Origin: Escherichia coli | Lineage (GTDB): Bacteria > Pseudomonadota > Gammaproteobacteria > Enterobacterales > Enterobacteriaceae | Strand: one strand, 5' to 3' | Length of the DNA stretch: 64,000 bases | Assembly (NCBI RefSeq): GCF_046105845.1 | Contig: NZ_CP151004.1 | Shown here: in pieces, positions 1-64,000 of the stretch | Layout of the letters: each line of letters starts with the position of its first letter | Position numbering within the stretch: the stretch's first letter is position 1 | Notes under the pieces: generated by a model | What the model was told of the DNA's origin: nothing | Database searches by the model: none | What the model saw: only the letters and a program-made list of their open reading frames with translations | Position numbers and translations under genes: made by a program

Positions 1-3000
1 GTGGTGTATTCCACATTGTTAATCGTAACGGTAAGCGGCGTGCCTTCAGCCAGCCCCGAGCTACTGCCGCTGACCACCAGCGCCTGCCCGTGCTCGATGA
101 TATTGACCACATCATCGCCTGCCACCGTATCGACCCGCAGACCGGGCAGATTGGCGTCGATGGTGATATCCCGCGTGCCGCTGCCGGTGTTGCCGTTTTG
201 ATTGGTGACCGAGGCGCTCACCGTTAAATCGCCATTACCCAGCGCCTGAATAGCGTCCGCCGGAATGCTCACGCTCCAGCTTAATCCCGGCTGTACGGTG
301 GTGGTGTAGGTATTGCCACCCAGCGTAACGGTTACCGCGTCGCCAACGGCGGCTCCAGTCACCTGCCCGCTGATGGTTTGCGCGACGCCCGCTTCGGCGG
401 CGTTAATAATATCGTCGGTTGCCACCGGGTTAATGGTCACGCCGGGCAGCGCGCTGTCAACCAGCACGTTATGGCTGGCGGTGGCGCTGTTGCCGATATT
501 ACTCGTCACCGCCGCCGTTACCGTGTAGTTGGCCTGGCCCAGTGCGGTTACCGCCGATGCCGGAACGGTGACGCTCCAGTTGCCGGAGGCGTCGGTCGTG
601 GTGGTGTAATTTTGCCCGTTCAGCGTCACGGTGATGGCGGTATTGGCTGGCTGATCGCTGGTACCGGTAATCTGGACATCAGCCCCTTTTTCGCTGGCGT
701 TTATCACATCATCGCCAGCAATGGTGTTAATACCAATTACTGGCGCGGCGGTATTGACCGTGACAGTCAGTGACTGGCTGCCCGTGTTTCCGGCGCGGTC
801 AGTCACTGACACGTTGATCGGATAACTGCCATCCACCAGTCCGCTGACAACGGAAGCCGGAACGCCCAGGCTCCAGTTGCCGGAACCATCCACCACCGTG
901 GTGTAATCCACATTATTCAGCGTCACGGTGACGATATCGCCCGCCTGAGCGCCAGTAACCGTGCCGCTGATGATTTGCGCCTGGGTGTGTTCCGGCGTGT
1001 TGATGACGTTATCGGTCGCCACCGGATTAATGGTTACCACCGGCGGCGTGGCATCGACCAGCGCCACGCGTGAGACGCTGGTCGGGTTACCGGCGATATC
1101 GTTCACGCTGGCGGTGACGGTGGCGTTGCCGTCAGCCAGTGCGCCAACGTTGGCGGCGGGAACGGTCACGCTCCAGGTGCCGTCTGGCTGCACGACGCCC
1201 TGGTACGTCTGCCCGTTCAGCGTCACCGTTACCGTCTGCCCCGGCTGGGCGTCGGTGGTGCCGGTGATTTGCAGATCCTGACCACTTTCGGCGGCGTTAA
1301 TGATGTTATCAGCGGTCAGTGGATCGATACTTAAGGCCGGGGCCTGGCTGTCGACGGTAATGGTGCGAGAGGTGTTGCCGGTATTGCCGCTGAGATCCGT
1401 CACAGAAGCGGTAATCGCCACCGCGCCGTCAGGCAGATTTCCCATCGCGGCGGCAGGTACCGTCAGACTCCAGGAGCCATCAGCCTGCACGGTAGTAGTA
1501 AAACTCTGTCCAGCCAGGGTTACTGTGACGGTTTGTCCTGTCTCGGCCTGTTGAGTGCTACCGGTAAGGGTCAGTGGCGCACCTTTTTCTGCGCCACTGA
1601 TAATGTCATCGCCGGAGACGGTGTTAATGGTGATTAACGGAGAGACACCGACCAGCGTGATTGCTCGAGACGCCGCGCCGGTATTTCCTGCAGTATCTGT
1701 CACGGTGACGAAAATCGTATTGGCTCCGCGATCCAGCGTGCGGGTTACCGCTGGGTCCAGCGCCACATTCCAGCTGCCATCTGCCAGCACAATGCCCGTC
1801 AGGACATGAGTGCCCAATTTCACCGTTACCGTATCGCCAGGAGAAGCACCGCTGACTTGTCCGGAGATGATCTGCGCGACGGCCTGCTCAGCATTATTAA
1901 GAATATCGTCGCCCGCTACGGTATTAACACTGACCACGGGTGCTGAGGTATCTACCGTGAAATTCGCGCTGTGGCTGGTGCTGTTCCCAGCCCGATCGCT
2001 GACACTGGCATTGACAGCGTAATTACCCTCCGCCAGCGCCTGGACTTCCGTGGCTGGCAGCGTCACTTGCCAGGTTCCGTCGCTACCGACGGTTGCTGTA
2101 TGGCTTTTCCCGTTGACGGTCAGTGTTACGGTTTGCCCCGCTTCTGCATTCGACGTGCCGCTCAGTACCAGCGCGACGTTATGTTCCGCAGCACTGATGA
2201 TGTTGTCCTGAGCGATGGTGTTGATGGCAAGCGTTGGCGGTTGGGTATCGACCGTTAAAAGCTGCGCGCCGGTGACCGTATTGCCTGTGGCGTCTTTCCC
2301 GCTGACCAGCACTGCCTGATTCCCTTCGCCTAACGCCTGTGCATCGGCGGTCGGCACCTGCACGCTCCAGGCACCGTTAGCGCCTACGCTGGTGGTGTAG
2401 GTTTTGCCGTTTAGCGTAACGGTGAGTTCTGTTCCCTGCGCCAGATGGCTACTGGTACCAGAAAGCGTAAACCCGGCGGCCTGTTCGCTGGCGTTAATAA
2501 TGTTATCGCCTGCGGTGGTGGCAACCTGCACGCTGGCCTGACTATTGTCGATGGTTAACGTTATCGAACCGGCGTCAGTGATGGTACTGCCGACAATTTG
2601 CACCACTGACCAGGTATGTTCACCTGCACTTTGCGTGGGTAACGAGACACTCCAGTGACCGTTGTTGTCTACCTGAGTACTGGCAATAGTATTGCCGTTA
2701 CTGTCTTTAATCTGAATAGTCGCCCCCGCCTGCCCGCTGCCGCTAAAGGTTGGCGTGGTATCATCGGTGATGTCATTGGTGGCGAGAATGCCGCGCTGAT
2801 CGCCCTGATTATCGATAACTAAAAATGATGGTGTGGCAACACCCGGTTCAGGCACAGGCTCAGCGGGTGGCGTAGGGTTATTAATCACTTCCGTTTTCGA
2901 GTCGCCATCACCACCGCTTGCCAGCAGTGCACCAAGCGCACCACCACCTACCGCCGCCCCCGCCAGCCAACCCCACGGGAAGGCGCTGGTCTGAGCAACG

Positions 3001-3368
3001 GTATCAAGAAATGGCGCAATGCTTTCAATCGCAGTGGTCTGGGCAGTCAGTTCTACGGGGGCTAATCCACCCGCAGCAGTATCGGCGAAGGTGACATGGG
3101 TTAGCTGTTGCCCATCGGCAAACACCAGTTCCGATTGTTCAGCTGTATTCGCCGCTTGCAGGAAATAACCGTTGCAGCGGATCACCGTGCCGTCCTGCAT
3201 ATAGATCAGCAGGTCATTTCCTTCACGGACGTAACGCGCAACGGCAGAGGCCTGAGCATGAACCTGCACCACGGAAGGCTCATAAATAACAACCGTGACG
3301 TCGCCAGGATTAATCAGCGTTTGTTTGACGGATGTTTTACGCGAAATAACATCAATAATCAGGCTCAT
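1..3368 (-). CDS. Giant tandem-repeat Ig-like adhesin, probable type I secretion substrate; 5' portion only, gene continues past window start
   Basis: Manual minus-strand translation from ATG at 3368-3366 (AGGAA 8 nt upstream) reads MSLIIDVISRKTSVKQTLINPGDVTVVIYEPSVVQVHAQA... with no stops over the stretch checked (3061-3368); downstream shows ~100-aa Thr/Val/Gly-rich repeats. Absent from ORF track because no stop lies in the window. Confidence 0.7.
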   Translation of the reverse strand, partial: MSLIIDVISRKTSVKQTLINPGDVTVVIYEPSVVQVHAQASAVARYVREGNDLLIYMQDGTVIRCNGYFLQAANTAEQSELVFADGQQLTHVTFADTAAGGLAPVELTAQTTAIESIAPFLDTVAQTSAFPWGWLAGAAVGGGALGALLASGGDGDSKTEVINNPTPPAEPVPEPGVATPSFLVIDNQGDQRGILATNDITDDTTPTFSGSGQAGATIQIKDSNGNTIASTQVDNNGHWSVSLPTQSAGEHTWSVVQIVGSTITDAGSITLTIDNSQASVQVATTAGDNIINASEQAAGFTLSGTSSHLAQGTELTVTLNGKTYTTSVGANGAWSVQVPTADAQALGEGNQAVLVSGKDATGNTVTGAQLLTVDTQPPTLAINTIAQDNIISAAEHNVALVLSGTSNAEAGQTVTLTVNGKSHTATVGSDGTWQVTLPATEVQALAEGNYAVNASVSDRAGNSTSHSANFTVDTSAPVVSVNTVAGDDILNNAEQAVAQIISGQVSGASPGDTVTVKLGTHVLTGIVLADGSWNVALDPAVTRTLDRGANTIFVTVTDTAGNTGAASRAITLVGVSPLITINTVSGDDIISGAEKGAPLTLTGSTQQAETGQTVTVTLAGQSFTTTVQADGSWSLTVPAAAMGNLPDGAVAITASVTDLSGNTGNTSRTITVDSQAPALSIDPLTADNIINAAESGQDLQITGTTDAQPGQTVTVTLNGQTYQGVVQPDGTWSVTVPAANVGALADGNATVTASVNDIAGNPTSVSRVALVDATPPVVTINPVATDNVINTPEHTQAQIISGTVTGAQAGDIVTVTLNNVDYTTVVDGSGNWSLGVPASVVSGLVDGSYPINVSVTDRAGNTGSQSLTVTVNTAAPVIGINTIAGDDVINASEKGADVQITGTSDQPANTAITVTLNGQNYTTTTDASGNWSVTVPASAVTALGQANYTVTAAVTSNIGNSATASHNVLVDSALPGVTINPVATDDIINAAEAGVAQTISGQVTGAAVGDAVTVTLGGNTYTTTVQPGLSWSVSIPADAIQALGNGDLTVSASVTNQNGNTGSGTRDITIDANLPGLRVDTVAGDDVVNIIEHGQALVVSGSSSGLAEGTPLTVTINNVEYT

Positions 3369-3470
3369 AATGGCATTCCTGATAAATGGCGCACATCCTT
3401 AGCGAGTCCATTTATCTAAATAAGACAAAGGTAATCACTTAACAACGGCCCACTATTAATAATGGCAGGA

Positions 3471-4826
3471 TTATTTCAAGTCGGGTAAGTCGTTGTATAA
3501 GCCCTGTTTAATTCCCGCTAATGGAATAAGGTTATTCACCGCAGCGGCATAATTTACGGCGGCGACCCAGCCATCATAATTGGCATTTATTTCAGCCGAT
3601 TGCGCCTGAAAGACATCTTGCTCGACGGTTAATAGATCATTCAGACTGCGTTTGCCCAATTTATATTCATTTTGGTACACTTCTCGCGTTTTGTGCGCAC
3701 TTTCGGATTGTGCTAAACCGGCTTCTTCGCGACCTCGTGCGCCGGTCCAGTTCGCATATGCCACAGACGCTCGTTGCAGCACATCCAGTTTTGCCTGTTC
3801 GACCTGCGAGGCAGAGATTTTTTGTTGCCCTTCAGCTTGTTGCACCTGGGCTGAAACTGCGCCGCCCTGATACAGCGGCGCGTTAACGTTCAGTTGTAAC
3901 TGATCATCCCAATACGAGCGGTCGCTGGTCTGGTAGCGCGTTTTGCCCCCCTGAATACTCAGCGTTGGCCAGTATTGCGCTTTCGTTTTTTCCACGCCGT
4001 ACTGTGCTGACTGGCGTAAGTTTTCTGCCGCCAGCACCAGCGGGATGGACTGGTAATCAATATTTTTCAGCGACACCGGCTGCTCGGCTAATTCAGCAGG
4101 TGGCGCGGCTATCGCCTCCGGCTGTACGCCAGTGAGCACCGCCAGTTGCGCTTTGGCGCTTGCCATCTGCGCCTGATATTGCTCCAGCGTTGAGCGCATT
4201 CCGGCAATGCGCGTCTGGGCTTGTAATTCATCCGACGATGAGTTCAGGCCAGCGTTAGCGCGCAATGCCGCCATGTTGTAGACGTTTTCCAGCGAGTGAA
4301 TATTGCGTTGAGCCGCATCGCACAAAGCCTGATAACGACTGACTTCCATATAGGCAGTCGCCGTTTTCTCTGCAACATCGGTTAAGGTTGCCATCAATTT
4401 AAAGCGGTAGCTGTCACGGGCGGCAGTTTGCAGATTGATATCGTTGTTTGTTTTACCAAAGTCATACACCAGCTGTGTCAGGGTTATGCCATACGAAACG
4501 TTGTTATCAAGCCTGCCGCTGGAATCCGTTTGTCGGGACGGCCCCGCGTTGCCGGTTAATCCAACGTGCGGATACCAGGCACTTTTGGCTTCATCAATTT
4601 GCGCTTCGCCAATGCCTATCTGCGCCGCCTGTTGAGTGACGTCGGGATTTCGCGCAAAGGCGCGTAATATACTTTCCTGTAAAGATAATCGGGCAACTGG
4701 CGTTACCGCTGGGGCGTTCGCCCATTGTGGCAGCGGTGCAGCAATTGTAGCTTCTCCCATCACCATAAAACTTATTAAAAAAATAAACCCATTATTTTTA
4801 CGGCTTTTAAACTGGAATCGCGCCAT
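3471..4826 (-). CDS. TolC-family outer membrane efflux protein, probable type I secretion outer-membrane component
   Basis: 451-aa ORF with N-terminal signal-like hydrophobic segment and TolC-like composition; sits directly upstream of the adhesin gene on the same strand. Confidence 0.75.
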   Translation of the reverse strand: MARFQFKSRKNNGFIFLISFMVMGEATIAAPLPQWANAPAVTPVARLSLQESILRAFARNPDVTQQAAQIGIGEAQIDEAKSAWYPHVGLTGNAGPSRQTDSSGRLDNNVSYGITLTQLVYDFGKTNNDINLQTAARDSYRFKLMATLTDVAEKTATAYMEVSRYQALCDAAQRNIHSLENVYNMAALRANAGLNSSSDELQAQTRIAGMRSTLEQYQAQMASAKAQLAVLTGVQPEAIAAPPAELAEQPVSLKNIDYQSIPLVLAAENLRQSAQYGVEKTKAQYWPTLSIQGGKTRYQTSDRSYWDDQLQLNVNAPLYQGGAVSAQVQQAEGQQKISASQVEQAKLDVLQRASVAYANWTGARGREEAGLAQSESAHKTREVYQNEYKLGKRSLNDLLTVEQDVFQAQSAEINANYDGWVAAVNYAAAVNNLIPLAGIKQGLYNDLPDLK

Positions 4827-5129
4827 AGATAAGTCACTTCCTTCCAGGTCATTATTTTAACTGGTTTTTATAACCAGTCTCATTTTATTAAGAAGGGTAA
4901 TAACTTGTGCATCTCTTTTGTCGATCATTGATATGGGCAAAGAAATGCAGCTAAAAAGCTTATACGTTATTTATTTAGAATACACTACGACTTTTAGATT
5001 ACCATCATACACATTAAGAATAATCCACGGTAATAAGTGATTAGCATCACAGATTTATCGCGTATATATCATTTTTTTGTGACTTATTTATTAAAGGAAT
5101 AAGAAAGGAAATTTGAATTAAAGACAAAG

Positions 5130-5152
5130 GCGCAGTACAGGCTGTACTGCGC
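5130..5152 (-). terminator. Hairpin downstream of ybaT
   Basis: Inverted repeat gcgcagtacag/ctgtactgcgc just 3' of the ybaT stop; weak U-tract. Confidence 0.4.
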
Positions 5153-5163
5153 ACAGAGAGGTG

Positions 5164-6456
5164 TTATACGGTTTTATTGCGCTTCATGACCATTGCCACA
5201 ATAAGGCTGAGTAAGATTGCACCAATAATCCATATCAACGCACGGCTGCCCTGGGACCACAGGCTGTAGATAAAGCCAACGATCACCAACAACATCACCA
5301 ACGTACCTACGATAAGAATCGGCAACGAGGCGTGAATATCATGACGCAGGCGGATCGCCACCACAAACACCGCCAGATAGCAAATCAAAAAGGTGGCGCT
5401 GGCAACGCTGGCGAGTGAGCCTAAATTTAGTGCCGCCGTCATCAGCATAATCAACACCACGACAATGATGTTGCCCCAGGTACTCTGCCGCCACAGGGAT
5501 TTATTCATTAGCTTCGGCAGTTCGCGTTCGCTGCCCATGTTGTCCATGATGTTAAACACGGCGAACAGGTTCGCGTTGATGGCTGAAGCCGTCGCCAGTA
5601 AAGCGCCGATGACGACGATCACATAACCCACATGCCCGAGCAGCGGAGAAGCAGCCTGCGCTACGGCGGTATCGGCATATTTTTCTAACTCTAATGCCGA
5701 TACATCGCTAAGCAAAACCAGCGCCAGCGAGATATAAAGCAATGTGGTAACGCCAATCGCCACCAGAAACGCCCGTGGCATAATGATCTGCGGATCTTTC
5801 ACTTTATCCGCCGCGTTCGCCATCATGCCAAAGCCCGCATAGGCAAGGAAGGTTATCCCGATACAGGAGAAGAACGCACCGGAGCTGGGGGGCGCAGAGA
5901 CGGAAATATGCGCCGGTTGCAGCGACCAGACACCGGCAATAATCAGCAATAACAGGATCATCATTTTAATGCCGACGAGGATCACTTCCAGCCGCCCTAC
6001 CGCATGGTTGCTTAAGGAGTTGAAAAGCGTCATCACCGCAATGATCCCCAACGCGTAGAGCAATATAAGGTGCTCCTCCTGACTGCCTTCATGCAAAAAC
6101 TGCACGGCATAAGCGCCAAAAGCACGGGCGACCATGGCGATGCTCACCGCCAGCGTCAACAGGTACAATAACGAGAGTGCCAGCGAAAAGACGCCGTTGC
6201 CTAATCCGCGACGAAAGAAGTCGATAATACCGCCATTGCTGGGATAGCTCGCCCCCAGGCGCGCATAGGCATAACCGGAAAACATCGCCACAATACCGCC
6301 AAAAGCAAAGGCGACCCAGGTCGAGGCTTCCATTAGCAACGCAGCCTGCCCCAGCAGCGCGAAGATCCCCGCCCCCACCATTGCCCCAATACCGATGGAA
6401 ACGACGTTCCATAGACCGAGGGGTTTGTTATCGTTATTACCTTCCGTGTTCATCAT
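5164..6456 (-). CDS. ybaT: APC-family amino acid transporter YbaT
   Basis: 430-aa polytopic membrane protein; matches recalled YbaT and is directly downstream of glsA. Confidence 0.9.
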   Translation of the reverse strand: MMNTEGNNDNKPLGLWNVVSIGIGAMVGAGIFALLGQAALLMEASTWVAFAFGGIVAMFSGYAYARLGASYPSNGGIIDFFRRGLGNGVFSLALSLLYLLTLAVSIAMVARAFGAYAVQFLHEGSQEEHLILLYALGIIAVMTLFNSLSNHAVGRLEVILVGIKMMILLLLIIAGVWSLQPAHISVSAPPSSGAFFSCIGITFLAYAGFGMMANAADKVKDPQIIMPRAFLVAIGVTTLLYISLALVLLSDVSALELEKYADTAVAQAASPLLGHVGYVIVVIGALLATASAINANLFAVFNIMDNMGSERELPKLMNKSLWRQSTWGNIIVVVLIMLMTAALNLGSLASVASATFLICYLAVFVVAIRLRHDIHASLPILIVGTLVMLLVIVGFIYSLWSQGSRALIWIIGAILLSLIVAMVMKRNKTV

Positions 6457-6458
6457 GA

Positions 6459-7391
6459 TCAGCCCTTAAACACGTTATAGCCGAGTTGCTTAGCGACCGA
6501 TGCCACCATTTTTTGACCGCGAACACTGTTGCCTTCTTCGTCCAGCGGTGGTGAGAACGCGGCAATTCCCATCACGCCAGGGACGACCGCCAGAATACCG
6601 CCACCTACACCGCTTTTGCCCGGTAAACCAACGCGATACGCCCAGTCACCGGAGCGACCATACAGCCCTTCCATCATCATTTCAGCCAGAATGTACGGCA
6701 CGTTGTCGGCCTGAAGAACGCGTTTATGCGTCAGCGGATTCACACCACCCGCCGCCAGCGTCGCGCCAAGCGTTGCCAGTTCAACAGTATTGATGAGCGT
6801 GGAGCACTGACGGGTGTACACGTCACAGGCTTCCATTGCATCACAATAGAGATATCCGGCGGAGTACAGCAGCCAGGCAATGGCCCGGTTATGGAAGTTG
6901 GTTGTTTGTTCCGACTGGTTTACTTCGTCAGAGAGCGCTACCTGCTCACCAGCCAGTTGTTGTTGGATATGTAAAATTCGCTGCCAGCGTTGTTCGGCAT
7001 TTTCAGCGTTAATCAGGCTGGTGGTGGCAATAGCGCCAGCATTTACCAGTGGCGACAGCGGTTTGCCGCCATGCAACTCTAAGGCGATAACTGAGTTAAA
7101 GGGCAATCCGGTCGGGTCAGCGCCAACTTTGTCCTGTACCGCCTGCGGGCCGACATCTTCTAACGCAAGGGCTAACGTACAGACTTTCGAGATGGATTCC
7201 AGCGCAAAGCGGTAATCACTATCACCCGCGCGATATATGTTGCCATCGCAGGTCACAATAGCCACTGCTGCCAGTTGACCAGGTACATTCGCCAGAAAGG
7301 GAATGTAGTCGGCATTTTGTCCGCCGTTAAGTGAGTGAAATTGGGTGTAAGCCTGATCCACTGCCTGCTGTAATTTGTTTGCATCTAACAT
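6459..7391 (-). CDS. glsA: Glutaminase 1
   Basis: 310-aa ORF matching recalled GlsA/YbaS (MLDANKLQQAVDQAYTQFHSL...). Confidence 0.92.
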   Translation of the reverse strand: MLDANKLQQAVDQAYTQFHSLNGGQNADYIPFLANVPGQLAAVAIVTCDGNIYRAGDSDYRFALESISKVCTLALALEDVGPQAVQDKVGADPTGLPFNSVIALELHGGKPLSPLVNAGAIATTSLINAENAEQRWQRILHIQQQLAGEQVALSDEVNQSEQTTNFHNRAIAWLLYSAGYLYCDAMEACDVYTRQCSTLINTVELATLGATLAAGGVNPLTHKRVLQADNVPYILAEMMMEGLYGRSGDWAYRVGLPGKSGVGGGILAVVPGVMGIAAFSPPLDEEGNSVRGQKMVASVAKQLGYNVFKG

Positions 7392-7582
7392 CTTTTGTTA
7401 ACTCCTTTTTATAGATGCGGGAGGTAATTCCTCACCCCGGTGCCGATTTTCAGGCATCCTGATTTAACTTAGCACCCGCAACTTAACTACAGGAAAACAA
7501 AGAGATAAATGTCTAATCCTGATGCAAATCGAGCCGATTTTTTAATCTTTACGGACTTTTACCCGCCTGGTTTATTAATTTC

Positions 7583-7613
7583 TTGACCTTCCCCTTGCTG
7601 GAAGGTTTAACCT
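7583..7613 (+). promoter_or_regulatory. copA promoter with CueR (MerR-type) operator
   Basis: -35 TTGACC at 7583-7588; dyad CCTTCC-N7-GGAAGG at 7587-7605; long MerR-style spacer before the -10 region. Confidence 0.75.
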
Positions 7614-7653
7614 TTATCACAGCCAGTCAAAACTGTCTTAAAAGGAGTGTTTT

Positions 7654-10158
7654 ATGTCACAAACTATCGACCTGACCCTGGACGGCCTGTCCTGCGGTCA
7701 CTGCGTTAAACGCGTGAAAGAAAGTCTCGAACAGCGCCCGGATGTTGAGCAGGCGGATGTGTCTGTCACTGAAGCGCACGTTACCGGGACTGCCAGTGCA
7801 GAACAGCTGATCGAAACCATCAAACAAGCGGGTTATGACGCATCTGTAAGCCACCCAAAGGCTAAACCGCTGGCGGAGTCATCAATCCCGTCGGAAGCAC
7901 TGACAGCGGTTTCTGAGGCGCTTCCGGCAGCGACCGCCGATGACGATGACAGCCAGCAGTTGCTGCTGAGCGGCATGAGCTGCGCCAGCTGTGTCACCCG
8001 CGTACAAAATGCGCTGCAAAGCGTACCGGGCGTCACTCAGGCACGGGTAAACCTGGCGGAGCGTACTGCGCTGGTGATGGGCAGTGCCTCCCCACAAGAT
8101 TTAGTGCAGGCGGTGGAAAAAGCGGGCTACGGCGCGGAAGCGATTGAAGATGACGCTAAACGCCGCGAGCGCCAGCAAGAAACCGCCGTCGCTACGATGA
8201 AGCGCTTCCGCTGGCAGGCGATTGTCGCACTGGCGGTGGGTATCCCGGTGATGGTCTGGGGGATGATCGGCGATAACATGATGGTCACCGCCGACAACCG
8301 CAGCCTGTGGTTGGTTATCGGCCTGATAACCCTGGCGGTAATGGTTTTCGCCGGCGGGCATTTTTACCGCAGCGCATGGAAAAGCCTGCTGAACGGTGCA
8401 GCGACGATGGATACGCTGGTGGCGCTAGGTACTGGCGTGGCGTGGCTCTATTCGATGAGCGTCAACCTGTGGCCGCAGTGGTTCCCGATGGAAGCGCGAC
8501 ATCTTTATTACGAAGCCAGTGCGATGATTATCGGTTTGATTAATCTCGGCCATATGCTGGAAGCACGCGCACGTCAGCGTTCTTCTAAGGCGCTGGAGAA
8601 ATTACTCGATTTAACCCCACCGACGGCGCGCCTGGTTACTGACGAAGGTGAAAAAAGCGTGCCTCTGGCAGAAGTGCAGCCAGGTATGTTGCTGCGCCTG
8701 ACGACCGGCGATCGCGTGCCGGTAGATGGCGAGATTACCCAGGGCGAAGCATGGCTGGATGAAGCGATGCTGACGGGCGAACCAATCCCGCAGCAAAAAG
8801 GCGAAGGCGATAGCGTCCATGCCGGGACAGTGGTACAGGACGGCAGTGTGCTGTTTCGTGCCAGTGCGGTCGGCAGCCATACTACGCTGTCACGAATCAT
8901 TCGCATGGTGCGCCAGGCCCAGAGCAGCAAGCCTGAAATCGGCCAACTGGCGGATAAAATCTCCGCTGTGTTTGTGCCGGTGGTGGTAGTCATTGCGCTG
9001 GTCAGTGCGGCAATCTGGTATTTCTTTGGCCCGGCACCGCAAATTGTTTATACCCTGGTGATTGCCACCACGGTGCTGATTATCGCCTGTCCGTGTGCGC
9101 TGGGACTGGCGACGCCGATGTCGATTATTTCGGGCGTCGGGCGGGCGGCTGAGTTTGGTGTGCTGGTGCGGGACGCCGACGCGCTGCAACGCGCCAGTAC
9201 GCTCGACACCGTGGTGTTCGATAAAACCGGGACGCTGACCGAAGGGAAGCCGCAGGTTGTCGCAGTAAAAACATTTGCTGATATTGATGAAGCGCAAGCA
9301 TTGCGTCTGGCGGCGGCGCTGGAGCAAGGTTCCAGCCACCCGCTGGCACGGGCGATCCTCGATAAAGCAGGTGATATGCAGCTACCGCAGGTCAACGGTT
9401 TCCGCACATTGCGCGGGCTGGGTGTGAGCGGTGAAGCTGAAGGTCATGCGGTATTGCTGGGCAATCAGGCGCTGTTAAATGACCAGCAAGTTGATACTAA
9501 AGCGATTGAGGCAGATATTTCAGCTCAGGCATCGCAAGGGGCAACGCCTGTGCTGCTGGCGGTTGACGGGAAAGCGGTGGCCTTGCTGGCAGTACGCGAT
9601 CCGTTGCGTAACGATAGCGTGGCGGCGCTGCAACGTCTGCATAAAGCGGGATATCGTCTGGTGATGTTGACCGGGGATAACCCAACCACCGCCAATGCGA
9701 TCGCCAAAGAAGCAGGGATTGATGAGGTGATCGCCGGGGTGCTGCCGGACGGTAAAGCCGAAGCGATCAAACGTCTGCAAAGTGAAGGACGTCAGGTGGC
9801 AATGGTGGGCGACGGCATTAACGACGCGCCAGCGCTGGCCCAGGCGGATGTCGGTATTGCGATGGGTGGCGGCAGTGATGTTGCCATTGAAACCGCGGCG
9901 ATTACCCTGATGCGCCATAGCCTGATGGGTGTTGCAGATGCGCTCGCGATTTCCCGCGCAACGCTGCGCAATATGAAGCAGAACCTGCTCGGTGCGTTTA
10001 TCTACAACAGCATTGGTATTCCGGTCGCCGCCGGTATTTTGTGGCCGTTCACTGGAACACTGCTTAACCCGGTGGTTGCCGGAGCGGCAATGGCGCTATC
10101 GTCGATTACCGTAGTGAGTAACGCCAACCGGTTACTGCGGTTTAAACCGAAAGAGTGA
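7654..10158 (+). CDS. copA: Cu(I)-translocating P-type ATPase
   Basis: 834-aa ORF with two N-terminal GMSCxxC metal-binding domains, CPC and DKTGT motifs. Confidence 0.96.
7854..7860 (+). other. copA: Programmed -1 ribosomal frameshift site in copA (slippery heptamer C CCA AAG) giving the CopA(Z) chaperone
   Basis: CCCAAAG lies in the 0 frame at codons 67-69; the -1 frame reads CCC AAA GGC TAA, terminating after ~70 aa. Confidence 0.7.
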
Positions 10159-10234
10159 TTGGTATTTACTTAATGCGTTTGTGAGATCCAGTTCTTGTTG
10201 CGCTCCTTTTATGAGTAATGCCATATAAAGTGAC

Positions 10235-10560
10235 TGGCGCAGGGAGCGCGCAGGGGGCGGCCAATCGCCGCCGCCCCCTGCCCCCCCGGGCTCTGGCGAA
10301 CAAAATCGCCGCTGCGCGGTACCCTCAGCTTATCCCTTGCGGCTACCGGGTCGGGCGCGAGGTAACATCCCTGTAAAACGCGCCCTCAGCCCACATCCAT
10401 GTGGGCTGCCCCGGCCTTCAGGGAACGCCTCGGCGATTTTGACGCCACCAACACCGGTGCAGTCTTTCGTTTCAAAGCAAAAACAATTTTTCGATCATAT
10501 TTAAGCTACCACTGAACAAGCCTCATAACTCCATTTGCGCCATCCCTCCCTGCGCGCTAG
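10235..10560. repeat. GC-rich intergenic element with nested inverted repeats, unknown function
   Basis: 10-bp inverted repeat gcgcagggag (10237-10246) / ctccctgcgc (10546-10555); inner inverted repeat aaaatcgccg (10302-10311) / cggcgatttt (10431-10440); perfect 11-bp GC stem 10251-10261 / 10270-10280; hairpin 10388-10407. No ORF of 60 aa or more. Confidence 0.4.
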
Positions 10561-10586
10561 CATGATATTTCACAAAGGGAGGTCGT

Positions 10587-11381
10587 ATGGATCTGTTGTA
10601 CCGGGTAAAAACGCTTTGGGCCGCGCTGCGCGGTAATCATTACACCTGGCCTGCTATCGATATCTCTCTTCCCGGCAATCGCCATTTTCATCTGCTCGGC
10701 AGTATTCATATGGGTAGCCACGATATGGCTCCCCTGCCCACCCGTTTGCTCAAAAAGCTCAAAAACGCCGATGCGCTGATCGTCGAGGCGGATGTTTCCA
10801 CCAGCGATACGCCTTTTGCTAATTTGCCTGCCTGCGAGGCGCTGGAAGAGCGCATTAGCGAGGAGCAACTCCAAAACCTGCAGCACATTAGCCAGGAGAT
10901 GGGCATTTCTACCTCACTCTTTTCTACCCAACCGCTGTGGCAAATCGCGATGGTTCTTCAGGCGACACAGGCGCAAAAACTGGGGCTGCGGGCAGAGTAT
11001 GGTATCGATTACCAGCTATTGCAGGCGGCGAAGCAACAACATAAATCCGTGATTGAACTGGAAGGGGCAGAAAACCAGATTGCCATGTTGCTCCAGCTCC
11101 CTGACAACGGACTGGCGCTGCTGGACGATACGCTGACCCACTGGCACACCAATGCACGGTTGCTGCAACAAATGATGAGCTGGTGGCTGAACACGCCGCC
11201 GCAAAATAATGAAATAACGCTGCCTAATACGTTCAGTCAGTCGCTGTACGATGTGTTGATGCATCAGCGAAATCTCGCCTGGCGGGATAAATTACGCGCC
11301 ATGCCGCCGGGGCGATATGTGGTCGCGGTCGGTGCACTACACCTGTATGGAGAAGGGAATTTACCGCAAATGTTGCGCTAA
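10587..11381 (+). CDS. ybaP: TraB-family protein YbaP
   Basis: 264-aa ORF matching recalled YbaP. Confidence 0.9.
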   Translation: MDLLYRVKTLWAALRGNHYTWPAIDISLPGNRHFHLLGSIHMGSHDMAPLPTRLLKKLKNADALIVEADVSTSDTPFANLPACEALEERISEEQLQNLQHISQEMGISTSLFSTQPLWQIAMVLQATQAQKLGLRAEYGIDYQLLQAAKQQHKSVIELEGAENQIAMLLQLPDNGLALLDDTLTHWHTNARLLQQMMSWWLNTPPQNNEITLPNTFSQSLYDVLMHQRNLAWRDKLRAMPPGRYVVAVGALHLYGEGNLPQMLR

Positions 11382-11463
11382 AAAAATGGCCAATATCGCT
11401 ATTGGCCCGTCAAAGAGGAATTTCATTTTTTTATTATTATGCCGTCACTTTAAGCGACGGTGT
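11381..11463 (-). ncRNA. chiX: ChiX (MicM/SroB) Hfq-dependent sRNA
   Basis: Minus strand reads ACACCGTCGCTTAAAGTGACGGCATAATAATAAAAAAATGAAATTCCTCTTTGACGGGCCAATAGCGATATTGGCCATTTTTTT, matching recalled ChiX including terminator hairpin and U-tract; in the ybaK-ybaP intergenic region as in K-12. Confidence 0.85.
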
Positions 11464-11569
11464 AACTCGATTGTCGCTCAATCTCACCATCCTGCCAATA
11501 CTCTTAGGCAAGATGACTCTTTTTTTTGGACCGCCATCAGGCGTATGCTTGCTTCGTTTTTTTGTTTAA

Positions 11570-12064
<495 letters not shown>

Positions 12065-12069
12065 GCATT

Positions 12070-12098
12070 GTGCCGGATGCGAACATCCGGCACTTTCG
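12070..12098. terminator. Hairpin between convergent ybaK and ushA
   Basis: Perfect palindrome gtgccggatg-cgaa-catccggcac. Confidence 0.5.
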
Positions 12099-12100
12099 GA

Positions 12101-13753
12101 TTACTGCCAGTTCACCTCACCTTTCGGTTCATAGACACTCACATCCAGCGGCGAGCTCTTCTGGATATACGCTTTCAGCACTTCGGCATCAATAAAGCCG
12201 GTATTCACATAGCCCGGTTTGTTATCAAGGCGCGGATAGCCATCACCGCCGGTGGCATTGAAGTTTAATGTCGCCATACGGTAAGTTTTCGCTGGATCGA
12301 CCGGTTCGCCTTTGATTTTAAGGTCGTTCAGTTTGCCGTCTTTCGCCACAAAGCTAACGTTGGCAAATTGCGGGTAGGCACCTGAATCTGGCTTCATTTG
12401 TGCGACGGCGGTCAGGTAATCAATCACCTCTTTACCGGTCATGTCGGCATACACCACCACATTGCCGAATGGCTGCACTTTCAGCACGTTTTTATAGCTG
12501 ATATCGCCTGCTTCGATAGAATCACGAATTCCGCCTCCACTCATCACCGCAAAGTCAGCACCAGTGCGATCCATTTGTGCTGCCAGAATTAACCGCCCCA
12601 TATTGGTCTGTACAAAACGCACTTTGTCACGATCGCCTTCCAGACGACCATTGGTTTCGCCTATTTTCACTTCCAGCTGCGCTTTGCCTTTGTTCTGGAA
12701 CGGCGATAACAGCGAGATCATTTGCTGGTTTTCAGCGATTTCAGGGGTGTACAGCACGCGCTCGCTTTTCCCGTCTTCCCAGGTCACTTTCTTCTTCAGG
12801 TTCACCGGAATCAGCTGGTAGTTAACCATTTTCATTTCGCCATTACGAAACTCAAAATCAGCCCGTCCCACGTATTTGCCCCACTCATGCGCCTGCACAA
12901 TCCAGATGCCGTTTTGTTGATCCGGTTTACATGGCGTACCCGGCACGTAATCGACCTGTTTTTTGTTTTCTGCCGCCATGCAGACCGGATCTTGCGAGTG
13001 ACCACCGACGATCATCGCCAGCGATCCGGCAGGCAGCGCGCGTGCCATCTCCACATCGCCCGGTGCGTTAGAGCCGTGCTCACCATTGTCGTAATGCCCC
13101 ATATGGGTCGCCGCGATAATAATGTCTGGCTTTTCTGTCTGTTGTAGCTCCTGAATCACCAGCTTCGCTTCATCGGCGGGCTTACGGAACTCAATATCGG
13201 TGAAGTTTTCTGGGTTGCCTAACTTCGCTGTGTCATCCGTCGTCAGGCCAATAACGGCAATTTTCAGATCCTGACGCTTAAACAGCGCCCACGGTTTAAA
13301 CAGGCGCTCGCCGGTACTTTTCTGGTAGATATTGGCAGAAAGCAACGGGAACTTTGCCCACTTTTCCTGCTGGCGTAATACGGTGAGCGGGTTATCAAAT
13401 TCATGATTACCGATTGCCATCGCGTCATAGCCCACCAGATTCATGCCGCGAAAATCAGGTTCGGCATCCTGTAAGTCGGACTCGGGCACGCCAGTATTAA
13501 TGTCGCCACCGGAAAGTAGCAGCACGCTACCGCCTTCAGCCGCAACCTCTTTGCGGATACCATCCACCAGCGTTTTTTGCGCCGCCAGACCATATTCGCC
13601 ATATTCATTGCGCCAAAAATGCCCATGATGATCATTGGTGTGCAGAACTGTAATTTTGTAGGTTTTATCCTGCTCATACGCCAGAGCAGTTTCACTCGCC
13701 AGTGTAAATGTGGTTAACAGTGCTAATGCCACGCCCCGCTGCAATAATTTCAT
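12101..13753 (-). CDS. ushA: UDP-sugar hydrolase / 5'-nucleotidase
   Basis: 550-aa ORF with signal peptide and metallophosphatase motifs (HTNDHHG). Confidence 0.95.
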   Translation of the reverse strand: MKLLQRGVALALLTTFTLASETALAYEQDKTYKITVLHTNDHHGHFWRNEYGEYGLAAQKTLVDGIRKEVAAEGGSVLLLSGGDINTGVPESDLQDAEPDFRGMNLVGYDAMAIGNHEFDNPLTVLRQQEKWAKFPLLSANIYQKSTGERLFKPWALFKRQDLKIAVIGLTTDDTAKLGNPENFTDIEFRKPADEAKLVIQELQQTEKPDIIIAATHMGHYDNGEHGSNAPGDVEMARALPAGSLAMIVGGHSQDPVCMAAENKKQVDYVPGTPCKPDQQNGIWIVQAHEWGKYVGRADFEFRNGEMKMVNYQLIPVNLKKKVTWEDGKSERVLYTPEIAENQQMISLLSPFQNKGKAQLEVKIGETNGRLEGDRDKVRFVQTNMGRLILAAQMDRTGADFAVMSGGGIRDSIEAGDISYKNVLKVQPFGNVVVYADMTGKEVIDYLTAVAQMKPDSGAYPQFANVSFVAKDGKLNDLKIKGEPVDPAKTYRMATLNFNATGGDGYPRLDNKPGYVNTGFIDAEVLKAYIQKSSPLDVSVYEPKGEVNWQ

Positions 13754-13970
13754 ACTTCTCTCCCTGACCTGATTTCAACGTGTTGAAAAATAGTATGACG
13801 CGACATCATAGACAAGTCTGCGTCCGGTGAAGATAAATCTGTATCCAGATTAGAAATTCTGTATTCAGCGTTGAGACTTCCTTCAGGGGGCGCATACAGG
13901 TATGTTAGTCGGGTAATAATCACAAATAAGATCATTCTTTACATCGCAACCCTGAAAAAGTGACTTTCCT

Positions 13971-15191
13971 ATGGCAATGAGTGAACAAACCCAGCCTGTG
14001 GCGGGCGCGGCTGCGTCAACGACCAAGGCCCGAACATCGTTTGGTATTTTAGGTGCTATCAGCCTCTCACATCTGCTGAACGACATGATCCAATCGCTGA
14101 TTCTGGCGATTTATCCTCTGCTTCAGTCAGAATTTTCTCTGACATTTATGCAGATTGGCATGATAACCCTCACCTTCCAGCTCGCCTCTTCGCTACTGCA
14201 ACCAGTGGTCGGCTACTGGACCGATAAATATCCGATGCCGTGGTCGTTGCCAATTGGCATGTGCTTTACCTTAAGTGGTCTGGTGCTGCTTGCGCTGGCG
14301 GGCAGTTTTGGCGCAGTTCTGCTGGCGGCGGCGCTGGTCGGTACCGGTTCATCGGTCTTTCATCCGGAATCTTCTCGCGTGGCCCGTATGGCTTCTGGCG
14401 GGCGTCATGGCCTGGCGCAATCTATCTTTCAGGTCGGCGGCAACTTTGGCAGTTCCCTGGGGCCCTTGCTGGCAGCGGTAATTATCGCGCCTTATGGCAA
14501 AGGCAACGTAGCCTGGTTTGTGCTTGCGGCACTGCTGGCGATCGTGGTGTTGGCGCAAATCAGCCGTTGGTACTCGGCACAGCATCGAATGAATAAAGGA
14601 AAACCAAAAGCGACGATTATCAATCCACTGCCGCGCAACAAAGTGGTACTGGCGGTCAGCATTCTGTTAATCCTCATTTTCTCGAAATATTTCTATATGG
14701 CGAGCATCAGCAGCTATTACACCTTTTATCTGATGCAAAAATTCGGATTATCTATCCAGAATGCCCAGCTTCATCTGTTTGCCTTCCTGTTTGCCGTTGC
14801 GGCAGGTACGGTGATCGGCGGGCCTGTAGGGGATAAAATTGGGCGAAAATATGTGATTTGGGGCTCTATCCTCGGCGTTGCGCCGTTTACGCTGATTTTA
14901 CCCTACGCCAGCCTGCACTGGACGGGGGTTTTAACGGTGATTATTGGATTTATCCTCGCTTCGGCATTCTCTGCCATTCTGGTCTACGCTCAGGAGCTGC
15001 TTCCGGGACGTATCGGTATGGTTTCTGGACTCTTTTTCGGTTTTGCTTTTGGCATGGGAGGTCTGGGAGCGGCAGTTCTGGGGCTTATCGCCGATCACAC
15101 CAGCATCGAGTTAGTCTATAAAATCTGTGCTTTCCTGCCACTATTGGGGATGTTGACCATATTCCTGCCTGATAACCGGCATAAAGAGTGA
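13971..15191 (+). CDS. fsr: Fosmidomycin resistance MFS transporter
   Basis: 406-aa MFS-type membrane protein in the conserved position. Confidence 0.9.
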   Translation: MAMSEQTQPVAGAAASTTKARTSFGILGAISLSHLLNDMIQSLILAIYPLLQSEFSLTFMQIGMITLTFQLASSLLQPVVGYWTDKYPMPWSLPIGMCFTLSGLVLLALAGSFGAVLLAAALVGTGSSVFHPESSRVARMASGGRHGLAQSIFQVGGNFGSSLGPLLAAVIIAPYGKGNVAWFVLAALLAIVVLAQISRWYSAQHRMNKGKPKATIINPLPRNKVVLAVSILLILIFSKYFYMASISSYYTFYLMQKFGLSIQNAQLHLFAFLFAVAAGTVIGGPVGDKIGRKYVIWGSILGVAPFTLILPYASLHWTGVLTVIIGFILASAFSAILVYAQELLPGRIGMVSGLFFGFAFGMGGLGAAVLGLIADHTSIELVYKICAFLPLLGMLTIFLPDNRHKE

Positions 15192-15198
15192 TTTCATT

Positions 15199-15223
15199 GC
15201 AGCCAAAGGCAAACTTTGGCTGC
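15199..15223 (+). terminator. Hairpin after fsr
   Basis: Inverted repeat gcagccaaagg/cctttggctgc. Confidence 0.45.
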
Positions 15224-15429
15224 ATCATTTTACAGTCGCCATAAGCCTTTCCTCTGTTAAACCGCCTTCAGTTTTCCGATCCGTGCTTTTTTTTGCAGCT
15301 AATTCCATTTTTCTGCAAAATTCAACAATTATTCATAAACATCATCAATGAAATTGTCATAAACTATTACCTGTAATTTTGGTTTTCCCGGCCAAAAATG
15401 GACAATAACCACCAGGAAAAGGAGACGGA

Positions 15430-17106
15430 ATGCATCACGCCACCCCGCTTATCACCACCATTGTTGGCGGCCTTGTGCTCGCCTTTATCCTCGGCATGCT
15501 GGCCAATAAACTACGTATTTCTCCTCTGGTGGGATATCTGTTAGCGGGTGTGCTGGCAGGACCATTCACTCCGGGCTTTGTTGCCGATACCAAGCTTGCG
15601 CCGGAACTGGCTGAACTGGGCGTCATTCTGTTGATGTTTGGCGTGGGTCTGCACTTTTCGCTGAAGGATTTGATGGCGGTAAAGGCCATCGCCATTCCCG
15701 GCGCGATCGCCCAGATAGCCGTGGCGACGCTGCTGGGTATGGCGCTCTCCGCCGTGCTGGGCTGGTCGTTAATGACCGGTATCGTGTTCGGCTTATGCCT
15801 TTCCACCGCCAGTACCGTGGTGTTACTGCGCGCACTTGAAGAACGGCAATTAATAGACAGTCAGCGTGGGCAAATCGCCATCGGTTGGTTGATTGTGGAA
15901 GACCTGGTAATGGTTCTGACGCTGGTGTTGCTGCCCGCAGTGGCAGGAATGATGGAACAAGGCGATGTGGGCTTTGCCACTCTTGCTGTCGATATGGGGA
16001 TCACCATCGGCAAGGTGATCGCATTTATCGCCATTATGATGCTGGTAGGTCGCCGTCTGGTGCCGTGGATTATGGCACGCAGCGCAGCAACCGGTTCCCG
16101 TGAGCTGTTTACCCTGTCGGTGCTGGCGCTGGCGTTAGGGATTGCCTTTGGTGCGGTGGAGCTGTTTGATGTCTCCTTTGCACTCGGTGCGTTCTTTGCC
16201 GGGATGGTACTGAACGAGTCTGAACTGAGTCACCGTGCCGCCCACGATACGCTGCCATTGCGCGATGCGTTTGCGGTGCTGTTTTTTGTCTCCGTCGGGA
16301 TGTTGTTTGATCCGTTAATTCTGATTCAGCAACCGCTGGCAGTGCTGGCGACGCTGGCAATTATTCTGTTTGGTAAATCGGTCGCGGCACTGTTCCTTGT
16401 GCGTCTGTTTGGTCACTCCCAGCGCACGGCGTTAACCATCGCCGCCAGCCTTGCGCAGATTGGTGAGTTCGCATTTATCCTGGCGGGACTGGGAATGGCA
16501 TTGAATTTACTGCCGCAGGCCGGACAAAACCTGGTACTGGCAGGGGCGATTTTGTCGATTATGCTCAACCCGGTCCTGTTTGCGCTGCTGGAGAAATATC
16601 TGGCGAAGACCGAAACGCTGGAAGAGCAGACGCTGGAAGAGGCTATCGAAGAAGAGAAGCAGATCCCAGTGGATATTTGCAACCATGCGCTACTGGTAGG
16701 TTACGGTCGTGTAGGCAGCCTGCTGGGGGAGAAATTGCTCGCCTCTGATATTCCGCTGGTGGTGATTGAGACGTCACGAACCCGTGTTGATGAACTGCGA
16801 GAGCGCGGGGTCCGCGCAGTATTGGGCAATGCGGCGAACGAAGAAATTATGCAACTGGCGCATCTGGAATGTGCAAAATGGCTGATCCTGACGATTCCCA
16901 ACGGTTATGAAGCGGGCGAGATTGTGGCGTCTGCCCGCGCGAAAAATCCGGATATTGAGATTATCGCCCGCGCCCATTATGACGATGAAGTGGCGTATAT
17001 CACCGAACGTGGCGCGAATCAGGTAGTGATGGGTGAGCGTGAAATTGCTCGTACTATGCTGGAACTGCTGGAAACACCACCGGCGGGTGAAGTGGTGACG
17101 GGGTAA
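15430..17106 (+). CDS. ybaL: CPA2-family cation/proton antiporter with C-terminal TrkA-N domain
   Basis: 558-aa ORF: membrane domain plus Rossmann-type GYGRVG motif. Confidence 0.92.
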   Translation: MHHATPLITTIVGGLVLAFILGMLANKLRISPLVGYLLAGVLAGPFTPGFVADTKLAPELAELGVILLMFGVGLHFSLKDLMAVKAIAIPGAIAQIAVATLLGMALSAVLGWSLMTGIVFGLCLSTASTVVLLRALEERQLIDSQRGQIAIGWLIVEDLVMVLTLVLLPAVAGMMEQGDVGFATLAVDMGITIGKVIAFIAIMMLVGRRLVPWIMARSAATGSRELFTLSVLALALGIAFGAVELFDVSFALGAFFAGMVLNESELSHRAAHDTLPLRDAFAVLFFVSVGMLFDPLILIQQPLAVLATLAIILFGKSVAALFLVRLFGHSQRTALTIAASLAQIGEFAFILAGLGMALNLLPQAGQNLVLAGAILSIMLNPVLFALLEKYLAKTETLEEQTLEEAIEEEKQIPVDICNHALLVGYGRVGSLLGEKLLASDIPLVVIETSRTRVDELRERGVRAVLGNAANEEIMQLAHLECAKWLILTIPNGYEAGEIVASARAKNPDIEIIARAHYDDEVAYITERGANQVVMGEREIARTMLELLETPPAGEVVTG

Positions 17107-17111
17107 ACGGT

Positions 17112-17914
<803 letters not shown>

Positions 17915-18018
17915 ATCAGCATACTTGTCCTTAGCCTTCTGCAGTGACAGCTGGTAGTACAGCGTGCTTCTGGCCAGCCCTGCAGCCTTTAACAGGTCAG
18001 ACTGGCAGTGTCCGCACC

Positions 18019-18549
18019 TCAGGCTCCGGATGACTTTCGTTTTTTCTCCAGCTCCTGGCGCTTTTTTTCCAGGAGATGCTCCTGCATGGCTTTCAGATAT
18101 GCATTTTCTGCGCGAAGATAACGCAGCTCATTCTTCATCTCTTCCGGCGTCATGTTTGCCTCGTTTTCATGGGTATCATCAGAACGGGTCATGCTTTTCT
18201 CCTTCCTGCGCCTGATAAAGGCCTCATTACCAGATTTGCGGTAGCCTTTTATCCAGTTTTTAACCGTGTTGTGGCTGGGAATGTTAAACCGGGCAGCTAC
18301 CCGGGGTAGAGACTCAGAATGCCCGAGAGCATAAAGAACCACGCAAAGTTTATCTTCAGGAGAATAGCTACGCTTGTGTCTGCAATCCAGTGCCCGAGGA
18401 CCGTGAAGAAGAAAAAGATTAATCCAGTGTGAGAGGCTGGTGTGAGAAAGTTGAAAGAGTTTTGCCGTAGAAATGATGCCTGCATGACCAGCCAGGTAAT
18501 GATTTACAGCGGCAAGTTTTACTTCAAATGAATGTTTCATAAACTGCAC
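18019..18549 (-). CDS. IS3-family transposase OrfA (HTH plus leucine zipper)
   Basis: 176-aa ORF; C-terminal heptad leucines (LRYLRAENAYLKAMQEHLLEKKRQELEKK). Confidence 0.85.
   Translation of the reverse strand: MQFMKHSFEVKLAAVNHYLAGHAGIISTAKLFQLSHTSLSHWINLFLLHGPRALDCRHKRSYSPEDKLCVVLYALGHSESLPRVAARFNIPSHNTVKNWIKGYRKSGNEAFIRRRKEKSMTRSDDTHENEANMTPEEMKNELRYLRAENAYLKAMQEHLLEKKRQELEKKRKSSGA
18061..18067 (-). other. A AAA AAG programmed -1 frameshift motif at the end of IS orfA
   Basis: Minus strand reads CTG GAA AAA AAG CGC in the orfA frame, the classical IS3-family slippery heptamer. Confidence 0.6.
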
Positions 18550-18591
18550 CTTCAGATGTCAGATTATGTCCAACATTTGGGGTGCAGTTCA

Positions 18592-18654
18592 GCCATCGCA
18601 TCAGGCATTGAGAGCAAAATGCCAGATGCGGCGTGAACGCCTTATCTGGCCTAC
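18592..18654. repeat. REP/BIME sequences: right half of the interrupted REP plus a second REP
   Basis: gccatcgcatcaggc completes the interrupted palindrome; gccagatgcggcgtgaacgccttatctggcctac (18621-18654) matches the REP consensus. Confidence 0.6.
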
Positions 18655-18668
18655 GAACCGACGATAAC

Positions 18669-19973
18669 TTAACGATCCCAGTAAGACTCTTCCAGGCTGT
18701 CTTCACGCTCCGGCAAGCCGCGCGTTAAACGAGGTGAATGCTGGTTCAGTACCTGATAGCTCACACGGTTAGCATATTTACACACCTGCGCTAACGATGA
18801 ATAAGTTAACCAGGTGAATTTATGTTTGCTGGAGTTTGGTACGTTGCTACGGTGGTAGCTGTTGGCGGTAATATCATGCAGCAACGCTGCCAATGCGCCA
18901 TCCCCTGCTCCGTTAGTGTTCATGATTTTTTCCGGCCCGCCCATGTACGGCGCAATGTGCGAATAGACACGCAGCGGATTCTGGCAATCCTTGTGGCGCA
19001 TGGCGCGGCTAAACTCATACTGGTTAAATTCCGCTATAGCGCCCGGCAGCAGTGGATGCTGGGTTTTACGTTTCGCTTCGTCTTCAGTAAAGCCCGCCAT
19101 ATACAAGCCGATTGGCCCGGCGGTGCACAGCACCAGATCAACCCAGTCCAGCGCCTTGTCAGATGCCAACAACGGATCGCTTTCTCCGGTCAACGCTTCG
19201 GCCTCATCTTCGTTCATCGCAAGGATAGAGACGTGATCTTTGAGGAATTGCTGCCACCACTGCGGATTCTCGGCAATGACAAACTTGGTGCCCAGCGTCA
19301 GCACCACCGGTACGTTATATTTCTTCGCGTACTCAATGGCTTTCATGGTTGCTTCCGGCATGGGTTCACCCGGCTTGCAACGCACCAGATAAGAAGTGAG
19401 AACCAGTGCCGAGGCTCCGGCAATCACATCTTCCGGAATACTTTCAGCCCGCAGCTGGTTCATGTGGCCAGGGCTGATAGCAAAGGTACGTTCCCCGGAC
19501 TCGCCAATCAGCGTAAAGCAACGACCAATCGGGCCATCCACGCCTTGTAGATAGTTAAGATCGGTACGGCTGGAGGTGTTACACAGGTAACGATAGGCAT
19601 AGCTGCCAATTTCAATATTGCTGCACATGACGCCCAGCAGCACCGAACGGTCGTCCGCGAGCACCGAGTAGTTGTGCATAGTGTTACCAATGGTGCCACC
19701 CGCAAATTGATGGGTAATCAGGTTTTTCTGTTTTAGTTCCTGATAAAGCGCTTCGGCTACGTCATCCTCAATCACCAGTGAATGCCCGGCGCTTAATCCA
19801 TAACGCTCAATGAATTCGTCATCCACTTTCGCTTCAATATCGACCAGCGTTTGATCGATACCCACTACCCAGGCGGCGCTGGTTTCGTTTTCTGGCTGGA
19901 ATTGCTGAAGCAGCGGATCGCGTGCATTTACAGGGAAGTAATGTTTGGATTTACGTTTGCCGGGAAATTTCAT
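18669..19973 (-). CDS. gsk: Inosine-guanosine kinase
   Basis: 434-aa ORF matching recalled Gsk. Confidence 0.95.
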   Translation of the reverse strand: MKFPGKRKSKHYFPVNARDPLLQQFQPENETSAAWVVGIDQTLVDIEAKVDDEFIERYGLSAGHSLVIEDDVAEALYQELKQKNLITHQFAGGTIGNTMHNYSVLADDRSVLLGVMCSNIEIGSYAYRYLCNTSSRTDLNYLQGVDGPIGRCFTLIGESGERTFAISPGHMNQLRAESIPEDVIAGASALVLTSYLVRCKPGEPMPEATMKAIEYAKKYNVPVVLTLGTKFVIAENPQWWQQFLKDHVSILAMNEDEAEALTGESDPLLASDKALDWVDLVLCTAGPIGLYMAGFTEDEAKRKTQHPLLPGAIAEFNQYEFSRAMRHKDCQNPLRVYSHIAPYMGGPEKIMNTNGAGDGALAALLHDITANSYHRSNVPNSSKHKFTWLTYSSLAQVCKYANRVSYQVLNQHSPRLTRGLPEREDSLEESYWDR

Positions 19974-20124
19974 GGTTGTTTTTACGGGTGGTTAACTGAG
20001 CGGCGAATGTTAACACAATCTGACGGGAGCGCGCGAGACACAGCCAGTTTCAATATCAGCAGGCGGGATCGCATTTTCATGGCAGTGGTTCCTTACAATG
20101 ACGTAATTTGAAAGGAGTTTTTGC

Positions 20125-21084
20125 ATGAAGCCGGAAAACAAATTACCCGTTCTGGACCTTATTTCTGCTGAAATGAAGACCGTTGTGAATACTCTTCAGC
20201 CGGATTTACCGCCCTGGCCCGCAACGGGAACGATTGCTGAGCAACGACAGTATTACACACTTGAGCGCCGATTCTGGAATGCGGGCGCTCCAGAAATGGC
20301 AACCAGAGCTTACATGGTTCCAACAAAATATGGGCAGGTGGAAACACGTCTCTTTTGTCCGCAGCCAGATAGTCCGGCGACGCTATTTTATTTGCATGGC
20401 GGCGGTTTTATTCTCGGCAATCTCGATACCCACGATCGCATCATGCGCCTGCTGGCAAGCTACAGCCAATGTACGGTGATTGGCATTGATTACACCCTTT
20501 CACCTGAAGCGCGTTTTCCGCAAGCAATAGAGGAAATTGTGGCTGCCTGTTGTTATTTCCACCACCAGGCGGAAGATTATCAAATCAATATGTCCCGCAT
20601 TGGCTTTGCCGGTGATTCCGCAGGTGCCATGCTGGCGCTCGCCAGTGCGTTGTGGTTGCGTGATAAACAGATCGATTGCGGTAAAGTTGCGGGCGTTTTG
20701 CTGTGGTATGGGCTTTACGGATTACGGGATTCCGTGACTCGTCGTCTGTTGGGCGGTGTCTGGGATGGCTTAACGCAACAGGATTTACAGATGTATGAAG
20801 AGGCGTATTTAAGCAACGACGCGGACCGCGAGTCGCCGTATTACTGCCTGTTTAATAATGATCTCACTCGCGAAGTTCCGCCCTGTTTTATTGCCGGGGC
20901 GGAGTTCGATCCGCTGCTGGATGACAGCCGTCTGCTTTACCAGACGTTAGCGGCGCATCAGCAGCCCTGTGAGTTCAAACTCTACCCAGGCACGCTGCAC
21001 GCCTTTTTGCATTATTCACGGATGATGAAAACCGCCGACGAGGCTCTTCGCGACGGCGCTCAGTTCTTTACCGCTCAGCTTTAA
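20125..21084 (+). CDS. aes: Acetyl esterase
   Basis: 319-aa ORF with HGGG and GDSAG motifs. Confidence 0.93.
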
Positions 21085-22043
21085 CGATACGCGGCAACAA
21101 GATTAGCCATCATCTCGATATGTTCCGGCATGGCATTAAGCGCCGGAATATATTCATATTTTTTCCCGCCCGCACCGAGGAAGACCTCACGGTTTTGCTC
21201 GGCAATCTCTTCCAGCGTCTCCAGACAATCCGCAGCAAAGCCCGGGCACATCACCTGAATATGACCTACGCCTTTTTCTCCGAGCATTTTCAGCGTTTCG
21301 TCGGTATAAGGCATCAGCCAGGGTTCCCGACCAAAGCGCGACTGAAAGGTCATCATCACTTTTTCCGGTGCCATCCCCAGTGCGGAAGCCAGTTCACGAG
21401 TCGTTGTGCGGCAACGTTGCGGATAATCATCGCCTTCATCTGCATAACGCTGGGGAATGCCATGATAAGAGAGCAGCAGCAGATCCGGCTCGCCATGTTT
21501 AGCGAAAGAAGCACGTACGCTGTTCGCCAGTGCATTAATGTAATCGTGGTTATCGGCGTAATCACGAATAAACGATATCCCCGGAATGCTACGTTTGCGC
21601 GCCAGAATGCGTGCCAGTTCATCCCATACCGCACCGACCGTTGAACAGGAGTATTGCGGATAAAGCGGCAGCACCACAATATGATCTACATGCTCTGCCA
21701 GGAGTTCATCTACGGCGCTTTCCAGTGATGGCGAGCCGTAGCTCATTCCCAGCGCTACGGGCGTCTCCGGTAAACGTTGTGCCAGCGCCTGCTGTTGCTG
21801 GCGGCTGTAAACCATCAGCGGCGAGCCACCTTCCATCCAGACAGAAGCATACAGCTTCGCCACACGCGGCGAGCGCAGTGGCAAAATCACGCCGCGCAGC
21901 AACGGCCACCATAACAACCGTGAGGTATCAACCACGCGTCTGTCGCTTAAAAATTGTTTCAGATAGCGTTTTACCGCTTCAGGTGTGGGGGCATCGGGCG
22001 TACCCAGGTTTGCCAGCAGGATACCGGTTTTAGTCTGACGCAT
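21081..22043 (-). CDS. hemH: Ferrochelatase
   Basis: 320-aa ORF matching recalled HemH. Confidence 0.95.
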
Positions 22044-22174
22044 TACCGCCTCTTATCGATTCAACTTGTTGATAATTGTAGCGGAAAAGTGAAGAAGAAG
22101 AACTAATTGCTGTGAGAGGTATTGTCTGAGGAGGATGAGCAGACCTGCCCGAAAGCAGATCTGCTGCGGCTTGA

Positions 22175-22891
<717 letters not shown>

Positions 22892-22961
22892 TCAAGAAAG
22901 GCACCTGGGGCTGAAACGGTTAATGGCGAGATAATTTGCGGAAAGTACAGATGATGAAAAG

Positions 22962-22995
22962 AAAAATGCCGGATGACACGAAGGTCATCCGGCAT
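22962..22995 (-). terminator. Intrinsic terminator after htpG
   Basis: On the minus strand, hairpin GCCGGATGAC...GTCATCCGGC followed by a U-tract. Confidence 0.6.
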
Positions 22996-22999
22996 GACA

Positions 23000-24874
23000 T
23001 CAGGAAACCAGCAGCTGGTTCATACGACGAATAAACAGGTTCGGATCTTCCAGCGTGCCGCGTTCTGCCAGCAGCGCCTGATCCAGTAGCAGTTCTACCC
23101 ACTCGCTGAACTTCGCTTCATCTTCAGTATCTGCCGCACGTTTCACCAGTACGTGATCCGGGTTCAGTTCGAAGATGTATTTCACTTCTGGCACTTTCTG
23201 GCCCGCCGCAGCGAACAGTTTCGCCATCTGAGTGCTCATTTCGTCCGCGTCGGTCGAAACGATCGCTGGCGTATCGGTCAGACGGTGAGTCAGACGGACA
23301 TCTTTCACGCGCTCGCCGAGCAGGGCTTTCACACGGTCGATGAACGGAGTCAGTGCTTTCTCCGCTTCTTTCGCGCTCTCATCAACTTCGTCAGCCAGTT
23401 TTTCCAGCGACTCGTCAACTTTAGACACCGACTGGAACGGTTTACCGTCGAACTCAGTCAGATAGTTCATCATCCACTCATCGATGCGGTCGGAAAGTAG
23501 CAGAACTTCGATGCCTTTCTTACGCAGCAGTTCCAGGTGCGGGCTGCTCTTCGCTGCCGCATAGCTGTCTGCAGTGATGTAGTAGATTTTCTCCTGCCCT
23601 TCTTTCATGCGGGAAACGTAGTCTTCCAGAGACACGGTCTGCGCAGAAGAATCGGTATGGGTAGAAGCAAAACGCAGCAGTTTGGCGATCGCTTCCTGGT
23701 TAGCGAAATCTTCCGCCGGACCTTCTTTCAGTACCAGGCCAAACTGTTGCCAGAAGGTCTGGTATTTTTCCGCGTCGTCTTTCGCCAGTTTTTCCAGCAT
23801 TTGCAGCACACGCTTGGTCAGCGCATTGCGCAGGTTACGCGTTACCGTGCTGTCCTGGAGGATTTCACGGGAAACGTTCAGCGGCAGATCGCTGGAGTCA
23901 ATCAGACCACGCACGAAGCGCAGATAGTTCGGCATGAACTGTTCTGCGTCGTCCATGATGAACACACGCTGGACGTACAGTTTCAGGCCATGTTTATGAT
24001 CGCGGTTCCACATATCCCACGGTGCCTGAGACGGAATGTACAGCAGGCTGGTGTACTCCTGCTTACCTTCAACGCGGTTGTGGCTCCAGGTCAGCGGATC
24101 GTTAAAGTCGTGGGCGATGTGTTTGTAGAACTCTTTGTACTCTTCATCGGTGATTTCCGACTTGTTACGAGTCCACAGCGCCTGCGCTTTGTTGATTTTC
24201 TCCCAGGAGATAACGGTTTCGCCGTCTTTCTCTTCGCGTTTTTCGATCTCTACCGGCAGCGCGATATGGTCGGAATATTTGCTGATGATGGAACGCACAC
24301 GCCAGTCATCGAGGAACTCGTCTTCGCCTTCACGCAGATGCAGGGTGATTTCAGTACCACGATCTTCTTTAGTGATGTCGGCAACGGTGTATTCACCTTC
24401 GCCAGCCGATTCCCAGAAGACGCCGTTTTCTGGTTTTTCGCCTGCCGCGCGAGTACGCACGGTCACTTTGTCAGCCACGATAAACGCAGAGTAGAAACCA
24501 ACACCAAACTGACCGATCAGCTGGCTGTCTTTCGCCTGGTCAGAACCCAGGGATTCGAGGAATGATTTGGTGCCGGATTTAGCGATAGTCCCCAGATGGT
24601 CAATCACTTCGTCGCGGGTCATCCCCACGCCGTTATCGGAGATGGTCAGCGTGCGCTTGTCTTTATCGAAAGAGACACGAACGCGCAGTTCGCCATCACC
24701 TTCGTACAGATCCGGGTTAGAGAGCGCACGGAAACGCAGCTTGTCCGCCGCATCGGAGGCGTTAGAGATAAGCTCACGCAGGAAGATTTCTTTATTGGAA
24801 TAGAGAGAATGGATCATCAGGTGCAGAAGCTGTTTCACTTCTGACTGAAAACCACGAGTTTCTTGTCCTTTCAT
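23000..24874 (-). CDS. htpG: Hsp90-family chaperone
   Basis: 624-aa ORF matching recalled HtpG. Confidence 0.97.
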
Positions 24875-24925
24875 GTAGGTCTACCTCAATAATGCCATTT
24901 TAAGGTTAAAAACAGGATGTGGGAG

Positions 24926-24954
24926 AGATGGGGACAAGGGAGAATAATTTCAAG
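24926..24954 (-). promoter_or_regulatory. sigma32 heat-shock promoter of htpG
   Basis: Minus strand reads CTTGAAA (-35) ... CCCCATCT (-10), matching the sigma32 consensus. Confidence 0.7.
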
Positions 24955-24983
24955 CGAGAGCAGGTGATCCTGCTCTCGTTTGC

Positions 24984-25588
24984 TTAAAAACGAATCTTAT
25001 GACGCCCGGCAAGGGAGTGTGACAGCGTGGTGCCATCGACCATTTCCAGCTCGCCGCCAACCGGTACGCCATGAGCGATTCGGCTGGCTTCCACGTCATA
25101 TTGCGCGCAAAGCTCGGCAATGTAGTTAGCGGTAGCTTCACCTTCAACCGTGGGGTTGGTGGCGAGGATCACTTCAGTGATTTTTTCCTCTGCCAGACGC
25201 TGTTCCAGACGATCAAGCCCGATATCATCCGGACCGATGCCGTCCAGCGGTGACAGGTGTCCCATCAACACAAAATAACGGCCTGAAAACTGCCCCGTCT
25301 GCTCAATGGCGTAGATGTCCGCCGGACTCTCCACCACGCAGATTTGACCGTTTTCCTGACGACGCGGATTCGAACAGATGTTACAGACTTCCTGTTCGGT
25401 GAAGGTGCGGCAATCGGCGCAGTGGCCGATTTCCGACATCGCCCGGGTGAGCGCCTGCGCCAGACGCATCCCGCCGCTACGATCGCGCTGAAGCAGCGTG
25501 AACGCCATACGCTGCGCCGACTTCGGGCCAACGCCCGGCAGACAGCGCAGTGCTTCCATAAGCTGTGTTAACAGCGGGCTGGTTTGCA

Positions 25589-25589
<1 letters not shown>
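24984..25589 (-). CDS. recR: Recombination protein RecR
   Basis: 201-aa ORF with C4 zinc finger and Toprim region; start overlaps the ybaB stop (TGATG). Confidence 0.95.
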
Positions 25590-25933
<344 letters not shown>

Positions 25934-25970
25934 TCACGTTAAGGATGACGAACGTAAGCTGTGCTTACGA

Positions 25971-27902
25971 TCAAATGGGGCGGATACTTTCTTCATCCAG
26001 CTCCGCATCGAAGAACCGACGCAGGGTCTGAATATTATTATCCGCAATAATGGACTCGCGCGCCTGCGCAAGTTTTTCTTCGTATATCGCCTGACGCCAT
26101 TCCAGCGGCGTACGCACCGCGGGATTATCATCTTCAACGATAGTCAGTTCAACCGTTGAACCTTTTAACGTGCTCAACGCTTCAGCCAGTTTTTGCTGTG
26201 CACCGCGGTTGTTCAAATGCCGCTGAGAGGAGCGCAAATGCAGACATACTGCGTTGTCGCTCTCCTCTTTCCAGGCATTTAGCGCCACCTGTTCGACCAG
26301 TTTTGGTAGCGAAAGTTGGCTCACCTGTGCCGCCCACGGGTCGCGCTCAATGGCTTCTGCCGCCAGCTTCGCCGCCAGTTCCGGCGTTTTTTCATGTTCC
26401 AGCGCTTTTTTTAGCGCCTTCGGCGTGGCGACCACTTCTTTTTGCTGCATCACTGGAGTGGTGGCCTTCCAGCGATACGCTTCTTTTTTGGCTGGCGCTT
26501 TTTCCAGCGCCGATGGCACCGGGCGCGCCTGAACGCGATCGGTGACCGAAGCCAGTCTTTCCAGCGCAGCGTTATTCACCGGCCGCGCGCGGGTAGCGGC
26601 TGCCGGTTCACTCTTTTTTGCTTTGGTTGCTCCCTGCACGCGCTGCAACTGCTGGCGCGCCGCCAGCACCTGGCTGGTGGTTTCCGGGAGCGGTACAGTC
26701 GGTGCCTGCTGCGGCGCTGATTGCGGTTGCGGCGGCACCTGTGTTGGCGTCATTACTGCCGTTGGCGCGACGGGCGCAAAGGACTGGCGTGGCACTTCTG
26801 GCTCAGGCAGCGGCATACGCGGATGGAACGCCAGCGCGCGAAGCAGCGTCATCTCAACGCCCATACGGCGGTCTGGCGCATACGGTAATTCTTTGCGACC
26901 AATCAACAGCGTCTGATAGTAAAGCTGAATATCCGTCGGCGGTATGGTGCGCGCCAGTTCACGCATCCGCAGCTCGATGGCAGCCATGTCGTTGCCAAGT
27001 GCAGCAGGCGAAAGTTGTACCATCGCAATACGATGCAACAGACCGAGCATTTCCACCAGCAACGCTTCCCACTCGATACCACGGGCAGCGGCTTCATTAA
27101 TCAGCGCCATTACGCGCTCGCCGTTGGCCTCGACCATCGCTTCAACCAGCGACAGCGCCTGATCGTCGTCAAGCGTACCCAGCATCGCACTGACCGCCTG
27201 AGTTGAAACCTGGCCGTCACCGCTGGCAATCGCCTGGTCGGTCAGACTTAAGGCATCTCGCAGGCTGCCTTCAGCGGCGCGTGCCAGCAATTGCAGCGCC
27301 CGCGGCTCGTGAGCGATATGTTCTTCGTTGAGGATGTGCTCAAGCTGATGGCGAATTTGCTCGACATCCAGCGCCTTGAGATGAAATTGCAGACAACGTG
27401 ACAAAATCGTCACCGGCAATTTCTGCGGATCGGTCGTCGCCAGCAGAAACTTAACGTGCTCCGGCGGCTCTTCAAGGGTTTTTAACAGTGCGTTAAAGCT
27501 GTGGCGCGACAGCATATGCACTTCGTCGATCAAATAAACTTTGAAACGACCACGCGCCGGAGCGTACTGGACGTTATCCAGCAGGTCGCGGGTATCTTCA
27601 ACTTTGGTGCGCGAGGCGGCGTCGATTTCAATCAGATCGACAAAGCGCCCCTGCTCGATTTCACGACAGTTATCGCACACGCCGCACGGCGTCGCGGTAA
27701 TGCCGGTTTCGCAGTTTAGCCCCTTCGCCAGCAGTCGGGCGATAGAGGTTTTTCCGACGCCACGGGTACCGGAAAAAAGATAAGCATGATGAATACGCCC
27801 TAACGACAAGCCGTTCGCCAGTGCGGTCAGCACATGTTCCTGGCCGACGACGTCAGCAAAGGTTTGTGGGCGCCATTTTCGGGCTAAGACCTGATAACTC
27901 AT
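25971..27902 (-). CDS. dnaX: DNA polymerase III subunits tau and gamma
   Basis: 643-aa ORF with AAA+ motifs (GTRGVGKT) and internal frameshift site. Confidence 0.97.
   Translation of the reverse strand: MSYQVLARKWRPQTFADVVGQEHVLTALANGLSLGRIHHAYLFSGTRGVGKTSIARLLAKGLNCETGITATPCGVCDNCREIEQGRFVDLIEIDAASRTKVEDTRDLLDNVQYAPARGRFKVYLIDEVHMLSRHSFNALLKTLEEPPEHVKFLLATTDPQKLPVTILSRCLQFHLKALDVEQIRHQLEHILNEEHIAHEPRALQLLARAAEGSLRDALSLTDQAIASGDGQVSTQAVSAMLGTLDDDQALSLVEAMVEANGERVMALINEAAARGIEWEALLVEMLGLLHRIAMVQLSPAALGNDMAAIELRMRELARTIPPTDIQLYYQTLLIGRKELPYAPDRRMGVEMTLLRALAFHPRMPLPEPEVPRQSFAPVAPTAVMTPTQVPPQPQSAPQQAPTVPLPETTSQVLAARQQLQRVQGATKAKKSEPAAATRARPVNNAALERLASVTDRVQARPVPSALEKAPAKKEAYRWKATTPVMQQKEVVATPKALKKALEHEKTPELAAKLAAEAIERDPWAAQVSQLSLPKLVEQVALNAWKEESDNAVCLHLRSSQRHLNNRGAQQKLAEALSTLKGSTVELTIVEDDNPAVRTPLEWRQAIYEEKLAQARESIIADNNIQTLRRFFDAELDEESIRPI
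26613..26619 (-). other. dnaX: dnaX programmed -1 frameshift site (A AAA AAG) producing gamma
   Basis: Minus strand reads GCAGGGAGCAACCAAAGCAAAAAAGAGTGAACCGGCAGCC...: SD-like AGGGAG upstream, heptamer, then a stem-loop; the -1 frame stops at GAG TGA. Confidence 0.85.
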
Positions 27903-28030
27903 TGGCAGGCTCTGAAACGCTGGAAGGTGGATTCACGAAGGGGTAATGCTAACACAGCCCCGTCAGAACGGCGAGGCTGAATGCACATCTTGTGCTGTCC
28001 GTAGCGTGGGCAGCACAAGACTGGCGATAA

Positions 28031-28582
28031 TTAATGGCCCGGGAACGGGACAAGGCTGTAGCTGGTAATGCCCTGTTTTTCGAGACGCTGTTCGCCGCCG
28101 AGATCGAACAGGTTGATAATGAACGCAGCGTCAGCCACTTCACCACCCAGACGACGGATCAGTTTAACGGTCGCTTCGATAGTGCCGCCGGTTGCCAGCA
28201 GATCGTCCACCACCAGTACTTTGTCGCCCGGTTTGATGGCATCAACGTGGATTTCCAGCTGATCGGTGCCGTATTCCAGATCGTAAGTTTCACTGATGGT
28301 TTCACGCGGCAGTTTGCCCGGTTTACGGACCGGTACAAAGCCAACGCCCAGACCCAGAGCTACCGGAGCGCCAAACAAGAAGCCACGCGCTTCGGTGCCG
28401 ACAACTTTGGTAATGCCCGCATTTTTGTAACGCTCAACCAGCAAGTCGATGCTGAGAGCGTAAGCTTTCGGGTCTTCCAGTAAGCTGGTGACATCACGGA
28501 AAAGAATGCCGGGTTTTGGGTAGTCCTGAATGCTTTTGATGCTATTTTTGAGATACTCAAGCTGCTGTGCAGTCGCGGTCAT
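28031..28582 (-). CDS. apt: Adenine phosphoribosyltransferase
   Basis: ORF trimmed to [25 protein letters not shown]... (183 aa). Confidence 0.95.
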
Positions 28583-28734
28583 AAGTGTATGCCTGCTTGT
28601 TACGGTGGTACTCACGGCGCGTTTTAAACGTATCAAAAGTAACAGTTGTTTAACCTTTGACCGCCTGCGCCTGTGCTCGAAAACGCCAGAATGTACTGGC
28701 TGTACGCAATAATTGCAACTGCGATTGTTGTGCT

Positions 28735-29112
28735 TCAGTGCTTTTCTTGCTTTTCATCAATCACCGGAATTCGCCACATATAAAAAAGCAAACAGGCGAG
28801 AATTACCAGCAACATGATGCGCACCCATGGCATCTGGACGAACCACAGAGAAATTGCAAACGTGAGCAAAATAAGCAAAATCGCCCGCGGTTTGACGCCG
28901 CGCGGCATCGCATGATGTTTCTGCCAGAAACGTAGATAGCTGCCAAACCATGAGCGGTACAGCAACCAGGCGTGAAAGCGCGGGGAAGAACGGGCAAAGC
29001 ACCAGGCCGCCAGCAGGATAAACGGCGTCGTCGGTAATACCGGTAATACCACGCCCAGCGTACCCAGCACTACCGCCAGCCAGCCAATGATGATTAAAAT
29101 GATTCGTTGCAT
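28735..29112 (-). CDS. ybaN: Inner membrane protein YbaN (DUF454)
   Basis: 125-aa hydrophobic ORF in the conserved position. Confidence 0.9.
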
Positions 29113-29181
29113 ATTGAGTGTTGTCAGCTTACAGAGTGGCTACTTTAGCATAACAATTATCATTTTCATTGAGGTCTTATC

Positions 29182-29709
29182 GTGAAAACCGCCCTGCTGC
29201 TGGAAAAACTGGAAGGACAGCTCGCTACGCTGCGTCAGCGTTGTGCCCCGGTAGCGCAATTTGCCACGCTAAGCGCCCGTTTTGACAGGCACCTTTTTCA
29301 GACTCGTGCGACAACACTGCAGGCTTGTCTCGATGAGGCGGGCGATAATCTGGCTGCGCTTCGTCATGCCGTTGAGCAACAGCAACTGCCGCAAGTCGCC
29401 TGGCTGGCAGAACATCTGGCGGCGCAACTGGAGGCTATAGCGCGTGAAGCCACAGCCTGGTCGCTACGCGAGTGGGACAGTGCGCCACCGAAAATTGCCC
29501 GCTGGCAGCGTAAACGTATTCAGCATCAGGATTTTGAGCGGCGGCTACGTGAGATGGTAGCCGAACGTCGAGCCCGCCTGGCGCGGGTGACCGATCTCGT
29601 GGAACAGCAAACGCTGCATCGTGAAGTGGAAGCCTATGAAGCGCGCCTGGCACGCTGCCGCCATGCGCTGGAAAAAATCGAAAACAGGTTAGCGCGTTTA
29701 ACCCGCTAG
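29182..29709 (+). CDS. priC: Primosomal replication protein N''
   Basis: 175-aa ORF matching recalled PriC. Confidence 0.92.
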
Positions 29710-29722
29710 CAATGGAGAAAGT

Positions 29723-29887
29723 ATGTCACTGGAAAATGCCCCTGACGATGTCAAACTGGCTGTCGATTTGATTGTGCTGCTGGAAGAAAATCAGATCCCA
29801 GCCCGCACCGTGCTGCGCGCGCTGGATATTGTGAAGCGTGATTATGAAAAGAAGTTACAGAGCGATGAGGCTTCGCAAAGCGAGTAA
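29723..29887 (+). CDS. ybaM: Small protein YbaM (DUF2496)
   Basis: 54-codon [57 protein letters not shown] read by hand; below the ORF-track cutoff; GGAGA 7 nt upstream. Confidence 0.8.
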
Positions 29888-29925
29888 AAAATAAAGGGCG
29901 GCATCACTGTCGCCCTTTATTGTCC

Positions 29926-32900
29926 TTACCCTACCGCTGGTGTCGGATCGTCGCCTTTGTAGTCGCGTTTGACTTCCGTCACCTCATCGCCCTTCTCGTT
30001 GTGCAGATGCACTTCAAGCTGGTTAAAGGCAATGTTGATATCGTTTTCACGGCACAGCTGATCGATAGTACGGTTCAGCTCATCGACAGTACGGCTACGG
30101 TCACGCAGTTCACGCACATACAGACGCAGCTCATGATCCAACGTGCTGGCACCAAACGCCGTAAAGAAGACTTCCGGCATTGGTTCGTGCATCACCCTTG
30201 GGTGCTCAGTCGCCGCCTTCAGTAACACTTTACGCACTTTTTCCAGATCGGAGCCATAGGCCACGCCGAGACGGATCACCAGACGCGTAGTAGTGTCAGT
30301 CAACGACCAGTTGATCAGACGCTCGGTAACAAACGCTTTATTCGGGATGATCACTTCTTTGCGATCGAAATCGGTAATCGTTGTCGCACGAATACGGATC
30401 TTACTTACTGTCCCCGAGAAGCTACCAATGGTTACCGTATCGCCAATACGCACCGGACGTTCGAACAGAATGATCAAACCGGAGACGAAGTTACCAAAAA
30501 TTTCTTGTAAACCAAAACCAAGACCTACGGATAATGCTGCGGCCAGCCACTGGAGTTTATCCCACGAGACGCCCAGCGATCCGAACACCGTCATCGCACC
30601 AACGGCAATAATGATGTAGTTAAGGATGGTAGTAATGGCATACGACGCGCCCTGGCGCATATTCAGTCGCGAGAGCACCAGCACTTCCAGCAAACCAGGC
30701 AGGTTGCGAATCAACGCCCAGGCCACCATTGAGGCGATAATCGCAAACAACAGACTGCCCATGGTGACGTTTTTCACCACCGCAGCACCAGCTTCAGTAC
30801 CGTTGTAATGCCAGAGCGTGATGCTGTCCAGATAGCTGAACACGGTGATCAAATCGGACCAAATTGCCCAGAACATGACACCGAACAGCGCAAACATCAG
30901 CAACATGGTAATACGCAGCGTCTGCTGGTTAACCTGCTCCAGTGCAATGGTGGGTTCTTCCGGCGGTTCGGCACCTTCTGCGCCCTCTTTCACCAGATTC
31001 TGCCGACGCGCCAGCGCACGACGCCAGGCGATACGCCGCGCCGCTACGCTTAAGCCGCGCAATACCGTCTGGTACAGCAGGTTCCAGATGATCACCAAAT
31101 AAACGGTTTCAATCCAACGCCCGGAGAGGCGCAGCGTGGTGTAGAAATAACCCGTGGCGGTCAGCACCATCAACGCAATCGGGATAATCGACAGTACGGT
31201 AATGGTGACCAGTCGCATGGTGTGCGACTCTTTATCACGCCAGCTTTCGCGGCACATCGGCCATACCAGGAAGGCAATCAGCAGCAGGTTGAAGAAAATC
31301 ATCGCCTGCCCCAGCACATCATCCATCAGATGCAGCGGGGAAAGTTCTGCCACCACAGACCAGAAATGGATAGGCAGCAATGCGAGACTGATGCGGACAA
31401 TTTGCCGACGCCAGTGGCTGGTCTGCTGTTCCGGCATACCAAAGTGACGCACGGCAACGCCGTTTTTCTCCAGTACCTTCCAGCACAGGCCAAACACCAG
31501 CCAGAAAATCGCCAGTTTTTTACTGAACGACCATAGCAGTTCGCTGATGTTGAGCTGCATGGTCAACAGAATCAGGCCAACCGCGAGAATAATCAGGCAC
31601 ACCGGCAGCGCACGGATCAGGTCGATAAGGATCGCTTTTGGTGTGTTGAGCTGGCTGTCGTTACGCAGGGAACCCACAGCGGAAGCCAGTTTTTGTTGAT
31701 ACGCTTTCAGCCAGCCCAGACGCCAGTGGATCAGCCCGGCAATCAACAGCAGCGGCAAACCGGCGAGGAAAGCGATAAAAACGGCAGGCCAGGCTTTTTC
31801 CCAGTTCACCGTGATTTTCATCGACTTAAATTCATCTTTCAGGCTTTGCGGGAACGCTTTGATCCAGTCCCAGTCCATTGGACGGTTACTGTTCACCCAA
31901 AAGATTTGCTGAGTCAGGATGGATTTCAGGTTTTTCGACACACTCATTAACTGCTGCTGGTTGATTTGCAGGTTAATGGCCATCATCAGCTGATTACCCA
32001 ACTGTTTGTTGAGTTGATCCAGCAATTCGCGACGCATATCAACCACTTGCAATAACGCATCGTGAACTTCGCTGTTGACTTCGTTGGCGTGACCTTCTTC
32101 CAGTTTGTTGACGAACGCATCGCTCTGGAAGAGTGCATCACGCTGCTGGTTGACTTCAAACTGTTCGAGACGCAAATCCGCGATGCGGTTGGTCATGTTT
32201 TCCAGTTCATCCGCCGAGGGCAGCGTTTGTTGTTGCTGGTAAAGGATACGAGACAACAGCAGGCTGCCCTTCAGGACGGCAATCTGCTCTTTAATATTGC
32301 GTTCCGATTGCAGCGCCCGCTCCAGCCAGTTTTTGACTTTAATGTTTTGCTGCATCAACTGATTACCGTTTTCAGTCGCGGTAATCAGACGCTGACTTAA
32401 CTGCTGGTTAATTTCCAGTTCCTGCTTCACCAGCGGATTAGCCTGAATACGCGCGGCTTCATCCGGGGAGACGGCTTCCTGCGCCGTTTTTTCGGTTAAA
32501 GTCAGGCGCTTGCTGTTTACTGCTTCTTGCAACAGCTGCAACTGGTGCTCCAGACGGGCGCTGTTCGCCGTCACGTAATCCCGTTGCTTTTGCAAGGTAT
32601 CCTGTAAGACTGTGTTCCCTTCCAGGCTTTTACGCTGTTGATCAATCTCGGCATTCAGCAAAGCCTGCTGAGCCTGCATTAACACTTTCTGGCTGGGACG
32701 TAAGGCAGTCTCGCCGACATCAGTCCCATCCAGACGACTGCGAATTTGTTGCAGCTGCTGCGAAGCGTTATACATCGCATTTTGCACGCGTTCGGGCTGC
32801 GTCTGTAACGAAACCAGCTGGCTGTTATAAGACGCCAGATCGTTTTGTGCGTTTTGCAAATCGTCCAGCGCCTGGGCAACGCGAGTTTCCAGCTGGCGCA

Positions 32901-33288
32901 ACGAAAGCGTGCTCAGAATTTTGCGCGTTTCTTCGTCGTTATCGACATCGCTAAGTGCTGTTAACGCTGCGGTCGCCTGGCGCATTTTTTCCGGCGCTTC
33001 AGCGACTTTTTGCCGTAGCTGAACTGTCTCTTCTTTTACGCGATCGATTTTATCGAGGGTGGCTAATGTATCTGTCAGATCCTGCTGCACCAGTTTGTCC
33101 TGAGCAGAAAGATCTTTTTGTTTATTTAGTGAGTCAAGTTGCGCCTGCAGGTCCGCTTTTGTCGGCAGATCACCATTCGATGACGCCCGCGCAAACGCCG
33201 TGTTCTGGCATAACAAGACAAAAACAAAAGCAATAAATGCTGAAAAAACAAAATGCCGTGATCGTTTGTAATACTGGAACATAGTCAT
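29926..33288 (-). CDS. mscK: Potassium-dependent mechanosensitive channel MscK
   Basis: 1120-aa ORF: signal peptide, long coiled-coil periplasmic region, C-terminal MscS-like domain. Confidence 0.95.
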   Translation of the reverse strand: MTMFQYYKRSRHFVFSAFIAFVFVLLCQNTAFARASSNGDLPTKADLQAQLDSLNKQKDLSAQDKLVQQDLTDTLATLDKIDRVKEETVQLRQKVAEAPEKMRQATAALTALSDVDNDEETRKILSTLSLRQLETRVAQALDDLQNAQNDLASYNSQLVSLQTQPERVQNAMYNASQQLQQIRSRLDGTDVGETALRPSQKVLMQAQQALLNAEIDQQRKSLEGNTVLQDTLQKQRDYVTANSARLEHQLQLLQEAVNSKRLTLTEKTAQEAVSPDEAARIQANPLVKQELEINQQLSQRLITATENGNQLMQQNIKVKNWLERALQSERNIKEQIAVLKGSLLLSRILYQQQQTLPSADELENMTNRIADLRLEQFEVNQQRDALFQSDAFVNKLEEGHANEVNSEVHDALLQVVDMRRELLDQLNKQLGNQLMMAINLQINQQQLMSVSKNLKSILTQQIFWVNSNRPMDWDWIKAFPQSLKDEFKSMKITVNWEKAWPAVFIAFLAGLPLLLIAGLIHWRLGWLKAYQQKLASAVGSLRNDSQLNTPKAILIDLIRALPVCLIILAVGLILLTMQLNISELLWSFSKKLAIFWLVFGLCWKVLEKNGVAVRHFGMPEQQTSHWRRQIVRISLALLPIHFWSVVAELSPLHLMDDVLGQAMIFFNLLLIAFLVWPMCRESWRDKESHTMRLVTITVLSIIPIALMVLTATGYFYTTLRLSGRWIETVYLVIIWNLLYQTVLRGLSVAARRIAWRRALARRQNLVKEGAEGAEPPEEPTIALEQVNQQTLRITMLLMFALFGVMFWAIWSDLITVFSYLDSITLWHYNGTEAGAAVVKNVTMGSLLFAIIASMVAWALIRNLPGLLEVLVLSRLNMRQGASYAITTILNYIIIAVGAMTVFGSLGVSWDKLQWLAAALSVGLGFGLQEIFGNFVSGLIILFERPVRIGDTVTIGSFSGTVSKIRIRATTITDFDRKEVIIPNKAFVTERLINWSLTDTTTRLVIRLGVAYGSDLEKVRKVLLKAATEHPRVMHEPMPEVFFTAFGASTLDHELRLYVRELRDRSRTVDELNRTIDQLCRENDINIAFNQLEVHLHNEKGDEVTEVKRDYKGDDPTPAVG

Positions 33289-33415
33289 GATGAATGAAGG
33301 TTTCTGAACCTGAAGAACGACCTGAAAAAGTCAAACCGCAAGAATATCACGACGCAGTGAACCAGAATAGCAACGACGAAAATGTCCAGGAAAAATCCTG
33401 GAGTCAGATTCAGGG

Positions 33416-34063
33416 TTATTCGGTAATGGCAGGGTTACGAAGCGTGGGACACAGGAGATACATCTCCAGTAAGATGGCGACGTAATCGCGGGCTTCTTTT
33501 TTAAGATCAAAAGATTGCGGGGCAAAGAGCCAGTTTTCCATCAGGCCGGAAATATAGCCGCGCATAATAATTGCTGCCCGACGCGTCATTAAATCCGCAG
33601 GCAACATTTTCGCTTCAATACAATGTTTTAACGTTTGTTCTATACGGTCATAACTTTCCAGACAGAGATTACGTTGTGCCTGTTGCACAACAGCCATTTC
33701 TCCGACAAATTCGCATTTGTGGAATATAATCTCCATCAATAATCGACGCCGTTCTTCTGTCACCGTGGATTCAAGAACATGAATTAATATCTCTCTTAAT
33801 ACTGAGAGTGGATCGCCAGGGAATTTTGCCTGATACTCAAGCTCTAGTTCACCAATATTGGATTCTGACAGTTCCCAGATCTCACTGAACAAATCCGACT
33901 TGTCTTTAAAATGCCAGTAGATTGCACCGCGCGTAACGCCAGCTGCTTTTGCAATCTCGCCCAGCGAGGTGGATGATACCCCCTGCTGTGAGAAAAGACG
34001 TAGAGCCACATCGAGGATGTGTTGGCGCGTTTCTTGCGCTTCTTGTTTGGTTTTTCGTGCCAT
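33416..34063 (-). CDS. acrR: TetR-family repressor of acrAB
   Basis: 215-aa ORF, divergent from acrA. Confidence 0.96.
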
Positions 34064-34091
34064 ATGTTCGTGAATTTACAGGCGTTAGATT

Positions 34092-34115
34092 TACATACAT
34101 TTGTGAATGTATGTA
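34092..34115. promoter_or_regulatory. AcrR operator palindrome in the acrR-acrA divergent promoter region
   Basis: 24-bp palindrome TACATACATTTGTGAATGTATGTA. Confidence 0.8.
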
Positions 34116-34204
34116 CCATAGCACGACGATAATATAAACGCAGCAATGGGTTTATTAACTTTTGACCATTGACCAATTTGAAATCGGACACTCGAGGTTT
34201 ACAT

Positions 34205-35398
34205 ATGAACAAAAACAGAGGGTTTACGCCTCTGGCGGTCGTTCTGATGCTCTCAGGCAGCTTAGCCCTAACAGGATGTGACGACAAACAGGCCCAACAA
34301 GGTGGCCAGCAGATGCCCGCCGTTGGCGTAGTAACAGTCAAAACTGAACCTCTGCAGATCACAACCGAGCTTCCGGGTCGCACCAGTGCCTACCGGATCG
34401 CAGAAGTTCGTCCTCAAGTTAGCGGGATTATCCTGAAGCGTAATTTCAAAGAAGGTAGCGACATCGAAGCAGGTGTCTCTCTCTATCAGATTGATCCTGC
34501 GACCTATCAGGCGACATACGACAGCGCGAAAGGCGATCTGGCGAAAGCCCAGGCTGCAGCCAATATCGCGCAATTGACGGTGAATCGTTATCAGAAATTG
34601 CTCGGTACTCAGTACATCAGTAAGCAAGAGTACGATCAGGCTCTGGCTGATGCGCAACAGGCGAATGCTGCGGTCACTGCGGCGAAAGCTGCCGTTGAAA
34701 CTGCGCGGATCAATCTGGCTTACACCAAAGTCACCTCTCCGATTAGCGGTCGCATTGGTAAGTCGAACGTGACAGAAGGCGCATTGGTACAGAACGGTCA
34801 GGCGACTGCGCTGGCAACCGTGCAGCAACTTGATCCGATCTACGTTGATGTGACCCAGTCCAGCAACGACTTCCTGCGCCTGAAACAGGAGCTGGCAAAT
34901 GGCACGCTGAAACAAGAGAACGGCAAAGCCAAAGTGTCGCTGATCACCAGTGACGGCATTAAGTTCCCGCAGGACGGTACGCTGGAATTCTCTGACGTTA
35001 CCGTTGATCAGACCACCGGGTCTATCACCCTACGCGCTATCTTCCCGAACCCGGATCACACTCTGCTGCCGGGTATGTTCGTGCGCGCACGTCTGGAAGA
35101 AGGGCTTAATCCAAACGCTATTTTAGTCCCGCAACAGGGCGTAACCCGTACGCCGCGTGGCGATGCCACCGTACTGGTAGTTGGCGCGGATGACAAAGTG
35201 GAAACCCGTCCGATCGTTGCAAGCCAGGCTATTGGCGATAAGTGGCTGGTGACAGAAGGTCTGAAAGCAGGCGATCGCGTAGTAATAAGTGGGCTGCAGA
35301 AAGTGCGTCCTGGTGTCCAGGTAAAAGCACAAGAAGTTACCGCTGATAATAACCAGCAAGCCGCAAGCGGTGCTCAGCCTGAACAGTCCAAGTCTTAA
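34205..35398 (+). CDS. acrA: Multidrug efflux membrane fusion lipoprotein AcrA
   Basis: ORF trimmed to MNKNRGFTPLAVVLMLSGSLALTGC... (397 aa) with lipobox. Confidence 0.97.
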   Translation: MNKNRGFTPLAVVLMLSGSLALTGCDDKQAQQGGQQMPAVGVVTVKTEPLQITTELPGRTSAYRIAEVRPQVSGIILKRNFKEGSDIEAGVSLYQIDPATYQATYDSAKGDLAKAQAAANIAQLTVNRYQKLLGTQYISKQEYDQALADAQQANAAVTAAKAAVETARINLAYTKVTSPISGRIGKSNVTEGALVQNGQATALATVQQLDPIYVDVTQSSNDFLRLKQELANGTLKQENGKAKVSLITSDGIKFPQDGTLEFSDVTVDQTTGSITLRAIFPNPDHTLLPGMFVRARLEEGLNPNAILVPQQGVTRTPRGDATVLVVGADDKVETRPIVASQAIGDKWLVTEGLKAGDRVVISGLQKVRPGVQVKAQEVTADNNQQAASGAQPEQSKS

Positions 35399-35417
35399 CT
35401 TAAACAGGAGCCGTTAA

Positions 35418-38570
<3,153 letters not shown>

Positions 38571-38587
38571 TACAACGTGTAATCACT

Positions 38588-38612
38588 AAGGCCGCGCAAG
38601 CGGCCTTTTTTA
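38588..38612 (+). terminator. Intrinsic terminator after acrB
   Basis: Hairpin aaggccgcgcaagcggcctt followed by TTTTTTAT. Confidence 0.7.
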
Positions 38613-39115
38613 TGCATAACCGACGAACATTAAGGAGTCATTGAACCACCAACTCAGGATCTCATACGAAAACCAGTATTAACCTCGCATAAAATTCATA
38701 AAAAATACTGATTGTTAGTTAATTTATATTAAGTAGCGCTAATAGATTTAATAATCCATAATCATTTAGAGGCTATTCTTAATTATTTGCGGTAATTCTT
38801 TATTCATTCCTCGGTTATTACGTCATATTCAGAGCAATCCTGGTATTAGTGCCACCAATTTCATCTGGCGATAATCCTGAAATGTTATGAATAGTTCGAG
38901 CAGACTGCTTTTACCTGCTGCGGGTTAGTGCTAGTATGAAAAAATGAGTCCTGTCCCGATTCCTTCCTAATTGTAATTTTTCGTAATAATGCGATGAAAA
39001 CCTGCAAAGAGTGGCTTATAGTTAAGCTAACAAACGAGAGGGCAAGTCCAGGTCAGTAAGTTTTTTCCATCCCGAAAGGTGTCCGTTAGTTCAACCACTA
39101 AGAAGGGGACGCGTT

Positions 39116-39490
39116 ATGGATGAATACTCACCCAAAAGACATGATATCGCACAGCTTAAGTTTCTCTGTGAAACCCTGTATCATGACTGTCTTGCAAACC
39201 TTGAAGAAAGCAATCATGGCTGGGTTAACGACCCAACCTCGGCGATCAACCTCCAGTTGAATGAACTGATTGAGCATATTGCGACCTTCGCACTTAATTA
39301 CAAAATTAAGTATAATGAAGACAATAAGCTCATTGAGCAGATCGACGAATATCTGGATGACACCTTTATGTTGTTCAGCAGTTATGGTATTAATATGCAG
39401 GATCTTCAGAAATGGCGGAAGTCAGGTAATCGACTATTCCGTTGTTTTGTCAATGCGACGAAAGAGAATCCTGCGAGTTTATCTTGTTAG
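39116..39490 (+). CDS. tomB: Hha toxicity modulator TomB
   Basis: 124-aa ORF matching recalled TomB/YbaJ. Confidence 0.93.
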
Positions 39491-39515
39491 AATTATTACA
39501 ACCATGGGTAGAAGT

Positions 39516-39734
39516 ATGTCCGAAAAACCTTTAACAAAAACCGATTATTTAATGCGTTTACGTCGTTGCCAGACAATTGACACGCTGGAGCGTGTTATCG
39601 AGAAAAATAAATACGAATTATCAGATAATGAACTGGCGGTATTTTACTCAGCCGCAGATCACCGCCTCGCCGAATTGACCATGAATAAACTGTACGACAA
39701 GATCCCTTCCTCAGTATGGAAATTTATTCGCTAA
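39516..39734 (+). CDS. hha: Haemolysin expression-modulating protein Hha
   Basis: ORF trimmed to [72 protein letters not shown] (72 aa). Confidence 0.95.
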
Positions 39735-39905
39735 TAAATAATTCGCTTTCGGAGCTATAACCGGCTGTTTATTAAGAATTTTATACTTTTTCGCCATGAA
39801 GACATACCCTATGTGATCTTTATCACACAGATGTAATGGGAACGTTCTCTTCACTGACTTTTCGTCTTACTGTGTTGCCGCATTTTCAGCAACCGGAGGT
39901 CAGTA

Positions 39906-40457
39906 ATGAGCACAGAAAAAGAAAAGATGATTGCTGGTGAGTTGTATCGCTCGGCAGATGAGACGTTATCTCGCGATCGCCTGCGCGCTCGTCAGCTTAT
40001 TCACCGATACAATCATTCCCTGGCGGAAGAGCACACATTACGCCAGCAAATTCTCGCTGATTTATTCGGTCAGGTGACAGAGGCTTATATTGAGCCAACG
40101 TTTCGCTGTGATTATGGCTATAACATTTTTCTCGGCAATAATTTTTTCGCCAACTTCGATTGCGTGATGCTTGATGTCTGCCCTATTCGCATCGGTGATA
40201 ACTGTATGTTGGCACCAGGCGTTCATATCTACACGGCAACACATCCCATCGACCCTGTAGCACGTAATAGCGGTGCTGAACTGGGGAAACCCGTCACCAT
40301 CGGTAATAACGTCTGGATTGGCGGACGCGCGGTCATTAACCCTGGTGTGACCATTGGTGATAACGTCGTGGTAGCCTCAGGTGCAGTTGTCACAAAAGAT
40401 GTCCCGGACAACGTTGTCGTGGGCGGTAATCCAGCCAGAATCATTAAAAAATTGTAA
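39906..40457 (+). CDS. maa: Maltose O-acetyltransferase
   Basis: 183-aa ORF with hexapeptide-repeat C-terminus. Confidence 0.93.
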
Positions 40458-40572
40458 CCAGTTTTTCGCAACTGTTATGCAAAATCGTGGCAAATCTGTT
40501 ACTTTCCCTCTACTATTCCCACGTTAAAATAGGGTGTTCCCTGGAAAGTTGCAGATACCACGAAGGCAAACG

Positions 40573-41043
40573 ATGACCGAAATACAACGCCTGCTGACCG
40601 AAACAATTGAGTCTCTAAATACCCGCGAAAAACGCGACAACAAACCCCGCTTTAGTATCAGTTTTATCCGTAAACATCCGGGGCTGTTTATCGGTATGTA
40701 TGTTGCTTTTTTTGCCACCCTGGCGGTGATGTTGCAGTCCGAAACGCTTTCAGGCTCTGTCTGGCTACTGGTTGTATTATTTATCCTGCTTAATGGTTTC
40801 TTCTTTTTCGATGTCTACCCACGCTACCGCTATGAAGATATCGACGTGCTGGATTTCCGCGTTTGCTATAACGGCGAATGGTACAACACGCGCTTTGTAC
40901 CTGCCGCGCTGGTTGAAGCCATCTTGAACTCTCCGCGTGTCGCGGATGTTCAAAAAGAACAACTGCAAAAAATGATCGTCCGTAAAGGTGAATTGTCTTT
41001 TTACGATATTTTTACTCTTGCTCGCGCCGAATCAACATCTTAA
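40573..41043 (+). CDS. ylaC: Inner membrane protein YlaC
   Basis: ORF trimmed to [15 protein letters not shown]... (156 aa). Confidence 0.85.
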
Positions 41044-41200
41044 GTTAGAGTTACATACCAGGCGTAAAGCTCTGCGCCTGGTCAAATGACAACGTTCGTT
41101 TCCACCCATCACTTGATGAAATACCGGCTCTACCTCCTTATCTCCTGCCAGCCTTTTTCCACAATCGGATATACTTTCTCTACACTGTGTTAATAAGGAT

Positions 41201-42757
41201 ATGCTGGTGAGAACACGACATCTGGTCGGCCTTATTTCGGGAGTACTGATTCTTTCAGTATTGCTGCCTGTCGGCTTAAGCATCTGGCTGGCCCATCAGC
41301 AGGTAGAAACATCATTTATTGAAGAGCTGAATACCTATTCCTCCCGCGTCGCTATTCGGGCCAATAAGGTGGCGATACAAGGGAAAGATGCACTGCAAGA
41401 GCTGGAAAGATGGCAAGGCGCTGCCTGTAGCGAAGCCCATCTCATGGAAATGCGTCGGGTATCTTACAGTTATCGCTATATTCAGGAAGTGGTTTATATC
41501 GATAACAACGTTCCCCAGTGTTCGTCTCTGGAGCATGAAAGCCCGCCCGATACCTTCCCCGAGCCAGGTAAAATTTCGAAAGATGGTTATCGTGTCTGGT
41601 TAACATCGCATAACGATTTAGGCATTATCCGTTACATGGTTGCCATGGGAACGGCACATTATGTCGTCATGATCGACCCCGCTTCCTTTATTGATGTCAT
41701 TCCCTATAGCTCATGGCAAATTGATGCCGCCATTATTGGCAATGCCCATAACGTTGTGATAACCAGCAGCGATGAAATTGCTCAGGGAATTATTACCAGA
41801 CTACAAAAAACACCCGGTGAGCATATCGAAAATAATGGAATCATTTACGATATCCTGCCCTTCCCGGAAATGAATATTTCGATCATCACCTGGGCTTCAA
41901 CGAAAATGTTGCAGAAAGGCTGGCATCGGCAAGTCTTTATTTGGTTACCGCTCGGGTTGGTGATTGGCCTGCTGGCAGCGATGTTTGTGCTGCGTATTTT
42001 GCGCCGTATCCAGTCACCGCATCATCGGCTGCAGGATGCTATCGAAAATCGTGATATTTGCGTGCACTATCAGCCGATTGTCTCCTTAGCCAATGGCAAA
42101 ATTGTCGGTGCTGAGGCACTGGCGCGCTGGCCGCAGACAGACGGTAGTTGGTTGTCACCAGATAGTTTTATTCCGCTGGCACAGCAAACGGGCCTTTCTG
42201 AGCCGTTGACGCTACTGATTATAAGAAGCGTCTTCGAAGATATGGGCGACTGGCTGCGTCAGCATCCGCAGCAGCATATTTCGATCAATCTTGAATCCAC
42301 CGTGCTCACCTCGGAAAAAATCCCGCAATTGCTGCGTGAAATGATCAATCACTATCAGGTTAATCCCAGACAGATCGCGCTTGAACTCACTGAACGCGAG
42401 TTTGCCGATCCGAAAACCAGCGCCCCGATAATTTCTCGCTACCGGGAGGCGGGCCATGAAATTTATCTTGATGATTTTGGTACGGGGTATTCAAGTTTAA
42501 GTTATTTACAGGATCTGGATGTCGACATTCTGAAGATCGATAAATCTTTCGTTGATGCGCTGGAATATAAAAATGTCACGCCGCATATCATCGAAATGGC
42601 AAAAACACTGAAACTGAAAATGGTAGCGGAGGGAATCGAAACCAGTAAACAAGAAGAGTGGTTACGCCAGCATGGCGTGCACTACGGTCAGGGCTGGCTC
42701 TACAGCAAGGCATTACCGAAAGAAGATTTCTTACGCTGGGCCGAGCAACATTTGTGA
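41201..42757 (+). CDS. pdeB: c-di-GMP phosphodiesterase PdeB (CSS-motif sensor plus EAL domain)
   Basis: 518 aa from the ATG; the annotated K-12 start may instead be the GTG at 41207 (516 aa). Confidence 0.9.
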   Translation: MLVRTRHLVGLISGVLILSVLLPVGLSIWLAHQQVETSFIEELNTYSSRVAIRANKVAIQGKDALQELERWQGAACSEAHLMEMRRVSYSYRYIQEVVYIDNNVPQCSSLEHESPPDTFPEPGKISKDGYRVWLTSHNDLGIIRYMVAMGTAHYVVMIDPASFIDVIPYSSWQIDAAIIGNAHNVVITSSDEIAQGIITRLQKTPGEHIENNGIIYDILPFPEMNISIITWASTKMLQKGWHRQVFIWLPLGLVIGLLAAMFVLRILRRIQSPHHRLQDAIENRDICVHYQPIVSLANGKIVGAEALARWPQTDGSWLSPDSFIPLAQQTGLSEPLTLLIIRSVFEDMGDWLRQHPQQHISINLESTVLTSEKIPQLLREMINHYQVNPRQIALELTEREFADPKTSAPIISRYREAGHEIYLDDFGTGYSSLSYLQDLDVDILKIDKSFVDALEYKNVTPHIIEMAKTLKLKMVAEGIETSKQEEWLRQHGVHYGQGWLYSKALPKEDFLRWAEQHL

Positions 42758-42798
42758 ATTGTAGGGCTGACGGCACGCCGCACAGCCCGTCACGCTAC

Positions 42799-43152
42799 CT
42801 ATTCGTCGATGATTGACTCGAATCCGCCATAGATCATTCGCTTACCATCAAACGGCATGGACTCGCCGAACTCTTTCATCCGTGGGTCCGACATCATCTT
42901 TTGATTAGCAGCGTCGCGGACCTCTTTTGAAGGGTATTCAATCCAGCTAAAGACAACCTCTTCATTCTCTTCAGCTTTTACCGCCATACGAAAATCGGTC
43001 ACTTTGCCATCCGGTACATCGCTGGCCCAGCATTCGACAATACGAAGCGCGCCAAACTCTTTAAACAATGGCGCAGCCTTAGCAGCCATTTCCCGATAGG
43101 CATCCTTTTTATCGGCAGGAACGGCAACCACAAAACCATCAACATACTTCAT
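42799..43152 (-). CDS. ybaA: DUF1428 protein YbaA
   Basis: 117-aa ORF in the conserved position. Confidence 0.9.
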   Translation of the reverse strand: MKYVDGFVVAVPADKKDAYREMAAKAAPLFKEFGALRIVECWASDVPDGKVTDFRMAVKAEENEEVVFSWIEYPSKEVRDAANQKMMSDPRMKEFGESMPFDGKRMIYGGFESIIDE

Positions 43153-43262
43153 CAGACATACCTCCGAAGCGTACTGCGCAGCCAGACAATTCTTGCGACG
43201 TCAGTTGTGGTTAAAGTTTAGCCATATTGGGATTTTTTGACGAAACGGGGGGAGGCAGAAAT

Positions 43263-43376
43263 GGGTGGGGGCCCTGCCAGCTACATCCCGGCACACGCGT
43301 CATCTGCCTTGGCTGCTTCCTTCCGGACCTGACCTGGTAAACAGAGTAGCGTTGCGGGAGAACCAACAGAGCCCCC
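43263..43376 (-). ncRNA. ffs: 4.5S RNA (signal recognition particle RNA)
   Basis: Minus strand reads GGGGGCTCTGTTGGTTCTCCCGCAACGCTACTCTGTTTACCAGGTCAGGTCCGGAAGGAAGCAGCCAAGGCAGATGACGCGTGTGCCGGGATGTAGCTGGCAGGGCCCCCACCC, matching recalled 114-nt ffs. Confidence 0.95.
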
Positions 43377-43452
43377 ATTGAGAGCGTTGAGAACCAACGC
43401 GCAGGCGCATTATCACTGCAGCCCCGGCTAATTGCAACCCATTGCGTACCGG

Positions 43453-43842
43453 ATGCTGGTTTCTTGCGCAATGCGACTTCACTCGGGCGTTTTTCCAGAT
43501 TATGCTGAAAAATTACCTCAGGAAGAAAAGATGGAAAAAGAAGATTCATTTCCCCAACGCGTCTGGCAAATCGTCGCCGCTATTCCCGAAGGCTATGTCA
43601 CCACTTACGGTGATGTGGCGAAACTGGCAGGATCGCCCCGCGCCGCGCGCCAGGTGGGCGGTGTGTTAAAGCGTCTCCCTGAAGGCAGCACCTTGCCCTG
43701 GCATCGGGTGGTTAATCGCCACGGCACAATTTCGCTAACCGGACCGGATTTACAGCGTCAACGACAGGCATTACTGGCAGAAGGTGTGATGGTATCGGGA
43801 AGCGGGCAAATCGACTTGCAGCGTTATCGCTGGAACTACTAA
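43453..43842 (+). CDS. atl: Alkyltransferase-like DNA base-flipping protein Atl (YbaZ)
   Basis: ORF trimmed to MLVSCAMRLHSGVF... (129 aa). Confidence 0.88.
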   Translation: MLVSCAMRLHSGVFPDYAEKLPQEEKMEKEDSFPQRVWQIVAAIPEGYVTTYGDVAKLAGSPRAARQVGGVLKRLPEGSTLPWHRVVNRHGTISLTGPDLQRQRQALLAEGVMVSGSGQIDLQRYRWNY

Positions 43843-43872
43843 CCCTCTCCGGGCGGAGAGGGTTAACTGCGC

Positions 43873-44445
43873 TTAATATTGCGTAGGAGCTGGAACTGCC
43901 GAAGACGGATTCACCTGAGTTGGTGAAGTCGAAGGTACGGTAGTCGTTGCGCCACCGCTGGCCTGAACCGGCACGGCGGTTTGCTGCACCGGCACCAATG
44001 TCAGGTCGGCTTTAGTTCCGCCCTTGTTGATAACCGGCTGAACGGTATCGGTAATAAATACCAGTTTGTCATTCACGGTAATCGCCGCACTCAACAGAAT
44101 ACGCGCGTTCGGCTGAACATCTGCCGGGTTAAATGGCAGAACAAAGCTAAATGGTGACTGTTTACCTTCGGTACGCACCGCTTTCTGCGCCAGCACTTTT
44201 GACGGTGCATCGGCTAACGACGCGTCAGAAAGTGTCACGGTCAGCACAGCATCAGGCGGCAGTGCGACTTTCTGACGGATCCAGACGGTACCGGAGACAT
44301 TCGGTTGCTGGATAGCAGGTTGTTGTGTTGCTGAAATAGACGTATTTGCAGCCGGTGCTGGCGTCTGAATATCCGCGCTTTTATCTGCGCAAGCCGCCAA
44401 CGCAATCGCAACCGCTAAACCACTGGCCATGTGCACGAGTTTCAT
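43873..44445 (-). CDS. ybaY: Lipoprotein YbaY
   Basis: 190-aa ORF with lipoprotein signal (LAACADK). Confidence 0.9.
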   Translation of the reverse strand: MKLVHMASGLAVAIALAACADKSADIQTPAPAANTSISATQQPAIQQPNVSGTVWIRQKVALPPDAVLTVTLSDASLADAPSKVLAQKAVRTEGKQSPFSFVLPFNPADVQPNARILLSAAITVNDKLVFITDTVQPVINKGGTKADLTLVPVQQTAVPVQASGGATTTVPSTSPTQVNPSSAVPAPTQY

Positions 44446-44662
44446 TCACTTCTCCTTATTATCAATGCACCAGCGGGCTAACTTTCCTCGCCGGAAGAGT
44501 GGTTAACAAAATAGTAACGTCAACAAGTGTGGCACACATCACGCATTTCTGCCTTTAATTAGCCCGTAATTCAGACCATTGCACCCATCGGACCAGTGGC
44601 AAATTTGCGTTATACTCAACTCACTTTGGCTTGCTGCGGCAGCTTTGTTACTGGAGAGTTAT

Positions 44663-45523
44663 ATGAGTCAGGCGCTAAAAAATTTACTGACATTGTTAAA
44701 TCTGGAAAAAATTGAGGAAGGACTCTTTCGCGGCCAGAGTGAAGATTTAGGTTTACGCCAGGTGTTTGGCGGCCAGGTCGTGGGTCAGGCCTTGTATGCT
44801 GCAAAAGAGACCGTCCCTGAAGAGCGGCTGGTACATTCGTTTCACAGCTACTTTCTTCGCCCTGGCGATAGTAAGAAGCCGATTATTTATGATGTCGAAA
44901 CGCTGCGTGACGGTAACAGCTTCAGCGCCCGCCGGGTTGCTGCTATTCAAAACGGCAAACCGATTTTTTATATGACTGCCTCTTTCCAGGCACCAGAAGC
45001 GGGTTTCGAACATCAAAAAACAATGCCGTCCGCGCCAGCGCCTGATGGCCTGCCTTCGGAAACGCAAATCGCCCAATCGCTGGCGCACCTGCTGCCGCCA
45101 GTGCTGAAAGATAAATTCATCTGCGATCGTCCGCTTGAAGTCCGTCCGGTGGAGTTTCATAACCCACTGAAAGGGCACGTCGCAGAACCGCATCGTCAGG
45201 TGTGGATCCGCGCAAATGGTAGCGTGCCGGATGATCTGCGCGTTCATCAGTATCTGCTCGGTTACGCTTCTGATCTTAACTTCCTGCCGGTAGCTCTACA
45301 GCCGCACGGCATCGGTTTTCTCGAACCAGGAATTCAGATTGCCACCATTGACCATTCCATGTGGTTCCATCGCCCGTTTAATTTGAATGAATGGCTGCTG
45401 TATAGCGTGGAGAGCACCTCGGCGTCCAGCGCTCGCGGCTTTGTGCGCGGTGAGTTTTATACCCAGGACGGCGTGCTGGTTGCCTCGACCGTTCAGGAAG
45501 GGGTAATGCGTAATCACAATTAA
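44663..45523 (+). CDS. tesB: Acyl-CoA thioesterase II
   Basis: ORF trimmed to [30 protein letters not shown]... (286 aa). Confidence 0.95.
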
Positions 45524-45561
45524 AAAAATAGCCGGAGGTGAAAACCGTCCGGCTGTTTTTT
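45523..45561. terminator. Bidirectional intrinsic terminator between tesB and amtB
   Basis: Hairpin gccggaggtgaaaaccgtccggc flanked by an A-tract on one side and a T-tract on the other. Confidence 0.65.
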
Positions 45562-45571
45562 GCAGTGCTTA

Positions 45572-46858
45572 TTACGCGTTATAGGCATTTTCGCCGTGGC
45601 TGTTGACGTCCAACCCTTCTCGCTCCTGTTCTTCCGGCACACGCAGGCCAACCGTCAGATCCGCCAGTTTGTAGCCAATAAATGCCACCACACCGGACCA
45701 GACGATCGTAATGGCGATGCTTTCCAGCTGTACCAGCAACTGATGGCCCATCGTCACACCTTCAGCTAAGCCCACGCCACCCAGCGAACTGGCGGCAAAA
45801 ATCCCGGTCATGATACAGCCGACAATGCCACAAACGCCGTGCACACCGAAGACATCGCAGGGATCATCCACCCGCAGCAAGCGTTTGAGCATGGTAACGC
45901 CCCACAAGCCCGCCAGACCAGCTACCACGCCGATAATCAACGCGCCGCCAACCCCAATGTAGCCACAGGCTGGCGTCACGCCGACCAGACCGGCAATCGC
46001 GCCTGAACACGCTCCCAGCAGTGAAGGCTTACCACGCAGCGCCCATTCACCGAAGATCCAGCCAAGAATTGCCGCCGCCGTTGCGACCACAGTATTCACA
46101 AATGCCAGTGCTGCGATTTCATTCGCCGTGCCCGCTGACCCGGCGTTAAAGCCAAACCAACCGATATAGAGAATGGCAGTCCCGGTGAAGACCATCGGCA
46201 GGTTGTGCGGTTTAAACGCCTCTTTGCCGAAGCCCACGCGTTTGCCTATCAGATATGCGCCCACCAGACCGGCGATTGCGGCGTTAATGTGCACCACCGT
46301 GCCACCCGCGAAATCCAGCGCACCGTGAGAAGCCAGCAAACCACCGCCCCACACCATATGCGCAATCGGAATGTAGGAGAGCGTCAGCCATACCACCACG
46401 AAAATCAACACAGCTGAGAAGCGGATTCGTTCCGCCAGCGCCCCAACTATCAAGCCTACGGTAATGCAGGCAAACGATCCCTGAAACGCTACGTGAATAT
46501 ACTGATAAATGCTGCCCATCACCGCCGTCAGTTCGATGTTTTTCAGCATCAACCAGTTAATATTGCCGAAGAAGTTGTTTCCCTCACCAAACGCCAGCGA
46601 GTAACCGTAAACCACCCAGAGAATACAGACCAGTGCAAACGTCACCGTCACCTGCGTCAGCATCGACAGCACGTTTTTGCCGCGAATCAACCCACCGTAA
46701 AACAGGGCAATCCCCGGAATAGTCATAAACAGCACCAGCGCAGTACAGATCATCATAAACGCATTGTCGGCTTTATCGGCCACCGCAGGTGCAGCCATTA
46801 CCAGTCCCGGCAGCATCGCCAGTGAAGCAAGCCCAGTTTTTATCGTCGCTATCTTCAT
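45572..46858 (-). CDS. amtB: Ammonium transporter AmtB
   Basis: 428-aa ORF with signal peptide and 11 TM segments. Confidence 0.97.
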   Translation of the reverse strand: MKIATIKTGLASLAMLPGLVMAAPAVADKADNAFMMICTALVLFMTIPGIALFYGGLIRGKNVLSMLTQVTVTFALVCILWVVYGYSLAFGEGNNFFGNINWLMLKNIELTAVMGSIYQYIHVAFQGSFACITVGLIVGALAERIRFSAVLIFVVVWLTLSYIPIAHMVWGGGLLASHGALDFAGGTVVHINAAIAGLVGAYLIGKRVGFGKEAFKPHNLPMVFTGTAILYIGWFGFNAGSAGTANEIAALAFVNTVVATAAAILGWIFGEWALRGKPSLLGACSGAIAGLVGVTPACGYIGVGGALIIGVVAGLAGLWGVTMLKRLLRVDDPCDVFGVHGVCGIVGCIMTGIFAASSLGGVGLAEGVTMGHQLLVQLESIAITIVWSGVVAFIGYKLADLTVGLRVPEEQEREGLDVNSHGENAYNA

Positions 46859-46887
46859 TTTTCGTTCCTGTTGCTGTGTGCCAGAGA

Positions 46888-47226
46888 TTACAGCGCCGCT
46901 TCGTCGGCTTCGCCGGTACGAATACGAATGACGCGTTGCAATTCAGCGACAAAGATTTTGCCGTCGCCAATTTTTCCGGTGTAAGCCGCCTTACTGACGA
47001 TATCGATCACTTCATCGAGTTGGTCATCAGCAATCGCCACATCAATTTTTACTTTTGGCAGAAAGTTGACGCTGTATTCCGCTCCCCGGTACAGCTCGGC
47101 ATGCCCTTTCTGACGCCCGAAACCTTTCACTTCGGTGACGGTCAGGCCCTGAATACCAATGGAAGATAACGCTTCACGAACGTCTTCCAGCTTGAATGGT
47201 TTGATTATCACGGTCACCAGCTTCAT
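46888..47226 (-). CDS. glnK: PII nitrogen regulatory protein GlnK
   Basis: ORF trimmed to MKLVTVIIKPFKLEDVREAL... (112 aa); GGAGGGG RBS. Confidence 0.97.
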   Translation of the reverse strand: MKLVTVIIKPFKLEDVREALSSIGIQGLTVTEVKGFGRQKGHAELYRGAEYSVNFLPKVKIDVAIADDQLDEVIDIVSKAAYTGKIGDGKIFVAELQRVIRIRTGEADEAAL

Positions 47227-47278
47227 AGATCCCCTCCGGTCAGAATTCGGTAATGGTTCTGCTACACGAAGAAGGTAT

Positions 47279-47294
47279 TGCAAGCGGTGTGCCA
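47279..47294 (-). promoter_or_regulatory. sigma54 (-24/-12) promoter of glnK-amtB
   Basis: Minus strand reads TGGCAC-ACCGC-TTGCA, the sigma54 consensus, ~55 nt upstream of the glnK ATG; NtrC-like palindromes at ~47345-47395. Confidence 0.7.
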
Positions 47295-47406
47295 GAAATG
47301 AAAAACGAGAAGGAGAGCAGGAAGTTAAGAAGATTGAAAACAAAAACGCACTATGACAGTGCACAGTGCGTTACATTTTTGCACCAACGATGAAATATTG
47401 CGCTAT

Positions 47407-50953
<3,547 letters not shown>

Positions 50954-50982
50954 GCGTTGTGTCCTGACCTGATTCTGGATAT

Positions 50983-51441
50983 TTATTCGATGGGTAAAGA
51001 AGTGGTGTATTTAATCTGTTCCATCGCGAAGCTGGAAGTGACGTCCGACAGCCCCGGCACGCTGTTTACCAGACGCTTATAAAACTCGTCGTAGCGTTTC
51101 ATGTCGGCAACCTGGACGCGCATCAGATAATCGTATTCACCAGCCATGCGCCAGAACCCCAGCACTTCTGGCATTTCGGTAACCACCGTGACAAAGCGGC
51201 AATACCATTCGCTGCTGTGATGTTGCGTTTTTATCAGCACAAAGGCGGTCAGGCCGAGGCCTATTTTTTCCGGATCCAGCAGGGCGACTTTGCCGATAAG
51301 AATACCGTCGTCCTCCAGCCGTTTCAGACGCTTCCAGCAGGGGGTAGTTGTCAGATTAACGGCTTCAGCCAGTGCCTGCAAAGAGAGGGTGCAATCCTGC
51401 TGTAGTAAGGCCAGCAGCTTACGGTCAATTTTATCTAACAT
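50983..51441 (-). CDS. ybaO: Lrp/AsnC-family transcriptional regulator YbaO (DecR)
   Basis: ORF trimmed to [16 protein letters not shown]... (152 aa). Confidence 0.88.
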
Positions 51442-51593
51442 AGCCCTTCCACGGAGAATTTTTTTCTCTTTTAATTCTATTTTAAAGGTGAAATCGCGAC
51501 AATTTATTCTGTGCGGTTTAAACACCACGGCACAAAATGACAAATTCAACGCAAAAAAAACCGGGCAATTGCCCGGTGCTGGAAGGGATCTCG

Positions 51594-52412
51594 TTATTCG
51601 GGGGAATAAGGTAGATGTGGATAGTCCAGCCAGTGCGTCAAATAGTGAGAGACAGCCTGATTTCGGCAATGTCCAATCACCGGTAAATGCGGGAGCTCCG
51701 CGCGCAATTGCGGCATCGCATTGCCCATAATAAATCCGCTACCGACGCTGCCTAACATTTCGCGATCGTTCATCGCATCACCAAAGGCCATGCAATCGCG
51801 CAACGATAAACCTAAATGTTGGGTCAGCACCGTCAATGCAGCGCCTTTATTGCAGCCCACCGGCAGCACTTCGAGGCAATCCGTGGCGGAAAAACACAAA
51901 TGTGCACGCTCGCCTAATGCTTCGTATAGCTGGATCTGCAAGCGTGTAAGATCGTCGTGATCGCCACAGAAGCAGATCTTGGTGACGCTGCCGAGTGGCA
52001 TTTTTTTGACATCGATTATCTGATAACGAAAACCGCTATAGACAAATGCCTGCAACAACGCAGGGATCTCTTTCCCGGTAAACCAACCGTCGTCATTGAA
52101 GATATGCATGCTGGCTCGGGTATCCCATTGCTGATACAGCACCAGCTCCGCGACATCCGCAGGTAAATCATCACGATGTAAAAGTTCACCTTCCAGAGAA
52201 TGCACGCGCGTTCCGTTGCCGGTAATCAAATATGCATCCAGCGATAGCGCCCCGAGAATATGCTGCATCTCCAGCGCATGACGCCCCGTGGCAAAAGTGA
52301 GGGTAATGTCGCGTTCACGCAGTCGCGCCAAAGTAGAGAGGGTTTTATCACCTAAATGATGGTCAGGCATCAATAAAGTGCCATCCATATCAAATGCTGC
52401 CAGACGAGCCAT
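51594..52412 (-). CDS. cof: HAD-family HMP-PP phosphatase Cof
   Basis: ORF trimmed to [14 protein letters not shown]... (272 aa). Confidence 0.9.
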
Positions 52413-52511
52413 TTCTTTCTCCACTCTGTGACACGGTTAATGGTGATTGAGTATCACCTGATATATACGGAAGTAATAGTGAATAGTTAAATAATATTGT
52501 TCCGGGTTTAT

Positions 52512-54212
52512 ATGCGACTGCTCAACCGTCTTAACCAGTATCAACGTCTGTGGCAACCTTCCGCCGGAAAGCCGCAAACCGTCACCGTCAGCGAACTGGC
52601 CGAACGCTGTTTTTGCAGCGAACGCCATGTTCGTACGCTGTTGCGTCAGGCACAGGAGGCGGGATGGCTGGAGTGGCAGGCGCAGTCAGGACGCGGAAAG
52701 CGCGGACAATTACGCTTTCTGGTCACGCCAGAATCGCTACGCAATGCGATGATGGAACAGGTACTGGAAACCGGAAAGCAGCAAGATGTGCTGGAGCTGG
52801 CGCAACTGGCCCCAGGTGAGCTGCGCACTCTGTTACAGCCGTTTATGGGCGGACAATGGCAAAACGATACACCCACGTTGCGTATTCCCTACTATCGCCC
52901 GCTCGAACCGCTACAACCGGGCTTTTTGCCCGGCCGTGCCGAGCAGCATCTCGCCGGGCAGATATTTTCCGGCCTGACCCGCTTCGATAATAATACCCAG
53001 CGCGCGATTGGCGATTTAGCGCATCACTGGGAAACCTCTGCTGACGGGTTACGCTGGGACTTTTATCTTCGTTCAACCCTACACTGGCATAACGGCGATG
53101 CAGTAAAAGCCTCACACTTACACCAGCGATTATTGATGCTGTTACAACTGCCAGCACTGGATCAATTATTTATTAGCGTGAAGCGTATTGAAGTCACCCA
53201 TCCGCAGTGTCTGACCTTCTTTTTACATCGCCCTGATTACTGGCTTGCGCACCGGCTGGCGAGCTATTGCAGCCATCTGGCGCATCCGCAATTCCCACTG
53301 ATCGGCACGGGTCCTTTTCGCTTAACACAATTCACAGCGGAGCTGGTGCGCCTGGAGAGTCATGATTATTACCATTTACGTCATCCGCTGCTTAAAGCGG
53401 TTGAGTACTGGATAACTCCGCCGCTTTTCGAAAAAGATTTGGGAACCAGTTGTCGGCATCCCGTGCAAATCACCATCGGCAAACCGGAGGAGCTGCAACG
53501 GGTCAGCCAGGTCAGTAGTGGCATCAGTTTAGGTTTTTGCTATTTAACGTTGCGCAAAAGTCCCCGACTGTCCCTCTGGCAGGCGCGAAAAGTGATCTCC
53601 ATTATTCATCAATCCGGTTTATTACAAACGTTAGAAGTCGGAGAAAACCTGATCACCGCCAGTCATGCATTACTGCCAGGCTGGACTATTCCGCAATGGC
53701 AAGTACCGGATGAGGTCAAACTACCGAAAACCTTGACACTGGTTTATCACCTACCGATAGAACTTCATACCATGGCAGAACGTCTACAGGCGACACTGGC
53801 AGCGGAAGGCTGTGAACTCACAATTATTTTTCATAACGCAAAAAACTGGGACGACACGACCCTACTGGCACACGCAGACCTCATGATGGGCGACAGATTA
53901 ATTGGCGAAGCACCGGAATATACCCTGGAGCAATGGCTGCGTTGCGATCCACTATGGCCACATGTTTTCGACGCTCCAGCATATGCACATTTGCAATCGA
54001 CACTGGACGCGGTGCAAATAATGCCTGATGAGGAAAACCGATTTAATGCCCTAAAAGCGGTTTTTAGCCAGTTAATGGCAGACGCGACGCTGACGCCGCT
54101 ATTCAACTATCACTATCGCATTAGTGCCCCTCCCGGCGTGAACGGTGTGCGACTGACACCGCGCGGCTGGTTTGAATTTACCGAAGCCTGGCTTCCCGCG
54201 CCGTCGCAATGA
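52512..54212 (+). CDS. ybaE: Uncharacterised protein YbaE (N-terminal HTH plus solute-binding-like domain)
   Basis: ORF trimmed to MRLLNRLNQYQRLWQ... (566 aa). Confidence 0.88.
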   Translation: MRLLNRLNQYQRLWQPSAGKPQTVTVSELAERCFCSERHVRTLLRQAQEAGWLEWQAQSGRGKRGQLRFLVTPESLRNAMMEQVLETGKQQDVLELAQLAPGELRTLLQPFMGGQWQNDTPTLRIPYYRPLEPLQPGFLPGRAEQHLAGQIFSGLTRFDNNTQRAIGDLAHHWETSADGLRWDFYLRSTLHWHNGDAVKASHLHQRLLMLLQLPALDQLFISVKRIEVTHPQCLTFFLHRPDYWLAHRLASYCSHLAHPQFPLIGTGPFRLTQFTAELVRLESHDYYHLRHPLLKAVEYWITPPLFEKDLGTSCRHPVQITIGKPEELQRVSQVSSGISLGFCYLTLRKSPRLSLWQARKVISIIHQSGLLQTLEVGENLITASHALLPGWTIPQWQVPDEVKLPKTLTLVYHLPIELHTMAERLQATLAAEGCELTIIFHNAKNWDDTTLLAHADLMMGDRLIGEAPEYTLEQWLRCDPLWPHVFDAPAYAHLQSTLDAVQIMPDEENRFNALKAVFSQLMADATLTPLFNYHYRISAPPGVNGVRLTPRGWFEFTEAWLPAPSQ

Positions 54213-54276
54213 ATAGCTGGTCCGGGTTAATCGCAGGCGTTACCATAACGCTTTTATTGTTCAAGCAGGATTATCT

Positions 54277-54972
54277 ATGAAACGTGCTGTCGTTGTGTTC
54301 AGTGGAGGTCAGGATTCCACCACCTGTCTGGTGCAGGCATTACAACAATATGATGAAGTCCATTGCGTGACGTTCGATTACGGTCAGCGGCATCGCGCAG
54401 AAATCGACGTGGCACGCGAACTGGCGCTGAAACTGGGGGCACGCGCGCATAAGGTGCTGGATGTCACCCTGCTCAACGAGCTGGCGGTCAGTAGCCTGAC
54501 GCGTGACAGCATTCCGGTGCCTGATTATGAACCTGAAGCCGATGGTATCCCGAATACGTTTGTCCCAGGGCGTAATATTTTGTTCCTGACGCTGGCGGCA
54601 ATATATGCGTATCAGGTAAAAGCAGAAGCCGTAATTACTGGCGTCTGCGAAACGGATTTCTCCGGCTACCCGGATTGCCGCGATGAGTTTGTGAAAGCAC
54701 TAAACCATGCCGTCAGTTTGGGCATGGCGAAAGATATTCGTTTTGAAACGCCGCTGATGTGGATTGATAAAGCGGAAACCTGGGCGCTGGCAGATTATTA
54801 CGGCAAACTGGATTTAGTCCGTAACGAAACGTTGACCTGCTATAACGGCATTAAAGGCGACGGTTGCGGTCATTGTGCGGCATGTAATTTACGCGCCAAC
54901 GGTTTGAATCATTATCTGGCCGATAAACCGACGGTGATGGCAGCGATGAAGCAGAAAACCGGGTTGAGGTAA
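54277..54972 (+). CDS. queC: 7-cyano-7-deazaguanine synthase
   Basis: 231-aa ORF with SGGQDS PP-loop and C-terminal Cys cluster. Confidence 0.95.
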
Positions 54973-54984
54973 TTATTCCGGGTG

Positions 54985-55012
54985 TCGCCGGATGCGGCTT
55001 GAGCATCCGGCA
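54985..55012. terminator. REP-like hairpin between convergent queC and fadM
   Basis: Inverted repeat gccggatgc / gcatccggc. Confidence 0.4.
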
Positions 55013-55023
55013 CCACAAAACGT

Positions 55024-55422
55024 TTACTTAACCATCTGCTCCAGCTTTTCGCGCAATTCCCCTTCCAGAGCTAATGCTTTCTGCGTTTTAAGATCAATAC
55101 AAACAAACGTAATAAGCGCATCCGCTACCACCTGCCCTTCCGGCTCCAGTGTAATGACCTGGCTTAAGATGCCGCTTTTACCGTTTAATTGCTGCAACTG
55201 ACTGGTAATGGTTAACAGGTCGCTTAATACCGCCGGGCGACGATAGTTAATATTGATATTGACCACCACGAAAGCGATGTTATGGGCCGTCATCCACTGA
55301 AAACTGTCGCTATTTTCCAACCCATCCCAGCGGGCTTCTTCGAGAAACTCAAGGTAGCGAGCGTTGTTAACGTGCTGGTAAACATCGAGATGATATCCAC
55401 GAACTTTGATTTGTGTTTGCAT
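55024..55422 (-). CDS. fadM: Long-chain acyl-CoA thioesterase III
   Basis: 132-aa ORF matching recalled FadM/YbaW. Confidence 0.92.
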   Translation of the reverse strand: MQTQIKVRGYHLDVYQHVNNARYLEFLEEARWDGLENSDSFQWMTAHNIAFVVVNININYRRPAVLSDLLTITSQLQQLNGKSGILSQVITLEPEGQVVADALITFVCIDLKTQKALALEGELREKLEQMVK

Positions 55423-55485
55423 AGCGCAATAACCTTACGTTGTTGTTATAAGTACAGAGGCCATAACTGGTATGACCTCTTTAGC

Positions 55486-57909
<2,424 letters not shown>

Positions 57910-58100
57910 GGTGTAACAACACTCCGCTGTAGATGACTGTGTACCTCACGCAACGTATCGATGCGCGCAAAGGCCTATTGTGACAAGAAACGGGGGCAAT
58001 TGTCAGCCCACAAGACGCAGAAAGTCACCGAATACAAATAAAAAAGGCACATCAGTAGATGCGCCCTTGAACTTCGTCACATCCCCACTGGGGACAACGC

Positions 58101-58373
58101 TTAGTTTACCGCGTCTTTCAGTGCTTTACCTGCACGGAAGCTCGGTACTTTAGCGGCAGCGATGGTGATCTCTTTACCGGTCTGCGGGTTGCGGCCAGTA
58201 CGGGCAGCACGCTCTTTAACGGCAAAAGTACCAAAACCTACCAGTGCTACATCATCCCCTTCTTTCAGAGATTCAGTTACGGAAGCAATAATAGCATCTA
58301 ACGCACGGCCAGCCGCAGCTTTAGAGATATCAGCCCCTGCAGCAATCTTGTCGATCAATTGAGATTTATTCAC
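58101..58373 (-). CDS. hupB: DNA-binding protein HU-beta
   Basis: 90-aa [30 protein letters not shown]... Confidence 0.97.
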
Positions 58374-58512
58374 TCTTCTCTTCCTCTTTATAATTTATAT
58401 CGCACTTGAATCCTTCAAGGTACGAACGCGCAGCAGTTATATCAGGCCAGCCATCCCCTTACAACACCCCTTAATAAGGGCAAGCCCGATCCGCCATCTA
58501 ACTTAGCGAGAC

Positions 58513-58560
58513 AAAAAAAGGCTGGCAAGCCCGAATTAGCCTGCCAGCCCTGTTTTTATT
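58513..58560 (-). terminator. Intrinsic terminator after lon
   Basis: On the minus strand, hairpin GGCTGGCA...TGCCAGCC followed by UUUUUUU. Confidence 0.65.
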
Positions 58561-58581
58561 AGTGCATTTTGCGCGAGGTCA

Positions 58582-60936
58582 CTATTTTGCAGTCACAACC
58601 TGCATGCCAGACGGTTCATTTTGCAGCGCCAGAGTCAGAACTTCCTCAATGCGCTTCACAGGATGAATATCCAGATCGGCAATTACGTTGTCAGGAATCT
58701 CTTCCAGATCGCGTTTATTTTCGAACGGAATTAGCACTGTTTTAATCCCGCCGCGATGCGCTGCCAGTAGTTTTTCTTTCAAACCACCGATCGGCAGTAC
58801 CTGACCACGCAGAGTGATCTCACCGGTCATTGCCACATCAGCACGAACCGGGTTACCGGTCAGGCAAGAAACCAGCGCGGTGCACATAGCAATACCGGCA
58901 CTCGGACCATCTTTCGGCGTCGCACCTTCCGGTACGTGGACGTGGATGTCGCGTTTTTCGTAAAAATCAGGGTTGATCCCCAGTTTTTCCGCACGCGCAC
59001 GAACCACCGTTAACGCCGCCTGAATAGACTCCTGCATCACTTCGCCGAGCGAACCGGTATAGGTCAGTTTGCCTTTACCCGGAACACATGCGGTTTCAAT
59101 GGTCAGCAAGTCACCGCCCACTTCCGTCCACGCCAGACCGGTTACCTGACCGACACGGTTTTCGTTATCAGCGCGACCATAGTCGAAACGCTGAACACCG
59201 AGATAGTCATGCAGGTTATCGCCGTTAATTTCGATATGTTTTAATGACTTATCGAGCAGTAACTGCTTAACCGCTTTGCGACACAGTTTGGAGATTTCAC
59301 GCTCCAGACCACGCACGCCCGCCTCACGGGTGTAATAACGAATAATGCCGATAATGGCGCTATCGTCGACGGTCAGCTCACCTTTTTTCAGTGCATTACG
59401 TTCAATCTGCTTCGGCAGCAGGTGACGTTTGGCGATGTTCAGTTTTTCATCTTCGGTATAACCGGAGAGGCGAATCACTTCCATACGATCCAGCAGCGGT
59501 GCCGGAATGTTCATGGAGTTCGACGTAGCGACAAACATTACGTCGCTGAGATCGTAATCCACTTCCAGGTAGTGGTCGCTGAACGCTACGTTCTGCTCTG
59601 GATCCAGCACTTCAAGCAGTGCGGAGGCCGGATCGCCACGCATGTCAGAAGACATTTTGTCGATCTCATCGAGCAGGAACAGCGGGTTTTTCACGCCCAC
59701 TTTCGCCATTTTCTGGATCAGTTTACCCGGCATAGAACCGATGTAAGTACGGCGGTGACCACGGATTTCCGCTTCATCACGCACGCCGCCCAGCGCCATA
59801 CGGACATATTTACGCCCGGTGGCTTTGGCAATGGACTGACCAAGAGAGGTTTTACCTACCCCCGGCGGCCCTACCAGGCAGAGGATCGGTCCTTTGATTT
59901 TGTTGACACGGCTTTGAACCGCAAGATACTCAAGGATACGATCTTTCACGCGCTCCAGACCATAATGGTCGGTATCAAGGATTTCCTGCGCCTGACGCAG
60001 GTCTTTTTTGACCTTGCTACGCGCATTCCACGGCACCTGTACCATCCAGTCGATATAACCACGCACTACGGTCGCTTCTGCCGACATCGGAGACATCATT
60101 TTCAGCTTCTGCAACTCTGCTTCCGCTTTCTCTTTTGCCTCTTTCGGCATTTTCGCCGCGTCGATTTTGCGCTTCAGGGCTTCGTTTTCGTCCGGCGCGT
60201 CGTCCATTTCACCGAGTTCTTTCTGAATAGCTTTCATTTGCTCGTTCAGATAGTACTCACGCTGGGATTTCTCCATCTGCTTTTTAACGCGGTTGCGAAT
60301 GCGTTTCTCAACCTGCAGCAGATCGATTTCCGATTCCATCATTGCCATCAGATATTCCAGACGTTCGTTAACGTCGGACATCTCCAGAACGGACTGTTTG
60401 TCAGCCAGTTTCAGCGGCATATGTGCAGCAATGGTATCCGCCAGACGCGCCGGGTCGTCGATGCTATTCAGCGACGTCAGCACTTCTGGTGGGATTTTTT
60501 TGTTCAGCTTGATGTAGCCTTCGAACTGGCTGATTGCAGTACGCACCAGCACTTCCTGTTCCCGCTCATCAATGGTCGGCGACTCCAGATACTCCGCCTT
60601 CGCAGAAAAGTGTTCGCCATTGTCAGAGAGCGCAGAAATACGCGCGCGCTGTAACCCCTCGACCAGCACTTTGACGGTGCCGTCAGGCAGTTTCAGCATC
60701 TGCAATATAGAGGCCACGGTCCCGACGGTGAAAAGATCGTTTACACCCGGCTCATCCGTTGAAGCTTCTTTCTGCGCGACCAGCATAATTTTTTTATCAT
60801 GGTCCATCGCCGCTTCCAGACAACGGATGGATTTTTCCCGCCCGACAAATAAGGGGATGACCATGTGCGGATAAACCACCACATCGCGCAGCGGCAATAC
60901 GGGGATTTCAATGCGTTCAGAACGCTCAGGATTCAT
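58582..60936 (-). CDS. lon: ATP-dependent Lon protease
   Basis: ORF trimmed to [37 protein letters not shown]... (784 aa). Confidence 0.97.
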
Positions 60937-61018
60937 AGAGCTCTCTCTTAGTTTAATTTCCGCCAGGTAATCAGATGACACGACTGTGCTTCACGCCATC
61001 TATTAACATGTACGTCAG

Positions 61019-61046
61019 TATATGGGGATGTTTCCCCCACATTCAA
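61019..61046 (-). promoter_or_regulatory. Heat-shock (sigma32-type) promoter of lon
   Basis: Minus strand reads TTGAAT (-35), 13-nt spacer, CCCCATATA (-10). Confidence 0.55.
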
Positions 61047-61123
61047 CGCCGAGAATAGAGGAAAAATTAAAGGGGAGATAAAATCCCCCCTTTTTGGTTA
61101 ACTAATTGTATGGGAATGGTTAA

Positions 61124-62398
61124 TTATTCACCAGATGCCTGTTGCGCTTCCGGCTTGCCATAAATCAGCAACGGCTTGCTTTGACCATCAATTACCGATT
61201 CGTCGATAACCACTTTTTCGACGTCTTCCATGGACGGCAGATCGTACATGGTATCGAGCAGTGCGGCTTCTACGATGGAACGCAGGCCACGGGCACCGGT
61301 TTTACGCGCCATCGCTTTCTTAGCGATAGCATCCAGCGCCTCGTCACGGAATTCCAGATCCACGCCTTCCAGATTAAACAGCGCCTGATACTGCTTGGTC
61401 AGGGCGTTTTTCGGCTCTTTGAGGATCTGAATCAGAGCTTCTTCGCTCAGTTCATTCAACGTTGCTACAACCGGCAGACGACCAATGAACTCAGGGATCA
61501 GACCAAACTTGATCAGATCTTCCGGTTCAACCTGCGCCAGCAGCTCGCCTTCACTTGCTTTGTCAGATTTCGCTTTTACCGTCGCGCCAAAACCAATGCC
61601 GGAGCCGGTTTCTACACGATGGGAAATCACTTTATCCAGACCAGCGAACGCACCACCACAAATAAACAGGATCTTAGAGGTATCTACCTGCAAGAACTCT
61701 TGCTGCGGGTGTTTACGCCCGCCCTGCGGTGGAACGGCGGCAACCGTACCTTCAATCAGTTTCAACAGTGCCTGCTGTACGCCTTCACCGGAAACGTCTC
61801 GGGTAATGGACGGGTTGTCTGACTTACGAGAAATCTTGTCGATTTCATCGATGTAGACAATCCCGCGCTGCGCTTTCTGTACGTCGTAATCGCACTTTTG
61901 CAACAGCTTCTGAATGATGTTTTCAACGTCTTCGCCCACATAACCAGCTTCGGTCAGCGTGGTTGCGTCGGCCATGGTGAACGGGACGTCCAGCAGGCGC
62001 GCCAGCGTTTCAGCCAGCAGCGTTTTACCGGAACCGGTCGGACCGATCAGCAGAATGTTACTTTTACCCAACTCGACACCATTGCTGGTATCGCCGTTGC
62101 GCAGACGTTTGTAATGGTTGTATACCGCGACCGCCAGCACTTTTTTCGCCTGTTCCTGGCCGATAACGTAATCGTCCAGGTGGTTGCGAATTTCATGCGG
62201 CGTCGGTAGCGCACTGCGTTCACGATGCGGTGCAACTTCTTTAATCTCTTCGCGAATGATGTCGTTACATAAATCAACACATTCGTCGCAGATATACACG
62301 GATGGACCGGCAATCAGCTTGCGCACTTCATGCTGGCTTTTGCCGCAAAAAGAGCAATACAGCAATTTGCCTGAGCCATCTTTGCGTTTATCTGTCAT
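61124..62398 (-). CDS. clpX: ATP-dependent Clp protease ATP-binding subunit ClpX
   Basis: 424-aa ORF with N-terminal zinc-binding C4 motif and AAA+ domain. Confidence 0.97.
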
Positions 62399-62523
62399 GG
62401 GTCAAAACCTCTTCTTTGTTCTTTGTGCCGCACACGACGACGCAAATGCCATTCTCAGGCGCAAGCCGCTTACAGCGTTGTGCCGCCCTGGATAAGTATA
62501 GCGGCACAGTTGCGCCTCTGGCA

Positions 62524-63147
62524 TCAATTACGATGGGTCAGAATCGAATCGACCAGACCGTATTCCACCGCTTCAGGGGCGGAAAGGAAGCGATCGCGCT
62601 CGGTATCACGTTCAATCTGTTCTAATGATTGACCCGTATGAAGCGCCATAAGTTCATTCATGCGCCCTTTAACTTTCAGAATTTCACGGGCATGAATTTC
62701 GATATCGGTCGCCTGGCCCTGGTAGCCGCCCAACGGCTGGTGAATCATCACGCGCGAATTCGGCAGGCAGAAACGTTTACCTTTTGCCCCTGCAGTCAGC
62801 AAGAAAGCGCCCATCGAAGCCGCCTGGCCCATACAGATGGTGCTGACATCAGGCTTGATAAACTGCATGGTGTCATAGATAGACATCCCGGCAGTGATCA
62901 CCCCGCCTGGGGAGTTAATGTACAGATAGATATCTTTTTCTGGGTTTTCTGCTTCCAGGAACAGCATCTGCGCCACAATCAGGTTAGCCATGTGGTCTTC
63001 AACCTGGCCAGTCAGAAAAATGACGCGTTCCTTAAGTAGACGAGAATAGATATCAAAAGAGCGCTCACCTCGTGAGGTCTGTTCAATGACCATCGGCACC
63101 AGCGCCATATGGGGTGCAAAGTTATCTCGTTCGCCGCTGTATGACAT
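62524..63147 (-). CDS. clpP: ATP-dependent Clp protease proteolytic subunit ClpP
   Basis: 207-aa ORF matching recalled ClpP precursor. Confidence 0.97.
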
Positions 63148-63392
63148 TTCCGTCTCCTGGATAAAATTGAAAAAACCTGCTGTACCGATTGTAACCTTAT
63201 GGACGGATTATCAGCTAGTCCCTGTGTTATGGGTACGGCATCACCATATTTCAAGCATAACAATCTTTTGTTGTTACGCTAACACCGAAAGAGGCTTTTC
63301 GCACGGTTCCATGCAAAATTCATGACAAAAAAAAGCCCACCACCTGGCGGTGACGGGCCTTTGTGCGAATTTAGCGCGTTATGCTGCGTAAA

Positions 63393-64000
<608 letters not shown>

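Follow-up and report, generated by a model that had tools for sequence, protein, structure and literature searches.

The minus strand of positions 43263-43376 in the window (the whole stretch of 64,000 nt analysed here) carries the single chromosomal ffs gene of an Escherichia coli strain, encoding 4.5S RNA, a reading to which a probability of about 0.99 is assigned. The mature 4.5S RNA is the RNA subunit of the bacterial signal recognition particle (SRP), 114 nt in length, and it is recognised here by identity with K-12, by a match to the Rfam family RF00169, by its fold and by covariation. The reverse complement of the interval reads GGGGGCTCTGTTGGTTCTCCCGCAACGCTACTCTGTTTACCAGGTCAGGTCCGGAAGGAAGCAGCCAAGGCAGATGACGCGTGTGCCGGGATGTAGCTGGCAGGGCCCCCACCC (114 nt), and direct string comparison showed identity at 114/114 bases with the reference copy of K-12 MG1655 (ffs, b0455, NC_000913.3 476448-476561, annotated 'signal recognition particle 4.5S RNA'). 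The exact 114-nt match to 4.5S RNA claimed in the original prediction is thereby confirmed, and the strand, both ends and the length named there are all exactly right. Its placement between ybaA and atl was also correct, as the gene is flanked by ybaA (42799-43152, minus strand) and atl/ybaZ (43453-43842, plus strand). Apart from the 114 nt of the RNA, the window shares with K-12 MG1655 the 5' leader, the -35 and -10 hexamers and the flanking genes with their orientation, whereas the two differ at six flanking intergenic positions and in the opposite orientation of the records.

The whole window was scanned with Rfam 15 at gathering thresholds, which gave four matches in total, and the local region 43100-43560 was scanned at permissive thresholds. 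The scan with a bacterial small SRP model, named in the original prediction as the check on it, returned a full-length match to RF00169 (Bacteria_small_SRP) at 43272-43368 on the minus strand, with 68.1 bits against an Rfam gathering score of 40, i.e. 28 bits over it. The match has E = 5.5e-13 in the whole window and 4e-15 in the permissive local scan, is far above chance and covers 97/97 model positions untruncated. The E. coli RNA exceeds the model by 17 nt, so that the match falls within 43263-43376; of these additional nucleotides 8 belong to the 5' end and 9 to the 3' end, giving a longer terminal stem and an unpaired ACCC tail. The features shared with RF00169 (clan CL00003) are the 97-position match, the extended helix and the apical motifs GGUCAGG, GGAA and AGCAGC. 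Weaker overlapping matches to other families of the same clan were obtained too, which the scan set aside for the small-SRP model, and these could be taken to mean that the region encodes another class of SRP RNA (the large bacterial one that has an Alu domain, e.g. that of Bacillus) or, alternatively, an unrelated hairpin RNA. Such an assignment is exceedingly improbable: the small-SRP model is the best-scoring member of the clan and is matched end to end, a single hairpin of 114 nt leaves no space for an Alu domain, and the only match outside the clan in the region is a miRNA model at chance level (17.7 bits versus a gathering score of 90). Beyond this chance-level miRNA match no other RNA family was found over 43100-43560 at permissive thresholds.

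The helix 8 apical domain of the small SRP RNA is common to large bacterial SRP RNA (scRNA/6S type, Bacillus), archaeal 7S RNA and eukaryotic 7SL RNA, and the binding of SRP54/Ffh is the role that large bacterial SRP RNA, 7S and 7SL have in common with it. The large bacterial SRP RNA, 7S and 7SL carry an Alu domain and further helices; unlike these large SRP RNAs, the 114-nt RNA described here consists of one hairpin. Matches to the 24-nt apical motif also turned up in contigs titled Bacillus, Paenibacillus, Erysipelotrichaceae and DPANN archaea.

Within the RNA, the apical conserved domain (RNA nt 39-67, helix 8 or domain IV; 43310-43338, minus strand) was located by its match to the Rfam consensus and comprises an asymmetric loop, a symmetric loop and a tetraloop. 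RNA nt 43-66, GGUCAGGUCCGGAAGGAAGCAGCC, agree with the upper-case Rfam consensus GGUCAGG ... GGAA ... AGCAGC(C). In K-12 the Ffh M domain binds at this apical domain (PMC5454536), which is also stated, with reference to Batey et al. 2000, in 10.1101/379222. The GGAA tetraloop of the GNRA type (RNA nt 53-56; 43321-43324, minus strand) is a predicted hairpin loop and lines up with the GGAA loop in the Rfam consensus, and in K-12 it makes the first contact with the FtsY receptor in the 'early' state (PMC5454536). A distal conserved block in the 3' strand of the hairpin, GUGCCGG (RNA nt 83-89; 43288-43294, minus strand), was distinguished by its conservation in 15 gammaproteobacterial sequences, where G83, G85, C86, C87 and G88 do not vary and U84 and G89 hardly do (n = 15, the block lying outside the pattern used for fetching the sequences). 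This block is probably the exact distal site at which the Ffh-FtsY GTPase dimer docks and is activated, as Ataide et al. 2011 reportedly found. A distal site of the RNA where GTP hydrolysis is activated has been described (PMC5454536).

The fold of the RNA is one long hairpin, with pairs that covary across Gammaproteobacteria. The predicted structure of the 114-nt RNA has a free energy of -57 kcal/mol, the minimum-free-energy and centroid structures being the same, and the fold has z = -3.15 against dinucleotide shuffles. The hairpin is topped by the GGAA tetraloop (nt 53-56) with internal loops on both sides, and the 3' tail ACCC stays unpaired. For covariation, as a test of the fold that does not depend on Rfam, homologues were gathered by the apical motif GGTCAGGNCCGGAAGGNAGCAGCC with one genome per species, which gave at least 120 loci from many phyla, and 114-nt stretches were taken out around the motif. 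The alignment was composed of the window sequence and 14 gammaproteobacterial sequences (n = 15), from genera including Citrobacter, Enterobacter, Providencia, Pseudomonas, Marinobacter, Vibrio and Pseudoalteromonas; the loci L107 and L077 and several large-SRP or distant sequences, incomplete at the locus end or not alignable end to end with the 114-nt form, were left out. Covariation was scored on the E. coli structure, that is on a structure derived from one member of the alignment. Standard pairs occupied 91.9% of cells (n = 15), in comparison to 80.1% in shuffles and 35-51% when the 3' partners were slid by 1-3 columns. Pairs changed on both sides amounted to 20/42, against 11.2 in shuffles and 4-9 in the slid versions, and the observed pairing values were attained in 0/500 shuffles. 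Columns 43-66 are invariant by construction of the fetch pattern and do not count as independent evidence; the covarying pairs are all outside these columns, save 50-59, which falls on the two N positions of the pattern.

The original prediction had treated the gene as non-coding and absent from the list of open reading frames, and indeed no real protein gene lies over ffs. A 112-aa ORF with an ATG start (43211-43549, minus strand) does span the RNA, and if this ORF or one of the shorter ones were real, the region would be protein-coding and the RNA match incidental. This reading is very improbable and can be regarded as effectively refuted. The 112-aa frame, the sole long one here, has no Pfam match and crosses both the ffs promoter and the start of atl on the opposite strand, K-12 and thousands of RefSeq genomes carry an ncRNA annotation on the same stretch, and the substitutions in homologues keep the base pairs and not the reading frame.

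The two neighbours of ffs are true protein genes. Downstream, on the same strand, ybaA (42799-43152, K-12 b0456) is an ORF for a DUF1428 protein of 117 aa (PF07237, E = 2.3e-48). The divergent upstream neighbour, atl/ybaZ (43453-43842, K-12 b0454), encodes an alkyltransferase-like DNA base-flipping protein with the MGMT-type DNA-binding domain PF01035 (E = 3.9e-27), and beyond it lies ybaY (43873-44445, minus strand, PF09619). The start of atl/ybaZ is annotated inconsistently, with 129 aa in K-12 (start at 43453) and 103 aa in the gene table of another strain; the 103-aa form (312 bp) corresponds to the ATG at 43531, with AGGAAG before it, and the start of the long form, on the opposite strand, is located just 16 nt past the -35 box of ffs. 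Both starts are compatible with the Pfam domain, since its first residue is number 33 in the long form. Over 2401 nt the locus shows 98.6% identity with K-12 (33 mismatches, 0 gaps). None of the mismatches falls inside the ffs RNA or its leader, against 33 in the surrounding 2.4 kb. Six are found in the flanking intergenic sequence, upstream at 43420, 43443, 43448 and 43451 and downstream at 43226 and 43249; that at 43420 is situated within the spacer of the ffs promoter.

The remaining three Rfam matches above the gathering score in the whole window are the sRNA sraA at 61008-61103 (plus strand, 106.7 bits), the dnaX programmed-frameshift element at 26574-26638 (minus strand, 96.8 bits) and the sRNA sroB at 11380-11463 (minus strand, 82.1 bits), all of them known E. 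coli features. Their order presumably fits that of the K-12 genes around minute 10 in reverse reading. The window is a segment of the E. coli chromosome of a non-K-12 lineage, and ARAGORN found no tRNA or tmRNA genes in it.

A promoter-like site of ffs was found by a scan for sigma-70-like sites at 43409-43437 (minus strand), with the -35 hexamer TTGCAA (43437-43432), a 17-nt spacer and the -10 hexamer GATAAT (43414-43409). No other sigma-70-like site was found in 43100-43600, where 0.3 would be expected by chance, and a G+C-rich GCGCC (43408-43404) comes just after the -10 hexamer. Conservation of the two hexamers extends to Citrobacter, Enterobacter, Providencia and Photorhabdus. In K-12, 5' ends seen by RNA-seq lie mainly at -26 from the mature end, a 22-nt leader having been reported earlier, and pre-4.5S RNA is cleaved by E. 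coli RNase P (PMC5499578, which also cites the earlier report). Position -26 corresponds to 43402 of the window, 7 nt beyond the last base of the -10 hexamer, and so fits the predicted promoter and points to a leader of about 26 nt that RNase P would take off. The 5' leader of the primary transcript (43377-43402, minus strand) would have about 22-26 nt and be removed by RNase P as in K-12 (PMC5499578), and its sequence equals that of K-12.

A hairpin is predicted in the leader at 43384-43400, GCGUUG-GUUCU-CAACGC, with 6 bp formed by GCGUUG and CAACGC. Hairpins of other sequence can be drawn at the same place in Providencia (UGCUU/AAGCA, locus L089) and Photorhabdus (GCUUU/AAAGC, locus L077), these pairings having been made by eye, and 5/5 Enterobacterales compared have the same CAAT directly ahead of the RNase P site. 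Such comparison of sequences suggests that the structure of the leader may be under selection. There is also an exact 10-nt direct repeat, GUUGGUUCUC, on the minus strand, with one copy in the leader (43389-43398, nt -22 to -13) and the other in the mature RNA (43358-43367, nt 10-19), each followed by AACGCU either directly or 4 nt later. By a rough estimate, chance would give about 0.07 such 10-mer repeats in 391 nt. Conservation of the leader copy is incomplete in Citrobacter and Enterobacter, and the copy in the mature RNA overlaps the nt 11-18 loop of a non-native cotranscriptional hairpin called H1 (10.1101/379222). It is a rather doubtful idea, put forward tentatively, that the leader might serve as a built-in aid to folding or processing (e.g. 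by rivalling the non-native H1 or by presenting the RNase P site), with some read-through into ybaA also possible.

As regards the 3' side, the terminator scan found no canonical intrinsic terminator between ffs and the start codon of ybaA, 110 nt downstream (43153-43262, minus strand). The sole terminator match on the minus strand (43385-43371) spans the junction of the leader and the 5' end of the RNA and was rejected as not credible. The sequence right after the RNA (AUUUC/AUUUA) is kept in Citrobacter and Enterobacter. Transcription may end at the 4.5S hairpin itself or read through into ybaA.

Copy number and distribution agree with an ordinary chromosomal gene. The 114-nt query was present in 5424/5426 complete E. 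coli genomes, in exactly one place per genome, and with at least 99% identity in 5420 of the complete genomes. In thousands of E. coli genomes RefSeq labels the features under the listed matches 'ffs: signal recognition particle sRNA small type'. A 391-nt locus query gave 95-99% identity in most genomes and at least 99% in 427, and thus, with the RNA itself at 99% or more, the flanks vary while the RNA is constant.

The ffs sequence does occur in a few records titled 'plasmid' and in one titled 'phage', and ffs is reportedly a phage attachment site in Enterococcus (PMC12540744). Taken together these points could speak for a non-functional or mobile extra copy in the window (a pseudogene, a phage or plasmid fragment, or the remnant of an att site), which is nevertheless very hard to maintain. 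The copy in the window is full length, equal to that of K-12 and placed in the standard ybaY-atl-ffs-ybaA-pdeB context with promoter hexamers and leader intact, it is matched by exactly one copy per E. coli genome, and there is no repeat or integrase-type feature at the RNA's 3' end. The records themselves do not require a mobile gene. The single 'phage' match, OR845144.1 (L122, 8661-8841), is an unannotated 9-kb contig flagged UNVERIFIED_ORG; the 'plasmid' NZ_CP137697.1 (L123, 1999-2179) of 129 kb holds the chromosomal block ybaY-atl-ffs-ybaA-pdeB-ylaC-maa-hha-tomB; and several further 'plasmid' matches are chromosome-sized records of 1.2-4.9 Mb. These records look like mislabelled or contaminating chromosomal DNA. 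Phage- or plasmid-borne ffs was rejected on the grounds of the UNVERIFIED_ORG flag, the chromosome-sized records and the normal neighbourhood in the inspected plasmid, and no sign of a mobile ffs copy was found among the E. coli genomes or the 'phage' and 'plasmid' matches. The gene in the window is accordingly read as the one chromosomal ffs.

A separate case of doubtful labelling was met among the homologues. The SRP RNA fragment GUGAAUCUGGUCAGG...GCAAGUGCCGGGGGUCAGGCUCGCCACC of locus L107, from contig CAMDRJ010000240.1 titled 'MAG: Klebsiella pneumoniae', is betaproteobacterial-like, unlike enterobacterial ones, and resembles those of Azoarcus (L006) and Methyloversatilis (L085); the contig is probably a binning error.

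The steps of biogenesis and action set out below rely on literature for the identical K-12 molecule. Transcription of ffs would be driven by the TTGCAA/GATAAT promoter about 26 nt upstream, after which RNase P would cut off the 5' leader and the 3' end would be trimmed to ...CACCC. The 3' trimming is reportedly performed by exoribonucleases (Li, Pandit and Deutscher 1998). The nascent RNA would at first form a non-native 5' hairpin, later rearranged to the extended helix, and such a cotranscriptional 5' hairpin followed by the extended helix has been described (bioRxiv 10.1101/379222). With the Ffh M domain bound on the apical loops the RNA would become SRP, capable of recognising signal sequences on ribosomes engaged in translation. 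Assembly of the Ffh-FtsY GTPase dimer would then be accelerated by the GGAA tetraloop, and the dimer would shift to the hairpin's distal part, in which an RNA base may enter the composite active site and lead to GTP hydrolysis; the nascent chain would finally be handed to SecYEG. In the published account, 4.5S RNA and Ffh constitute SRP, the NG-domain dimer relocates distally, an RNA base is inserted and hydrolysis is coupled to the handover to SecYEG (PMC5454536). The K-12 4.5S RNA binds Ffh, takes part in co-translational targeting and is encoded by an essential gene (PMC5499578, PMC5454536).

The ffs gene described here is already known: it is a textbook gene without any departure, and there is no new biology in it. 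The gene, the structure, the processing and the mechanism of 4.5S RNA are among the best studied of bacterial RNAs. The value of the finding is one of annotation only, as an ncRNA gene is invisible to a track based on open reading frames and is covered here by a spurious 112-aa ORF. Marking ffs averts the miscall of this ORF and accounts for the 300-nt gap between ybaA and atl.

Follow-up and report, generated by a model that had tools for sequence, protein, structure and literature searches.

The σ54 promoter of glnK-amtB and its candidate NtrC enhancer in an Escherichia coli genome: helical phasing across species and a possible overlap with an mdlAB terminator

The spacer between mdlB and glnK on the minus strand of an Escherichia coli genome, which measures 180 bp from the mdlB stop codon to the glnK ATG at position 47226, is the promoter region of glnK in the 64,000-bp stretch of DNA analysed here (the window, to which all coordinates refer). 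We conclude with high confidence that this region is glnKp, the characterised σ54-dependent, NtrC-activated promoter of the E. coli glnK-amtB operon. The promoter is already known, and its confirmation brings nothing new about E. coli; glnK-amtB is a standard reporter of nitrogen starvation, and quantitative and synthetic biology employ glnKp as a 'simple' promoter that answers to NtrC only. What we add to this textbook system is modest: a helical phasing of the enhancer across species, with loop lengths that vary turn by turn, the place of E. coli in the shortest class of distances, and a possible overlap of enhancer and terminator in which the NtrC boxes and the mdlB terminator probably share the same DNA.

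The gene glnK (46888-47226, minus strand), which codes for the PII-2 nitrogen regulator and opens the operon, was recognised from its open reading frame and the RefSeq annotation of identical DNA, and the second gene of the operon, amtB (45572-46858, minus strand), which codes for an ammonium transporter, from its open reading frame and the annotation of K-12. Open reading frame and annotation likewise identified the co-oriented upstream gene mdlB (47407-49188, minus strand), whose TGA stop codon occupies 47409-47407. The glnK Shine-Dalgarno (SD) sequence, GGAGGGG, lies at 47231-47237 (minus strand) and is conserved in the alignment described below. Of 5426 complete E. coli genomes, 5423 matched a 331-bp query covering the glnKp region, several of them at 100%; the annotation places mdlB on one side of it and glnK on the other. 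For comparison we fetched 80 glnK loci from other species; amtB follows glnK in 73 of 81 loci, and mdlB precedes it in the Enterobacterales loci L002-L013 and L015, the exception being an Orbaceae locus. Compared with glnKp of K-12 (b0450), the order mdlB-glnK-amtB is the same, and the σ54 core, both NtrC-type boxes, the hairpin stem, the SD sequence and the start codon are base-identical. Four substitutions separate the two, all between box B and the -24 element (TTTTTG for TTTTCA in the U-tract, CAATC for CAAAC, and CTCTCC for CTCTCT), and these are ordinary strain polymorphisms.

The σ54 (-24/-12) core, CTGGCACACCGCTTGCA, occupies positions 47279-47295 of the minus strand, with its GG at 47293-47292 and its GC at 47281-47280, and is the motif given for K-12 by ChIP-seq and gSELEX. 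The original prediction had read TGGCAC-N5-TTGCA on the minus strand at 47294-47279, and this is exactly what stands there (TGGCAC ACCGC TTGCA), with no mismatch. The pattern TGGCAC-N5-TTGCW has no other match in the window at up to one mismatch; shuffled sequence gave a mean of 2.36 matches. We then scanned with a position weight matrix, a check that had been suggested with the prediction, built from 131 ChIP-defined sites, that is the 135 motifs of Bonocora et al. 2015 minus the glnK site and three K-12 sites expected in the window. The glnK 17-mer scored 14.4 bits, at the median of the validated sites on which the matrix was trained (median 14.3, range 6.7-20.3), and ranked third among the approximately 128,000 positions of the window. 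Because a random 64-kb sequence would yield about 1.9 sites scoring as well as this one, the significance of what is a typical σ54 site comes from its position, in sense orientation, intergenic and just before glnK. From the same rate, the chance of an equally good, correctly oriented site at most 100 nt upstream of one given gene is about 0.0015.

Several other sites emerged from the same scan. The best match in the window, CTGGCATTATTAATGCT (55685-55701, plus strand, 16.7 bits), lies antisense inside ybaV, a 123-aa open reading frame at 55516-55887 on the minus strand, and figures in the low-stringency σ54 ChIP-seq list of Bonocora et al. 2015 as a known intragenic antisense site. The second, CTGGCGCTGGTTTTGCT (5711-5727, minus strand, 15.1 bits), appears from sequence similarity to be the intragenic σ54 site of K-12 ybaT (CTGGCACTGGTTTTGCT), an A in its -24 element being replaced by G. 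Ranks 4 and 5 went to the left-out ChIP-seq sites of clpP and acrR, both identical to K-12, and their recovery validates the scan; the motif upstream of clpP is TTGTCATGAATTTTGCA (63312-63328, minus strand) and the antisense motif of acrR is TTGGCGCGTTTCTTGCG (34022-34038, plus strand).

Transcription is predicted to start at 47268 (minus strand), 42 nt before the glnK ATG, by the rule of Bonocora et al. 2015 that places the start 19 bp downstream of the motif centre; the distance given there for glnK is also 42, in agreement with the arithmetic in the window. EcoCyc listed glnKp as 'predicted' at the time of that study. Every Enterobacterales locus carries a strong σ54 site 33-78 nt before the ATG. 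A promoter scan of 46800-47600 found no σ70-like promoter, and the IHF consensus (WATCAANNNNTTR) is absent from the spacer, its three matches in the window all lying elsewhere. Since no Rfam family matched 47150-47480 at E-values up to 1, no known leader or riboswitch is involved.

Published experiments address the identical K-12 sequence. Bonocora et al. 2015 reported a σ54 ChIP-seq peak, OS03, assigned to glnK at a distance of 42 with the motif CTGGCACACCGCTTGCA, whose centre lands on the σ54 site of the window once coordinates are converted. By gSELEX, peaks of both RpoN holoenzyme and NtrC fall between mdlB and glnK, with an identical σ54 17-mer, and a study of an rpoN deletion placed the glnK promoter at -68 to -51 relative to the ATG, matching 47294-47277. 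The σ54 motif could nevertheless be a non-productive binding site, like many intragenic ones, and glnK could owe its expression to a different promoter or to read-through out of mdlB; the number of equally good sites in random sequence would allow this, and Bonocora et al. stress that binding is not proof of promoter function. However, glnK tops the list of known σ54-dependent genes with an 18.8-fold drop in the rpoN deletion, and its mRNA is not readily detected upon deletion of glnG, while complementation restores it. The lack of a detectable σ70-like promoter in 46800-47600 also speaks against such a reading, and a terminator-like hairpin together with predicted masking of the SD sequence (see below) would oppose expression by read-through. 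Furthermore, the position of the site some 40 nt before the ATG is kept across Enterobacterales, and the cloned orthologous promoter of Salmonella Typhimurium glnK-amtB (STM0462), which was bound by σ54 in ChIP-chip, is σ54-dependent and strongly induced in a reporter, from 1.1 to 1778 Miller units upon nitrogen limitation. The Salmonella promoter occupies the orthologous position and differs in its core, TGGCACATCCTTTGCAAT, which has another spacer between the -24 and -12 elements. We consider a non-productive site extremely improbable, and retain CTGGCACACCGCTTGCA as the core of a working glnK promoter.

NtrC was likewise placed at this locus. Peak 1 of an NtrC ChIP-seq study lies at glnK-amtB, with 39.7-fold enrichment, and its interval (471741-471821, assumed to refer to U00096.2) has the promoter at its centre and lies 48-128 bp downstream from box B; ChIP-seq and gSELEX hence support the locus and not the individual boxes. 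NtrC-specific activity at glnKp spans an approximately 400-fold range between ammonium-rich and ammonium-starved cells, and the promoter has been described as exclusively dependent on NtrC phosphorylation, with its firing delayed until glnAp2 has amplified NtrC. Identity with K-12, ChIP-seq, gSELEX and expression in mutants thus bear out the predicted control of glnK-amtB by σ54 and NtrC under nitrogen limitation, and show that for this class of element the original prediction is reliable.

Upstream of the core lie two candidate NtrC sites, the promoter-proximal dyad box B (TGCACTGTCATAGTGCG, 47347-47363, minus strand), centred at -87, and box A (TGCAAAAATGTAACGCA, 47367-47383, minus strand), centred at -107, 20 bp from box B and beginning 23 nt beyond the mdlB stop codon. 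Conservation points to both, and helical phasing points to box B in addition. The palindrome that had been noted at ~47350-47367 is real, with coordinates 3-4 nt off (it spans 47363-47347), and the second element that had been noted is best registered at 47383-47367. A scan for NtrC motifs had been proposed as well, and taken alone this check does not support the boxes: against TGCACCA-N3-TGGTGCA, box B matches at 10 and box A at 9 of 14 positions, which is background level, and the window holds 36 sites with at least 10 of 14 matches where 31 were expected. Consensus counting was dropped as evidence, since it does not separate the glnK boxes from background. In motif score the boxes do not exceed chance, and the case for them rests on conservation and phasing. 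NtrC sites are thus not callable from motif score alone, and conservation and helical phasing are needed as well. Weak matches to the consensus would fit a promoter that fires only after NtrC amplification.

Conservation singles out both boxes. A TGCAC-N7-GTGCG dyad lies upstream of glnK in all Enterobacterales loci but the Orbaceae one (L014), and a dyad of the same type precedes glnK in Pseudomonas and other Proteobacteria that lack mdlB there. When 13 Enterobacterales were aligned, invariance ahead of the ribosome-binding site and start codon was limited to three blocks, TGGCA...TTGC of the σ54 core, the box B core GCAC-N7-GTGCG (GCAC...T-GTGCG) and TGCA...GC of box A. The adjacent two-dyad arrangement, with centres 20 bp apart, is conserved in six further Enterobacterales species; box A lies exactly 20 bp upstream of box B, with its core TGCA-N9-(C/G)GC conserved, in E. 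albertii, Citrobacter, Enterobacter BIGb0383, Yersinia and Rahnella. Both boxes are unchanged among the six E. coli variants compared, and the most divergent of these (95-98% identity over 128 bp) have no SNP in the boxes or in the GG/GC core. Most relatives have a best box closer to the consensus than the boxes of E. coli, with 13 of 14 matches in Superficieibacter and 12 of 14 in Enterobacter Bisph1 and Photorhabdus. The supplements of Brown 2014 and Shimada 2021 give primers and the σ54 motif for glnK, and no NtrC box sequence.

Additional dyads were seen further upstream. A third, weak one in the window (AGCGCCTGAATAGCGCA, 9 of 14, 47399-47415, minus strand) overlaps the mdlB stop codon, with its centre at -139, separated from box B by 52 bp or five turns; no such dyad was detected in E. 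albertii. The third box of Enterobacter and Yersinia is a different one, approximately 62 bp further upstream than box B, and in Enterobacter it comes immediately after the stop codon of mdlB.

Activation by NtrC over short loops depends on the face of the helix, reportedly on the basis of work on Klebsiella nifLA and of synthetic enhancer studies. A dyad is present at -87 to -151 in nearly all of the 54 glnK loci in which distances were compared, and at -183 in one. In Enterobacterales the best box stands 87, 97, 118, 130-131 or 140-142 bp from the predicted start, in steps of the helical turn. Over the 54 loci, treated as independent of phylogeny, the periodicity of the distances peaks at 10.5-10.7 bp (Rayleigh R 0.71-0.74, p ~1e-12), while periods of 9, 9.5 and 13 bp give no signal. 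When each distinct distance is counted once (n = 24), likewise uncorrected for phylogeny, the phasing retains a p of ~5e-5. Such phasing is the pattern expected of a working enhancer and not of a chance palindrome. At -87, the E. coli enhancer belongs to the shortest class of phased distances, and that of Yersinia and Enterobacter stands at -141; comparison of the sequences suggests that the enhancer may have moved, in the Escherichia lineage, to the shortest phased position seen.

The same DNA can be read as RNA, which the palindrome reading of the original prediction had left unconsidered: the NtrC-type dyad stands, and a terminator-like hairpin behind mdlB overlaps it. A terminator scan matched AACGCACTGTG-CACTGT-CATAGTGCGTT followed by a T-run at 47372-47335 (minus strand), a 38-nt terminator-like element whose hairpin arms AACGCACUGUG and CAUAGUGCGUU span 47372-47345 and which is probably the intrinsic terminator of mdlB. 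In RNA folding the hairpin has 11 bp and a free energy of -14.9 kcal/mol (z -2.9), is followed by UUUUUGUUUU and lies 34 nt after the mdlB stop codon; one strand of the stem consists of the right half of box A plus the 3-nt linker, the other of the right part of box B. In a comparison of ten sequences, 93.6% of the stem cells are paired. One compensatory pair was found (UA in five, CG in five), probably a single event; its 5′ partner belongs to the linker and thus to neither of the NtrC 17-mers. The covariation score is reached by 4 of 500 shuffles, most of the stem being constrained as NtrC half-sites as well. A T-run follows box B only in nine species, from Escherichia, Citrobacter, Superficieibacter, Klebsiella and Enterobacter, in which the box lies near the end of mdlB. 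Adams et al. 2021 list neither mdlB nor glnK in their Term-seq supplements, which low expression of mdlAB could explain. The U-tract at 47340-47344 (minus strand) reads TTTTTG here and in E. albertii, and TTTTCA in K-12 and in the other four variants of E. coli that were compared; folding of the 72-nt region is predicted at -20.1 kcal/mol here versus -23.0 in K-12.

These features raise the question of whether the palindromes at 47345-47383 might serve only as the mdlAB intrinsic terminator, their resemblance to NtrC sites being incidental and NtrC binding elsewhere or acting from solution. The stable hairpin with its U-tract 34 nt past the mdlB stop codon, the compensatory pair with a partner outside both 17-mers and the background-level NtrC consensus scores would all be accounted for in this way. 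However, Yersinia, Rahnella and Acerihabitans keep an invariant box B although they have no T-run after it and their mdlB ends 350-400 bp before the glnK start, and a terminator has no reason to keep a helically phased distance to the promoter. The like dyad before glnK in Pseudomonas and other Proteobacteria without mdlB, and the binding of NtrC to the locus in vivo and in vitro, argue in the same direction. We therefore hold a terminator-only role to be very unlikely. We conclude instead that box B is conserved as an NtrC site whatever its context, and in the E. coli clade the box has probably, with a likelihood only somewhat above even, been recruited as the mdlAB terminator as well. We give about an even chance to the full proposal that positions 47335-47383 (given as roughly 38 bp) are dual, acting as DNA as the tandem NtrC enhancer of glnK and as RNA as the mdlAB intrinsic terminator, and forming a three-layer barrier together with the anti-SD tracts described next. 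If this were true, the hairpin, the anti-SD tracts and the need for NtrC would make glnK expression strictly NtrC-dependent.

Two CT-rich tracts flank the σ54 core. The proximal one, CCTTCTTC (47268-47275, minus strand), covers -7 to +1 and is the predicted partner of the SD sequence in read-through RNA; the distal one, CTCTCCTTCTC (47307-47317, minus strand), lies upstream of the -24 element and differs from K-12 by a C in place of a T. According to Levy et al. 2017 (bioRxiv 086108), who described a distal and a proximal CT motif for glnKp, this promoter keeps a gene downstream of it from being translated in read-through transcripts, via CT-rich anti-SD tracts. The key tract, 7 nt long, CT-rich and centred at -4, relieved insulation when mutated, and the effect was independent of σ54. 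glnKp is the founding example of such insulator promoters, and both the CT tract near -4 and the distal tract are present here. The evidence of Levy et al. came from synthetic reporter constructs, whereas the masking of the SD sequence considered here is a folding prediction on the native mRNA. In that prediction, the SD sequence pairs with a probability of 0.99 in read-through RNA, mostly with CCUUCUUC, versus 0.55 in the σ54 transcript starting at 47268. Mutating both CT tracts in silico lowers SD pairing to 0.46, while mutating either one alone leaves it at 0.99. The CT tracts are hence predicted to mask the glnK ribosome site in read-through RNA only, which agrees with the insulator model of Levy et al.

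We propose the following sequence of events. RNA polymerase carrying σ54 would sit on CTGGCACACCGCTTGCA as a closed complex; upon nitrogen limitation, phosphorylated NtrC would assemble on the adjacent dyads near -87 and -107, loop across the short spacer while keeping to one face of the helix, and use ATP to open the promoter, and transcription would then start approximately 42 nt before the glnK ATG. When nitrogen is plentiful, two further layers could keep the operon silent: the RNA hairpin formed by the boxes and their linker, with its U-tract, would probably terminate mdlAB transcripts, and the CT tracts upstream of the start, present only in read-through RNA, would mask the glnK ribosome-binding site.

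With E. coli glnAp2, the model promoter for NtrC and σ54, glnKp shares the σ factor, the activator, tandem upstream dyads and activation by looping. The strong sites of glnAp2 lie at -108 and -140, 32 bp apart, overlap the σ70 promoter glnAp1 and are accompanied by low-affinity 'governor' sites. In contrast, glnKp has closer sites (-87 and -107), with centres separated by 20 bp and poor matches to the consensus, and the scan of 46800-47600 found no σ70 promoter. In the Pseudomonas glnK loci (L019-L044) the σ54 site precedes the ATG by approximately 150-230 nt, which implies a long 5′ UTR. Two NtrC-type boxes are present in most of them, at about -109 and -142; their spacing of approximately 33 bp is like that of glnAp2 and unlike the 20 bp of enteric glnK.
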